A stretch of 61,379 bases of DNA, counting the filler, from Globobulimina sp. (lineage: Eukaryota): NCBI GenBank assembly GCA_003354225.1. It is 14 parts of 14 records of this genome, joined end to end, with 100 filler letters (N's around TTAATTAATTAA, not from the genome) between each part and the next. Parts side by side here need not be neighbours in the genome. Positions count along the whole stretch, not along the records: positions 17,603 to 21,897 come from PIVH01001376.1; positions 21,998 to 26,292 come from PIVH01001377.1; 12 more parts are not named here. The stretch is one strand, 5' to 3'. Position 1 is the stretch's first letter, and every line of letters starts with the position of its first letter. Below are positions 1 through 61,379 of the stretch, in pieces. The position numbers and the translations under genes were made by a program. Below the pieces are notes generated by a model, which was given only the letters and a program-made list of their open reading frames with translations, searched no databases and was not told the origin of the DNA.

Positions 1-3000
1 TCGAATAAAAATGGTTCCTCCGCGGAGACACTGTATCCAGCATCAGAATAAAACGCCATATTGGCACTGAATTCCACCTCAAACAGCTCCGGATCACAGA
101 TTTCATCCTTCCATGACAACGTCGCCTCCAATAACACCTGGTCGTTACCATCGGGCGCAATGGTCAACAGATGCTCATTTAACCAGTCCTGACAATAGTT
201 TGTCGGCGCAGTGATATCCGTGGTTCTACATTCTGGCGTAAACTGCACCTGATACGTACCACTAAAATCAATATAATCCGCATCCTCGCTGCATTTCCCA
301 CTTGCTTGAATTCGCCATAGTTGCGAACAAATATTTAATTTATTACTCAAACAACCTCCTTTTGTGCCACCTAAATAATCCTTGGTTTCTGCTGCCTGTA
401 ACGCCGTAAAATCCGCTACAAACAAACAACACATTCAATACAGTATAAATTGTAAAATTAGCAACATAAATATGTATAAACTTTTACCTGTGTCTAAATT
501 ACCACCACTGGGCGTAAATGCACTTAAAGCCGAATCAAGACGAGATAGCATCAAATAATCTGCGGCTTCCGTCAAAACCACCAAATTAAAAATGCCCTCT
601 TCATCCTCTTTGTACACGGCAATGATGGACATAGTGAATAAATTAATGCCAGAATGACTTAATATGGTCACTGTCTTCGCGATGCTAATAATAAATGGAT
701 GGGATAAGATTTGATAAACGCGATAAAAGCCCATATCCGAACCGAACGCATACGGCGACACCACATTAATGTAAAAAGTACCCGACAATGTTAAAGAATC
801 CGCGCCATCCGTAGTCGCCACATAACTCCCTCTGCTTTTGTCATTATTCGAGCATTGCACCAAATCATTCCACGAAAAAGACGCCGAATAACGTACAACA
901 CCACAAACATCGCTGTCCGCCATGCTAACACTCCATTTCCCCGCCGGCGGATACGCCAAATAATCGCCAGGCTCACCGATCTGGCCAAACCCCGCTGGAT
1001 TCACTGAATATTCCCAGGTTTCTTCAAACGTGGCACTCGTAAATGCGTCACCTTGTCGATTCTCGCAGGTTCCCGGCAATGTAATATCGTCTTTGTGGGC
1101 GTCAAAGTCTTCGAAATCTAATACGTACGTTGTTCCATACACTGCGCCATTATCATCGGCAGAGGAAGCGCCCAAATATTTTAATTCAACCTCAACATCC
1201 AAGGTTAAAGCGAGTGGGTCCACAGAAATGTCATACCATTCAATAAAATCTTGTTCCGCGGGAACGCCCGCTGCCATCAAAGCATCCCAATCAAAGCTAT
1301 GCGGTTCGCTGCCTACACAGCCTGCCTCTGTGTACATGTGGTATTTTAAATAATTATATGTCCGCTAGTATGCGTAGTCTGCAAAAACAACATACCGGCA
1401 ATCACCTCACCAACGAAATAGTTGGTGGTGGAGGTACCATCTGCACTGCATTGGAAATTGGGAGTGTAGCTATTATAAAACCCAAAGGAATCTTCCGATG
1501 CCACTGAAGTGGCAAACGAACAGCCATCGCCACAGTCATTTACTGTGGGATCGGTATGAAATCCCATAGTTTCATCCGCCTTCATCCAATACTTTAATGA
1601 TACATCTTCGCACTGCGAGCCGTACACAGAAATTGCAGTCGTATAAAAACACTGAGATACAAACCCTGCAGTCGACAGAAAATCTGCATGGAAAGGCATT
1701 AATAAATAATCCGGAGTGGTGCCTTCGATTAAACCCATTGAGGGATTTGCATTGCAGGTGACAAATAAATACGGATCCGCGATATCGCCATAATAATCAT
1801 CTAACCGTTGCACGCCCCATTTATAGTCGTCGTAATTGACAATTGCTTCGTTTTTACAGTCATCATCGCCAAACGCACATTGGATGACATTGTCTAATTT
1901 AAAGGATTCAAACATGGCACCGATAAATATATTATTCTCGCCGGTGTACGTAAATACACAACGTTGCTCTGTACCACCTTCCATGGCAAACACGTCCGTG
2001 GTACCAACTAACGACTCACCAAAATAAGTGCTTCTTTTGTGATATATATCCGAACAGGAGGTGCCTGACAATATTTTAAATATATAATTTATTTGTTTAT
2101 TATTATGTATACAGTATAATGTATAATACCTAATGCATTGCAAATAAATGCAGGGATCGTAGTATAAGTACAAGGAGCGTCATTTAACATATCCTCAGGA
2201 GAGGTTGTTTGGGCTACATTCCAAATCGCTGCACAATCCTCATTGTTGGCATTATCAGGTTGGTTGGGCAACCAATAACCACCACATCCCAATGCATCTT
2301 CGGTATCACAGTCATAACCATCTGCGTAAACCCACGCTCCTTCGGCAGCTATGTCATTTAATCCAATCCAATAATGTCGCGGCTCTGCTGCATAAATATC
2401 GAATAATTGCTGTGCATGCTCCGCGTCATAAATGGTGGCCAATTCGGTTCCATACGTGTCTGCACAATACGCATTTGCATCGGCCCAGTTCTCAGTCAAT
2501 AATACTTTGATATAATCGCCAATTCTCTCTATTTATATATATATTTATTACGCGCATTTTCGCACACATAAATTATGTGTTTTATGTATATTATACCGGT
2601 AAGGCTTTCATATTGAAAATAAACATCGGCACAAGAACGACCGCTATTATCACCGGTAGAATATTGGCAACATCCTTCGCCAAATTGCAGACTGAATACT
2701 TGATTTGTGGTGACTTGGTAATGTGGATTAACTAAAGAGATGGCAGCATCGGTAGGCGCAGAACCCGCCAAAGTCCAATATTGTAAACGACAGCCACCGG
2801 TGTCTGGACACTCATGAACAGCCAAACCAGAAACACCCGTCGTGGCATCAGTCGGATAATATGTGATGGCGGGAGTACTTTCCTCAATCATCTCGATAAA
2901 AAAGAATGGGTTAGGAGCGTTCCAACCATTACCACAGCCAAAGTTTGTAGTGGCGAAATTTGTGTCACATGTTACGCCACCGGTTGTATATTGTAATCTG

Positions 3001-3158
3001 ATACCGCTTATTTCGCCATTTGCTGGGGGACTAAATGTGGTATCTGTTACCTTTTGTGTTGCGTCGAAACACGAATTACCAGCGAATACTTCTTGTGCGC
3101 CAAATGCTACTTTTACTAATAACGGTAATATTACAAATAAATCTAAAATACTCCTCAT
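1..3158 (-). CDS. Large secreted modular Cys-rich protein with a C-type lectin domain (3'-partial, 5 exons seen)
   Basis: ATG 3158 with signal peptide MRSILDLFVILPLLVKVAFG. Frame-restoring GT-AG introns at 2529-2596, 2065-2129, 1328-1395 and 416-487. Exon 2 is a CTLD (W..A..YC, LATI, WIGL, QPDN, EDC, NDAPC, FIC). Exon 3 starts with a fibrinogen/intelectin-like SCSDI motif. Exon 5 was translated by hand for ~40 codons without a stop. Confidence 0.85.
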
Positions 3159-3394
3159 TTTTGACGTATACGCCGAATGTCGCACCACTGTATAATGTTT
3201 TTTGTGGTTAGGGTTTAAGAGGATTTAGTGTGGTGGTTTATTTTTGTGTGCGTGTGAAAACAAAAGAGAGTATAAAAGAGGTTTTTCAAAGCTAAAGTTT
3301 TGCCCGTACTACGAAAATGTTTTCGGATTTGATATCAGTTTATGATGGATTTGCATGAATACAATGTCTCCATTGCACGGTTTAAAACATTTAG

Positions 3395-3817
3395 GATCAA
3401 AATCCCTGTTTGTCTGCGTCATAAATATTCGATCTTTAACAAATAAATCAGTCACCTCAAGGGTCTGTCCAGTTTGTTTAAACAAACCAGTCACCAAAAG
3501 GCTCTAAATCCTGATTAAATGCGTCATAAATACGCTGAAACAAACAAACTAGGATCTGAATCCAGGTTGGTATCAATACTGTGTCTCCACTCTCCATGCA
3601 CACCGTGGAAATAGTCTATAGTTTGTGATAGATTTGCATGACTGCGGTGTCTCCATCCACACAACTGAAATAAACAAACAACTTCTATGATCAAAATCCC
3701 TGTTTGTCTGCGTCATAAATATTCTTTAACAAATAAATCAGTCAGTCACCTCAAGGCTCTGTCCAGTTTGTTTAAACAAACCAGTCACCAAAAGGCTCCA
3801 AATCCTGATTAAATGCG
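3395..3817. repeat. ~129-bp direct repeat (3395-3523 and 3689-3817), each copy with a perfect 16-bp palindrome
   Basis: GATCAAAATCCCTGTTTGTCTGCGTCATAAATATTC...CCTGATTAAATGCG occurs twice with small indels. GTTTGTTTAAACAAAC lies at 3472-3487 and 3766-3781. Confidence 0.93.
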
Positions 3818-4302
3818 AAAAGTACATAACTTAATAATTAATTACATCACTAGTAAAGCTGCCAACGAGTCACAATTATTTAAATTTCCTAGTGACAGTG
3901 CCATTGTAAGCACTAGCAAATGTAAATGTTTAATGTGTAAAAAGCCAATTAATAAATATTCAGGAATATTCTGTTTCACTACAGGGGAATGTATATGTCG
4001 CAAACTCAGAAAAGAAATTGGTCAAATTATTCCAGATTTGGCCAAACATAATAATGGTTTAGATTTTCATTCTGCATTGTTTTAATTTTCATAATTGGAA
4101 TACCAAAGCAATTTGTGGCCCAGATGTTTTGTTATTAATATTAAGTTCACTCAAATTCAAATATCCTCAAAATATGTACCATACGGGAAGGAAAATAGGT
4201 TAATAATAAAATGTTAATGGTTCCCGATGAAACACAACCTTTAAGAATTCAATTTTGACTTTCAATGTTTTTATTTTGAATAATCTGTAAAAAACTGTAA
4301 AT

Positions 4303-4402
4303 NNNNNNNNNNNNNNNNNNNNNNNNNNNNNNNNNNNNNNNNNNNNTTAATTAATTAANNNNNNNNNNNNNNNNNNNNNNNNNNNNNNNNNNNNNNNNNN
4401 NN
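4303..4402. other. Artificial contig-joining spacer (first of 13)
   Basis: 44 N + TTAATTAATTAA (stops in all six frames) + 44 N. Identical spacers start at 4303, 8704, 13104, 17503, 21898, 26293, 30683, 35069, 39455, 43840, 48225, 52610 and 56995. Contig lengths never increase along the window (4302 down to 4285). Confidence 0.99.
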
Positions 4403-4793
4403 GGAACTTAATACCACGAAACTAATCGAATGTCTAAAAATTTATCGCTAATCGCACGAAACACTGATACGCTAATGAATCTAAAAATGTTCTTTCGAGA
4501 GACGCTGTCACGAAAGGATGCTCGGCTTTGATGTGAGGAGTACTAATATATATCCACAAAGGCGAGAAAGATCAGTGAATTGAGACACGGATTATGATCA
4601 CGTATTATGACTCGTGATACGTCTGATATCATCTCAATTCCTGAATACGCTAGTATTAACCAGTGAATACTAGCAAAATTAATGGAAATCCAAATATAAA
4701 TCCGGTCTGCGTTGCTTTTAATTTTTATTTTATAATTTCTATTTACATTAGAAACTGAATAAGAAAAACAAAACACGACACAACAATAATAAG

Positions 4794-7700
4794 TTAATGT
4801 ATATTGAATGAATATTCATATTTCGGAGGACCCTCTGTTACAAACCCGCCATTATTACATCCATAGGCAAAGGCAGCACAATATGCGGTATCTGGCTGTA
4901 TCAACATTGGAAAGCCGCATCTCTCAAAATTGAAAAAAAATTGCACTGAAAGTGTATTAAAATCTATTTCAACTTCAATGACTGAACCCTTTTTATTAAT
5001 GGTATCTTGTGAGATTTGTTGCTTATCCGCTTCCACATTGATCCCAGCGTTATAATGAAAAATTGCAGTGCTAAATTGCTGTCCCGCACCGCTCCCAGTT
5101 ACGTACATTTGATATGAGTCACCACACTCAAAATGATTAAATAAAAAGTCATGAGTTGCTATACTTACATCGGCATTGGAAATAACACCAATAGACACTG
5201 CGGAATATGCTGCGACAATATATTTAATTGAAAATTTATATTTCCCTCTCATTAATTGTTCAGATATTCTGATAAAAGCAAACTGATTCCCCGCAGCTCC
5301 TGCAGTTGTTAATATTTTTTCTTTCGGATCGATAATCGCCAAATTATTGCCGCGAATAATACAATATTGAAAATATAAATAAATTAATTTCATTAAGGAA
5401 AATGGGATAGGCACCGACAATGATAATAACTGCTCCATTTCCCGAATATATCCAAAGGTTAATTTACAGCCATCACTGTCTTCATTCTCCTCAAATGGTA
5501 ATGATACGACGTTTGCTGACAACGTTTCAATCTCTGCACAAAATTCATTTTCTAAATTTAACTCTTCCGCCAATCTGTTAACTACAAATTTATTCGACAC
5601 CGATGGGCCATCCTGTTTTCTCCAAACAGGCGAAAAATGGAATAATTTTTTATTTTTTCTGATGACGGATACATCTTTTTGCTCCACTTTGATATTGATT
5701 TTATCAAAAAAAGCTGTTGAATCCTTAATTTTGGCTCGAAATAATTCCAATACGGACAATAAATAATCGATTTTATTAAAATGTGAATCGTCGATTGCAC
5801 CGTAATAAATATTAAATTGTTTAAATAGTATAAAATCATATTTCGCAGCAAACTGAATATATATATTAATTCGAGTTGGATTTGCTTCAAACGGTATTAT
5901 AAAATGAACATCTTCGATCTTATTAAATTCATAAACGACGCAATCATCGCAACTAACCACTTGCTCTGCTGTTATTTTTTGGTTTTCATTCAATTTCTGA
6001 TTGTAACTCATTGCAAAGTTATAACCCAACACTTCGGTATCACTGATTTTATTATTCCCAGTCAAAAGAATCAATTTATTCTCACATAGTACCAAATCAT
6101 TATAAAACGCACTATCCGCTGGATTTGAATCCGTCAAAAATTGCACTGCTTCCTCGAGATCATTATTTTTCCTTTGCAGCGCATTAAAAGCGAGCTCTTC
6201 GTCATACCCAAAAGACACTAAACGTTGCAATTTCATTGATAAATTTAACTGTGCTTTTTCATCATCATCACTTTCAATAAAAACTTCATCACTTGTTTTT
6301 TCATCATATTTTCCTTCATATTTCTCAGTTGAAATTGTATTTTGATTTCCTGCCACATTTAACGAGTATTCATATTTAACGGGACCTTCCTTATCAAACG
6401 CATTATTGTTACAATCATAGGTAAAAGCTGCATAATATGCGACATTTGGTGGAATTGAGACTTGTCCGCACTTCTCAAAATTAAAAAAAAATGTAAGTTG
6501 ACCAGCAATAAAATCAACTTCCATTTCAATGGTCGCTCCGGTTTCATTCAATGATTTCTTTGCAACGGGCACAATTTGTTGATTTAATGCTTTCCCGTCT
6601 TTAATATGATAAATTGCATTGTCATAGCTATATATCTCACCATTTGACAAATACATTTGATAGGAATCGCCGCAACTTTTGTCGTCAAAGATACATTTAT
6701 TTGGTGCTGCTACATTTGCGTCGGGATTGCTTATAATGCCAATGGAAAATGAAGGTTGTGCGGCCACCACAGCTCTGACGGTCAACTTACATATTCCAGC
6801 ACGTAATGGTGTTGCCATTATAATATAGGCAAACTGTCCAAACTCCGCAACTCCGGCAGTTGTCAATACCTTTTCTTTTGCATTGACAATTCCCAAATCA
6901 TTGCCTCGTATAATACCACATTGAAAATAAAAATAAATCAGTTCAATTATTGAAAATGGAACATCGTTTCGTACTTTTTTAACATATCCCTTTGTCAATT
7001 TGCATTCTGCTTCGTTTTCGTCAAACGGCGATAACACATATTTTGATGATAACTGTTGGATTTCCGCTGATAGCTGAATAATATTTAATTGTTCCACCAG
7101 CCGGTTTATTACAAGTTGACTTGACACATTTTTACCATCTGCTTTTCGCCAAACTGGGGCGAAATGCAACAATTTGTTGCTATTTTTAATACGGAGTATA
7201 TCTTTTGAATCTAACTTAATATTAATTTTATTAAAAAAGTCTGTCGGAGTTTGTATTGTATATAGAAATCGATACGTTTCTAACAGGCACAACAAATAAT
7301 CGATTTTGTTGTTAGTGTTGCCTGAATGATGCGGATTGAGATTGAAGCGTTTAAACACAATAAAATCATAATCTTTATTGAATTGCACGTATATATTTAT
7401 TAAGGGCGCGTTGCAAAATGGAATTATAAAATGAACAGCGGCAAACTCTTCAAATTGATAAATATTAAAACCATTCGCTCTCGAAACTTGATCTGATTTT
7501 AATTCCTGCACTTCATCATATTTTGCATCGTAACTTAGTGCGAATGTATAATTTAAGACTTGTCTGTCATATTTCGCCTGGTTTTGAGTTAAATTTTTCA
7601 AAACAATCAAAGTATGGCTGTCATCAATGGCTAAATCATTATAAAATAAATTTTCATTCGCATGCGCATCGGTAAGATGTTGCACTGCGACGTCCAAATC

Positions 7701-8107
7701 ATTATTGGCTGTTTGTAATGCATTGGATGCCAATTCTTCATCAAATCCAAATGACATTAATCTTCGCAGAGCCTTTGGTGTTTTTGATGATCGATGTAAT
7801 ATATAATTAAATAAATTGTGCACTAAACTTGTTGTTGTTTTATCATTTCACTCTCTTGCTTTATCGCCATGTTTTCTTGTGCTTCTTTTTGCGCATAAAT
7901 GAGATTCACAATTTCATTCACATCATTTTTATTATTTGCGGCGCAGCGCGCTGTAATAATCTCGCTGTCATCAAAACCAAATATTCTTAATTGGTTCACA
8001 ATATCATCATTATCTGCATTTGTTTTCCCATGAATCCCATCTGTGTTTGCTTCCAATTCATCTTTATTTTCTTTTTCTTCATCTTTGTCAGGATTAACAT
8101 TTGCCAT
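4794..8107 (-). CDS. UBA-domain protein with an internal duplication [UBA - unknown domain - box motif - SPRY/B30.2-like] x2
   Basis: ATG 8107. A phase-0 intron at 7773-7828 joins ORFs 7823..8107 and 4794..7823. Three UBA motifs (LRIFGFD, LMSFGFDEELA, LVSFGYDEELA). The two halves are clearly homologous (NKIDYLL, HF.PVWRK.DG). SPRY-like motifs IGIIS and IEMEVDF..GQLTFFFN. Confidence 0.85.
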
Positions 8108-8144
8108 AATTGCGAGTCAGCTAAACTCAAAAACTTTAAATTGC

Positions 8145-8703
8145 ATGGATTCTAACCGTGATTTGTTGGTAACTGGGTTCATAAAAGAATTCCAAGCAGT
8201 AAATAATGATTCCATTCTTGTCCATACTGCCGTAATTCAATTAATAACTCTATATTTTCCTCCTGTGTACAAAATATATGGCATCGGTCCAACTAATGAT
8301 GAATATGCACATTCAGGCTTGATAGTATTTAAATCGTACAGATACTCTGAATACAGACTATTATCACAAGTCTGCGATAACATGAATGAAATTCATTTTT
8401 TTAAGCAGGATATTTTTATCATGAATACTTTGCATCAAATTTATAGAAAACACTCCAAAGCAAAATATGATAGAGATACAATGGAAGATACATTATCATT
8501 GATGCACTACGCAAATAATAATAATAAGCATGATTATATCACAGTAATTAGCCATGGTATGACAGCCAGGCATTCCATTATGGTGACAAACAATGGCAAA
8601 TTCTTTGCAATTGGTGACAATGACAAAGGCCAATTAGGAATCGGCAATACCATTAATATGGGACCATTGAAACAAGCAATACATAAACAACCATTACCTG
8701 TGT
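8145..8703 (+). CDS. RCC1-repeat protein (3'-partial)
   Basis: ATG 8145; RCC1 signature HSIMVTNNGKFFAIGDNDKGQLGIG. Truncated at the spacer. Confidence 0.8.
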
Positions 8704-8976
8704 NNNNNNNNNNNNNNNNNNNNNNNNNNNNNNNNNNNNNNNNNNNNTTAATTAATTAANNNNNNNNNNNNNNNNNNNNNNNNNNNNNNNNNNNNNNNNN
8801 NNNTATTTTATTGGCTTCAAAATTGAGGAATTTAATCTTGGATTTGCAACTCGATGGACATTATGTTAATTATTCATATATGGAAAACATTGAATTGTAT
8901 CTATCGCACAAATGACGCAACAACAAATTGTTATAATTGTTCTATGCACGAACGTTGACTCACTGTTGCTACCCGT

Positions 8977-9944
8977 TTAAAGTTTAGATTTCTCATTGAA
9001 ATCATTGCGTTGGTTTGTCATGCCATAATCTCTCATTTTAATAGCGTCCTTAAATCCGTATTTTTTTGCATAGTTTTGGAAGGCAATGCCTTCGGCTGTA
9101 TGCCTCGACGCACCATCCAATAAACTTGCCAAAGCTTGGATATTCTGAATGGAGCCACTTGTTGCTTGAGCAAAGGAATTAATTACCAACTTATTAAAAA
9201 ACAGTTGGTTCGAAGGTACTCCGCTCATCCGCAATGCCAGTTTTTTCGCTTCCACATCCAAAACATGTTTGTCCTCATAACAGTTCAATGCCAAACCAAT
9301 TTTTACCGACTCCTTGCCATCAATTAAATCGCCAGTAAATAATAACCTCTTTGCCTGCTGTATTCCCACTCGCAATGCCCAAAAAGCAGTGGTCGGCATT
9401 CCCCACACTCTTGCTGGCGGATATCCAATTTTCGCGTTCTCTGTCATTAGTAATATATCACAACATAAGGCAATGTCGCTGCCGCCTGCAATAGCACCGC
9501 CATGCACTGCAGCAATGGTTGGTTTCCGTGAATGGAATAACGACATAAAGCATGCAGTACAGCCGGATGGATAGCTATTATTGCCCATATATGTAAAATC
9601 CAGATGAGGGTCCCATGGTAATTCCTGTGAACATGGATGGCCGCGCTCACTTTCTGCAAAACGTTTTAAATCATATCCGCTGCAAAAAAACTTGCCTTCT
9701 CCGCAAACAATGATTACTTTGATGTCATTATCTGTGTTGGCAAGAATTACTGCTGCACTGTTATCAATGCTAATATATTTTGTATATTTATTTGGATATA
9801 TATATACCGTATTTCTTGTGGCATTCCGTCTGCAATGGCATTGAATCTTTGAGGTCTGTTGAGAATTATTCTTGCGATTCCATCTTTAGCGTTTGTTTCA
9901 TATTTGATGGATTTAAAGTCGTTTGGATTCATTAAATTTGCCAT
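8977..9944 (-). CDS. Enoyl-CoA hydratase/crotonase family protein with C-terminal PTS1 (SKL)
   Basis: ATG 9944, intron 9758-9807. The spliced product contains IILNRPQRFNA, GEGKFFCSGYDL, KPTIAAVHGGAIAGG, AKIGYPPARVWG and AKRLLFTGD, and ends EKSKL*. Confidence 0.93.
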
Positions 9945-9993
9945 CACGATCAAAGTCACAGTAAGCTCACTTCGAAAAAAAATCTTTAATTCA

Positions 9994-11224
9994 ATGCTGT
10001 TTCTGTTGACACTATCAGTATGCTTAATAATCACCGATGTGTCAATAGCTATTTCATGGACACAACAAGCATCACCTTTTCAAATGAGAGGGGAAGCAGT
10101 TGCCTATAATAACCAAACTCACTCTATATGGTTATTAGGAGGTGGTTATGATGAAAACCGAGTGCTGGAATATGACATTAATGCAAATGTTATCAACGAG
10201 TTGTCAAATATTGTTGCTCCATCAGTTGCTGTCCATTCACAAAGCTATACACAAATTGGATACCAACTATATGTGATCACGTGGCCGGATAGAATTTATA
10301 CCTTTGATCTTCGAACTAAAAATGTAACGCGCCGAACAGAGTTGACACCATCCGCAATAACTCCCTATCTTCCAAATGACTATGCATGTCTCACCAATAT
10401 TGATTCCAAATATTTAGTTGTAATGGGTGGCAGCACCATAAATGATCAAGATTATGAAGTGGATGATTTTTTTATTTTGTATGATTTAGACAATCAAATC
10501 TGGTCTCAGGGACCAAACATGACACAAAGAAGGACAGATTTTACCTGTGTGTATATTCAACGTAGTCACGATTTGTATGTGATTGGCGATTCTCAAATTG
10601 TAGAAAGAATAAACATTCCTAATGTCGCAAATGTCGATCAATATGAATGGATTGTGTTATCTGATACGCTCAGTCAAGCTCTCAGCGGGGTGCGATCGGT
10701 GGTGTTTGCTGATTATATTTATGTAATAGGTAAGTATATATATGTACGTATTTTATGTTTAGTTGTCAGCAAACGTTGTTTAGAAACTGTTTTCGTTTGT
10801 TATTGACATTATGTTTTCGATATCGAGTGTAAAAACAATGCATATGTATGATAACAACAAGGTGGTGATAATGGTACACATGTATTTGGAGGTGTTCATA
10901 TTATTGATACTGTGCAGCATACAATTACACAGGAATTGAATTTGATCACTGCTGTTCATGATTGTTCGCCTATCGTTGTACAATCCACATTGTTTGTGTT
11001 TGGTATGTTGTAATATGCAATGTATTATATCAGTAGTAATGTATTTGCTTTTTCATATATTTCAGGTGGTTGGTCTGAAGGTGGAAGTCCATCTGGTATT
11101 TTTTCATTGCAGTATGCCACGTTAACGTTGCCATCAACAGGTTTGTGTATACGCAAATTGTTGACATAATAAATAAGCAAAGAGGATATATAGAGCAACC
11201 TACTCAATCTCCAATAGCTCCACA
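9994..11224 (+). CDS. Secreted Kelch-repeat protein, 5' exons (probably continues into the membrane ORF at 11328-12728)
   Basis: Signal peptide from ATG 9994. Kelch motifs IWLLGG, LVVMGG, WSQGPNM..RR and IYVIG. Donor at 10730. Further small exons translate as GGDNG...LFVFG, GGWSEGG...LPST and a P/T-rich linker. Confidence 0.75.
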
Positions 11225-11327
11225 GGTAAATATATGTATTAATATCTAATGTTGTGCTAAAAACTAAAATAAAACTTAAAAAAAAAGACATTGGCTGAGA
11301 TCACCATAACGTTTAATAATACAACAT

Positions 11328-12728
11328 ATGTATTTTATATTTGTCCTAACGATGAACAGTTTTGTTGGGAATCTCATGATACAGAAAAAATATATTTTGA
11401 TAATTCTCATGATACAGATCTTGTTAATTAATGTGAAAACATATATTTATAATTCTAATAACACAAACGTAATGAATCCACCATGCAATCGAGTATCAAC
11501 ATGGTATTTACATAATGCTACAACAAATAACGTTATTCAGTTATATTTGAACTGCAGCACCAACGGATCTGATGACCCGAATGATGATCCGAATGATGAT
11601 ACAACTCCGGATCCACAAACTACCAAATTAGAATATACTGCTTATATTGTTATTGGGATTGTGTTGTTGTTGACTCTTTTAGTGACAGTAATAGCTTTTT
11701 TGTTTCATTGTAAAAAGAAAGGGTCTGATTATCCGAGTTATATTTCATTGTTGAAATTTTCAGTTGAAATCCTCGATATATACACTGATATTTCCTACAT
11801 TTGGTCTGTTTATTTGCATGGATACCCATCAATGTATTGGCGCATACCTCTATTATTAGTGGCTGTTCCTTATTGTATGTCGATTTGTATTGCATTATAT
11901 AAAATTAGTCGCTTTAAAAGACACAAAGAAACAGCAATTAGTGGCTATATGTACAGATTTGACAAAATATGGTTGACATTTACATTAATCATTGGTATTC
12001 ATGCAACGTTTCGACTATTTACATCACATTTATTTCATTTGACAATTACATCTTTGCAAATATCAAAATCAGAAAAACAAAATAATAAAACATTACGCAT
12101 AATTACTGTTGTTTTGATTGAAAACTTAGGAATGTTTATTATTCAAATTGCGTATTTAGTATATATTGGTTTTTTCAATGCAGCACAAAATAACGAATTT
12201 AATACATTACCATCCACCGTGAAAATTACTTTATTGTCGTTAGCATTCAGTTCCATCGCCATATTAAGTGGAATATTGACAATTTTATCAAGATTTATTC
12301 ATTTTTGCTGCACAAGAAAAAATTGTATGTGCTGCAATGTAGCTAATGCGTTTGAATATTTTTTTTTGGAAATTGAAGCAAAAGATATTAAATCACAGCA
12401 TGAACATTCACATTTTCTAATTGGATTAGCTGTTTCCAAAACCATCGGTGTTGATATATCAATCGTGGAAACATTGATAATTGTTCCAAAAGGAAAAGGT
12501 ATATCTTGTAAAATGTCAGTAAATGTATTAAATGATCATGATCGAGAATGTTTTGTGCAGCTATTTAAAAAGACAGATAGCAAGAAAACAAAAGCTTTGT
12601 TAAAAAGTGAAATTGAAAATGTATTAAAAATTCCAAAATTGAAAGCGTTAAATTTAAAGAAGATTACAAATAATACAAATATTGAAATGGTATTACAAGA
12701 AAAAACAGACAGAAAAGTAACAAAATGA
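11328..12728 (+). CDS. Multi-pass membrane protein region (likely the last exon of the Kelch gene; true exon start probably ~11550)
   Basis: D/P/T-rich stalk followed by about six hydrophobic helices (D.YTD motif) and a cytoplasmic tail. The first ~70 codons look intronic. Confidence 0.65.
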   Translation: MYFIFVLTMNSFVGNLMIQKKYILIILMIQILLINVKTYIYNSNNTNVMNPPCNRVSTWYLHNATTNNVIQLYLNCSTNGSDDPNDDPNDDTTPDPQTTKLEYTAYIVIGIVLLLTLLVTVIAFLFHCKKKGSDYPSYISLLKFSVEILDIYTDISYIWSVYLHGYPSMYWRIPLLLVAVPYCMSICIALYKISRFKRHKETAISGYMYRFDKIWLTFTLIIGIHATFRLFTSHLFHLTITSLQISKSEKQNNKTLRIITVVLIENLGMFIIQIAYLVYIGFFNAAQNNEFNTLPSTVKITLLSLAFSSIAILSGILTILSRFIHFCCTRKNCMCCNVANAFEYFFLEIEAKDIKSQHEHSHFLIGLAVSKTIGVDISIVETLIIVPKGKGISCKMSVNVLNDHDRECFVQLFKKTDSKKTKALLKSEIENVLKIPKLKALNLKKITNNTNIEMVLQEKTDRKVTK

Positions 12729-13528
12729 AACCATTTTATGGATAAAAAATATATTTACAACAAGTGATCACGACATTATATTTTTACTTTAGAGTTTTGA
12801 TTGCTGTACGTTTCTGTTGAATGTCTGAAAATTGTAAAGCTGACTTTGATTTTGTACATGTTTTATAATATTCAAATTAAATTGTTAATCTATGTACAAT
12901 TGCAAGTCGGAGCCATCTGAGAACGCACTCTGTTTGTTTACAAATACATACATCAGAAACATGTATAAATGACAATTGATAAAATTAAACAATTCAAACC
13001 AAATTAAACAATTTAAAATAAATAAAAAATAAGCAAACAGAGTACCTTAATTATCACTGTTGTTGTTATGAATTGTTTTATACGTTGTTGGCACCAATTT
13101 GCANNNNNNNNNNNNNNNNNNNNNNNNNNNNNNNNNNNNNNNNNNNNTTAATTAATTAANNNNNNNNNNNNNNNNNNNNNNNNNNNNNNNNNNNNNNNNN
13201 NNNTTAAAGAGAATAAATACGTATACATTACACTAGACACCTTTTTTTTTTGTTGTATTAATGTGTAAATATATATATTGCAGTCAATATTCAATCCGCT
13301 TAGGTCGATGAAAATATACAGGTAGGATTTGCAAGGGAATCATCTCTCTCATGCATAATATGGACAACTCAATTTCTTTTGTACATGTTTTTGTAAATGG
13401 TGCTGTGAAAACTTTCAACAAAGTTTATAATTTGAACTAGTCAGCAAAGCCGTGATGCGCTCAAAAGTAGCAAAGACATTTCCGAAATATTAACAAAAGT
13501 GTTTAGATCCTTGCTAACAACCACCAGA

Positions 13529-14767
13529 TCAAACATTCATTATTCTAATGTTTGTATATGGAGTTTGACAAATTGGGCAACACTTTGTTTGCAATGTTGC
13601 TTCACATTTATCACATAACGCCATATGACTGCATCCATCCATAAACGATATATTCCATCGTCTATCAATACATGCAACACAGTTATATGTGTTGTCAATT
13701 ATTTGTCTCTCTGCTTCTTCAATTAATTTTACTTTATTTTGACTCTTTTCTTTCAATTCATGCAAAGCATCCAAATTCATTGCATAAATATGTTCTGTTC
13801 CAGATGTTTTACAGTCGGCCTTCTTTGTCAAACCTTCTTGTTTTTGTTTATATTCATTCAATTCACCAACCTGTATATTTAATGTTTGATTTTCCTGTTT
13901 CACACTGTTTAATTCATTCATCGTCCTCAAATATTTCTCATTCAAACTATTATATTTCCTTCGTTTCTGCGGAGGATCGTCACTATCGTTGACAGCATCG
14001 TCTTCAACCAATTTGCGCTTAATTGAATTTGAACATTTCTGCAAATTGATATCTCGTATACTAACACTTGATTGTCTGTCAACAGCTGACTTTAATGGTC
14101 GTTCCACCGCACATTGTTTACCCTGCAAAACGTCATAAACGTTTTCGCTTTTCTTTAATAATAATATTAATGCTAAGTTGTGTGTTTTTGCATGTTCACC
14201 ATAACAATCGGACAGAAACAACTTTTTATTAGTATCATATTCAAATATTCTAATTCTTACATTGTACAATTCACACAAAGCAAGCAAAATTAATCTTGCT
14301 GAGGGTGATGAAAAAGTATTTGATTTCTCAAATTTTATAATTGTTGCACTGGAAAGAGATGATGGATTTGTTTTATTTTGAAACATGGCAACCATTGAAT
14401 CTTTTTCTTTCATTCCAACTGTTTTTAGAGTTTGTGTATCGTGTAATATTTTGCCGGAATATATCAATTTCTTTGCTTCTAAATTATGTAAATTATGACA
14501 GATTTTAGCTTTTAATGCTTTGATACTTATATTGATATTGATACCGAAAGTATGTGATTTGCCTTGACGTGTTTTGAACAGAACCGATGTATTTAATGAT
14601 GTTTGTTTGTAATCACAAAATGGTTTATTATTTTTCATGTATTCTTCACATTCTTGCTTTATAATACTTCTTTTTAATGAATCACCGTATATCTCATGAG
14701 CAAAACATGCATATACATCAGTATCCTGACACATACTTATTGATTCACATTTTTTTAACATTGACAT
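13529..14767 (-). CDS. RING-finger protein: degenerate OTU with inserted ubiquitin-like domain, coiled coil, C3HC4 RING
   Basis: UBL: VLFKT..GK...I.ALKAKI...KLIYSGKILHD.QTL...G. RING: CVAC...CSHMALCDKC...CPIC. NLS-like PPQKRRK. OTU-like halves FAHEIYGD and LALCELYNVRIRIF. Confidence 0.85.
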   Translation of the reverse strand: MSMLKKCESISMCQDTDVYACFAHEIYGDSLKRSIIKQECEEYMKNNKPFCDYKQTSLNTSVLFKTRQGKSHTFGININISIKALKAKICHNLHNLEAKKLIYSGKILHDTQTLKTVGMKEKDSMVAMFQNKTNPSSLSSATIIKFEKSNTFSSPSARLILLALCELYNVRIRIFEYDTNKKLFLSDCYGEHAKTHNLALILLLKKSENVYDVLQGKQCAVERPLKSAVDRQSSVSIRDINLQKCSNSIKRKLVEDDAVNDSDDPPQKRRKYNSLNEKYLRTMNELNSVKQENQTLNIQVGELNEYKQKQEGLTKKADCKTSGTEHIYAMNLDALHELKEKSQNKVKLIEEAERQIIDNTYNCVACIDRRWNISFMDGCSHMALCDKCEATLQTKCCPICQTPYTNIRIMNV

Positions 14768-14886
14768 GATTTTTGTACGTGGCTCAACGATATATATATA
14801 TATATTTATAAGAAGCTCACTTCAAGCAAAACTTCAATATCTAGTCATCGTATCGATCATTGTTGTGCTATTTTATCATTTGAAAC

Positions 14887-17217
14887 ATGTTGAAATCAGT
14901 TTCCAGTTTAAGACAAGCAGAGCGCGATGTAGTGACAGGTTATTATCGACTGAATTACCACAGATATCTGTCGATGGAGATTATGCAGTTATCCATGTTA
15001 TATACATGGCTGTTAGAAGAATTTGACTGTACTGTTCAATCTAAAAATATTAAAATCAAAGGAAAGAATAAAACCATATGCTGCGCATTGAAGAAGCATG
15101 ATTATGGCTCAGTATTTGGCAGAAATAGCATCAGCTCGACGCCTATAAATGAGTTAAATAATTATTATCATTGGAGATTGAAAATACTCAGCTGCCTCAG
15201 CCCAAAATCTGACAATAATGAGCCAGATGATACAGAATGGAACTTTATTATTGGTCTAATGAAGGAATCTGAAACTGGCAATTGTGGCAATTTATCATTT
15301 GCGACGGTAACAGGAATTAAACAAACCGCATATGCATTTATTGGAAATACGGCTGCAACAATGAGAGGAAGGAACCATTCAATTAACACATATTCAAACG
15401 AAACATTCAAAAATAAAAATGATATAATCGATATGTATTATGATGGCAATAAAGGCGCTCTCAGCTTTGTGATAAATAACCACGGTTTGTAATAAATGTC
15501 TAAATATAATAATATATCTACGTATATATGATAAAATATGTAGACGCCGGAGTAGCATTCAGTAATATTGACACCTCCATTACTTATAGAATGGCTCTGT
15601 CTTTATATGGCAAGAAAACATCGGTCCGTTTGCTATCATATCATAATTCTGCCTTTTATCCATTTTCAAAAATTAGGACATGCTCAAATATGATTGGATT
15701 TGGTCGCTGTGTCTATAATATTGATGACAAAATGAAATATTATAAACAAGGGATGGAGATGGCGAACAATGGCATTTTGAATGAATGGCATAACGATTAT
15801 ATTGACTGTTTATGCATTTTACGCAGTTATGAGCAATGCGCCCAATATATAATCCATCACAAACTGAAGAGGATCAATGTATTGCATAATATGATCCATA
15901 TCGTGCCTGCGCTGCTTAGCAACAACCATCATTTCCAAGTTATTACCATTTTAAGAGGCATTGAGCAGCAAATGAGGAGTAAACATGAATGGCAGTTTTG
16001 GTTCTATACAAAAATGGCAAATTCATGTTTTTTTGCAGACGAACACCGAGAGTCCGTCAAATATTTTGATTTGTGCTTGCAACATATTGATAAGATATAT
16101 TCGATTGGAGAAATAAAGGAAAATGAATATGTAATGGCGACAGACGCAGCGTGTCTTGGTTTGTTTATGATTTGCTATGAATTAAAAGAATATGTCAAAG
16201 CATTGAGTTATGTGCCCAGAATGAAAGAGGATCGGATTAACCAAATATTGACACAAATCGCTGTGTGCTATAAATTTACCAAAGATTATGATAATGCCAT
16301 CAAACATTATGAGAAATTGATCGCCGCAGATCCCACTCATTACGAATATTTATGGACTGTGGCTGATATATATAAAGAAATGGGGAATGACGAAAAGGCG
16401 GAGAAGTACACACAAAAGCTATTGAACAACGATCCGGACACTTTTATGGAATATGCGCAGTATTTGAGGGATCAGAATAAAATTAAGGAAGCAATCGATG
16501 CTTACGAGAAAGCAGCGGAGTATCAATCCGATAATGCGTTGAAATCAGAGTGTTTTGTGCAACTCGGAATGTTGTACGGTCAGACAGGGGATTTGAACAA
16601 AGCTGTCGAAGCATATCAGAATGCGATGGAATTGGATCCAACCAATAGCAGGTAACAAATATGTAACATTCGTGTATAAATAACGTATATTGATATTAAT
16701 ATAAAGAGTTTTAAACAATATGGGTTATGATTATATGGAGTTGGATGAGTATGAATTGGCTCATAAATATTTGAAAATGTGTTTGGATATGGAACCTGAC
16801 CGATATTTGGCAAGCAGTAATATGGCGAATTGTTTATGTAAACTGGAGAGATATGAGGAAGCTGTGCCATTTTTGCAAAAAGCAATATCGAGAGATGATG
16901 ATTTACGGCATCCAGATGCGGGACCTCTTTGTTTGTATAATTATGCAAATATATTGAATATGAAACAAGAGTATAAAGAGAGTGTTGTTTTGGGTGGACA
17001 GTTAATAGAGAAGTTGGAGAATGATGACAGTAATCGTATTGATAATGTGTCTAAATATGCTGTTTATATTTTGATGGCAACTAATTTACGCGAATTAAGT
17101 CAATTAAATGAAGCTTTGGAATATGCTCAAAAAGCGGTTGATATCGAACGAGAAAATGTTTCTGGTCTCAAACTTGTTGGATTAATCGAACAAGAATTAA
17201 ATGAGATCAGTTTATAA
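14887..17217 (+). CDS. SPRY-like + TPR-repeat protein
   Basis: Introns 15485-15543 and 16652-16706 join three ORFs in frame. SPRY-like YHWRLKI, IIGL, NDIIDMYYD..KGALSFVIN. Multiple TPRs (e.g. AIKHYEKLIAADP, AVEAYQNAMELDP). Confidence 0.88.
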
Positions 17218-17602
17218 TTAATTAAATGTTTATAAATGTGCATGTTTGTATTATATTTGTGTCATTTTGTGATTTGTGGCAATTGTGTTATTTTTGCCTG
17301 ATATAGTTCTTGTGTTTTCGATTATTTTTGTGTCAGTGTTGGAATCGAATAAACCACATATAATTCGATTTGTTTCTTGTTTTGTTTAAGGTAGTTGTGT
17401 ACTTAAGATCGGTGTTTTTGTGTGTTTTCGGGTTTATCCAAATGAATCCATGACTATTCATCAGATTCAGTCAACACTTTTATTCATATCACTACATATA
17501 TANNNNNNNNNNNNNNNNNNNNNNNNNNNNNNNNNNNNNNNNNNNNTTAATTAATTAANNNNNNNNNNNNNNNNNNNNNNNNNNNNNNNNNNNNNNNNNN
17601 NN

Positions 17603-17904
17603 AATACATGTTTTTTATCTTTCCAAAATTCTCTCTCTCCGACATAAACAGTAATAAATGTATCACTATCTTTATTAAGATATTTCATATTTTCTGCAAT
17701 CACAGGCTTTGCTGCAACACAATCTGGACACCACGACTTGCCATTTTTTAAGGTCCCGCTAAATAATAAAAATATACGCTCGGTTTGTATTGTCTCCAAT
17801 AACTTATTTAATTCGTCAAATCCTTCACAGGTTAAAATACCATTATCACCATTCTTCTCATCAGGTTCATCTTTTTCTTTTTTATCATCCTTAACAGCTG
17901 CCAT
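17603..17904 (-). CDS. TXNDC17: Thioredoxin domain-containing protein 17 (TRP14)-like (3'-partial)
   Basis: GKSWCPDCVAA.P active site and VGER..WKD motif. Confidence 0.88.
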
Positions 17905-17980
17905 TTCAAGGTTTAAATGCGAACGAACACTAAAAACTTGATCTTCATAAATATAGAGTGCAAGGATAAATATATTATTA

Positions 17981-18883
17981 TCATTTTAATTTAAGTCTTT
18001 CATTAATTACAAAGTTTCTCACATCTTTCATCATCCCAAAATTTGTTGACGACATTGCAGCATTGATAATTGACTGCGGTATCCAACCATTAATATTTGC
18101 TTGACAAATATATCTCAGTCTGGTCCATCCCACTTCACTCTCTTTCTCTTCATCACCCACATTTGCAGCTACATTCACAGCTTCTTGAACAACCAATTTA
18201 GGCAACTTATATTCCTCCAAATCATTTTCACCCAATCTATCAAATAAAACACCACTTAAAACAACCACACCTCGAACAAAGCCTTTCTTTTCAGGAATAT
18301 CATTGCGTTGAATGGATTTCGACGCAATTTGTACCGTCATACATTTGTCGTTATCATCTTTGACCTCATAAATATTCAATAAATCCACAAAATCTCGCGG
18401 TGAAATAATGCCTCCCGCTGCTGGTTTGGCCTCAGTGTGTAAGATAAATGTATTTGGATAGCGATGTTCATCCATCATTATCTTATTTGAACTCGCAATG
18501 AATGAATCCCATTTTAATCGATATTGCGGATAGATCCATGACTCGCAAACTAGTCTTGGATCACCGGGACATATAGTTTCTGTGTACCATATCATTGGAT
18601 CCGATCTGTGTTTGGTGTTTGAGCTATATTTTATAATGGTCGGTAATTTAAACACTTTATTTTGAAGTTTAAACTCTGTCAAGGTCTTTGATGATAATGT
18701 AAATGTATCCATTCTGTTATATAATGCATCCAATTCCTGTTTAGCAGCCTTTCCAATTTGTAAATATTTATTCACCATTGGATTTGCTTTGTGTGTAACA
18801 GATTCTTTATCGTTACTGTTAGGTTGTGCTTGTTCTTCTTTTTTATCATTTACAATATTTATATCTTTAACCTCTTTGTTCAT
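17981..18883 (-). CDS. START (lipid-binding) domain protein
   Basis: R.KWD, GIISPRDFVD, KGFVRG and QANINGWIPQSIIN motifs. Confidence 0.88.
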   Translation of the reverse strand: MNKEVKDINIVNDKKEEQAQPNSNDKESVTHKANPMVNKYLQIGKAAKQELDALYNRMDTFTLSSKTLTEFKLQNKVFKLPTIIKYSSNTKHRSDPMIWYTETICPGDPRLVCESWIYPQYRLKWDSFIASSNKIMMDEHRYPNTFILHTEAKPAAGGIISPRDFVDLLNIYEVKDDNDKCMTVQIASKSIQRNDIPEKKGFVRGVVVLSGVLFDRLGENDLEEYKLPKLVVQEAVNVAANVGDEEKESEVGWTRLRYICQANINGWIPQSIINAAMSSTNFGMMKDVRNFVINERLKLK

Positions 18884-19128
18884 GGTTAAACTGTTAAGAT
18901 AAAAACCCGCTTAAATAAATCTTTTTCTCCACACAGTATTAAAAAGTCCGAAGGAAGGAATTTGATAATTATTTGTGATGCTTTCTCTCTTTACGGGTAC
19001 TGTAGTATGTCTTAGATTAGTTGGAAATGCTAATAATAGAAAGTATTAATAGTGGATTATGGATATAAGCGGATATTTATAGTTGTGGCATAATGCAAAC
19101 AACAGTATTTTAATATGAATTTTTATAA

Positions 19129-19932
19129 TTAATATGAAGACAATATAACATATTCATTCTGCAAAACAAACCCCCAATTTGATGCATTTCTTGTTACAAC
19201 CAATGGTGGAAAATCATTCACCTGAATCCACCGGGATTTATTCAATGCGCCATGCACATTGGCTTTGTCATGCACATACTCATAATATCCATATTTAGTG
19301 TCATTCTCTTTATTTTTAGTTGTCTGATAATTACGATTCGTTCCAGAAATAATTAAAAAATTAAAAAACTGTGAATAACTCTTAGCAGACTCTTTAACAA
19401 ATTTCCAATTGAACTGACCTGAATGAATAGGGTCATGAGTCATTGTCCCATCCTTTTGGAAATCTGCAAATGTCATCTTTTCTTCGAATTCATTATAAAT
19501 TGCTGCTGCAATATGCATCGGATTTGTATCCCATTTAAATCTAAAATACCATTTAAATGATGTCAACTCCTCAAATGTTATTACATTTCGTTCTTGATCA
19601 ATATATGATATCTTATATGCATTCGATGGCTCTGTTGTTTCAATTTCGACAGCTTTTGAAATAATATACAATTTGCCTTTCCATAATGATTTACAAAAAT
19701 GTAACCATAACTTCTTATGACTAAAAACAAGCTTACTCCAATGTTTCGAGACCAATGATATCCGCGAATATAATTGTAATGGAGATGAAAATCCGAAAAT
19801 ATAATATAAAATATCATCAATTTCCAACGGTGCAAAATCCTTACATATGGAAGGTAACTTATGAATTGTTGCCATGTACACTCTGTTTTTGTCTAAAAAC
19901 AAACTACTTTTTAGCATATCTGTTGAGATCAT
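19129..19932 (-). CDS. F-box-like protein
   Basis: DDILYYIFGF...ISLVSKHW.KLV....LW...C...W; start may instead be the later Met (MATIHKL). Confidence 0.75.
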   Translation of the reverse strand: MISTDMLKSSLFLDKNRVYMATIHKLPSICKDFAPLEIDDILYYIFGFSSPLQLYSRISLVSKHWSKLVFSHKKLWLHFCKSLWKGKLYIISKAVEIETTEPSNAYKISYIDQERNVITFEELTSFKWYFRFKWDTNPMHIAAAIYNEFEEKMTFADFQKDGTMTHDPIHSGQFNWKFVKESAKSYSQFFNFLIISGTNRNYQTTKNKENDTKYGYYEYVHDKANVHGALNKSRWIQVNDFPPLVVTRNASNWGFVLQNEYVILSSY

Positions 19933-19996
19933 CCGTTCTTTTTTATTTTTGGTAGGTTCAATTTCGTCTTAGCACACGACGCGTACAAATCGAAGG

Positions 19997-21386
19997 ATGA
20001 ATTCATTAGATTCTACTCCATCACAAAGCATAGTATCGCTCATCCAGTCAGATACAACAGTATCACGTGAGATGTCTGTAGGTTTGACAGATGATTATAT
20101 AGCAAATATAGAAGCCGATCAATTTCAAATGATTATGAGACCAAATCTATACAGAGGGAACAATGCAAAAATAAAAAACAAACGTTATGGTTTACCGCAA
20201 TCAGTAACGCAATTGTTAGATTATAACAAAATCACTAATGAAGATATATTATTTCATAAAAAAGGATACAGAAAAATCAAAAAAATATGTGACACCTTAC
20301 AAGGCGAATTATATAAAGCTGAAATAACCAAAAAATGGCAGGTGCATCAAAACGCTGATTATAAATACGTAGCAATTAAACGAACCAGCAAATCGTTGAC
20401 AGAGCAACGGATCGCAATGGAGGATGATATGTGTTTCTGTGTTTCTGAAAGTATATTAAAAGAAGCATTAATATTAAAACATTTAACTGTCGACAACCAA
20501 CCAATCGGGCATTATATTGTGCAATATATCGATTTCTTTGAATCTGAGACTGATTATTATTTGGTTTTGCAATATATTGATTCCGAGATAAATTTAAAGC
20601 AATTTATTTGTAAATCACGCCAATATATAAAATGTGGCAAATTATCTTTAAAAGAATACCAAACAATGATGAAATATCTATTATGGCAGTTATGTGTAAC
20701 TGTGCAATGGCTGCATATCTCAATGCATTGTTAAGTCATTCGCTCTCTCTTTGTGTATGAATTCGATCAATGATCATTACACAGGTTGTCATTTAGATAT
20801 TTGTAGCGAAAATATACTGCTTCATAACGCCAAGTTTATCCAAACTGATGATGGTATGGTCTCCATTGACCCGCATATATCCGTTAAATTATGCGATTTT
20901 GGAGTAGCAGAGGTGTTTAATACTGCATCCAAAGCCATGTTTTTATGCGGAAAACAGGAATTGACATTAGATAGAACGCCATATTTGGCACCAAAAGTGT
21001 TTGCCAATGACAAATATGATGCTCGCAAAGCAGATTCCTGGTCATTAGGAATGTTATTATTTGAAACTATGACAGTCGGACAATCGTTATATAAACCAAT
21101 GACAATGTATGATAAGAATAGTGGATATCAAGCTATTCACCATCATAAATTAAAAGAATTTTTATATGTTAATCACTTATTAAAATATTTTGATAGTAAT
21201 TCATTTTCGTTGTTAAATGATTTATTAAATGTTGACGATTCACAACGGTCGACAGGTACAGATATATTAACACATCAATGGTTTTCAGGGTATTTTAATA
21301 AATATAAGAAACAGATTGGTAAAAAATTTGATGGCAAAAATGTTAAATTAAATAGCAAATTGCTTCCAATGTATAAACTATATTAA
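19997..21386 (+). CDS. Ser/Thr protein kinase (CAMK-like, HLD catalytic loop)
   Basis: Intron 20730-20784. VAIK, CHLDICSEN, DFG, YLAPK and D.WSLG motifs; glycine-rich loop degenerate (DTLQG). Confidence 0.88.
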
Positions 21387-22008
21387 TTTGAGCAAAGTAC
21401 ATCTCGTAATTATTTTTTATACTCTTTTCATTGTTATTATGTTTTCGATCAATCTCTCGGGTTTTTTAAGTTATAATTTTAGATATATCTAGTTATAATT
21501 TGTTACTCTTTCTTTTTTCTCAGGTGAGAAAAAGGTATTTTATTTTTTTATTAGTATTTGCGCGAATTCAAAAGAATTTGTACATTTACAAATAAAAGCA
21601 TGTTTGTGTTTGTATTATTTTTTGTTTGTAATTGTGATGTTTTGTCTTATTACGTATAATTGTGATGATTCATGTTGACATTTACTCATAATTTTAGCTG
21701 TGTTTATTGTTTAATATTTGTTTCGATTCCAATTGAATTTGTAAAATATGTTATTATATATTTTTTATATATATTTTTTTGTTGACAATGAAAGTAAAAA
21801 CCAATCGGAGGAATATAGATATGTTCAGAGATGATAAATGCAGATCGGACTTTCTAGTACTTGCGAACAAAAGGATTTATTTAAACAATGATTTTTTNNN
21901 NNNNNNNNNNNNNNNNNNNNNNNNNNNNNNNNNNNNNNNNNTTAATTAATTAANNNNNNNNNNNNNNNNNNNNNNNNNNNNNNNNNNNNNNNNNNNNTTC
22001 AATTAAAA

Positions 22009-22050
22009 CACTTTGACAATGGCTACTTTACGTTAGCCGAAAGCTCAGTG
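22009..22050 (+). ncRNA. Minimal type I hammerhead ribozyme (U3-A8 core variant)
   Basis: CACT [TTGACAA] T GGCTA-ctttacgt-TAGCC [GAAA] GC [TC] AGTG. Stem I CACT/AGTG, stem II GGCTA/TAGCC, vestigial palindromic stem III (AGCT), predicted UH cleavage after C22046. Lies 76 nt before the PLE ATG. Confidence 0.82.
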
Positions 22051-22126
22051 ATCAAACAAACAATAGACTCAACTAATTCGTACTATAAACTACTTTATAC
22101 TTTTTACAATTAAATTTAAGTCCTTT

Positions 22127-25100
22127 ATGGATAAAACGTGCAGAATTAGGACCAACCGATTTGGTTTTCACGTGCGATCGTTCACAAATGTATTTCTTCG
22201 AAATGGTGTCCGGATCATGCAGTCATGTACGAAATCCAATTTTAGAGCGCTGCCTCATCGGTCGACAATATCATCATTTATTCGTTTACATTCAGCCGAA
22301 AATATCACAAATTACAATTTTAAATTAAAACATCAAGGAACGTACTTTAGGGCAAGTATGCATTTTGACAGTGAAGTATGGCAATTTTATAAATTATACA
22401 GAGATTTAGGTCGCAAAGTGCTACGCAAAGCACATCACATCGATTATTATAATATCTGTTTACTGCATTATAGAGATCCATGGAAATTAGAATCGAAGAT
22501 TAAAGAGCAAGTTATTACAACGATTAGATCACAAAAATCGCACAGTGCGATATTGCGACGGTGCAGTAACCAGTTAATAAAAAAGGATAAGGCGGCTTTG
22601 CGGGACCAAATTGTGGTAAATATCAAACAAATGAAATTATTATGGAGTAATTTAACAGCAATTGCCTCAAAAACGACATTAAATCATTTAGCAAACGTTG
22701 CGGAATTACAAATGTTTCATGAATATGTAAGAATTGATCGTTTAGTCAAAAGTCGTATGTATACGATTTTTAATTTTGGACCAGACACTTTTTGGGAGCA
22801 TTGGCGAATTAACAGACGTTTAAAGGGCACAATGAGTTGCAATTACAGTGAGAGAGGGAGTACATTTACGTGGGTCAACAGCGTGAATGCAAATGATCTG
22901 AATTATAATTCGGGGATTTTAGATAGAACAAAGACTTCAGAATCAACCGCATTTAGCTTCGACAGTGAAGAAAAAGAATACATTTTAGGTAATATCGAAG
23001 AGACAGCGGGTTGTGAGGAAGTAACAGTGTGTAACAGAGAGAAAAATGAAATTACGGCGAGCACAGAAAGGGCACCAGACAGTTTAGACAATTTTAGTAA
23101 CGATGAAAGCGAAAATAAGGTGTATCGCTTACAACGTATTTTTCAACAATTTAAGAAAAAGAGAGCGTGGAAGAAGGGATACAAAAAGAAAGAAATTACG
23201 CATTTTGCAGCACATAAAAGTAAATTAAATCGACGGAGAAACAAAATTAATGCCAACAGACAGTGTGCGAATTTGCGTAGAAAATGTAAGATCATTTTAA
23301 AAGAGGAGGCATTGAAAGTCGCTCCAATGCAAAAACTACCAAAAACCGACGAAAACATAAAAATTGCGCCGGGTTTCGAAAAATTAGTCGCTCGCAGTAG
23401 AAATTACGTAGTTAACCCGAAATATTTCGATTTTAATAATATGTTTACGGGTATTTTCAATCTGAAAAATAGCGTCAGATCGTGGTATAATAATATTTAT
23501 AATAATTATACTAAAAAGAAAAACGATGAAAACGAGAAAAACGAGGAAAAGGAAGAGAAGAAAGAGCAGAAAGTGCAAGATGACGGAGATTGGGTTGATT
23601 GGAAGCCGTATTTAGTAAACACAAAAGAGCGCAGATATCATTGTCAAAGCACAGGCAACGTAAAATTAGAAGCGTTTTTACATGATTTTGAGAAGGATTT
23701 ATATGAAAAATGCCTGCAAAATCAACGAAATATACAATATAAAACAAATTTAGATGACGACGAAGAAGAAGCGTACATGGACTGCATTGACGAAAATCAA
23801 AAATTCGACGATAAAAACAGGAAAGTGATGGTAAAGGAGGATAAGGGCTCATTATATATGGTGACAACGGCGGAGGTATTAAATAATTTGGTTTTAGATA
23901 CTTTGCCAAAATTAGGTTTTGAGGCCGTGCCAGAATATGATTGGGAGCAAGAAATTGAAATTCTGACACAATTGTTGTCGAAATGGGTGGATTTCGGAGA
24001 GTTAAAAGAGGATTGGTTTGAAGCGTTGCAACCCAAATTCCCGACGAAATTCCATTATCGCAATGCGAATTTGTATGCGCTATGGAAGACACATAAAAAA
24101 GTGCCATCATTACGGCTAATTTCATCATTTTCAGGCACGTTTTGGGAGGCAACTGACAAATTTTTAGATTATGTGATAACTCCGATTTGGAAACACGAGC
24201 TGGAAAAAGGATTTTTATTGAAAGACACAAAGGATTTGGTGACGCGCGTAATAAATTTCAATGAAAATAAATCGATACAATGGCATATTAGAAATAGAAA
24301 GGATTTTATAGTTTGGTCCTTCGACGTTGTTAAACTATATCCATCGATTGAGCACGATTACGGATTAAGAGAAATGAGTAAAAAATTAGATGAATACAGC
24401 TATTTATTACCAGCCCACCCCTCAAAAGAGTGTATTTTAGACATTTTAAACGAGGCACTAAGGAGAGGCGTAGTGGTATGGAATAAGAATCATTTCATCA
24501 AAACGAGAGGATGCGGAATGGGAAGAAGTTGGGCGTGCAGATATGCAGATTTATGCCTTGTTAATTATGACACATTATTACGAGATAGCGATTGGGTGCA
24601 AAGTAAGTCCGCATTGGAAGTATTAATGGATGGCAGATTTAGAGACGATTTATTTGGAGCAGGATGTGGAGATATATTTGATTTAAAATGCTTGCTTTCG
24701 GGCATGAATATTATCAATAAATCACTACAATTTACATTGGATTATGACTATGCGGATAGAGATGTGGATAAAAACGGGAAATATCTCGAAATTCTGGACA
24801 CAAAATTCATCGTAAAACGTAAATTAAAACGATTTGATGACATTGAATTTATGGGTTGGGATATTACGGTCGATGTACATTCAAAAGAGACAGATACACA
24901 CTGCACATTAGAAAATAATTCGTGCCACGTTAGCCATCAAAAAAGAGGGACGATATCATCGACGGCATTGAGGATTAGAAGTATTTGCGATGATGAATAC
25001 ATTGAGAATCAATTAAGAAATTATAAATGTTTTCTAATTGCGAGAAACCACGAAGTGTGGCAAGTTAACAATATTTTCAACAAATTTAGCAAATTAACAA

Positions 25101-26221
25101 AAAAGCAGGCATTGAAAATATGGAAACAGCCGTATTTTGTAAGAAAAAGAAGAAAACAGAAATATTTTGCAAATTTAGAGTCGAAAGAAGAGGAAAAAGA
25201 GACTGAGAATGAAATGGAATTAAAACATATTACATCATTGGTAAAAGACAAACGTTTTTGGTTTGTTGTGAAATATCATAACAACATCCCAAACATCTAC
25301 GAAATCCTAAAACTAGCATATAATAAATGGATAGCCGATGATTCGAAGCTAGCGGCAATTTTTCCATTGGAAAAGTTCAAAATTAGCTATAAATGCTATA
25401 ATAAATTGGACCAAACAATATCGCCGAATACGTTTAGATTGGATTTGGAAGAAAAAGAGTCGGATTTAATGGATGATAATTTGATAAATTTCTGTAATGT
25501 CGGCAAAGTTGTCATTATTGATAACAATAAGATAAATTTGGAGAATTTGGAAAGTTGGAAAGGATTTATATGCTGCAAAGACTTAAATAAATTAAATATT
25601 ACGAAAGGAAGAGAAGATTGTCAATGTTGCAAATATCCCGACATTATGAACAATGCAAAAAAATGGAAATCAACAATAACGGGACAATCAATAAAAATAA
25701 ACAGATCGTCATGTTTTTCACGTGACATAATCTATGTAATTGACTGTAAAAATTGTGGGAAATCATATTTTGGCAAATGTGGAAAGGGAAAAACAGGGAA
25801 ACGGCAATTTAAGACAAGAACGAGAGAGCATACGGGCGATATTCAGAAAGTATACAAATTATTAATGCAAAACAATTATTATGATGAATCGGGAAAAATT
25901 AATAACAACATTGGGATTTTGGCATTAATTTTGAAATCAATCAAGAAAGAATACACTGGCGAAGTCCTACACTTTTTGGGATTGGACGGTACAAAATGTT
26001 ACCTCCAAAACAAGGGCAATCCATTATTTTTGATGAGAACGTGCGTTATAAAGCAGCTAAAGGGAGAGAATCGATTCGTAGTCGAAGCAAAATTGTGTAG
26101 AGAGGAGATTTTTTACCAAACGCAATTCTGTGCGATTACGCATGGAATGAACAGTGGAAAGGATGCAAATAATAGGGTGATAAGAAAAAAAAAAAGCACC
26201 AGTGTAATAGCACCAGTGTAA
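22127..26221 (+). CDS. PLE polyprotein: reverse transcriptase + Zn-finger linker + GIY-YIG endonuclease
   Basis: K.HK...LRLI; FDVVKLYPSI (motif A); GCGMG...ADL (B); RFRDD (C); ILD; HSKETD and SCH...K....ALRIRSIC thumb; IIYVIDCKNCGKSYFG; R..EH; E.FY...HGMN. Confidence 0.94.
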   Translation: MDKTCRIRTNRFGFHVRSFTNVFLRNGVRIMQSCTKSNFRALPHRSTISSFIRLHSAENITNYNFKLKHQGTYFRASMHFDSEVWQFYKLYRDLGRKVLRKAHHIDYYNICLLHYRDPWKLESKIKEQVITTIRSQKSHSAILRRCSNQLIKKDKAALRDQIVVNIKQMKLLWSNLTAIASKTTLNHLANVAELQMFHEYVRIDRLVKSRMYTIFNFGPDTFWEHWRINRRLKGTMSCNYSERGSTFTWVNSVNANDLNYNSGILDRTKTSESTAFSFDSEEKEYILGNIEETAGCEEVTVCNREKNEITASTERAPDSLDNFSNDESENKVYRLQRIFQQFKKKRAWKKGYKKKEITHFAAHKSKLNRRRNKINANRQCANLRRKCKIILKEEALKVAPMQKLPKTDENIKIAPGFEKLVARSRNYVVNPKYFDFNNMFTGIFNLKNSVRSWYNNIYNNYTKKKNDENEKNEEKEEKKEQKVQDDGDWVDWKPYLVNTKERRYHCQSTGNVKLEAFLHDFEKDLYEKCLQNQRNIQYKTNLDDDEEEAYMDCIDENQKFDDKNRKVMVKEDKGSLYMVTTAEVLNNLVLDTLPKLGFEAVPEYDWEQEIEILTQLLSKWVDFGELKEDWFEALQPKFPTKFHYRNANLYALWKTHKKVPSLRLISSFSGTFWEATDKFLDYVITPIWKHELEKGFLLKDTKDLVTRVINFNENKSIQWHIRNRKDFIVWSFDVVKLYPSIEHDYGLREMSKKLDEYSYLLPAHPSKECILDILNEALRRGVVVWNKNHFIKTRGCGMGRSWACRYADLCLVNYDTLLRDSDWVQSKSALEVLMDGRFRDDLFGAGCGDIFDLKCLLSGMNIINKSLQFTLDYDYADRDVDKNGKYLEILDTKFIVKRKLKRFDDIEFMGWDITVDVHSKETDTHCTLENNSCHVSHQKRGTISSTALRIRSICDDEYIENQLRNYKCFLIARNHEVWQVNNIFNKFSKLTKKQALKIWKQPYFVRKRRKQKYFANLESKEEEKETENEMELKHITSLVKDKRFWFVVKYHNNIPNIYEILKLAYNKWIADDSKLAAIFPLEKFKISYKCYNKLDQTISPNTFRLDLEEKESDLMDDNLINFCNVGKVVIIDNNKINLENLESWKGFICCKDLNKLNITKGREDCQCCKYPDIMNNAKKWKSTITGQSIKINRSSCFSRDIIYVIDCKNCGKSYFGKCGKGKTGKRQFKTRTREHTGDIQKVYKLLMQNNYYDESGKINNNIGILALILKSIKKEYTGEVLHFLGLDGTKCYLQNKGNPLFLMRTCVIKQLKGENRFVVEAKLCREEIFYQTQFCAITHGMNSGKDANNRVIRKKKSTSVIAPV

Positions 26222-26292
26222 GTCTTCAATATAAAATGTACATTTCTATTCGCCATTTTACACTGGTGATTTTATATTGGTGCTTTATATTG
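26196..26292. repeat. 14-bp repeat units (GCACCARTRTAA) in converging orientations at the PLE 3' end
   Basis: GCACCAGTGTAA at 26196 and 26210; inverted TTACACTGGTG at 26258-26268, followed by TTTTATATTGGTGC and TTTATATTG. Confidence 0.8.
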
Positions 26293-26392
26293 NNNNNNNN
26301 NNNNNNNNNNNNNNNNNNNNNNNNNNNNNNNNNNNNTTAATTAATTAANNNNNNNNNNNNNNNNNNNNNNNNNNNNNNNNNNNNNNNNNNNN

Positions 26393-26776
26393 TGAAAAAT
26401 AGATTTTCGTTTTAAAAGTTAATAATTCCTTAGTTGAGCTATACTCTCTTTTTACAATGGTAGAATCTGCAATATTTCTATTTACCAATGTTTCGATTAG
26501 CTCATTGTTGTTGGCAGTAAACCTTAATGAACCAAAGGTAATTCTATCATCATCAGGATTATAACTAAATTGAATTAACGTAGATCTGCTGCCAATCACA
26601 ACAGGCAGCTCCTTAAATTTAATCGTTTTATTTTTTGTAGATTTTGTAACAGTTTTCTCAATAAAAGAAGTTCCATCCTTAAAAACAGTTACTCTTTTAT
26701 GCTTAAAACCGCCTTGAGCATAGGAGATAGCAGAAATACTAATACAAAGTGATAAAATAAATAGTTTCGTTTTCAT
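26393..26776 (-). CDS. Bacterial (Bacteroidota-like) secreted protein, DUF4140-like N-terminus (3'-partial)
   Basis: Bacterial-type signal peptide MKTKLFILSLCISISAISYAQ followed by RVTVFKDGTSFIEK. Confidence 0.6.
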
Positions 26777-26949
26777 TCGTTTTGGTGTTTGTTAGTGATT
26801 TACTAATAATTAAGATGATGCTAAAGTTTTTCATTTTCCATAAAAATACTATTAAAGATAGGTAAATCTGTTACGCACACAAAAAACTAACACTAAAACC
26901 TAGGGCAATTGGGTTTAGAATTTAATTCATTTTCACCCCTAAATCCCCT

Positions 26950-26957
26950 TATCTTTG
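26950..26957 (+). promoter_or_regulatory. Bacteroidota -7 promoter element (TAnnTTTG)
   Basis: TATCTTTG(CGC) lies upstream of a short ORF start (ATG 27104, MESQTFKISKRATEL), next to a Bacteroidota-like gene. Confidence 0.5.
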
Positions 26958-27159
26958 CGCCATATGGCTTACGCCTGATTTTGCCATTTCCTATTACTCT
27001 GGCGACAGCTAAGTTCCCCATTTGGGGGAAATAAGGGGTAATCAAAAGTTTAAACCCGATTGCCCTGCACTAAAACCGACATTGTGATTGAAACAATAGA
27101 AAAATGGAATCACAAACCTTTAAAATCAGTAAACGTGCCACGGAGCTTTAATTAATTGC

Positions 27160-28839
27160 ATGAGTGAATTAACAAGTGATATTGGTAAATTGCCGCCTGC
27201 TTTAGAGACTGTTAATGAACCAAACAATAATATAAATACTATGAAGTATGCGGATGAAGTGATGTTAGCCACCAACACACAAACACCCATTACAATCGAT
27301 ATAAATCATAGTCACAATAATGATGATGATGATGATGATGAATATTATGAGGATGATAAAGCGCGGCAATCTATAGATTTATTACAAGAGGAACTATCCC
27401 CTTCTTTCGCATCTCCAGCTCCATCTGCCTCGATATGGAGTTGTTTAACGTGTGGCTGTTGTGACAGCAACCAGACAAACATGAAAGTGGTCGGTCAGGA
27501 GTTGGCAGATAGAGATAAAAAGGAAGAAGAGGAAGAGGAGGAAGAAGAAGCTGGATTTGCCTTAGATATGGATGATTGGAAGACATTTAAATCGGGCGCC
27601 TCGCGTATTCGTCGCCCCACGGCCTATACCACGGTGACTAACAATGAAGATTCCACCATCAATTCATCCGATGTCCGAATGTGGCAAGATCCGTTTGGTA
27701 AAGGTGCGTCTGGCCGCGTCTTCAAAGGCATCTATTTGCCGTTATGCCAGGTGATGGCATTAAAAGTGACTTCGCGTCTCGACAATGATAATGTGAAACA
27801 GATATTGGGTGAATACAAGCAACAACAGGAGTTCTTACCGGATTGTGATGAGTTGATGCGGATCCATGGTTGGTATCGAAATTTATGCACCAATGAGATT
27901 GCGGTGGCCTTGGAATATATGGATATGGGATCCATTTATGACTCGGTCTTCCACCATAACCATGGCAATGGCAATGGCAATAAGAGTGATAAAGCGAGCG
28001 GTGATAAATCAGTGGAAGAACAGATAAAAACGGGGCATAAACAAATAATAATCGATAAATTATCGTACGATGAGTTGCGATTTATAGGCAGACAGTCGTT
28101 ATTAGGCTTACATGCGTTGCATAGCAATGCGCCGCCGCTGATCCACCGCGATATTAAGCCGCAAAATATCTTGTTATCGTCGTTTGGCGTGGTCAAAGTG
28201 GCCGATTTTGGGCTGTTGATAGAATTGGGCGATTCTGGCGTGTGCTCGGATGGTAAAGGCACGTCAAAGTACTTTAGTCCGGAACGGATCCAGGGTTCTT
28301 TTGATTGTTCGTCGGATATCTGGTCGTTGGGCATTACATTGATTGAGATCTATAAACAAGAATTAATTTCAGCAGAAGATTTAGATTGGTTTAAAATCGT
28401 GGAAGATGGCATAGATATTTATGATTTTTTGCCGGCAACGACGCCAACCGAGTTTTTAGATTTTTTAAAGCAATGTTTATCGCACGAATCGGTGGATAGG
28501 CCATCGGCCAAACAATTGTTGTCGCATCAATTTATAACTCGTAAATGGGGGCATCCATTGGATGGCGATCTAGACAGTGGCAGCAATAGCATCAGTAACA
28601 ATATTTCCATTCAGTTTTCAAAAGAAGAGGGAAATCAAAAATTATTGGACAAAATATTGGGTTGGTTGGAAGAATGGATATTATCCGATGAAGAAAATAA
28701 TGGCAAATTATTCTTGGAGGGAGACTCTGAATATTTAAAACAATGTGTTTTTAATTTGTCAAAATATTCTGGTTTATCTGCACGTTATATTGACAAATAT
28801 ATTGCTGATTTATACAGAGAATACACTCAATTTGAATAA
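27160..28839 (+). CDS. MAP kinase kinase (STE7-like) protein kinase
   Basis: GKGASGRV, ALK, ALEYMDMGS, HRDIKPQN, DFG, GTSKYFSPERI and SDIWSLG motifs; acidic N-terminus with a Cys cluster. Confidence 0.9.
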   Translation: MSELTSDIGKLPPALETVNEPNNNINTMKYADEVMLATNTQTPITIDINHSHNNDDDDDDEYYEDDKARQSIDLLQEELSPSFASPAPSASIWSCLTCGCCDSNQTNMKVVGQELADRDKKEEEEEEEEEAGFALDMDDWKTFKSGASRIRRPTAYTTVTNNEDSTINSSDVRMWQDPFGKGASGRVFKGIYLPLCQVMALKVTSRLDNDNVKQILGEYKQQQEFLPDCDELMRIHGWYRNLCTNEIAVALEYMDMGSIYDSVFHHNHGNGNGNKSDKASGDKSVEEQIKTGHKQIIIDKLSYDELRFIGRQSLLGLHALHSNAPPLIHRDIKPQNILLSSFGVVKVADFGLLIELGDSGVCSDGKGTSKYFSPERIQGSFDCSSDIWSLGITLIEIYKQELISAEDLDWFKIVEDGIDIYDFLPATTPTEFLDFLKQCLSHESVDRPSAKQLLSHQFITRKWGHPLDGDLDSGSNSISNNISIQFSKEEGNQKLLDKILGWLEEWILSDEENNGKLFLEGDSEYLKQCVFNLSKYSGLSARYIDKYIADLYREYTQFE

Positions 28840-28969
28840 ATTGCAGACTTTGTATAGAGAATAAATACAGTTTGTTTCATCCTTTTTAATTTTTTATTGT
28901 ATAATTAATATTGCTTTCATTCTTGTTTATTTCTTTTGAGCTGAGTCAATTAACAATATTAACATTAAC

Positions 28970-29968
28970 ATGAACATGATGTCCCTCTTTGGCTCGGGGA
29001 AACAATCACAAACACAAATATTGTGTAAAAAAATTGATATTGTGACAAGTCCACATATTTCCGAACCACAATGGGATATTGTAATGGATATAACCGATGC
29101 CTTGAATAGTGACAGTGGCAGAGCAAAACGAGTATTATCTCATTTAAAACGCATTTTAGAAAAATCAATCTCAATATCTTCAGACAATCAACAGTTAAAA
29201 AATTGTTTAAATGTAATTGATTCGTTGACGCGTAATGGAAATGACAATATTATTTATGTGATTCATTCATCCTTTTTATTGCCATTGAGTCGATTTGCAT
29301 TATCCATTGACAGAGACAACCAACACTTAAAATCATTATTATGCAATGATGAAATAAAAAATAATAAAGTGCCACGAGACCGTGTATTAGAATTAATACT
29401 TGATTGGCAGTCTGATAATAAAAATAATAATATCAATCAATTAAAATACCCAAACTTTCGAAGTACGTTTGTTGAGTTAAAACAAAATGGCGCGCCATTT
29501 GCAAAAATAATATGTGAAAGAGAACGAATAAAAAAAGATCTAGAATTACAACAAGAAATATTAAAAAAAGAAGAAAAGATTAAGCCAGAAATGAAAGAAT
29601 ATGATGATGCCATTTCTTATAATAATCCATGGTGCAAAAAGAATATGGTATTTGGTCGATGGTATAAATCCAAATTAAAGGCAGATTTATCAAAATTAAT
29701 CGATATGATTTGTATGACGCAGGACATCATAGCTATGAAAAACATAAATGATGCAACTTTAATGTGTATGGAGTTAAGAGAAGCCAATAAGCGCTTACTT
29801 TCAATCATGTTGAGAACAAACGATCCGCCGGCAATTGATTCTTTGTTGCAATTAGTTGTCATCAATTCTTCACTCTTTAATTGTTATAAGAAATTAAAAA
29901 ATGGACAGCATTTCATAATTCCTGGTGTTTCAAGACAGTTTTTGCATGTTTTGATTAAATCATTATAA
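28970..29968 (+). CDS. VHS-domain (TOM1/GGA-like) protein with a GAT-like helical C-terminus
   Basis: TS.....PQWDIVMDITDALN, L.VIDSL.RNG, RVLELILDW and Y..F...LK..G..F motifs. Confidence 0.78.
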   Translation: MNMMSLFGSGKQSQTQILCKKIDIVTSPHISEPQWDIVMDITDALNSDSGRAKRVLSHLKRILEKSISISSDNQQLKNCLNVIDSLTRNGNDNIIYVIHSSFLLPLSRFALSIDRDNQHLKSLLCNDEIKNNKVPRDRVLELILDWQSDNKNNNINQLKYPNFRSTFVELKQNGAPFAKIICERERIKKDLELQQEILKKEEKIKPEMKEYDDAISYNNPWCKKNMVFGRWYKSKLKADLSKLIDMICMTQDIIAMKNINDATLMCMELREANKRLLSIMLRTNDPPAIDSLLQLVVINSSLFNCYKKLKNGQHFIIPGVSRQFLHVLIKSL

Positions 29969-30071
29969 TACAAATATAATTAAACTCTGCTTTTTTTCCT
30001 TTTTTTTCTTTCTTTTTTTTAAGTTTATTTCAGTTCAGTTCAGTCTCACAAGTCACAACATCAGCATCAAC

Positions 30072-30682
30072 ATGACTACCAAGCGGAGTATTTTACAATT
30101 TATTTCAAAGCGATATTTCCAACCAAGAGCAGCAAAAAACCCATTACCACCACCATATGTAATCAAAACCAAATTTAATTATCAACATGCGGAACCACTT
30201 AAAAATCATGAACTTGCAGTGAGGTATGACTACTGTATGACATATATTTATTAATATAATATATATATATATTATTTATTTAGTGATGCAGGCGATAATT
30301 GGGAGAAACACAATGCATTATATCAGCATTATCAGGAAGGAGAATATTTTGTAACTCATTCAATACCAGATTTTGAGAAATTTTTTGGTGGCTATTATGG
30401 TGAATATTGGCCATCACATTTTGGTGGAGGATATCATAAATTTTTAAGAAGGAGAATGAGCCAAACTGGAGAATATAATCATAAGTATCCGTGGATCAAT
30501 TTTATTCGAAAAAAATTAGATGAAAGAGGAATACATTGGGATTTTCCACGAGGCCAAGATTATCAAATTGTAATGAGATGGTTGTTGTCAATTTATATGA
30601 TAATATTTGTTGCAAAACAATATAGTAATTTTAAATCGCATCGAGCAAATTGTTTACCATTAGATCCCGAACCACAGTATCC
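30072..30682 (+). CDS. Hypothetical protein, possible mitochondrial targeting peptide and single TM helix (3'-partial)
   Basis: Arg-rich N-terminus ending KRYF. Intron 30224-30283 joins it in frame to ORF 30456. Confidence 0.6.
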
Positions 30683-30782
30683 NNNNNNNNNNNNNNNNNN
30701 NNNNNNNNNNNNNNNNNNNNNNNNNNTTAATTAATTAANNNNNNNNNNNNNNNNNNNNNNNNNNNNNNNNNNNNNNNNNNNN

Positions 30783-33700
30783 AAGGACTTGCCGGACTTA
30801 GTGGTGCGCGAATTGAACAAGCAAACGGTGGAGAAGAGCCTCAAAAACTTGCATTATATGATGAACAATCATTATAACATCGAGGAGATCAACGAAGCCA
30901 AAGAAAAGCTCAAACTGCAGATCGCCGGCCGCCAATTCCGCGCTCCCTATGCCCAGAGCCGCATATTCGGCATGAACGACATTACGCGTTTCATAGATTT
31001 GGCCATCGAGAAGCACCAATTGAAGAAAAGCAAAAAGGCGTCGTCGTGGATCATGGGAGGAATGGGGCTGACTCAGGAACAGAAGCAACGGGAACAGTCC
31101 ATCTTGAACTTGTGGTTAGATATCAAATTCATTAATGCCTGGATTGAGGAGGAGGGCGTATTGGAGTTCATATTGGACGCAAAGAAGACTGCGCAGATTG
31201 AGCTGATTAAGCGGCTGGGCCCTATTTATAAGCTGTTGAAGTTCAACAATAATATCAATATCACGAAGCACATCGATCCATTGTGGGATTTGACGCTCGT
31301 GGTGGGACAGCATGAGGCGATCCGATATATTATTTACGATTTGATCTGCGAGTTGGCCGAGAGCCTCAATTTGGAGCAAATTAAGCATTTATTCCAACAG
31401 ATTGCAAAGACGCCGAAGCAAGACTATGATACACAAATCTTGCAATTGATTAAGAAGACCACTGTCCAGGTATGGCTTTGTTGCTTTTGTTGCTTTTTTT
31501 GCCTAAGTTTTGGTGTTTAGGCGTTTGAGAAACAGGAAGTGTGGGACAGACGGCACAATATCACGGCCGAAGAGGAGAGCAATGAGAATGAAGAGAAGCA
31601 AAGCGAGGAAAACACGAAAAAAAAGGACAAGAAATCATGGTTTGGCTTGGATTTGTTGTGGAAATTCGTGCAATCGGCAGACGCGGCGGGCGGCGGTGAT
31701 GGCGGTAAAGTGAAGAGATTGATATCTGAGAAGACTGCGCGTGAGGCATTGCAGATATTTTTGGAATTATTGAGTATGGAATATGCCATATCTCAACGCA
31801 ATGCTTATATGGAAAAATGTATTTGGCACATTCAAGAGTCTCAGAAAGTGGTTCAGAATTTGCAATTATTGCAACAATTAATACAGACATTCCCACGCAT
31901 TGTCAAAACGTGGTGGGGCAGCGATACCACACAAAAACCAAACACGCAAAATGGTGTAATCGAGCGCTTAGAGCGTGATTATGCGATTATTGACCATTTA
32001 TTGCAGGATTTGGCTTTTTATAAAGGTACAGTACATATCGATATATATTCATTTGTTTTTGCTGAAATTTCTGAATTTTTGCACATTTTGCAGGCACTGT
32101 GATGAGTATGGATGTGTCGGAAAAGACGTCGATTCAAACCATGCGTGTGGATTCCTCCTCCTTTGGCTACTTGGAACAGATTAAAATCCGGCAAGATTTC
32201 TTGTTATTTTTATTGACCCACAGCGGATTACGTCTAACTCGCGCTCAATATCGACGTATTTGGGACCATTTGGTTGGCGGTGCATTGTGCAGAGAAGAGA
32301 TGGATTTGTGTTATATTTGGTTGCTACGCGGCAGTATTCCGCCACATTTCTCCTCCTCCAATGACAGCCATTATCGACTGTATAACCAACAGGACCAACG
32401 CTATTTATTTGAGAATTGTATCCGTCGATTACCCGCGGCCCATCTCAGCGAAACTGGCTATTTGTTGGTGGTCTCCTTCTTTTGCTCCGTCAACAAACGA
32501 GCGGGCACTTTGAGCATCAAAGGAGAAAAAAAGAAACTTCCGCGGCGTGCCGGTGACGGCCAAGGAATTACGCAGATAAAGACCAATGTAAATACAATAA
32601 AATCCAAATTTAATGGTGCCGGCCGGAAGGAGGAAGAAGGCATTTTTGTGCGGAAAGAGCCGACTCGCAAAACTAGAGAACATTTGTTGAAGTTCGTCAA
32701 GAATATGAATACGGATCGCCTGTTGAATGAGGATGGGACATATTTGATCGACCCCGATGACCATTATATTGACAGTGTGCGACTGAGGGTGATAGATTAC
32801 GGCGGATTGGATGGTTTGAGCTATTTCTGGGATATTGTGTTGAAAGCAGTATTGCCGTCGGTCGGATTGCAGGCCATCGAGTTGTTGAATGCGTTGCATT
32901 TTTATTTTGCGCCGAGGATAAAGTCAAAGGATAGGGATGATATCAGACAGAAACATGTACAGAAATGCTTGAGGAATTTGGATGAGGCGCTCAAATCTGA
33001 TCAGAATCAGGACAAAAATAAGATTATTGTCAAGCGCATGATTATGTTATTGAAGCAATTTTTGGAATCATTTGTCAATAATTTAGGTATGCAGTAAAAG
33101 GGAGTGTCTTCAGTTTGAATTTTACAAATTTGCAGCTTTAAAATTAACGACAAATCCACAATAATGACACTTGAAGGCTTTGGCAGCGACGAGCAAAAGA
33201 GCGGCATCGTCGATATTGAAATCTCGCCGGATAAAGAATTTCGAACCAAACCATACCTTCAAACCATGAAATTGACGGATACCTTCGGCCATTTACGCAA
33301 GAAAATATTGGCAAAATTAAGCAACTTAAACAGTGGATTAATATTAGAACATTTGATCATAAAATGGAACGATAAATATACGATTACCATGGAAGAACAC
33401 GATCGCTTCAGACTCAGTAAATTGGACTGGTCTCAATCGCGCATTTTGGAAATCAAACGCGTCCGCTATGCCTTCACCAGATACTTTTGGATGGTGCCAC
33501 AATCACAACAGCCCATTTCCGACGGATATCCCTATCCAATCCAGCTATCCTCCAACAATGACGGCCACAGCGGACAGGACGTAATGAGCGGATTTAAGCG
33601 GGTCAATGCCTTACAAATCTTCAGTGCCAATGAGAATATCTACAATCAGTTATTTCCATTGCTGCAACGCCAAGGCATTGGTCCCGCGGTGTGGGACATT

Positions 33701-35068
33701 TTAAACCTATTACCACCGTCACATATTCGCGTGCGGAGGATCATTGATTTAGGCTTTGAGTCTAAATTTATCCCCAAGCGCTGGAATGACATCTTTGATT
33801 TGAAGAAACCGTACCAATTATTGTATTATTTGCAGATATTATGCAGTATATTCAGCGGAGAGGAATGGAAAAAGGAATACTTTCAAGGCAATCGCATGCG
33901 GCAACGGGCACAAATATCGCATTTAGAGTGGATTCAAAGATTCGTTAATTTGGGCGGATTCTCCTTTGTCACGCAGTTATTGTTCAAAATCGACTTAACA
34001 AACAATAAGAACTCGCAGAGCGACAAAGAGAAGCGGCGGATTAATGTAAATTGCGTGGCGTATTTATTTCAAATCGTGTCGTTATTATTAAGCATGGATA
34101 AGACATTTAAGTCTGTCATATCGAGCAATAAGTGTGTCAGAGATGGCTCCATTACCAATTTCAAAGATTTCCCGTACATCGAAGGCAAATTAATCCAAAC
34201 CGCGTTGAACATATCGCAAAAGATCCTGTTATGGAGCGATTTGGCCGCCAAACAGAAGCAAGAGGAAGAGCAGAAACATATGGACGTGCAGATGGAGCAA
34301 GACGTCGTAGTGCAACAACCAAGGCACTTAAAAGGACACTTACAAATTCGACGGCAAGTGTCCGACTTCAGCAATTTGTCCAATATCAGCGATTTGGGGC
34401 CGAATGGCGCCACCATTTTGGTGGAATGCTTGCAAATTATGATTGGTTGCATCCGCACCAATCCTAAATACGTCGATGCTTTGTTCGAAATGGAGCACTT
34501 AACCCAATGGCTGACCTCATTGCTGCTAAACACGCAGTATCCCGCCACGCGGCCGTCGGTGTCCATGGCGTTGCAAATGTTGTCGCAAATCGGCGAGGAG
34601 ACGAATATCAAGTTATTGTCAGAGCTAATTAAGATATTCCAGAGCAAAAACAAGCGGTCGCAGACGCCGGACTGTCACGAGTTTTTCGAGCTGTTATTGC
34701 ATGTCTTTGACCATGTTTGCAGGGAATACAAGTTAAATAATGAGAAATATTTATTGAAATGCAAAACCATCGCAAACAATGCGTTCATTACACTGCGGCA
34801 ATACGCCTCGTCGGAGAAGTACAATGAGCCCGATATCACTGATGAATATTTGGTGGGCATTTTGAATGTGATTCGCATCGCGGCCCATCACATATTGTAC
34901 GACGCGGAGGAGGTGTTGGTATTATGTGAGTACATATTTTATGAGTGTTTGTTCAATGTACCGCAGCAAAATGATTACGGCGCCAAATGCAAGGCGGCGT
35001 ACAGTAGGCGCATTGCCTATGCGTTGATCCATAAATTGAATGAGAAATACCCGGCGACCTTGTCGTTG
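30783..35068 (+). CDS. Internal fragment of a USP9X/USP24/USP34-family ubiquitin hydrolase (region upstream of the catalytic domain)
   Basis: Introns 31470-31520, 32026-32093 and 33094-33135 join four ORFs. Motifs HID.LW....QHEAI...IYDL, GLSYFWDIVL, VWDILNLLP, LLYYLQI, WIQRFVNLGG and KCK..SR..AY.L. No Cys/His boxes within the contig. Confidence 0.8.
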
Positions 35069-35168
35069 NNNNNNNNNNNNNNNNNNNNNNNNNNNNNNNN
35101 NNNNNNNNNNNNTTAATTAATTAANNNNNNNNNNNNNNNNNNNNNNNNNNNNNNNNNNNNNNNNNNNN

Positions 35169-35246
35169 CCTAAGGAAATAAAGAAAATGAACAAAGGAGA
35201 TATCTTAGTAGCACCAATGACTAGTCCCGATTTTATAGTTGCCTTG
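35169..35246 (+). other. Prokaryotic PEP-utilising enzyme mobile-domain fragment (probable chimeric contig end)
   Basis: Translates as PKEIKKMNKGDILVAPMTSPDFIVAL, in a different frame from the adjoining eukaryotic gene. Confidence 0.65.
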
Positions 35247-35268
35247 ATATACCTTTACCTTCGCACCG

Positions 35269-36829
35269 GATTTGAAAATATTCGATTTCGAAGTGGCGGG
35301 CATACAATTTAATGGCGCTAAAAAGATAATAATTCGCAATGTAGAAATCGGGCCAAGTAACGACGACATTAAACCCAGCGCATATTATTCGAATGCGAGG
35401 TACGTAGCGCTTGCAATGCGATTATTACTGCAGCAAATCACATATAATCCGCATCGTAAACACATTGTATATTCCCATGGTCGACGCTTAAGTTTGCAAA
35501 CAGTGTACAACAACTTACTCACATCAATGGATATTGCATTCAGATATTTTTTGAACGCCAACACAGAAAATGATATCGCACACGATTTGTATGATGTATC
35601 TGTCGATTTATATCATAACAAATATGGCTTACCCGACGGTTCTGCGTTATATGGCATTGTATTACATTCATTCAGTTTGGCAATCTTCGGATTTGGACAG
35701 GAACGAAATGGAGCTGGCGATGGCGAAAAAATTCGGATTGGAAACGTGCAGATTCATAATTTAAAATTGCATACAAATGAGTTTGCGAGTATTTATTTTG
35801 ACCAATGCAATGATAAAAGATCGCAAACACAAACGTTTATTAAAGGGCCGTTTGGCGATACTATGGATGTTCGGAAAATGGTGGATAAAGAATATAGGAA
35901 TGTTATTGATGATGGCGGCGATATCACATTGCTGGAATATGTTGGCAATCCGTTGGACGATGCACGGATTGCATTAGGTATACAATTGCATACAGTACAA
36001 ACCTACGAAAGTTTATATCGGTGCATACAAATATAATTATATAGCGTTGCTGGGAGGAGCGTATGAGTTGCAATTTGGCTCTGTATCGCTGGCTAATAAA
36101 TATTTCTTTGGCTGGGCGTTGGATGAATATGAAGGTGTATCATATGATGGGTTGCCGGCATGTGCCGCATTTGTATGTAATGGAGATGTAATGTTCCATA
36201 ATAATAAGGGGATAATTGGTGTTCGCGCAGATTTAATTGACGATTTCGAGATAAATGGGATTGAGATACGCAAATTAATAAATAAGACACCATTGAATAG
36301 TTTTGCCTGCGGTGCGTATGATGGTGGCCATGATGGCGGGCATCCAACGCAAATGGACGGATATGGCGGTTTGAGCACATGCGTGACGGGAATGAGTGTC
36401 TACGGCGGCGACTTGAGTGTGTTTGGCGAGAATAGGATTGCAAATTTAAAGAGTAATAACGGTGACGTGGTAGGTTTTCATGTGTTTAGTGATGCGGTCA
36501 TATTGTTTGATGAGGATATTAAATTTGAAATAAATAATATGAAAACATGTAAGTCGTTGGGACAGAATGATATTAATAAGTTGGTAAAAAAAGGAAAATA
36601 TCCATATCCAAATCATTGTTTTGTGTGTAATATGTTGGTGGATCCGGTGGATAACAATGATATTTATATTGATCCATATCCACCAAATGGTGTTGGCAAA
36701 GTATATTGTTATGATATGAATGGTGAACGGATAACGTTACCAATTGCAAGAACAAAGTATGAAGCAAGAAATGCCAAATTGGTATACTATGATGTGCATG
36801 ATCAGGAATATAGGAATATAGGAATTTAA
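35269..36829 (+). CDS. Hypothetical protein, possible parallel beta-helix (5'-partial)
   Basis: Intron 35978-36044 joins two ORFs. Repeated I.I.NV.I and G..V..D beta-strand patterns. Confidence 0.6.
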
Positions 36830-37551
36830 ATGGGATCCAAAATATTTAAGTAAAAGACTTCGAGTAAATTTATGACACATAAAAATAACATATCTAGTGT
36901 TTAAATAACATTATTTCTAATTTTTCTATTATTTTGAGATTATTTGATTGTTATTTTGATTTAATTTATAGGTTTTAATCGATGATTGTTATTTTGATGT
37001 TATTTGATTGGTTAGAATAATTTAGGTTTTTTACTACTTTTTCCACAGAAACGGTACGATTTTGTACGTAACCTTTGTAAACAAAAAGGAATGAACAAGC
37101 AAACACAGTCAACACAAACGAAAGAAACAAAAAAATCCAACAAAACCCGCCATCTGACCATCAAAACACCTTCAAAATTCAATCCAAAAATCCAACAAAA
37201 CACCAAACAAAAATCCACTGTCTCTCAATCAATGAAAACGTTGATCCAAAGAGAATTCCAGACTTGAAATGGAAGGAGTTCCGGAATGTTGGTTTTTTTT
37301 TAAGCTGTTTTGATAGAAAACAATTGCAACTATTGCAGCTGCATCGTAATAAATCACAATAAATCACACTTTTACAAATAATTATGATACTTTTACACTA
37401 TGTTTCATAATTTATGCTGTTTTATACTTTGATAATATTAATAGAATAAATTTATACTTTGATTGTATTTATAGATATCGAACTTATTCAATTTATTATT
37501 TTATTTACATATCTTATAAAGAAGAATAAACAACAAAAAAGTAATTAAAGA

Positions 37552-38472
37552 ATGTTTCCATTGAATGGAAGAAACAAAAATGGCTACATTTTACACCCAA
37601 AGATTTCATCAGTAATGATTTGTGTAGCAATAATCACGTTACTGATAGTTGCAATTGGATATGTATCAGTGTTTGAAAGTGCTCAAAGTAGTTCTACAAG
37701 ACATTTACTGGCCGAAATTTTGGGCATAAGTTTCGAATCCTCCAGTGCAGCATCATCAGGATCTGATCCATCAGCCGGATCTGATCCATCATCATCCGGA
37801 TCTCATCCATCATCATCCGGATCTGATCCATCATCCGCATATGTTCCAGTTAATGGTGGTAATGATAATATGATATTTGTATTTGGTAATGATCCATCGA
37901 GTACTGGTGATAGTATTTCTAGTGCAGCCAGACAAAATGTACAAGCAAGACATCCTCTGAATTGTGTTTCATTAGAAGGTTTTGAAGATTATGTAATGAC
38001 TCAAGCATCATGGCTTTTTACATCGAGTGCAGCGATATCACATTCAGTAATTGCTGTTGAATTTGTAAAGCCTAGTATACGTAGTAGTAATTTTTTAAGT
38101 GTAACAGTAGAGTCATTTAATAACAGAGACGACCCAAAAAATGGACTGCCAAGAATAGAATGTAGACAGATCCAAACAGATCTACGTTCAATAAAATCAT
38201 CAGTGAAAACAAGAGAAGGTAGAGCATTGCAGACATGGGTTGATGGATCCTCTCCGCTTCCAATGGATTATATTAAATTTTGGAAACAAGTTCGTGATAT
38301 GGGATCAGCAAAACGTACATATTCTGTAGCGAGTAATTCATGTCATCACTATGCTAAAGAAATGTGGATGGCTTTAACTGGAGAGGATAGAAGAATACCA
38401 GACGCAAAAAAAGCAACTGCTGCAGGTTTTTTTGGTTTTAATGGCAGACAAAACGTTCAAGAAGTCTTGTAA
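37552..38472 (+). CDS. Type II membrane protein with SSGSDP repeats and a PPPDE/LRAT-like permuted papain domain
   Basis: N-terminal TM helix, tandem GSDPS repeats, HSVIAV followed later by YSVASNSCHHYAKE. Confidence 0.6.
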   Translation: MFPLNGRNKNGYILHPKISSVMICVAIITLLIVAIGYVSVFESAQSSSTRHLLAEILGISFESSSAASSGSDPSAGSDPSSSGSHPSSSGSDPSSAYVPVNGGNDNMIFVFGNDPSSTGDSISSAARQNVQARHPLNCVSLEGFEDYVMTQASWLFTSSAAISHSVIAVEFVKPSIRSSNFLSVTVESFNNRDDPKNGLPRIECRQIQTDLRSIKSSVKTREGRALQTWVDGSSPLPMDYIKFWKQVRDMGSAKRTYSVASNSCHHYAKEMWMALTGEDRRIPDAKKATAAGFFGFNGRQNVQEVL

Positions 38473-38618
38473 CTCCACCTTTATTTAATTAAATGTAACA
38501 TTTTTGTAACAACTCACTTAAACCAACTCTATCTTCTCACTTAAACCAACTTAAGTGCAACACACTCATAAAGAACAAGTTTATAATTGCAACAAATGCT
38601 ATCAACACAGAATTACTG

Positions 38619-39454
38619 TCAACAGGCAAAGTGAGCGGTTTCAATATATATAGTTACTACATCATAATTTGTCCCATGATTAGTAACCACCGCTTCTCTT
38701 CCAGATTGGCGGAGAAACGTTTCCCACTCTTTTGTTTGATTCCGATTGGTTGTAATAGATTCCAATCCCACTCCAATCTCAAATTCCAATTGATCTGGCG
38801 ACGTAATCCCTGAATCAGCAATGTAAAGCTGTTCCAATTCACAGGGTATGTTTACAAGCCGTGTTACATATTTGCACCCTGTCATAGAAAATGAGACTGC
38901 CATTGCAAGAGTATAATCACATGCAAAAAAATCAATAACTCCTTGAATTGGATTATTGGAAACATCTACATGCTCCAAAGCGAATGGCATTATTTGTATA
39001 CCAAATGTTTCATGATCTAACCGTGTAAACTTATTATCAGCGATTGATAATGATACCATACGTTCAAAAAAAAACTGTTGTAATGAATCTAAATTGCTAC
39101 CTTTTAACACCACACCATTCATTTCTGGGATTTTAAATGCATGGTCAGCAATTTCCAAATATTGTAACACGTCTTGATTTAAATACGTTTTATTGTTTAA
39201 TATTAAATGCGCAAATCGCCCACCGGACCTCTGACATTCTATTATTTCTCTATTAATCATTGGACCGATCAGGTTTGAATATGTTGTTTTGATTTGTTTT
39301 TTGAAAATCGGATCAAAATTTAATCTTTTTGCGGTTCGTGCAATTGTACCATTTTCTTTTTCTTGTCTCATAAATGCATTTATTAATCTCGCGTAATCGT
39401 CTGAGTGTATTGTATTATTTGCAGTTCCCAAATCTCTTTGTTTCAACGCAGACT
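38619..39454 (-). CDS. Leucine-rich-repeat protein (5'-partial)
   Basis: LQYLEIADH, VSLSIADNKFT, LEHVDVSNNPI and LEQLYIADSGI repeats. Confidence 0.65.
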
Positions 39455-39554
39455 NNNNNNNNNNNNNNNNNNNNNNNNNNNNNNNNNNNNNNNNNNNNTT
39501 AATTAATTAANNNNNNNNNNNNNNNNNNNNNNNNNNNNNNNNNNNNNNNNNNNN

Positions 39555-40878
39555 ATGTAATTGTTGTTGTATTAAACTTACATTTCGAGAGATAATTGAA
39601 ATAATAATACATTGATATAATATTATTATTAAGATCAATGTGCAATGCATTAAAGTTAATATTTATTTGTGGATATTTACAATATTTATAATGAATACAC
39701 ATTGAATTTAATATTTTAAAAGCAACAAATTGCGATATTAATAATGAGATTATATCGGTTTTATATTCAATATCTAAGCCATAAATATTTATGTTATTTC
39801 TATCTTCCATTTCAAAATTAATTGACTCGCATTTCAGGTTCAAATTAATTTGATATAATTGTAATAAATGAATGTAATCATATTGTGATAAATAATGAAT
39901 ATATTTCAATTTATGAAATGCAAAATTATTAATATTACTTTCATTCTTTTCCATTAACTTCATGCCAAAATGATAAAATTCAAAATTATTTATTCTTAAA
40001 TTAATATTTAAATTTTCAAACAAAGTTTTTTTATCAATTTTGATGCAAACTTCTATACTTTTTATGTTGATTTTAAGTTTGGTTTTAAAAATATTCACAA
40101 CTTGTTTCAACAAAGCAGTTGTAATATATTTTGAATTTATTTTATTATTTGTCATATCTGTTGAAGCAGGAAATAATGCATTCAGATTTACTTTAATTTT
40201 ATCAATGGAGATGCTGATATATTTGGTCATAAATGATGGCAATGAGTCGAATTGAAATATGAATCGAATATTATTTATGGATAACATATTATTATTGGCA
40301 TTTATGTGTTTTACATGTAATAAGATTATATTCTGATTAATGAATGAAATTATAGCTGTTTTCAGCGTGTGTGTTGCATCACATTTATTATTTCCATCCT
40401 TGCGCTTTAAACTTACAATCATGTCATTTGGAAATTTAATAAATGGATGAATGTGGCACATTGCTATGGATATTATTTTAGTTAAAATATGTATGGATGG
40501 ATAGGATGTAAACAATTGATGGAATAAATAGAAAAATGAATTAAATATTATTATTTTGCATAGACAATGATATAATAATGTGTATAATATGTAATATTCA
40601 AATAGATTGAAGATATTTAATGGATTTGATCGTAATTTAGATTGGATATGATAATAAGATGCATTTCGTACAATGAAGGTGGGGATATTAATGATTATGA
40701 TAGTAAATGGTTTAACATCAAATCCAATGACAAAACCAGAGAATGTTTTAATTCCTTTCCATGTTTTAAACAAATGTGTGCCGACATCCTCAATGCACCA
40801 TAGCAATATTCGTATCAACAAATAACATGTCAATAATGTTAACATTATGTAAAAAAACAACGCACCCATGGTTACCAT
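39555..40878 (-). CDS. Hypothetical protein with N-terminal TM segment (3'-partial)
   Basis: More than 440 open codons in very AT-rich DNA, I/N-rich with a beta-strand pattern; no recognised motif. Confidence 0.5.
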
Positions 40879-41456
40879 GGTAGTAGTCCAAAAAAAAACA
40901 ATATATCCTCTATGGTATCACTGCCGCAGTCATAACTATTGAGCTAATTTATTGTGGTGAGCGAACAACTTCAAAAGTTCAAGTCCGATCACCACAATTA
41001 AAATTAGCTCAACAGTTGTGACTGCAGTGTGTGACTGCAGTTGCCGGTTTTGAAGGATGAATATAAAACATCGGAATATCCTTGGTATATCACCAATGAA
41101 ATATAAAACATCGCGGAACTCATGGTTGACACTAAAGAGCATAAATATGAAAAATCAACATATGTGACATTCATGGGACAAAACTCATCTCTTATTTATT
41201 TATTTCTGTAACAGAACTTTCCAGAGTTATTGTATTTAAAACAAATCGACCACGTCCTTTGCATTCTTGCAATATCCGTTACATTCACAGCATCAAACAC
41301 ATGCTTTACCAACCTTTTGTGCACTCACACACTGCTCTGAAGGGTTTGTGAAAAAACAAATTGATGACAAACTAAACATAAATTAAATATATTACTTTGA
41401 AAGTACAAACACACAAACTTTCAACAAATTAAATAAAGACAAAATTTATTTGTATA

Positions 41457-42279
41457 TTAATAACCTGCTTCACTTGGATCCCATTCCGAAGTTGACACAG
41501 TTTGAGATTTATTGCCATTTATCTGACGATAATCAATATATTTACATAATATTACTGTGCATAATGTGATAGTAAATAAATAAATGGATAGTATTAATCC
41601 GGTAACAGAGATAATATTAAAATTATGCAACAAATGCGGCGAAACAATATCATAACAAACATGTTCATTCGCACACTCTCCGGTACCAGGATAAAAACGA
41701 CAACATGGCCCTTTCGTAATAAAATTACAACATTTATTTTGTTGTTGAAATTGTATTTCTTGAACACGGGTTAGTCCTCGCCATTGTCTTTGCGCATAAT
41801 TGTATACATTTGATTCATCTGCAAATGATTGAGCTGTTGTTGTAACTGATAATGTTAAACTCGATAAAATTGCCAAAATATATAAAACCAATACGCATTT
41901 ATTTCTTGATTTAGCACCTAATGTCAACCAATTATTAATAAATATTTAATTATTTTATTCAATAAAGTATCGACAAACCTATACAACCAATAAATGCTGT
42001 AATCGCACTCATTATACCACATACAAATGGTACATATATTAATTCCTTTTCCATTGTACCAAAAGGTAGTGGAGAGAACCTAATACCATTTCTTTCTGCA
42101 ATAATAGCGCCGGCAATAACCATTCCACCACCACTAACCATTAAAATTTGTATTAAATATAATGCTTTCTCAAATATTACCATACTTTGTGGCAATTGCG
42201 ACTCACCTTTTTCATAATCATACTCTAAATTTCTGTACGCTAAATCGTAATTATTCATTATAGCTCCTGCACGTGACAT
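41457..42279 (-). CDS. Tetraspanin-like protein
   Basis: Intron 41918-41978. Four TM helices, FIGCIGA.SRNKC.L.LY motif, and a large loop with Q....CCN and further Cys. Confidence 0.8.
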
Positions 42280-42356
42280 GGTTGAAAGAAAACGCGTTTG
42301 AAAGTGTGATGACTAGTTTTCTGAGCTTAAGTTTTTTCGTTTATAAATTCCAATCC

Positions 42357-43839
42357 ATGGCCACATTCGTTGAACTAATTGCAATTTGCCTTATTTTTCA
42401 ATTATTGGATGTAGTGTATTGCAATTATTATTCATTGGATGGTTCTGCCAACAATCAGTATCACCAAGAATGGGGAACACCAAACCGTCCATATCGAAGA
42501 CTACCAAATGAACATCATAAACTATCATATTCCAACGGATTTCAAATCAACGCACAACTGCCAAACCCTCGTCTTATCAGCAATGCCATTGGTCAAATAC
42601 CAAAAGTACAATCCAAGCATGCCAAATATTCGCCATTGTCAGGCATCTCTTGGGTATTTAGCAAGACTGTGAGCCAGGAACTGTGTAAAACAAAAACTGA
42701 GCCAACACCAAATACATTCTATCCAATCAACGTGCCGCCATGCGATTGGTACTTGGATTACAATTGGTATGCATCTGTCATTCTGTCTCATATTTATAAT
42801 TCCATCGCATTTTGTGTTTCATCATACAGTACCAACACGACCAGGATACAGTTTTGGAGATCACCTTTGCGAAACACAACAAACAGCATTGACAACCAAA
42901 CATATCCAACGCCAGTCAACACCGCCACAGCTTTCATTGATTTGCATTGGATTTATGGTCTTAACACGCAACAACAGCAACAAATACGCGTATTCAAACA
43001 TGGCTTAATTAAGACACCAATGTCATATGCATTCAATACCTCTGATGAATTAGTAGCTGCCCAACTGCATTCAACTGCATTTGCGACCAATATCAATAAT
43101 TCAATCACAGATTTTTATGCTGCCTCTGATCGCCGCAACCGATCCTTTGCTGGAATCAATGCATCGATTTCAGGTTACACTGCCACAGAATGTCCATTTT
43201 TCGCAGGCGAAGCAACGCCAAACACATTGATTGGGCATTTGTGGAAATTAAACCATAACCGCATTGCAAGAGAACTGGCACAGGACACTGGTTCCACTGA
43301 TGATGAATATTTGTTTCAAGAAGCAAGAGTCAGACAAATCGCCACTGTTCAACATATTATATACACTGAATATTTGCCGTTATTTCTAGCATATCCGGTG
43401 ATTAACGATATTGAGTATAACTCTTCCATTGACCCAACTGTTTCTGCCTGGTTTTGTGGTTAGCTCATCGGTATTCCCATCCTGCTGCACCTAATAAAAT
43501 ACCCTTTGCTGGATATCACAATCATGAATCTGAAGCAATATATGGTGGATATATAAACGAAACAATTTCGTCTATTTCTATTCGCGAAGCTGTAACCTAT
43601 CCGTGTATGGGCATTGATTCTATAAAAAATAATAACCAATCTGGCAATGTTTACGTTGAGTCAATGCTCGGTGGCTTAATGCTAGAAAGTGAGAATTTAG
43701 TCAGTCCGAAACATAATGAATTTTTAAGGTCCTTTTTACCTTTACGTGGTACTGAAGCTTATGCCGATTTATTTGCCATTGACATTTTCAGAACAAGGTA
43801 TTTTTTTTAATTCTATATTTTTACTCTGTTGTACTGGTG
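42357..43839 (+). CDS. Secreted peroxidase-cyclooxygenase-family (DUOX-like) protein, degenerate active site, frameshift near 43460 (3'-partial)
   Basis: Signal peptide; SLDGSANN...WG....RRL, LPNPRLISN, N..TAFID..WIYG, HNRIA..L and DEYLFQEAR...IAT.QHI.Y.EYLP motifs. In-frame intron 42767-42829. HRYSH continues in another frame. Confidence 0.85.
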
Positions 43840-43939
43840 NNNNNNNNNNNNNNNNNNNNNNNNNNNNNNNNNNNNNNNNNNNNTTAATTAATTAANNNNN
43901 NNNNNNNNNNNNNNNNNNNNNNNNNNNNNNNNNNNNNNN

Positions 43940-44382
43940 CAAATATTACATACTTTTTCTTCATTCCGCGACAAATAAAACTTATCCACATCAATATTGC
44001 GCATAAATTGATAATAATCACAAACAAAATAATCATAAATATCTTTCTCTCCATATTTGCCATACACTTTTCTTATTATCTCGGCTGCGCAAACACGCAC
44101 TAATTGCAATTCTAACAATTTATTTAAGCGGACCATATATTCACATTCCACAAAAATACAAACATCCTCTTTCTTCTCTTCGTTCAATCGATTATTATTA
44201 TTATTATTGTTTTGTGTATTTTGTGATGCGATATAATTGATACATTTATTAATATCGTTTTTGTATTTACGTGTTGCTTCCAATGACGTTGTTTCATCAA
44301 ATCCCATATTAATAAGTTGTTGACAAATTGCTAACGAATCTGGTTCCAGTTCCTCGGCTTTTGTGGAAGTACAATTTCCCAT
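43940..44382 (-). CDS. N-myristoylation/palmitoylation-motif UBA-domain protein (3'-partial)
   Basis: MGNCTS N-terminus; QQLINMGFD...A......DIN..I UBA motif. Confidence 0.7.
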
Positions 44383-44417
44383 GTTTCACCTCAGAGTTAC
44401 GAGTTGTAAAAGAAACA

Positions 44418-44645
44418 ATGGCCCAATCAAAGTCACAGTCACAGTCAATGAAAGCAGCAGTTTCTGAGGATTCCAAGTCCAAATCCAAATGGACAGAGAC
44501 TGAGTTATTAAATCTGAACACATGGATCTATTGTATATGTTTGGTGGATTTCGATTTAACCGAAGGCCAAATCACCAAATTCGTTTATCTCTTTGACATA
44601 TTATCCTGCCAAGAAAAGGCAAATATCGCTAACTTATGTAAGTGA
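44418..44645 (+). pseudogene. Truncated uDENN (DENND6-like) first exon
   Basis: WIYCICLVDFDLTEGQ....VY....L...EK.NI..L, then a GTAAGT donor; only ~230 bp remain before the stop of the convergent gene. Confidence 0.55.
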
Positions 44646-44872
44646 ATGTTTAATAATTATTAATAAGTATACGAGGGCGGTTATTCAAACGTTTGTATGT
44701 TACCAATATATATACAGATAAATAACAAACAACATGTTCATAATATTGTTAATTATCTTTTATTTGCATCTGCAAATAACATCGGTATATATATATATTT
44801 GTAACATACAAATCTAACCCAACAAAATATTTAATAATACAAAAGAAAATACAAAAGAAAATTTACAAGATT

Positions 44873-47164
44873 TTACATAACAAAACAAACATTGTTATCA
44901 TCTGAAGCAGCACTAACACCATCACCATCACTTGAAATGTTATGATTATTAACTTTAAATTGATCTAATTTATATAATACAAATTGTTGTTGATATTGGT
45001 CACAAATTAATAATGCGTCATCAACATTGTCATCACAAATTGCATCACTTTTAACAATAATATCACCATCCTCCACTCCAATCGCATATGGATTATCATC
45101 GCGAATTGTAATTAATCGAAATTTCTGCGACACTCCAATTCTTTTATTAGGTATTTCCTTTTTAAATGTTTGATATTTATTGGTAAAATAGTGATTAATG
45201 AATGTTATTGGTCTTCCTGTTACATTTTCAATAATAAATCCGTGAATCACCGAATCGCGACTACCAAATGGCACAACTGATAGTTGTGACTGTCCCCATT
45301 GTCTCAACGATACATAAGTATCTGCATTCTGCGGAAATATTTGCTGTTGTTGCTGTTGGGCATCACATAAATACAATTTTTCATGTTCACCAAAATCAAA
45401 CTTAAAGTTACCAGGTACTGTAATGTCAGTTTCTTTCTTTTTTTCTTTCAAAGCAAGAACAATATAACAATTCGGTCGAATCTCTCTTTCATCCAAACGG
45501 AATGTAATGCCATTTTGATTTTTGATTGAAAAACCTTGCAATTGTATTGAATCTTTGCTATAATTAAATAAATCAAATCGACGATACTTATCATTTGGAA
45601 GTGGTATATTATCAACCATCAAAGGTGGATATTGATGATTTAAATACCATTCGGACAATGAACTAACAACAACTTTACGTTTCTTCCTCGCTACATTTGA
45701 TTGGATATTATGTCTTCTTTCCAATCTGGATAATTTCGCATGACATTCATCAATGCCATTTTTTAGCGGCGCGTCTAAACCAAAAAAATGTTGCCTTTCA
45801 TGTTTTAATTTTAGTTACATACGATTTTAAAGCAAAAAAACGTTTTTTAGGAACATACCATAATATTTTGTATTGCGACAATTCTGTTTGTATCGACATC
45901 ATTTCTTTTTCTTTATCCTTCAATTCGTTTGTTTTTATAGCAAATCGTTGTTGTAATACGTCATAATCGCCTTTCAAATCATCAATGTTTTCTTTTAAAT
46001 GATTAATATTTTCGTTTTTTTGATGTGATTCTTTTTTAAATTTTAAGGTATTATCTTTAATTTGGGATTTTAATTCGTTACATTCTGAAAGTGAACGTTG
46101 TAATCTTTGGTTAATCCGCGTTTCTAAATCTTTATATTCTTTATCCAAAGTTCTAATCGATTCGTTCTTTGCTTGTTGCCATTCAATCTCTTTCTTATTT
46201 ACTCTCTCTTTATAAACGTTATTTAATTCATTTAAGTCTTTCTTCCATAATAAATGACATTTTTGTGCATCAAACGTTTTTAAATTTGCGTTTAAAATTG
46301 CATCACAAATACCATTTAATTTATTACTAAAACATTTATCTAATTCAAACTCTTTCCGTTGGTACTCGACAGTTAATGCATTATATTTTCTTTGTAATTC
46401 GTCTCTTTCGGCCGCGACCTCAGAATCAATATTTTCTACATTATATTTATCGGAATATCTCATTTTCTCAATTGATGATATCAACGAATCGTTCTTTGTT
46501 TTATATTCTTCAATTAATCTCTTTGATTCTTTACGCTGTTTTTTCTCCTGTTTTCAAATTAATTAATACAAATTTAGAAACATTGTCAAAATTGTATAAC
46601 GTATAAAAAAACAAAAAAAAAACTATTTTCGTCAACGACTTTGTGAAAATATAATATGATGTATGCTTTGTGAAAATATAATTGTTTTCTAAATACGACA
46701 CACCACAAACGGTACAAATAGCGGTGATTTACCTGTTCGAGTTGGTTGAATGTGTCATTTTTTTCTTTATTTGCAGTTTGCAACGCTTGTTTCATATTTT
46801 GTGTTCTATTTTGAATGTATGAATCTATTCCTTCTGCCAACACTTGTAATTGTTTATAATTATTTTGTTGCGCTCTTAATTTTTTTATTTCATCTTTCAA
46901 CGCATTGTTTTCCATGGATTTCTCATTTAATTTGTTCTCCCAATCACCTGTAATTGCTCTTACTTCTACTAAATGATTCTCTAAAATCTCTTTAATTTCA
47001 TTAATTGTTTCTGCATAATCAGGCACCTCTTCTTTAAACTCGCTAACATCTTTCAAATTGGCATATAAATTCTCAATTCGATCGCTAATATCATACAATT
47101 GGAAACGTTGCCAAAGGCGACCATTTCCATCATTCTGATACGTTCCATTGACACCAGACATCAC
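44873..47164 (-). CDS. Lamin-like nuclear intermediate filament protein (~680 aa)
   Basis: Introns 46548-46732 and 45795-45858. Rod start QLYDISDRIENL, long heptad coiled coil, rod end IQTELSQYKILW, NLS RKKRK, two LTD-like repeats (FDLFNYS..SIQLQGFSI; FIIENVT..PITF), CaaX CFVM*. Confidence 0.82.
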
Positions 47165-47226
47165 TTCAAAAAGCTACAAGATTTTAAATAAACAGTCAAA
47201 AAAAAAAAACTTTTTCAAGCACAAAA

Positions 47227-48224
47227 TTATCGATATGTCCCTTTAATATTTTCCCACATTTCGGGCATTTCATCCATGTACGTCTGTCCCCAAAGCTTAT
47301 GATGTTTTTGACTGTCCCTTTTCAAATCGCCAGTCCATTGTTCATCTGAATGTTGAAAAATAAGGAGACAGATAATTAATTTTATGCAATTTTAACTGTG
47401 ATGATATGTACTCTTATCCGGCGCATCAAAATATCCTCTTAGCCGCGTAATATACGCAGTAAAAGTCGACGTATCCGTTCCAAAAAATATCCTCCCCATG
47501 GCACAGATCGCCATTTCAATCACACCCTCAAACTTCCTCGGTATGTCCACCAAATCCTCACCGAGATACATCGCAGACTTTGCATCAAAGAAATCCTTCC
47601 ATCTATACACTGTATATTCCTTTTCCATCTCCTCAAAAAAGCGCCCCTCCTTCTCATCCGTCGCAATGTATAACACCTCGTTCTCTTTCAACAAAGGCTT
47701 GATATGTTTCAACGACTCCGCTGCAGCAATGAACGACTCTTTATATTGCAACTCGTTTCTACGAATATGCAGCGCCGCATACTGAAAAGCACCCAATTTC
47801 TGCACACAAACTGACGCATAGCCAAACACCTTTTGTTTTCACACAAAACTGCTGTCAAAGTCAAAGCCCCTCCAACAAAGCAGAGAAATGAATGTATATA
47901 AAAACCTCCTCCAACAAATGAACATGATCTCGCAGCATTCGCTTCAAATCATTATCTTTCTCAGCTTCGTCAAACCAGACAAAAGAAGCAATCTGTCCCA
48001 AATATCTGAAGTCTCTCGAGGTGCCTGGGTCTCCTTTGTCGCAGGCCGGGAAATGCAGCCATGGCAAACTGAATTTGGTGTGTTGGGTGTGCTCTGTCTG
48101 CTCTTGTTTGTGGCGTGAGCTCTGTCTGCTCTTTTGTGTGTGTTCTGTCTGCTCTTTTGTGTGGGATGGGTTCTGTCCGTTCTGTGTGTGTGTGTCGTCT
48201 AACCTAAACTCTAAAAATAATGTT
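47227..48224 (-). CDS. GDP-fucose O-fucosyltransferase family protein (5'-partial)
   Basis: ALHIRR.E, LYIATDE and IE..IC.....F.GT..STFT.YI..LRG motifs. Introns near 47830-47906 and 47346-47396; last exon ends YR* at 47227. Confidence 0.85.
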
Positions 48225-48324
48225 NNNNNNNNNNNNNNNNNNNNNNNNNNNNNNNNNNNNNNNNNNNNTTAATTAATTAANNNNNNNNNNNNNNNNNNNN
48301 NNNNNNNNNNNNNNNNNNNNNNNN

Positions 48325-49212
48325 AGCATCATTGAACTCAATATCAAGACCGTTATTGTCAAGATTAATTTCATACTTTTTGCCACCTTTTACGCCACGA
48401 TCCATGTCAGCTATAATTTCGCTTAAAATCACTTCCCATTTATAGACCTGGGAAGCCACAACGATTTCAGGTGCAAGTTCAGTCTGATTTGCCTGCGTTC
48501 CAAACCAGGCAACTCTTTTGGCTCTGGCAGCACCTATAGCCCCTACAACCATCTGAGCAGTTCCTGTGAGCACGTCTGCACCGGCAGCCATATGAGCGCG
48601 TGCGGCTTCTGCGGCAAGTGCCACATCACTGAATGATCCAATATAATTCACTTTTGCTCTGATATTTGCTTTTTGAGCCTTGGCACCTTTTACAAACCCA
48701 TCAACATACAATTTTGCATCGCCCACCTCGATGGGTCCGACAACACCAACACCGCCCTTTTTACTCATCGCTGCAGCCATAACGCCCATGACATAGCCAC
48801 CTTCATCAGATGCTGCTTCATAGGAAGAAACATTGGGAAGGCCAAAGGTATCCGCAGAAGTACCCCAGGCAAAGGCAGTGTCTGGAAAATCCGGAGCAAT
48901 TTCTTTTAAGGATCCACCGTATTGCGACCCGTGAGCCAGGACAAGATCAAAGCCTTTTTTGGCATAATCGCGGATGGCTGCTGCTGCATCTTCAACAACA
49001 AAGGTCCCGTCTGTTATGGCCAATTCTATTTCACGACCCTTTTGAATCGCTTTTATTCCGTCAACAATACTTTGGGTAAACGCCAGATCATTTTGAGCAC
49101 TGGGAGCAATGATTGCTACCCGTAACATCTTTTCGGATGCTAGAAGTGATGATGGAATAAGTATAACAAGAGCTAAAAAAGCAGCGGTTAAACAGCGGTT
49201 AAACTTTTTCAT
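48325..49212 (-). CDS. BMP-family ABC transporter substrate-binding protein (purine/nucleoside type; 3'-partial)
   Basis: D..F.QS, AIRDYA..GFDLV.AHG, IAPDFPD..F, EGGY.MG, YIGSF.D and GADV motifs; AGGAG RBS. Confidence 0.93.
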
Positions 49213-49266
49213 TGTAAAAATCTCCTTTAAAAATTATTAATGGCGGTAAATAAAATATTGCTAAAT

Positions 49267-50199
49267 TTACCCCCCTCGAATATATGGTTTTGTTAATGCC
49301 GATGGTTGTTTGAAGCGTTTTGCTACCACAACAAGGGCTAATACGGTAATAATGGCCGGTGCCATCGCAGCAAGATCAGACGCACTGCGTGGGATAACCC
49401 CAAACGTCTTGCACTGCAGGACAATTGCCTGAACCAGACCGAAAACAAGAGAACCTATCATTACACCTTTAGGGCTCCATGCACCAAAATACACAAGCGC
49501 AATTGCGATAAACCCCATAGCATTCGTCAAATTTTGTTGAAAAATTCCCAGCTCAATTGCAAGTGCAGCACCCGCAAAACCCGCTAGTCCATTACCGATT
49601 ATTATGGCTGAATACCTGGTGGCCATCACGCTGACGCCGAGGCTGTCTGCTGCTTCAGGATTTTCTCCAATGGCACGAATATTCAAACCATAGGTTGTAT
49701 GATAAAGTATAAAACTCATAATTGGAACCAGAGCAAAGGCAATATAGACAACGATGGAGTGCTGGAATAGCATTTCACCGACAATCGGTAAATTTGACAA
49801 AACTGGAATGTCGATTGGCATAAAGGGAAAAATAGGCTTGGGAGTTCCAACAAATTTTTGAAAGAGCAGATCACTCATACCCAGACCAAACAGGTAAATA
49901 CCAATACCACTGACGCCTTGCTGTGCATGTAAGTTGAGTGTAATAAAAGCGTAGAGCAATCCAACAATCAACCCTATACCAATACCCATCAGCAAACCAA
50001 AGAAAAGGCTATTTGTTTGTAATACAGTGTAGTAGGCACTAAAGGCACCCAATAGCATAACGCCATCAACACCAAGATTAAGGACACCACTTCTTTGTCC
50101 CAGTGCTTCTCCCAGTGAGGCGAGTAGAAAGGGTGTTGCCAGCCGAATACCTGAAGCAATCGTTGCAACAATGATCATCAGTGCAAATGAATCAAGCAT
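49267..50199 (-). CDS. ABC transporter permease (nucleoside/sugar family, subunit 2)
   Basis: LATP.LLASLGE...RSGVLNLG.DG.ML and IRAIGENPEAADSLGVSV motifs. GGAGGAG RBS; ATG overlaps the end of the upstream gene. Confidence 0.95.
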   Translation of the reverse strand: MLDSFALMIIVATIASGIRLATPFLLASLGEALGQRSGVLNLGVDGVMLLGAFSAYYTVLQTNSLFFGLLMGIGIGLIVGLLYAFITLNLHAQQGVSGIGIYLFGLGMSDLLFQKFVGTPKPIFPFMPIDIPVLSNLPIVGEMLFQHSIVVYIAFALVPIMSFILYHTTYGLNIRAIGENPEAADSLGVSVMATRYSAIIIGNGLAGFAGAALAIELGIFQQNLTNAMGFIAIALVYFGAWSPKGVMIGSLVFGLVQAIVLQCKTFGVIPRSASDLAAMAPAIITVLALVVVAKRFKQPSALTKPYIRGG

Positions 50200-51319
50200 T
50201 GTCTCCTCCTTCATGCTCACTTTTTTCTATTACCTCTGGTAGGTCAACCCTACCGGTTTGCAGTGAACGCTGTTTAAAATATTCCGAGCTGACAACAAAG
50301 ATTACAATCAAACCGTTCAAAGCGATAATCAAGGCGGATGGAACCTGAGCGGCTCTCTGCAGGGCATTGGCACCCACCAACATCCCACCAAAAAGAAGTG
50401 CCGAGGGAATTGACCAGAGGGGATGCAGGCCTGCAAGTAAGGCAACAACAATACCATTGAATCCGGCACTGCCGGTAAAACCAGTGCTGCTACCGTCCGT
50501 CACCATCCGATGAGATTCGCTTCCGAAAACCAGTATGGCTCCAGCAATACCAGCCATAGCGCCGCTAAAGGCAAGGGCTGATGTAACATTTTTCGGTACG
50601 GATATACCCGCATAACGGGATGCATCAGGATTATGGCCTACAGATCTCAGACGAAAGCCCATTGAGGTTCTCCATAAAAGAAAATACGCGCCAACGGCCA
50701 CAAACAAGGCAATAACAACACCCAGGTGCATTCGCATTCCTTCCAACAGAATCGGCATATCCGCATTTTCAGAAAGGCGCATTGTTTGGGGAATACCTGT
50801 TCCTCTTTCTATTTCACCTGGATCAATCATAGGGCCACGCAGCAAAAAATTCATAAACTGCACAGCGACTATATTGAGCATAATTGTGCTTAATATCTCA
50901 CTGACATTAAAGTAAGCTTTCAATGACCCGGCAATTGCCCCCCAAAATGCGCCACCAACGGCTCCTGCCATTAATACCATGGGGATCAGCATTAAGGATG
51001 GTAAACCAGGAAAGGTAAGGGCGACTGCTGTTGCCAATAAAGCACCTACCACCATCTGGCCCTCTCCCCCGATATTGATAACATTTGCCCTAAAAGCAAT
51101 ACAGATCCCAACCCCAACCATAAGCAAAGGGATGGATTTGACTGTGGTTTCAGAAAATCCTTCAAGACTTCCAAAAGCTGCACCAAACATAGTTGCATAG
51201 CCGCTCAATGGATTTGCACCCAAAGAGAGCAACATGACTGCACCGATTATCAATGCTAGAAAAATGGCGCATAAAGGAATGATTATGCTGACAAATGATT
51301 TTGCTTGTATTTTTTTCAC
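50192..51319 (-). CDS. ABC transporter permease (nucleoside/sugar family, subunit 1)
   Basis: AFRA...NIGGEGQ, VSEILSTIMLN, GF.LR.VG.NPDASRYAGI and GFNGIVVALL motifs; GTG start. Confidence 0.95.
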   Translation of the reverse strand: MKKIQAKSFVSIIIPLCAIFLALIIGAVMLLSLGANPLSGYATMFGAAFGSLEGFSETTVKSIPLLMVGVGICIAFRANVINIGGEGQMVVGALLATAVALTFPGLPSLMLIPMVLMAGAVGGAFWGAIAGSLKAYFNVSEILSTIMLNIVAVQFMNFLLRGPMIDPGEIERGTGIPQTMRLSENADMPILLEGMRMHLGVVIALFVAVGAYFLLWRTSMGFRLRSVGHNPDASRYAGISVPKNVTSALAFSGAMAGIAGAILVFGSESHRMVTDGSSTGFTGSAGFNGIVVALLAGLHPLWSIPSALLFGGMLVGANALQRAAQVPSALIIALNGLIVIFVVSSEYFKQRSLQTGRVDLPEVIEKSEHEGGDNA

Positions 51320-51578
51320 TTAATACCTGAACAAATAATGGAGAGAATTATGGTAACGATCTTTCTCTCGCTGGTTTATTTTATGAACCGAGAATATTCC
51401 CAAAACACCTTTACCAGTAAAATAGTTAAATAGAACTTGATCTTTGTCAAGGAAAAAAAAATAATTTAAAACACTATTCAAATTATTTAGCACTACTTTA
51501 AATTTATTTGAAATCTTTAACATATCTCTCCATAAATGACATATCAATTATGATCATATTTAGGGATCGTTAAAAAAT

Positions 51579-51670
51579 AACTTCACATAATTTGTCTGCA
51601 AAAGTCCCAAAGGGACTGGACATTTTCCATACAAAATGTGAACTAAGGCAATGCGCAGCTTTGCCCCTAA
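51579..51670. repeat. Intergenic cluster of short palindromes (REP-like or terminator)
   Basis: AGTCCC-AAA-GGGACT (51603-51617), ACATTTT..AAAATGT and GGCAA..TTGCC, with an outer TTCACA..TGTGAA pair; lies just downstream of the regulator. Confidence 0.45.
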
Positions 51671-51713
51671 CTAATTTTAGAGCCGACCCTTAGATGGTCA
51701 ATACGTCTATTTA

Positions 51714-52403
51714 TTAAATGACATCTCGTATACTTGTCCCATTTGCGGCTCTGATCTTTTTCAAATAATTATAAATCGTAAAATTGGAAACCCCAAGTCG
51801 AAGGGCCACCTGGTTGACAACCCCTCTAATTTGAAATGCACCTTTCTGTTCTAAAATCCTGACTAATCTTACTTTTTCATCCGTATTCATTGAAGCCGGC
51901 CGCTTACCGATTTGGTCGACTGATTGTTCAAAAATTGAATCAACTGTATGATCAATAGAAAAAGACATCTTTTCAGGGCGTTCTTCAGTGCTGCCTCCTG
52001 TGGCGTGACCATTCACCCCTTTATTTATAAACGCTTGAAGAAACTGGATGGCATTATGATGATCCGTTGTATTAAAATTGATACAAAAGGCGGCAACAAC
52101 ATCCCCGTTGCTATCCCGGATATAGCTTGTGGAAGATTTCAATTCACGACCATCATCGGTCAATGTTTTAAAACAATGCCTGTCTTTGGCCAAATTTCCA
52201 TCCTGGATCAGATACTTAGCAACGACATCGGTCACGGGTGCACCTGGTTTTCGCCTAGTGACATTCCCGGTTATATGTAACAGCTGCATATGCTCTGTGG
52301 TTAAATCATGAATCGCGACCTCACAATTATCTCCGAACATCTGTGTCATCAACCCGGCCAGTTGTTTCAGCGTTTCAAATATCTGCTCTTGTTCAGTTGG
52401 CAT
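51714..52403 (-). CDS. YheO-like PAS + HTH transcriptional regulator (DauR/YheO family)
   Basis: FG.NCEVAIHDL, VTRRKPGAP.TD, GRELKSST, FCINF and EK...V..LE.KGAF..RG.V..VA..LGVS.FTIYNYL motifs. Confidence 0.94.
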   Translation of the reverse strand: MPTEQEQIFETLKQLAGLMTQMFGDNCEVAIHDLTTEHMQLLHITGNVTRRKPGAPVTDVVAKYLIQDGNLAKDRHCFKTLTDDGRELKSSTSYIRDSNGDVVAAFCINFNTTDHHNAIQFLQAFINKGVNGHATGGSTEERPEKMSFSIDHTVDSIFEQSVDQIGKRPASMNTDEKVRLVRILEQKGAFQIRGVVNQVALRLGVSNFTIYNYLKKIRAANGTSIRDVI

Positions 52404-52709
52404 ACTTGCTTTTCCTTTTTGAGTCTAAATTCACCCTAAAATTTCATTAAACTATTTAAACCAATTCGGATTTAGTTATTCAATTTTTAATCTGTTTCTA
52501 CACTTTTTTCAACTGCCTTTAAAATATGCTGATATCCAGTGCACCTGCACAAATTCCCTGCATGGGCTTTTCTAATATCTCCTTCACTCACTTTTTCACC
52601 CTTGCATTTNNNNNNNNNNNNNNNNNNNNNNNNNNNNNNNNNNNNNNNNNNNNTTAATTAATTAANNNNNNNNNNNNNNNNNNNNNNNNNNNNNNNNNNN
52701 NNNNNNNNN

Positions 52710-53791
52710 AGACGAGGTGTATGTACTCTGTGAAATGTGAGCAGGGCGTTAATATCATCAAGATAACGCCGACGTTTCTCGTCTGGCAAAAATACTCGTT
52801 GTTTAACAGTGTCAATTAAGGCTCCTAACACAATAGCAGATTGTGATGGGATTTGATCTTTTTTAATTTTTGGTCGTAAGTTGAGTTCTTCTAACTTGGC
52901 TCCAGCGTTGTTGAATTGTTGCCAAGCGGAGTTTTTATTTCGATGTACTCCGATAATATCATCGACATAGCTCTTAATTAGAGGATAAATGTTATGGCCA
53001 GGTAGGTTGACTTGGTCTGGCTCATTTTTCATCAAGGTCTGAAAAACTGCCTCATCTTCACAATTTTGGTATGAAATCTCAGGGTCTAATTGTCGTATGG
53101 CTTTCAACGGCACTGTCATAACGTCTGTGAAAATTTTTGGTGCAGAACTTAAACCAAAGGTCATGACCGTTGGTATCCATACTTTGCCGGCCCAAGAGAA
53201 AGCTAAAAATTTCATCTGTTCTGGTTTTGGTATGCAGTTAAAGTAACCATCTTCTAAGTCACGTGTCCATATCCAGGCCCCTGGGCCCTCTCTTTGTACG
53301 GTCGCGACTATGGCCTGTAAATTAATGTATTGGACTGTGCATAGATCCTCATCTAAATGCCCATTGACTGATTCGCTAAATCGCTTCTTTGGGTAAGAAT
53401 GATTAATTACTGGTCTGATAGAGCCATCAGGCTTTGGAACTCCGTGAATGGGGCTTACTGTGACGCCAATTCTCTGAGCTTCCTCTGAAGTGAAAGGACC
53501 AAGTAACTGGTTTTTTGTATACCATTTAAACACGGTTTTGGATAGACCAATACTGGTGTTACAGTCTGCAGGCGGATTACGGATTTTATGTCGGGGCTCA
53601 GGCCTATTTTTCATATCAAAACCTAAATCAAAACCAAGCTCTAATTCTATCAAAAGTTTTTCTATGGCTAACTTGGAACGATGTGTTTTGGCCTCTTTCT
53701 TCCAATTGGCTAAATTATAGATCTTCCTTTTTAGGACTGTTTTGGACGGCAGCCGTTGTAATTTCTGTAACCATTCGTTTTTTAACTGTAT
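52710..53791 (-). CDS. DIRS/Ngaro-type reverse transcriptase (3'-partial)
   Basis: W......GF..GF, GPF, SPIHGVPKPDGSIRPVINHS, DLEDGY, FGLSSAPKIF, YVDD and VLG..IDT....V.LP.EK motifs. Frame is open from 53791. Confidence 0.92.
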
Positions 53792-53996
53792 CTAGACGTT
53801 GTGTTGTATATAGGTTAAGTGTGAGTAGTGTGTGAGGTGAGAAAAAATGTTTTCATTTTTGACTAAGAAAGGAACAAAATATTTTTGAATATTAAATATT
53901 TGACAACACAAAAAAAGAACAAAAGTAATACAAATAATATAGAAATATTGTTATTTGTCACACGCAGCCTTTTTGTGCGCTGGTGCGATAGACTTA

Positions 53997-56721
53997 TCAA
54001 CCTCTTCCAAAACCTCTACCTCTGCCAAAACCTCTGCCTCTGCCGGAACCTCGACCTCTGCCGTAACCTCGACCTCTGCCGTAACCTCGACCTCTGCCAA
54101 AACCACCCCCGCCTCTACCAAATCCTCCACGGATGATAGTCCCGTTATGTCCTCCGTTGCGGGTACGATGAGTATAAGTTGGCGGCGGCATAAAATTCAC
54201 TAACTGAGCATGCAATATCTGCTTATTATCCATGCACGCCTTGCTTGTACATCCTTCTCTTTTCAATGTCGTATACGGACATATAATTTTTCCAAATGCA
54301 TTCAACTGCAATGTATCCGATATCCAATTCGTTGATATCCTCTTTCTGATTTGCAAATTCCTGATCTCTCTGCGTAAATCTCTGAAACATAAAAGTGTGG
54401 AATACTGTGGCGAGTCCATATAAGCTAAGAATGTGGGCGCCAAATTTGCCGAAGTATCATGATACGGTAAATGTGCAAAATCTCCATAAAACGATATCCA
54501 ATTCTTCCACAAAACGCGCTGTGTAAACTCCCACTCCTTCGGTTTTTTGATACTTAACTGCTTGGATTTCATCAAAACTGCTTTGTTCAACATCGACCAC
54601 ATGATAAATGGCGGTAAATTGATGTCTGGCATCGCCAAAATTATCTCAGTAAAGGACTTGTGGTCGTTGGCGCAACTCAATGCGTCCAATTTCATCGCCA
54701 TTTGATACGGCGGCTCCTGAATATAGGAATGTAACACGTACTGCGATACTCTAAATTTTGTGATGCGATTCGCCTGTTTCCTAAGCTTCTTCTCTTCGCG
54801 CTGTAACGCGGCTTTTTGAGTACGTTGCAATGTGTCATCATCGCTGTCGCTGTCACTGTCTTCCTCCGCGTTGTTTTTCTCATCGTTGTCACTGTCACTC
54901 TCGCTGTCGCTGTCTGAGTCGCTGTGGCCGTCCTTGTCACTGTCATTGCTGTTGCTGTTATCGTCGCTGTCTGGCTCTAAGTCCAATATATCATTGTCAT
55001 CATTGTCGCGGTTCGTATTGGCCCGCCTTTGTTTCCTCCGTTGCGCTCTCTTCTTATTGTTATGTATCATTGCGTTCATTTCCTGTGTATTCAGTATGTG
55101 GGGGTTCGGATTACTCCGTGTATGAGGGGTTTGGCAGTATGACAAGTGTAAACAGTGTGGGTTTCCGATCTATGGCAGTATGACAGGTGTAAACAGTGTG
55201 TGTTTCCGATCTATGGCAGTATGACAGGTGTAAACAGTTTGGGTTTCAGATCTATTGTATGTATAAACAGTTTGGATTTCAGAGCTATTTCGGAGTGGGC
55301 AAAACAGTGTGGCATTCAATGTACGAATGGTAGAATGTAAACAGTGTGGTTTTCAAATGTAAAAGGAACAGAAAACCATAAAAACGCCGTCGTTTTTATG
55401 GTTTGCAAGCAAGTTTTTATTGGAAAAATGGAAAAAAAGCAAGTCGTACAACACAAACCGCTGAACATACTTTGTCATGCTCGGAATCGACGGATTTCGC
55501 GTGTTTCGTTTTGTTACTTGCCGCGAACGACACTTTCTTTCCTTTTTTCTTCTTTTCGCGCTTCTTTGCGACTCGTTGCCGCGGACCAACGCTCTTCTTC
55601 TTTTTCTTCGATTTTTTACGTGGTTTCCCGGCCGGTTTGGTGTTGTTGGCGGACTGCTTCGCTTTGGCGGTCCGGATCGCTTCATTGAACATCCTCGTTT
55701 TCGATAATAAGCCACCGGAAGCTTTCTCAAATTCGCCGCGATCGAATGCGATCTTGAAATGGGTGCCATACGCGACCACCGCGGACCGCAGCAATGTTTT
55801 CATTGTGGATAGCTTCGCTTCAATGGGTGCTGTTGTTGTATACTGATCGGCGGCATGAACCGCTCGATTCCAACGCCATAACTCTTCCTTGGCCTGCTTT
55901 GCTTCGTCGGTCTCCTCACTCTCGAACACGTCGCCTAAAATGTTCATAACTGCGTCGATATCTTCTGCAGTCATCTGATTTGTGTTGGTATTGTCACCAA
56001 CGTCCGAACTATCTGCGTGTACTGAGTCGGTTTGCTGTGTGTTGGTATTTGTGTTTGTATCGATATCGATATCGAGATCGTCGTCGGTTTGCGGTGTTGC
56101 TGTGTTTGTGTTCGTGTTTGTATCTTTTGTGTGTGATGTTGATCGGTGTTTGGTGCGTTCGCTGCGGCGCAACCGTGTATTGATGGGAGTGTCTTCATCG
56201 CCATCTGAATCTGTCGCGTTTTCATTGTCATTGTCATGGTCATTGTCATGGTCCTCTTCATCGGTATCCATGGCGTCGACCTGTTTGGGCCGACTAACTG
56301 GTAAATAAACGGGAGGGAATGAGTACGCGTCGTCGTTCCACGGCGACGTAAGAGTATGATTTCGCACACAAGGCGGACAAAACACGTGTTTGGTGTGCCG
56401 CTGTTGCCCATATTTGGGACATGTATAATATGCGGGGATCATGCGAGACCGCCCGGATGTACCTCCTTTTCGTCGATCTGTGGTATTTTTGCTGCAAAAA
56501 CTGCACTTCGCGCCGACCACGAAATCTCTATCGGTGATGAGCTGCAATCTCATATCTCGCTCGACGGTGCACGGACAAACCACATCGAATGTCACTGGCT
56601 TCATGACCACCACGGGATAACCCAAACCGCGCTGTGGCAAATTCCAGTCTTCATACATCGGATCGATCTTCATCTCGCTCACCGACCTACGCATTGCGTC
56701 GGTGGAATTCTTTGTCGCCAT
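53997..56721 (-). CDS. Gag-like ORF1 (~780 aa): N-terminal Cys/His finger, acidic/basic tracts, C-terminal C-C-C-H finger and RG repeats
   Basis: ATG 56721. A phase-0 intron at 55083-55470 (AAA|GTATGT ... ACACAG|GAA) fuses ORFs 55417..56727 and 53997..55145. Tail of (G[YFS]GRGR)n. Confidence 0.62.
55132..55254. repeat. 41-bp tandem repeat x3 plus degenerate copies
   Basis: TGGCAGTATGACARGTGTAAACAGTKTGKGTTTCMGATCTA starting at 55132, 55173 and 55214; AAACAGT fragments continue to ~55350. Confidence 0.95.
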
Positions 56722-57094
56722 CGTCAATACGACGGAGAATATAATAACTAATGAGAATATGGTGCTGGATCTGCTAACGACTAAATTTAAATGAATCTGA
56801 TCTGCTTTGTAATGAATTTGTTTGTGTTTGCTGTTTCCTCTTTGAAGGCTTTATGGTTAAGTAGAGGAAAGGGAAAAGGTTTTCAAAGTCTGATAAAAGC
56901 TACTTATAACTTAGTCAGCTTGCGCAAGATAGAAAACTAGTTATTCGTTCTTGGCCGCAATAACCTTGTAAATCTGCAGGTATTCGATTGACTTNNNNNN
57001 NNNNNNNNNNNNNNNNNNNNNNNNNNNNNNNNNNNNNNTTAATTAATTAANNNNNNNNNNNNNNNNNNNNNNNNNNNNNNNNNNNNNNNNNNNN

Positions 57095-57462
57095 ATTATA
57101 ATTCCGCCTTTAATCTCAATATTTTTATTCTTTTTTACGTAAGAAACCGCATCGTTATATCCATCAATTACAGATTGAAGCACTTCACTTTCATTTAAAC
57201 CATTTAAAATATGTAAAGTTGGACAAAAGCGAATTTCAACAATCCATACATTATAATCTATGGCTAATCCAATAACTAATTGTTTTGTGGCAGTAAATAA
57301 AGCATTTCTTGTTTGTAAAAATTGATTACAAAAATCAAATACTTTCCAATTTGATGAAGACGCATACTTTGATAAAATATATTCATTAATTTCCGAAGTA
57401 TTACTTCTCTTTTCTTTCATTAATAAACCTCTTAATTCTTTTGCATTTTCCATGTATGGCAA
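57095..57462 (-). CDS. Adenosine deaminase-family fragment
   Basis: FDF....LQT..AL......V...A...V..VEIRFCP.LH...GL...EV..SVIDG. The N-terminal HxH motif is not seen; 3' end truncated. Confidence 0.72.
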
Positions 57463-57747
57463 TTTAATTCCAATTTTATTTGAACTTGCTTTTTAATAAC
57501 TATTTACCATATTATACTGACGTCGTTTGCTATTTTTTTTTTAATTTGTATTTTTTGCACAGGGTCAGACCTGTTTTGTTTTGTTGTGTGACTGACTCTA
57601 GTGGAGTTATAATATAATAACGTATTATTTCTTTGTCTTCTGTTCATTTAAAATTAAGTTTATTAAGATATCTTTCAATTAACTGAAAATATCAATTTAT
57701 GTGGAGTGGTATCTTTTGGTATAAACTCAAGTTTTTTTATATTCATC

Positions 57748-59043
57748 ATGGAACCTGCGACTCAGTCATTGCAATATGTCAGCGCTTTGTTGGTTTATGG
57801 CTATATGCGACGCATATTGAAACATTCCATCTCAACACTAATACCAAACGAGCTTATATTAATATGTGTATCATTTATTGAAGCAACAGGAAAGGACTTC
57901 ATTTATTCATCGGATTTCGATAAAAATGGAATATGTTATGCGTTAGCAACTGATTTCGGACAGCATAGATGGGCAAATCCAATGAATAAACGATTGATAG
58001 AGGTCACCGCTGAATGGAATTATGGAAGCGGTGGAAGAATATTTAAAGAACATACTGGAAATCGAGATACTGCAAATTCCACAAGAAACAATAAGAACGG
58101 ATCCATCCGAATCGATTTTAAATCTCAATTGATTGCACCGACAGCATATTCATGGCGACACGACAATGCAAGTAATAATTATCCGCAAAATTGGAATTTT
58201 GAAGGAAGTGCTGATGGAAACAAGTGGCATATTTTGAAAAAACATAAAAATGATTCCCAGCACGGTATAAATGGTGCATTCAAATCGCATACTTGGAGGC
58301 TTGGACCACAAACCGGGTTGATATCGTACAGAATGTTTCGTTTTCGATTAACAGGAAAAGACTCTTCAGCCAATAAAGATTACCCGCATACTATTCATTG
58401 TTCTGGATTTGAAATTTATGGCAGACTCATTGATATTTCGCAAGAGCATGAAAGAGAATATCAAGAAATAATAACCAATCGAGAGCTGGATATCAAAGAG
58501 AAACAACGGAAAGAAGAAAGATCTGAGGAAAGGAAACGAAAATGCGAACCCATAAAAGATGTTTGCTTAAAATTATTGGTGTTGATTGTTATCATTTTTG
58601 TGTTTGCTCCAGATATCGGCGCAGTAATTATTGGCATCAAAAATGAGTGTTCGACTGCGACTACATCCAATAATTCTGCTGCAATGGGAATAAATTTGTA
58701 TTTAATTCTTGGCGCTGTCATACATTTTGTGGCCATTGGAATATGTATTGCTGGTTTATGGATAGTTTTGGAGTTAGCGGATGTTGACAATTATTGGGAT
58801 GATGAGAAATTTTCTAATGGTATACCTGTGGCGGTCTGTTGCGTAGGACTTTGGACTTTGTCATGGAGCATTGTTGGATGTATTTTGTATTCCAAAATGG
58901 ACACAAATACTGCATCAAATAAAGCATGCAGTGACATAGTGATATCATGGGCAGTCTTAAAGATGTTGGAAACATTGGGGATGCCTTTTGTGCTATATTC
59001 TTGGGCAGTTTTTTTTGGATTTCGTACTTATGATTATGAATAA
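57748..59043 (+). CDS. Discoidin/F5-8 type C-like domain + coiled coil + 4-TM protein
   Basis: ATG 57748. F.YSSDFDKNGI.Y.L, W.NP, IDFK..LI.PTAY and NWNFEGS.DG.KW motifs, Y..FR..TG, GFEIYG; four hydrophobic helices. Confidence 0.8.
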   Translation: MEPATQSLQYVSALLVYGYMRRILKHSISTLIPNELILICVSFIEATGKDFIYSSDFDKNGICYALATDFGQHRWANPMNKRLIEVTAEWNYGSGGRIFKEHTGNRDTANSTRNNKNGSIRIDFKSQLIAPTAYSWRHDNASNNYPQNWNFEGSADGNKWHILKKHKNDSQHGINGAFKSHTWRLGPQTGLISYRMFRFRLTGKDSSANKDYPHTIHCSGFEIYGRLIDISQEHEREYQEIITNRELDIKEKQRKEERSEERKRKCEPIKDVCLKLLVLIVIIFVFAPDIGAVIIGIKNECSTATTSNNSAAMGINLYLILGAVIHFVAIGICIAGLWIVLELADVDNYWDDEKFSNGIPVAVCCVGLWTLSWSIVGCILYSKMDTNTASNKACSDIVISWAVLKMLETLGMPFVLYSWAVFFGFRTYDYE

Positions 59044-59317
59044 TATTATTTTTGTATTATTATGGTCATTTTTTGCAATAAAAAGTTGGACTTTCCCCGT
59101 GGTTTAATGGGGAACAGACATATCTGCCATGATAATCTGATACGATAATATATTTACGAATTTATTAATAATGAATTCGATGAATAAGTGATAAGTCTCT
59201 TCCTGTCTAGTTTGCAGATTTAAATGTATAGGGAATTTATAACAGATATACTTTTAAACTTAAACTGAACTGTTAGTGCGAGCTAGACACAGTTTTGTAG
59301 TGCATTTTTCTGCAATA

Positions 59318-60892
59318 ATGGCACAAATCACATCTCATAGAACTGATAGAAGTGAATCAAGTGATACTGCCACTGTCAGTTTGGCTGATTGGCTGAAACA
59401 ACACAAATTGTCTGCAACACACAAACCAAATGGTTCATGTCTTAAAATTCAAGCCGTTGCCAGTATTCGGCGCATTGCATTTTGCCTTTTGGTGATAATG
59501 GCAATATCATTGTACGGCTTCATATATGGCCCCGGCGATGGATATATTCTAAAAGTTATATCAAACAGCCACATTGAACAAGAATTGAGTATTAAGGCGG
59601 CTGGGAATATTTTCCAACAACATTTACACAATAAAATTAAGAATCAAACATTTTACTGCAATTCATCTAATTTTAAATACATTGATTTATTGATGCAAGA
59701 TATCCATAAACATAACAAAACATTCAATTTTAAATGGACTTCGACCTCAATCACTGCCGCATTGGCCGCTAACAAAGCTTTTGTTGAGAGAGGAAAAAAT
59801 GTGCGCTTGAAATATTATAACAACACATTATATTTACATATACCATATGGATATAAAGGAAGTTCGTGGGCCAAGAAATATTGCACTGCCTTCATTACAT
59901 ATTTCTGGATATTCACACAAAAATATAAAGGGAGTCTGCCAGCATTTGATATTATTATTTATGTAATGGATTCATTGCGATATCATTATAATTTTGTTCG
60001 CGATTATCAACGCATTCCACCAATATTCGTCTCAGAGTCATATCAAGATAACTTTACAAATGTTTTGTTTCATGGTTTACCTCGCTCCATAGTCAAAAAC
60101 CTGTACTACAAAATGCAAAGATTCTTATCTGCAGAAAACAACAGTACCGATCCGGATGCATATCCTACACAGTTTCGTGTGCACAAACATTTGTCCTTTG
60201 ACCAGAAAATAAATCAAGTGTTGTTCCGTGGCGGCATGACAAACCGAGTGAGGGACCGCGCAGTTTATGAGCTGAATTATGCGAATAGTAATTATAGCGT
60301 TTCCTCCTCATTCATTAACGCAAAGATGATCCATCCCGAATGGACTCCGTTGAGCCACAGGTCCCCGATCCTCTGCATTCCGTTCACCAACAAGAGCACT
60401 GAGAAATGCTGGACGGACAGAATGAAAGAGGCAGATCAGGAAAAGTATAAATATATTGTCGTCATTGATGGCTTTACGACGAGAGATGGCTTTGTGCTGC
60501 AGATGCCGTACGATTCCGTAAAATTAAAATACAAATCCAATCTGAATGAATTTTGGTACTATGATTTGTTTGATAAAGAAAATATTTTGTATTGGAACTC
60601 GACACAGGAATTGCTTGCGATGGTTGGTGATTTGTATGAACATAAAATTGAGAATATTGGACAAGTTGCAATGAATTCTGTTGATTATGCAAAGGGACAT
60701 TTTGATGAAAAGTCGTTGGACTGCTTCACATTGCATATGATCAATATTTATAATGAATACTTTTTCAATGAGTCTGCAGTGGAGTTGGATGAGAATGACA
60801 GGTTGGTCAAACCGTGGGATTATATACGAATACACAACAGAAAATTAGTAGATTTTGACACACTGCTTAACACAACCTTCAATATGTACTAA
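59318..60892 (+). CDS. Glycosyltransferase family 90 (CAP10/POGLUT-like), type II membrane protein
   Basis: Signal anchor; K.NQVLFRG, Q.KYKYIV.IDG, EFWYYDL and VA.NS..YA...F motifs. Confidence 0.82.
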   Translation: MAQITSHRTDRSESSDTATVSLADWLKQHKLSATHKPNGSCLKIQAVASIRRIAFCLLVIMAISLYGFIYGPGDGYILKVISNSHIEQELSIKAAGNIFQQHLHNKIKNQTFYCNSSNFKYIDLLMQDIHKHNKTFNFKWTSTSITAALAANKAFVERGKNVRLKYYNNTLYLHIPYGYKGSSWAKKYCTAFITYFWIFTQKYKGSLPAFDIIIYVMDSLRYHYNFVRDYQRIPPIFVSESYQDNFTNVLFHGLPRSIVKNLYYKMQRFLSAENNSTDPDAYPTQFRVHKHLSFDQKINQVLFRGGMTNRVRDRAVYELNYANSNYSVSSSFINAKMIHPEWTPLSHRSPILCIPFTNKSTEKCWTDRMKEADQEKYKYIVVIDGFTTRDGFVLQMPYDSVKLKYKSNLNEFWYYDLFDKENILYWNSTQELLAMVGDLYEHKIENIGQVAMNSVDYAKGHFDEKSLDCFTLHMINIYNEYFFNESAVELDENDRLVKPWDYIRIHNRKLVDFDTLLNTTFNMY

Positions 60893-61068
60893 TCAACAAA
60901 CACACAAAAAAAGACCGGAGTTATTGCAATATTGAGGAAATAAAATGTTTTTTTACTCGAGTCGATCAGATAATCATTAACGTGTTCCATAGTTCGCACA
61001 ATCGCACAACTTTAAACTAAACAAATTCATCTTACAATCAAGTATAACAAATACAAATGAACTATTCT

Positions 61069-61379
61069 TTAGCATTTATTGTGATGACTACATTTGTCAT
61101 TCAATATTGCAATACCTCTGAACCTGCTGATAACGTATCGGAATTTAGTGACTGTACAGATTTTGGAAGTTGTAATTCGTATCATTCTGATTTTGGTGAT
61201 GCTCGATTGAGAGTAGAATGTACTTTGGAAAAAGCACGGAATGAATCCAATATTACTGAATTTACCAGAATCCATCGCATAGTCGTTTCCGGACTCACTT
61301 CTTTTCCTAAAGCATTTCTGCTCAGACATCAAGTTTACCAGCATTGGCTCAAATGGATCGTGCAAAATAATTGGATACA
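61069..61379 (-). CDS. Possible C-terminal fragment of an unknown protein
   Basis: About 100 open codons near the contig end; no motif recognised. Confidence 0.25.
   Translation of the reverse strand, partial: YPIILHDPFEPMLVNLMSEQKCFRKRSESGNDYAMDSGKFSNIGFIPCFFQSTFYSQSSITKIRMIRITTSKICTVTKFRYVISRFRGIAILNDKCSHHNKC

Follow-up and report, generated by a model that had tools for sequence, protein, structure and literature searches.

A probable foraminiferal Penelope-like element with a C-terminal GIY-YIG endonuclease in the Globobulimina sp. assembly

Does a contig of the Globobulimina sp. assembly that encodes a reverse transcriptase (RT) followed by a GIY-YIG endonuclease (EN) belong to a new protist lineage of Penelope-like elements (PLEs), or is it DNA of a co-sampled animal? 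In the available parts of Craig et al. 2021 (PMC8557442), the form in which that paper is cited throughout, PLEs with a C-terminal EN (C-terminal EN+ PLEs) are given from animals only, plus one transfer to conifers, and protist PLEs are EN-minus or N-terminal-EN forms. Full-text literature searches and one supplement of the same paper yielded no mention of PLEs from Foraminifera or Rhizaria.

The window (the whole stretch of DNA analysed, 61,379 nucleotides, filler included) consists of 14 contigs that are unrelated to each other and separated by N44-TTAATTAATTAA-N44 spacers; neighbouring 'genes' in it are not genomic context. The other 13 contigs hold no further PLE fragment. The span 21998-26292, given by an earlier sequence-only reading as that of the element, is merely one complete contig of 4295 bp. 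It stands alone with no flanking DNA, so flanks, termini, pseudo-LTR (pLTR), target-site duplication and tail are unreadable. Within these 4295 bp, no terminal repeats and no target-site duplication were found, and comparison of the two high-copy ends, which a pLTR would make similar, gave nothing beyond 7-nt words. Neither end was found again in loci L001-L003 or elsewhere among the 14 contigs. The ORF (P0001; Table 1) leaves 129 nt of the contig on its 5′ side and 71 nt on its 3′ side, both ends being repeat-collapsed. The ORF is uninterrupted, as first read, with zero internal stops; with a GC content of 34%, one stop in about 14 codons would be expected (estimate), so 1364 open codons far exceed chance. 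A 239-aa antisense ORF (23511-24230) is regarded as spurious: it faces the K/E-rich part of the coding sequence and is unsupported. An Rfam search of the 4295 bp gave no hammerhead ribozyme (HHR) and no other family at E<1, the only matches being at chance level (E 3.5-8.2); the contig is without native 3′ end or pLTR, where the HHRs of PLEs normally sit.

Table 1. Features of the P0001 contig. Positions count along the window; aa, amino acids of P0001.
Feature	Position	Strand	Remarks
Contig 5′ leader (129 nt)	21998..22126	+	in-frame stop at 22034-22036, upstream of the ORF start; sequence reading
Single uninterrupted ORF P0001, 1364 aa: PLE-type RT and C-terminal GIY-YIG endonuclease	22127..26221	+	
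N-terminal region, aa 1-360, lineage-specific	22127..23206	+	weak collinear similarity to the P0006 N-terminus
Basic (K/R-rich) block, then KEEALKVAP, then G/S-x-x-F/Y-V..P motif, aa 363-455	23213..23491	+	
Block where collinearity with canonical PLEs begins, aa 538-580: 'NL..E..A' and DKG (EDKGSL 571-576)	23738..23866	+	
RT core and thumb-like region, aa 636-997; D733 (motif A), GCGMG, FRDD, KxTDxH, SCH	24032..25117	+	
Cys linker, aa 1144-1169: WKGFICC, 14 residues, CQCC	25556..25633	+	
GIY-YIG endonuclease, aa 1194-1342, CxxC between GIY and YIG	25706..26152	+	
Family-specific EN insert between the EH and HF motifs	25832..25969	+	unaligned block in hhalign
3′ segment, not the family's normal continuation: GGGTGATAAG, 11-A run (26185-26195), foldback	26175..26292	+	

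The family is defined as P0001, Bolivina proteins, P0152, P0006, P0046, P0138 and fragments. Direct searches for its domains were empty: Pfam found neither RVT_1 nor GIY-YIG on P0001 at E<=1 and matched 0/14 family proteins, and neither the ORF nor a family-only profile matched any PDB sequence. The domain calls in P0001 thus rest on transitive homology via canonical PLEs. Against 1.84e9 representatives, phmmer with aa 560-1364 gave 937 matches at E<=1e-3 (141 at E<=1e-10), and hhalign aligned the family profile A1 with the canonical profile A3 over 618 collinear columns (probability 100%, E 2.4e-82). An EN profile made from 59 canonical (non-family) PLE matches finds aa 1161-1266 (i-E 2.2e-16). 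These three results bear out the earlier identification of a PLE with a C-terminal GIY-YIG. Pfam finds RVT_1 and/or GIY-YIG in 13 of the 24 canonical matches it was run on; both occur in six, with GIY-YIG C-terminal of RT in 6/6. A mixed profile A2, mostly of canonical PLEs, matches I-TevI (2.5e-6) and group II intron-like RTs (1e-4). Word-index homology searches with part of the ORF and with family alignment A4 were empty although the collection contains family members, and do not indicate absence.

All PLE RT motifs first read in P0001, the FRDD catalytic motif included, are located at aa 572-954: DKG (572-574), LWKTHKK (652-658), SFDVVKLYPSI (motif A, 731-741), GCGMG (motif B, 795-799), GRFRDD (motif C, 836-841) and HSKETDTHC / SCHVSH / ALRIRSIC (918-954). 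The RT features of the PLE class (collinear RT, DKG, thumb-like KxTDxH / SCH / R..RIC) are present; a local RT profile matches the core over positions 2-325 of 325. The A-B spacing is 63, the median for 51 canonical rows being 60, and there is no insertion-in-fingers domain (IFD). Upstream, the long N-terminal region first put at ~500 aa measures ~535 aa before the first PLE-conserved block, the hhalign alignment to canonical PLEs beginning at aa 538. Its aa 1-360 have no Pfam match; aa 97-326 compare with P0006 at BLASTP E 1.1 (MAFFT columns 100-230), and an Atlas lead points to DUF8422 (0.92). The block at aa 363-455 is kept in full-length relatives (BLASTP E 2e-8 with P0152, 4e-7 with P0006).

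In the EN, the core comprises IIYVIDCKNC (1201-1210), SYFGK, RTREH, VLHF, CREEIF and HGMN (1339-1342). R1231, H1235, H1282, E1326/1327 and N1342 align with the conserved R, H, H, E and N. The internal CxxC of the sequence-only reading is present as C1207/C1210, between IIY and YFG; with H1235 and H1282, which align with the conserved His, it gives the CCHH motif. The ~50-aa insertion that had been proposed between the EH and HF motifs shrinks to a net gain of ~31 aa: the H-to-HF spacing is 46 aa in P0001 and 46-85 across the family, whereas 32 canonical PLEs have a median of 15 (quartiles 14-17.75). A second insert, of 6 aa, lies between YIG and R, and both are present in 10/10 family members measured. 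The Cys-rich linker that had been noticed is real but differs from the standard CX2-5CxxC: WKGFICC (1144-1150) and CQCC (1165-1168) give C-X14-CxCC, and the family consensus is W.GF..C-X14-17-CxC. The CQCC of P0001 contains a CxxC, the preceding Cys standing 14 residues upstream; other family members have CxC only. The distance from motif C to GIY is 365 vs about 260 in canonical PLEs (~100 aa longer). Judged from these alignments, the motifs of P0001 are homologous to canonical PLE domains and do not result from chance.

The closest comparator is the Neptune/Nematis type, i.e. C-terminal EN+ PLEs with a Zn-finger linker (Arkhipova 2006, via the available part of PMC8557442). Shared features are the collinear N-terminal motifs, DKG, RT, thumb, 'KYHPN.P' block, Cys linker and C-terminal GIY-YIG, the CxxC between GIY and YIG with two His (CCHH), the lack of an IFD and the single ORF. 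P0001 differs in its probable host (foraminifer vs animal), its separate RT clade, its linker (W.GF..C-X14-17-CxC vs CX2-5CxxC), two EN inserts (+6 aa, and +31 aa or more), the ~100 additional aa between motif C and GIY, the N-terminal extension of ~535 aa and the lack of an HHR in its contig; the family also has a C-terminal tail, with extra Cys/His-rich modules in some members. Other systems are compared as PMC8557442 describes them in its available parts. The Hydra clade, whose C-terminal EN+ elements come from cnidarians and other aquatic invertebrates, shares the C-terminal GIY-YIG, the lack of an IFD, a divergent linker with CxC and a highly divergent RT, but is without CCHH, has DKT for DKG, is <3 kb and carries canonical HHRs. 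P0001, by contrast, has a 4.1-kb ORF, no HHR in its contig, and both CCHH and DKG, the presence of which rules out membership. Naiad/Chlamys elements share the PLE RT, occurrence in protists (Chlamys) and a CxC motif, but one placed elsewhere; their EN is N-terminal, their RT has an IFD, and Chlamys is without CCHH and linker Zn finger. Membership is ruled out by the EN lying C-terminal of the RT and by the A-B spacing of P0001. The terminon-associated ENs of rotifer Athena elements resemble that of P0001 in being GIY-YIG domains with PLE-type Cys motifs and large lineage-specific insertions; Athena RTs differ in being otherwise EN-minus, telomere-associated and rotifer-specific. Athena/Coprina (EN-minus) membership is ruled out by an EN with all conserved residues.

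Is P0001 then an ordinary, fast-evolving member of the named Neptune group and no separate lineage? The canonical linker CX2-5CxxC, a Neptune/Nematis feature in the available part of PMC8557442, occurs in 61/76 of the tree rows with EN, i.e. the nearest canonical matches, and the CQCC of P0001 includes a CxxC. In the published tree (PMC8557442, available part), Neptune itself is paraphyletic with weak support, and the family attaches next to a 'g18' grade that contains a coral protein (~30% RT identity, different clade). Against this, an IQ-TREE RT tree (56 rows x 318 columns) gives the 6-member family a support of 100/98, recovers it in 100% of 200 bootstrap trees and places it outside all 50 canonical PLE rows; in a quick tree of 105 rows, a branch with 99* separates four family rows plus P0138, a long branch, from the other 100. 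Both trees are without labelled PLE clades and outgroup, and 'outside' means outside the nearest library matches included (100 or 50 rows). RT identity with canonical rows is only 28-30%, the consensus linker is CxC with the first Cys displaced, two EN inserts and the longer RT-EN spacer are family-wide, and Pfam is blank on P0001 and 14/14 family proteins, yet matches 13/24 canonical ones. The evidence points both ways for the earlier label 'Neptune-like', and plain Neptune membership is considered unlikely. The family is a very divergent, apparently undescribed PLE branch that occurs in foraminifera.

The relatives point to a foraminiferal host. The closest to P0001 are proteins of Bolivina argentea, with 45% and 54% identity; P0002 and P0008 are EukProt proteins of this foraminifer. 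On another, unlinked contig of the window, a kinase has foraminiferal best matches, including Reticulomyxa filosa (54%). Because of these proteins and this kinase, an animal source of the contig appears unlikely. Further members of the family occur on marine contigs, at least one from a marine metagenome-assembled genome. A metagenome scan with alignment A6 gave only the paralogue L001 and two canonical PLE loci at 27% identity. No viral contigs were found, and a virus-borne origin is unsupported.

Some points favour a co-sampled animal, or another eukaryote that is not a foraminifer (prey or contaminant), as the source. The assembly is a mixture, one or more contigs of the window being bacterial (ABC permeases); run X1 contains 210 family pieces and the sample's other two runs, X2 and X3, almost none, so the family is in X1 alone among the three; C-terminal EN+ PLEs are otherwise known from animals (PMC8557442, available part); and Atlas look-alike clusters are animal (Porifera, Mollusca, Arthropoda). 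Opposed to it are the Bolivina argentea proteins as nearest relatives, the fact that the sole named non-family neighbour is the coral protein of a separate clade, and a composition in agreement with AT-rich foraminiferal contigs (tetranucleotide correlation of the P0001 contig with AT-rich contigs of the window, 0.83-0.94). P0007 and P0008 also have N-rich low-complexity tails, which are typical of AT-rich protist genomes. A non-foraminiferal source is held to be quite improbable, and the carrier of the element may not be equally present across sequencing libraries. Of the two origins first proposed, a new protist PLE lineage is thus favoured over co-sampled animal DNA by the Bolivina relatives, the foraminiferal kinase contig and the separate RT clade.

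The element is multi-copy, with diverged copies, within one sequencing run (X1). A look-up of RNA data sets listed none with the contig. Among the 210 Logan contigs of X1 on the element, 32 are >=99% identical, 27 are at 95-99%, 30 at 90-95% and 121 below 90%, and up to 8 X1 contigs carry the alternative letter at a single site. L001 is a frameshifted, truncated paralogue (72% nt identity), vs which the dN/dS of P0001 is 0.10 (251 ungapped codons). A long, intact ORF, a dN/dS of ~0.1 and exact-match pieces at modest depth (7-10) are what a domesticated single-copy host gene of PLE origin, no longer mobile, would also show. Such a gene is very hard to reconcile with the many diverged copies in X1, the damaged paralogue, the several divergent subfamilies on short, repeat-broken contigs and the kept EN catalytic residues; low dN/dS is also expected of active transposon subfamilies. 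Domestication is accordingly given almost no weight, and P0001 is treated as a copy of a mobile element. No single Logan contig spans the P0001 contig (exact pieces: 22549-23070, 23361-23787, 24727-25375, 25433-25828), and the latter may be a mosaic of paralogues.

At either end, the contig runs into high-copy sequence. The first ~144 nt are high-copy in X1, with a summed word depth of 367 in bin 21998-22141 vs ~2-14 in bins 22286-23293 (contig depths, a hint only). At the other end, a high-copy foldback of 14-nt units (26193-26286; TRF) provides the final codons and the stop of the ORF. Four X1 contigs part from the P0001 contig after 26174, and their translation, TGTFSRDFTK, is the family tail motif. 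Depth is 440 in bin 26174-26292, a joint by which 26292 goes back to 26255 has a depth of 518, and the 3′ hairpin has -37.4 kcal/mol (z -6.7). 'Intact' is consequently too strong for the element, its ends being high-copy sequence and the C-terminal tail of the family missing. As for 'intact, potentially active', all catalytic residues are kept, while the tail and the copy's own 3′ end are lost and its termini are not visible. This copy may still make an active protein, but copying in cis is improbable for it. Separately, summed depth is ~10 in the 5′ part of the ORF and 40-70 in the 3′ part, which would fit 5′-truncated copies; as contig depths are unable to rank gene parts, this is given no weight.

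The contig is most probably one PLE copy of a deep, distinct lineage, canonical in its order, with catalytic residues kept and tail and native 3′ end lost. The proposed order is N-terminal motifs, DKG, RT, thumb, Cys linker and C-terminal GIY-YIG endonuclease. The lineage would comprise elements of Bolivina argentea, very probably of the foraminifer behind this assembly, and of marine contigs, and would be recognized by five marks: a long RT-EN spacer; a W.GF..C...CxC linker; 6 extra aa after YIG; an insert of 31 aa or more that separates the two His of CCHH; and usually a C-terminal tail after the EN. In P0001, tail and native 3′ end were presumably lost at the junction with the high-copy foldback repeat. 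By homology with studied PLEs (PMC11167929, in which an Anolis PLE was assayed for DNA nicking and RNA-templated extension, and PMC8557442; available parts), the protein would bind its own RNA, and the GIY-YIG domain would nick chromosomal DNA. The RT would then extend the freed 3′-OH by target-primed reverse transcription, with an internal start near the RNA 3′ end, and a second nick would lead to a target-site duplication.

If the element is resident in foraminifera, the range of C-terminal EN+ PLEs widens to Rhizaria, and a new data point is gained on the timing and frequency of GIY-YIG fusion to a telomerase-like RT. The natural EN and linker variants would serve the study of PLE target choice. 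More tentatively, as a possibility rated below even chances, the family may be a new major marine-protist PLE clade with C-terminal GIY-YIG that stands as sister to, or outside of, every animal C-terminal EN+ clade. If so, the RT-then-EN fusion with a CCHH endonuclease would not be an animal invention; it would be older than the Rhizaria/animal split, or would reflect an ancient transfer between Rhizaria and animals. In that case, the family-specific EN inserts, the changed Zn linker and the tails rich in Cys and His would mark another mode of target choice.

All sequence motifs named in the sequence-only reading were found in P0001, the protein of the Penelope-like element (PLE), and its ORF is uninterrupted as claimed. 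The Asp of motif A and the DD of motif C of the reverse transcriptase (RT) are kept, as are the conserved Y, CxxC, Y/G, R, H, H, E and N of the GIY-YIG endonuclease (EN). Motifs alone are weak evidence, since Pfam recognized neither RVT_1 nor GIY-YIG in P0001, even at E<=1, and a PDB sequence search with P0001 gave no match. Homology is considered the decisive evidence. Searching 1.84 billion representatives with aa 560-1364 (phmmer) returned 937 matches at E<=1e-3; 141 of them reach E<=1e-10, and 14 reach E<=1e-30. Close relatives of P0001 are referred to as the family and other PLE matches as canonical. Pfam was run on 38 of the best 150 of these matches (14 family, 24 canonical): none of the family proteins was matched, and 13 canonical ones had RVT_1 and/or GIY-YIG. 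GIY-YIG was C-terminal of the RT in all six scanned canonical proteins carrying both domains. The profile of 12 family sequences aligned with that of 40 canonical matches over 618 columns (probability 100%, E 2.4e-82). This alignment is collinear through the 'NL..E..A'/DKG block, RT, thumb, 'KYHPN.P' block, linker and GIY-YIG up to the HF motif. An EN profile built from 59 canonical matches only hit P0001 at aa 1161-1266 (i-E 2.2e-16). Against PDB, a mixed profile (mostly canonical PLEs) matched the I-TevI catalytic domain (2.5e-6) and group II intron-like RTs (1e-4); the family-only profile gave no match. Judged from these comparisons, the element is without doubt a PLE with the canonical layout.

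Positions and characteristics of the features (nt, along the joined stretch; aa, within the protein)
Feature	Position	Strand	Characteristics
Element contig	nt 21998-26292		
In-frame stop upstream of P0001	nt 22034-22036		
P0001	nt 22127-26221	+	1364 open codons
Conserved N-terminal block of P0001	aa 363-455		basic block, KEEALKVAP, G/S-x-x-F/Y-V..P motif
Foldback	nt 26193-26286		two direct and two to three inverted 14-nt units (AGCACCAGTGTAAT); folding energy -37.4 kcal/mol, z -6.7
Contig spacers	nt 4303-4402, 8704-8803, and so on		44 N + TTAATTAATTAA + 44 N
ORF on the contig after the element	nt 26345-26776 (as listed)	-	lipoprotein-like signal peptide (MKTKLFILSLCISISAISYAQ...)
Ends resembling inverted copies	nt about 26882-27075		in a ~230-nt stretch after the preceding ORF
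MAP-kinase-kinase-like ORF	nt 27160-28836		foraminifer-type
Bacterial-type contig	nt 48325-52609		42.5% GC; two adjoining BPD_transp_2 ABC permease genes
P0152			1261 aa; full-length or long family member
P0006	Cys/His module: aa ~1560-1640		1675 aa; full-length or long family member
P0046	Cys/His module: aa ~800-880		1452 aa; long fragment, family member
P0138	Cys/His module: aa ~790-900		1132 aa; full-length or long family member

The family differs from canonical PLEs by several structural marks. The EN insert, previously put at ~50 aa, is smaller: the EH-to-HF spacing is 46 aa versus a median of 15 in 32 canonical PLEs, a net insert of ~31 aa. EN has a further insert, of 6 aa, between YIG and its conserved Arg. 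Both inserts were found in the ten family members in which they could be measured. The Cys linker of P0001 is WKGFICC-X14-CQCC (family consensus, W.GF..C-X14-17-CxC); a CX2-5CxxC linker is found in 61 of the 76 canonical tree rows with EN. RT motif C and GIY are 365 aa apart in P0001 versus about 260 in canonical matches. The A-B spacing of the RT (63, versus a canonical median of 60) indicates that there is no insertion-in-fingers domain; the DKG motif is present. The N-terminal block is conserved with P0152 (E 2e-8) and P0006 (E 4e-7). Upstream of it, similarity of aa 1-360 to P0006 is collinear but weak (E 1.1), and Pfam assigns them to no family; the Atlas points from the N-terminus to DUF8422 clusters at 0.92, which is taken as a lead only.

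Most close relatives among the phmmer matches listed are fragmentary, lie on short contigs and have 30-80% identity. Their composition is strongly varied: some have N-rich low-complexity tails, and P0006 and P0046 are A/R/G-rich. These contrasting compositions suggest that the family may have several hosts. P0046 (NCBI NRA57988.1), which is GC-rich, is a GenBank entry from a 4459-bp contig under a Phycisphaerales bacterium MAG; this contig is most likely eukaryotic transposon DNA that was wrongly binned with the bacterial MAG. In most family members, EN is followed by a tail of at least 100-250 aa opening with a conserved G-x-F-S/T-R-D motif. Cys/His-rich modules (C..GH ... C..C ... YHC ... 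C..C.) are found in this tail in P0006 and P0046 and between RT and EN in P0138. They resemble zinc fingers of the ZZ type; in P0006 and P0138, the two of these proteins that were scanned, they were not named by Pfam. Two public contigs, L002 (MOXG01000768.1) and L003 (MOXH01000819.1), encode canonical-type PLE RTs with 27% identity to P0001; the reading frame of L003 is broken into short ORFs.

A local RT profile (325 positions) was matched by 141 of 152 proteins, of which 105 with at least 85% coverage were used in a quick tree. P0001 and P0002 group together (98*), joined by P0152 + P0006 (83) and P0138, and a starred branch (99*) sets these five apart from the other 100 rows. The careful IQ-TREE analysis included 56 rows: 6 family rows (P0004 being added at 82% coverage), 15 of the 18 of canonical group g18 and 35 of the 82 of canonical group g82; the long rows P0106 and P0122 are among those omitted. 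The family was supported at 100/98 and found in 100% of 200 bootstrap trees; its core minus the long-branch P0138 was supported at 99/92. Group g82 was supported at 100/100, and g18 forms a grade adjoining the family. RT identity of P0001 is 50% with P0002, 33% with P0152, 31% with P0006 and 28-30% with the best canonical rows. In this tree, which is unrooted and without labelled PLE clades, the element does not nest within its nearest canonical relatives; the tree gives no placement with respect to Neptune, Nematis, Penelope/Poseidon, Hydra, Athena or Coprina.

The coordinates previously given as the bounds of the element are those of exactly one entire 4295-bp contig. The window, of 61,379 bases, consists of 14 length-sorted contigs (4302 down to 4285 bp) and is not a single locus. 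Since the contigs are artificially joined, inference of gene order or neighbourhood across spacers is void, and sequence to the left and right of the element is not its genomic context. After 26174 (codon 1349/1350), 7 residues past the GMN of EN, four assembled contigs of sequencing run X1 part from the element contig. Their consensus translates to TGTFSRDFTK, the family tail motif (compare P0007). The element contig continues with GGGTGATAAG, a run of 11 A and the foldback, which provides the last eight codons and the stop of P0001. This copy thus lacks the family C-terminal tail and the native 3′ end. Canonical PLE proteins stop just past the GLN motif, so that all canonical domains are complete in P0001 despite the missing tail. 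The foldback has a very high summed depth of about 440 to 518 in X1, and one contig loops 26292 back to 26255 at 518. The repeat may be either a satellite of the host or one of its small foldback/MITE-like repeats. High copy number is also seen at the other end of the contig, where the summed depth of the first ~144 nt is 367. This stretch, which may be a pseudo-LTR, is similar neither to the 3′ end nor to the other available sequences.

From X1, 210 Logan contigs align to the element contig at >=80% identity: 32 at >=99%, 27 at 95-99%, 30 at 90-95% and 121 below 90%. Their differences are rich in transitions, with the alternative letter at one site in up to 8 contigs. L001 (2261 bp) is a decayed paralogue with 72% nucleotide identity over 1108 bp; it spans aa 364-754 in two frames (frameshift), then stops. 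Over 251 ungapped codons, pN is 0.152 and pS 0.669; dN/dS is about 0.10, with dS saturated. Protein-level constraint thus acted while the two lineages diverged, as would be expected of once-active transposon subfamilies.

The EukProt proteins of the foraminifer Bolivina argentea, from a data set that is presumably transcriptome-derived, include two relatives, P0002 (45% identity) and P0008 (54%). The only organism name on a non-family neighbour is that of a Montipora coral (P0022), in a different clade. On another contig, the MAP-kinase-kinase-like ORF has its best matches (59-68%) to EukProt, MMETSP, JGI and ENA proteins and also matches three Reticulomyxa filosa proteins (54%, 51% and 42%), which indicates that the AT-rich eukaryote of the window is a foraminifer other than R. 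filosa. Tetranucleotide correlation of the element contig is 0.83-0.94 with ten AT-rich contigs and 0.74-0.78 with three GC-richer ones. Most other contigs are AT-rich and eukaryotic (kinase, UBA, RING/ubiquitin, START, Kelch and haem peroxidase domains). The permease contig shows that the assembly includes co-sampled bacteria (at least one bacterial contig). The contig after the element starts (26393-27160) with an ORF whose signal peptide is of a type found in Bacteroidota, and the kinase starts after the inverted-copy stretch; this contig could be a chimera or bacterial-derived DNA beside a host gene. Among three runs of one sample, X1 contains 0.90 of the words of the element contig, plus relatives, and X2 and X3 next to none; the carrier may be unequally present in the three libraries.

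If the element works like its studied PLE homologues, its GIY-YIG domain would nick DNA, freeing a 3′-OH, and the RT would then carry out target-primed reverse transcription. In the one PLE reconstituted in vitro, synthesis is described as starting at internal sites close to the 3′ end of the RNA of the element (PMC11167929; PMC8557442). PLEs with a C-terminal EN are described as restricted to animals, plus conifers through transfer, and protist PLEs as Chlamys (N-terminal EN) or EN-minus forms (Craig et al. 2021, PMC8557442); the text and one supplement file of that paper do not mention foraminifera or Rhizaria. Full-text literature searches, whose scope did not extend to Repbase or other supplements, found PLEs described from neither Foraminifera nor Rhizaria, and the papers containing both terms were unrelated. 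The element is a PLE with the canonical layout in what would be a new host group, and belongs to a separate, structurally marked lineage.
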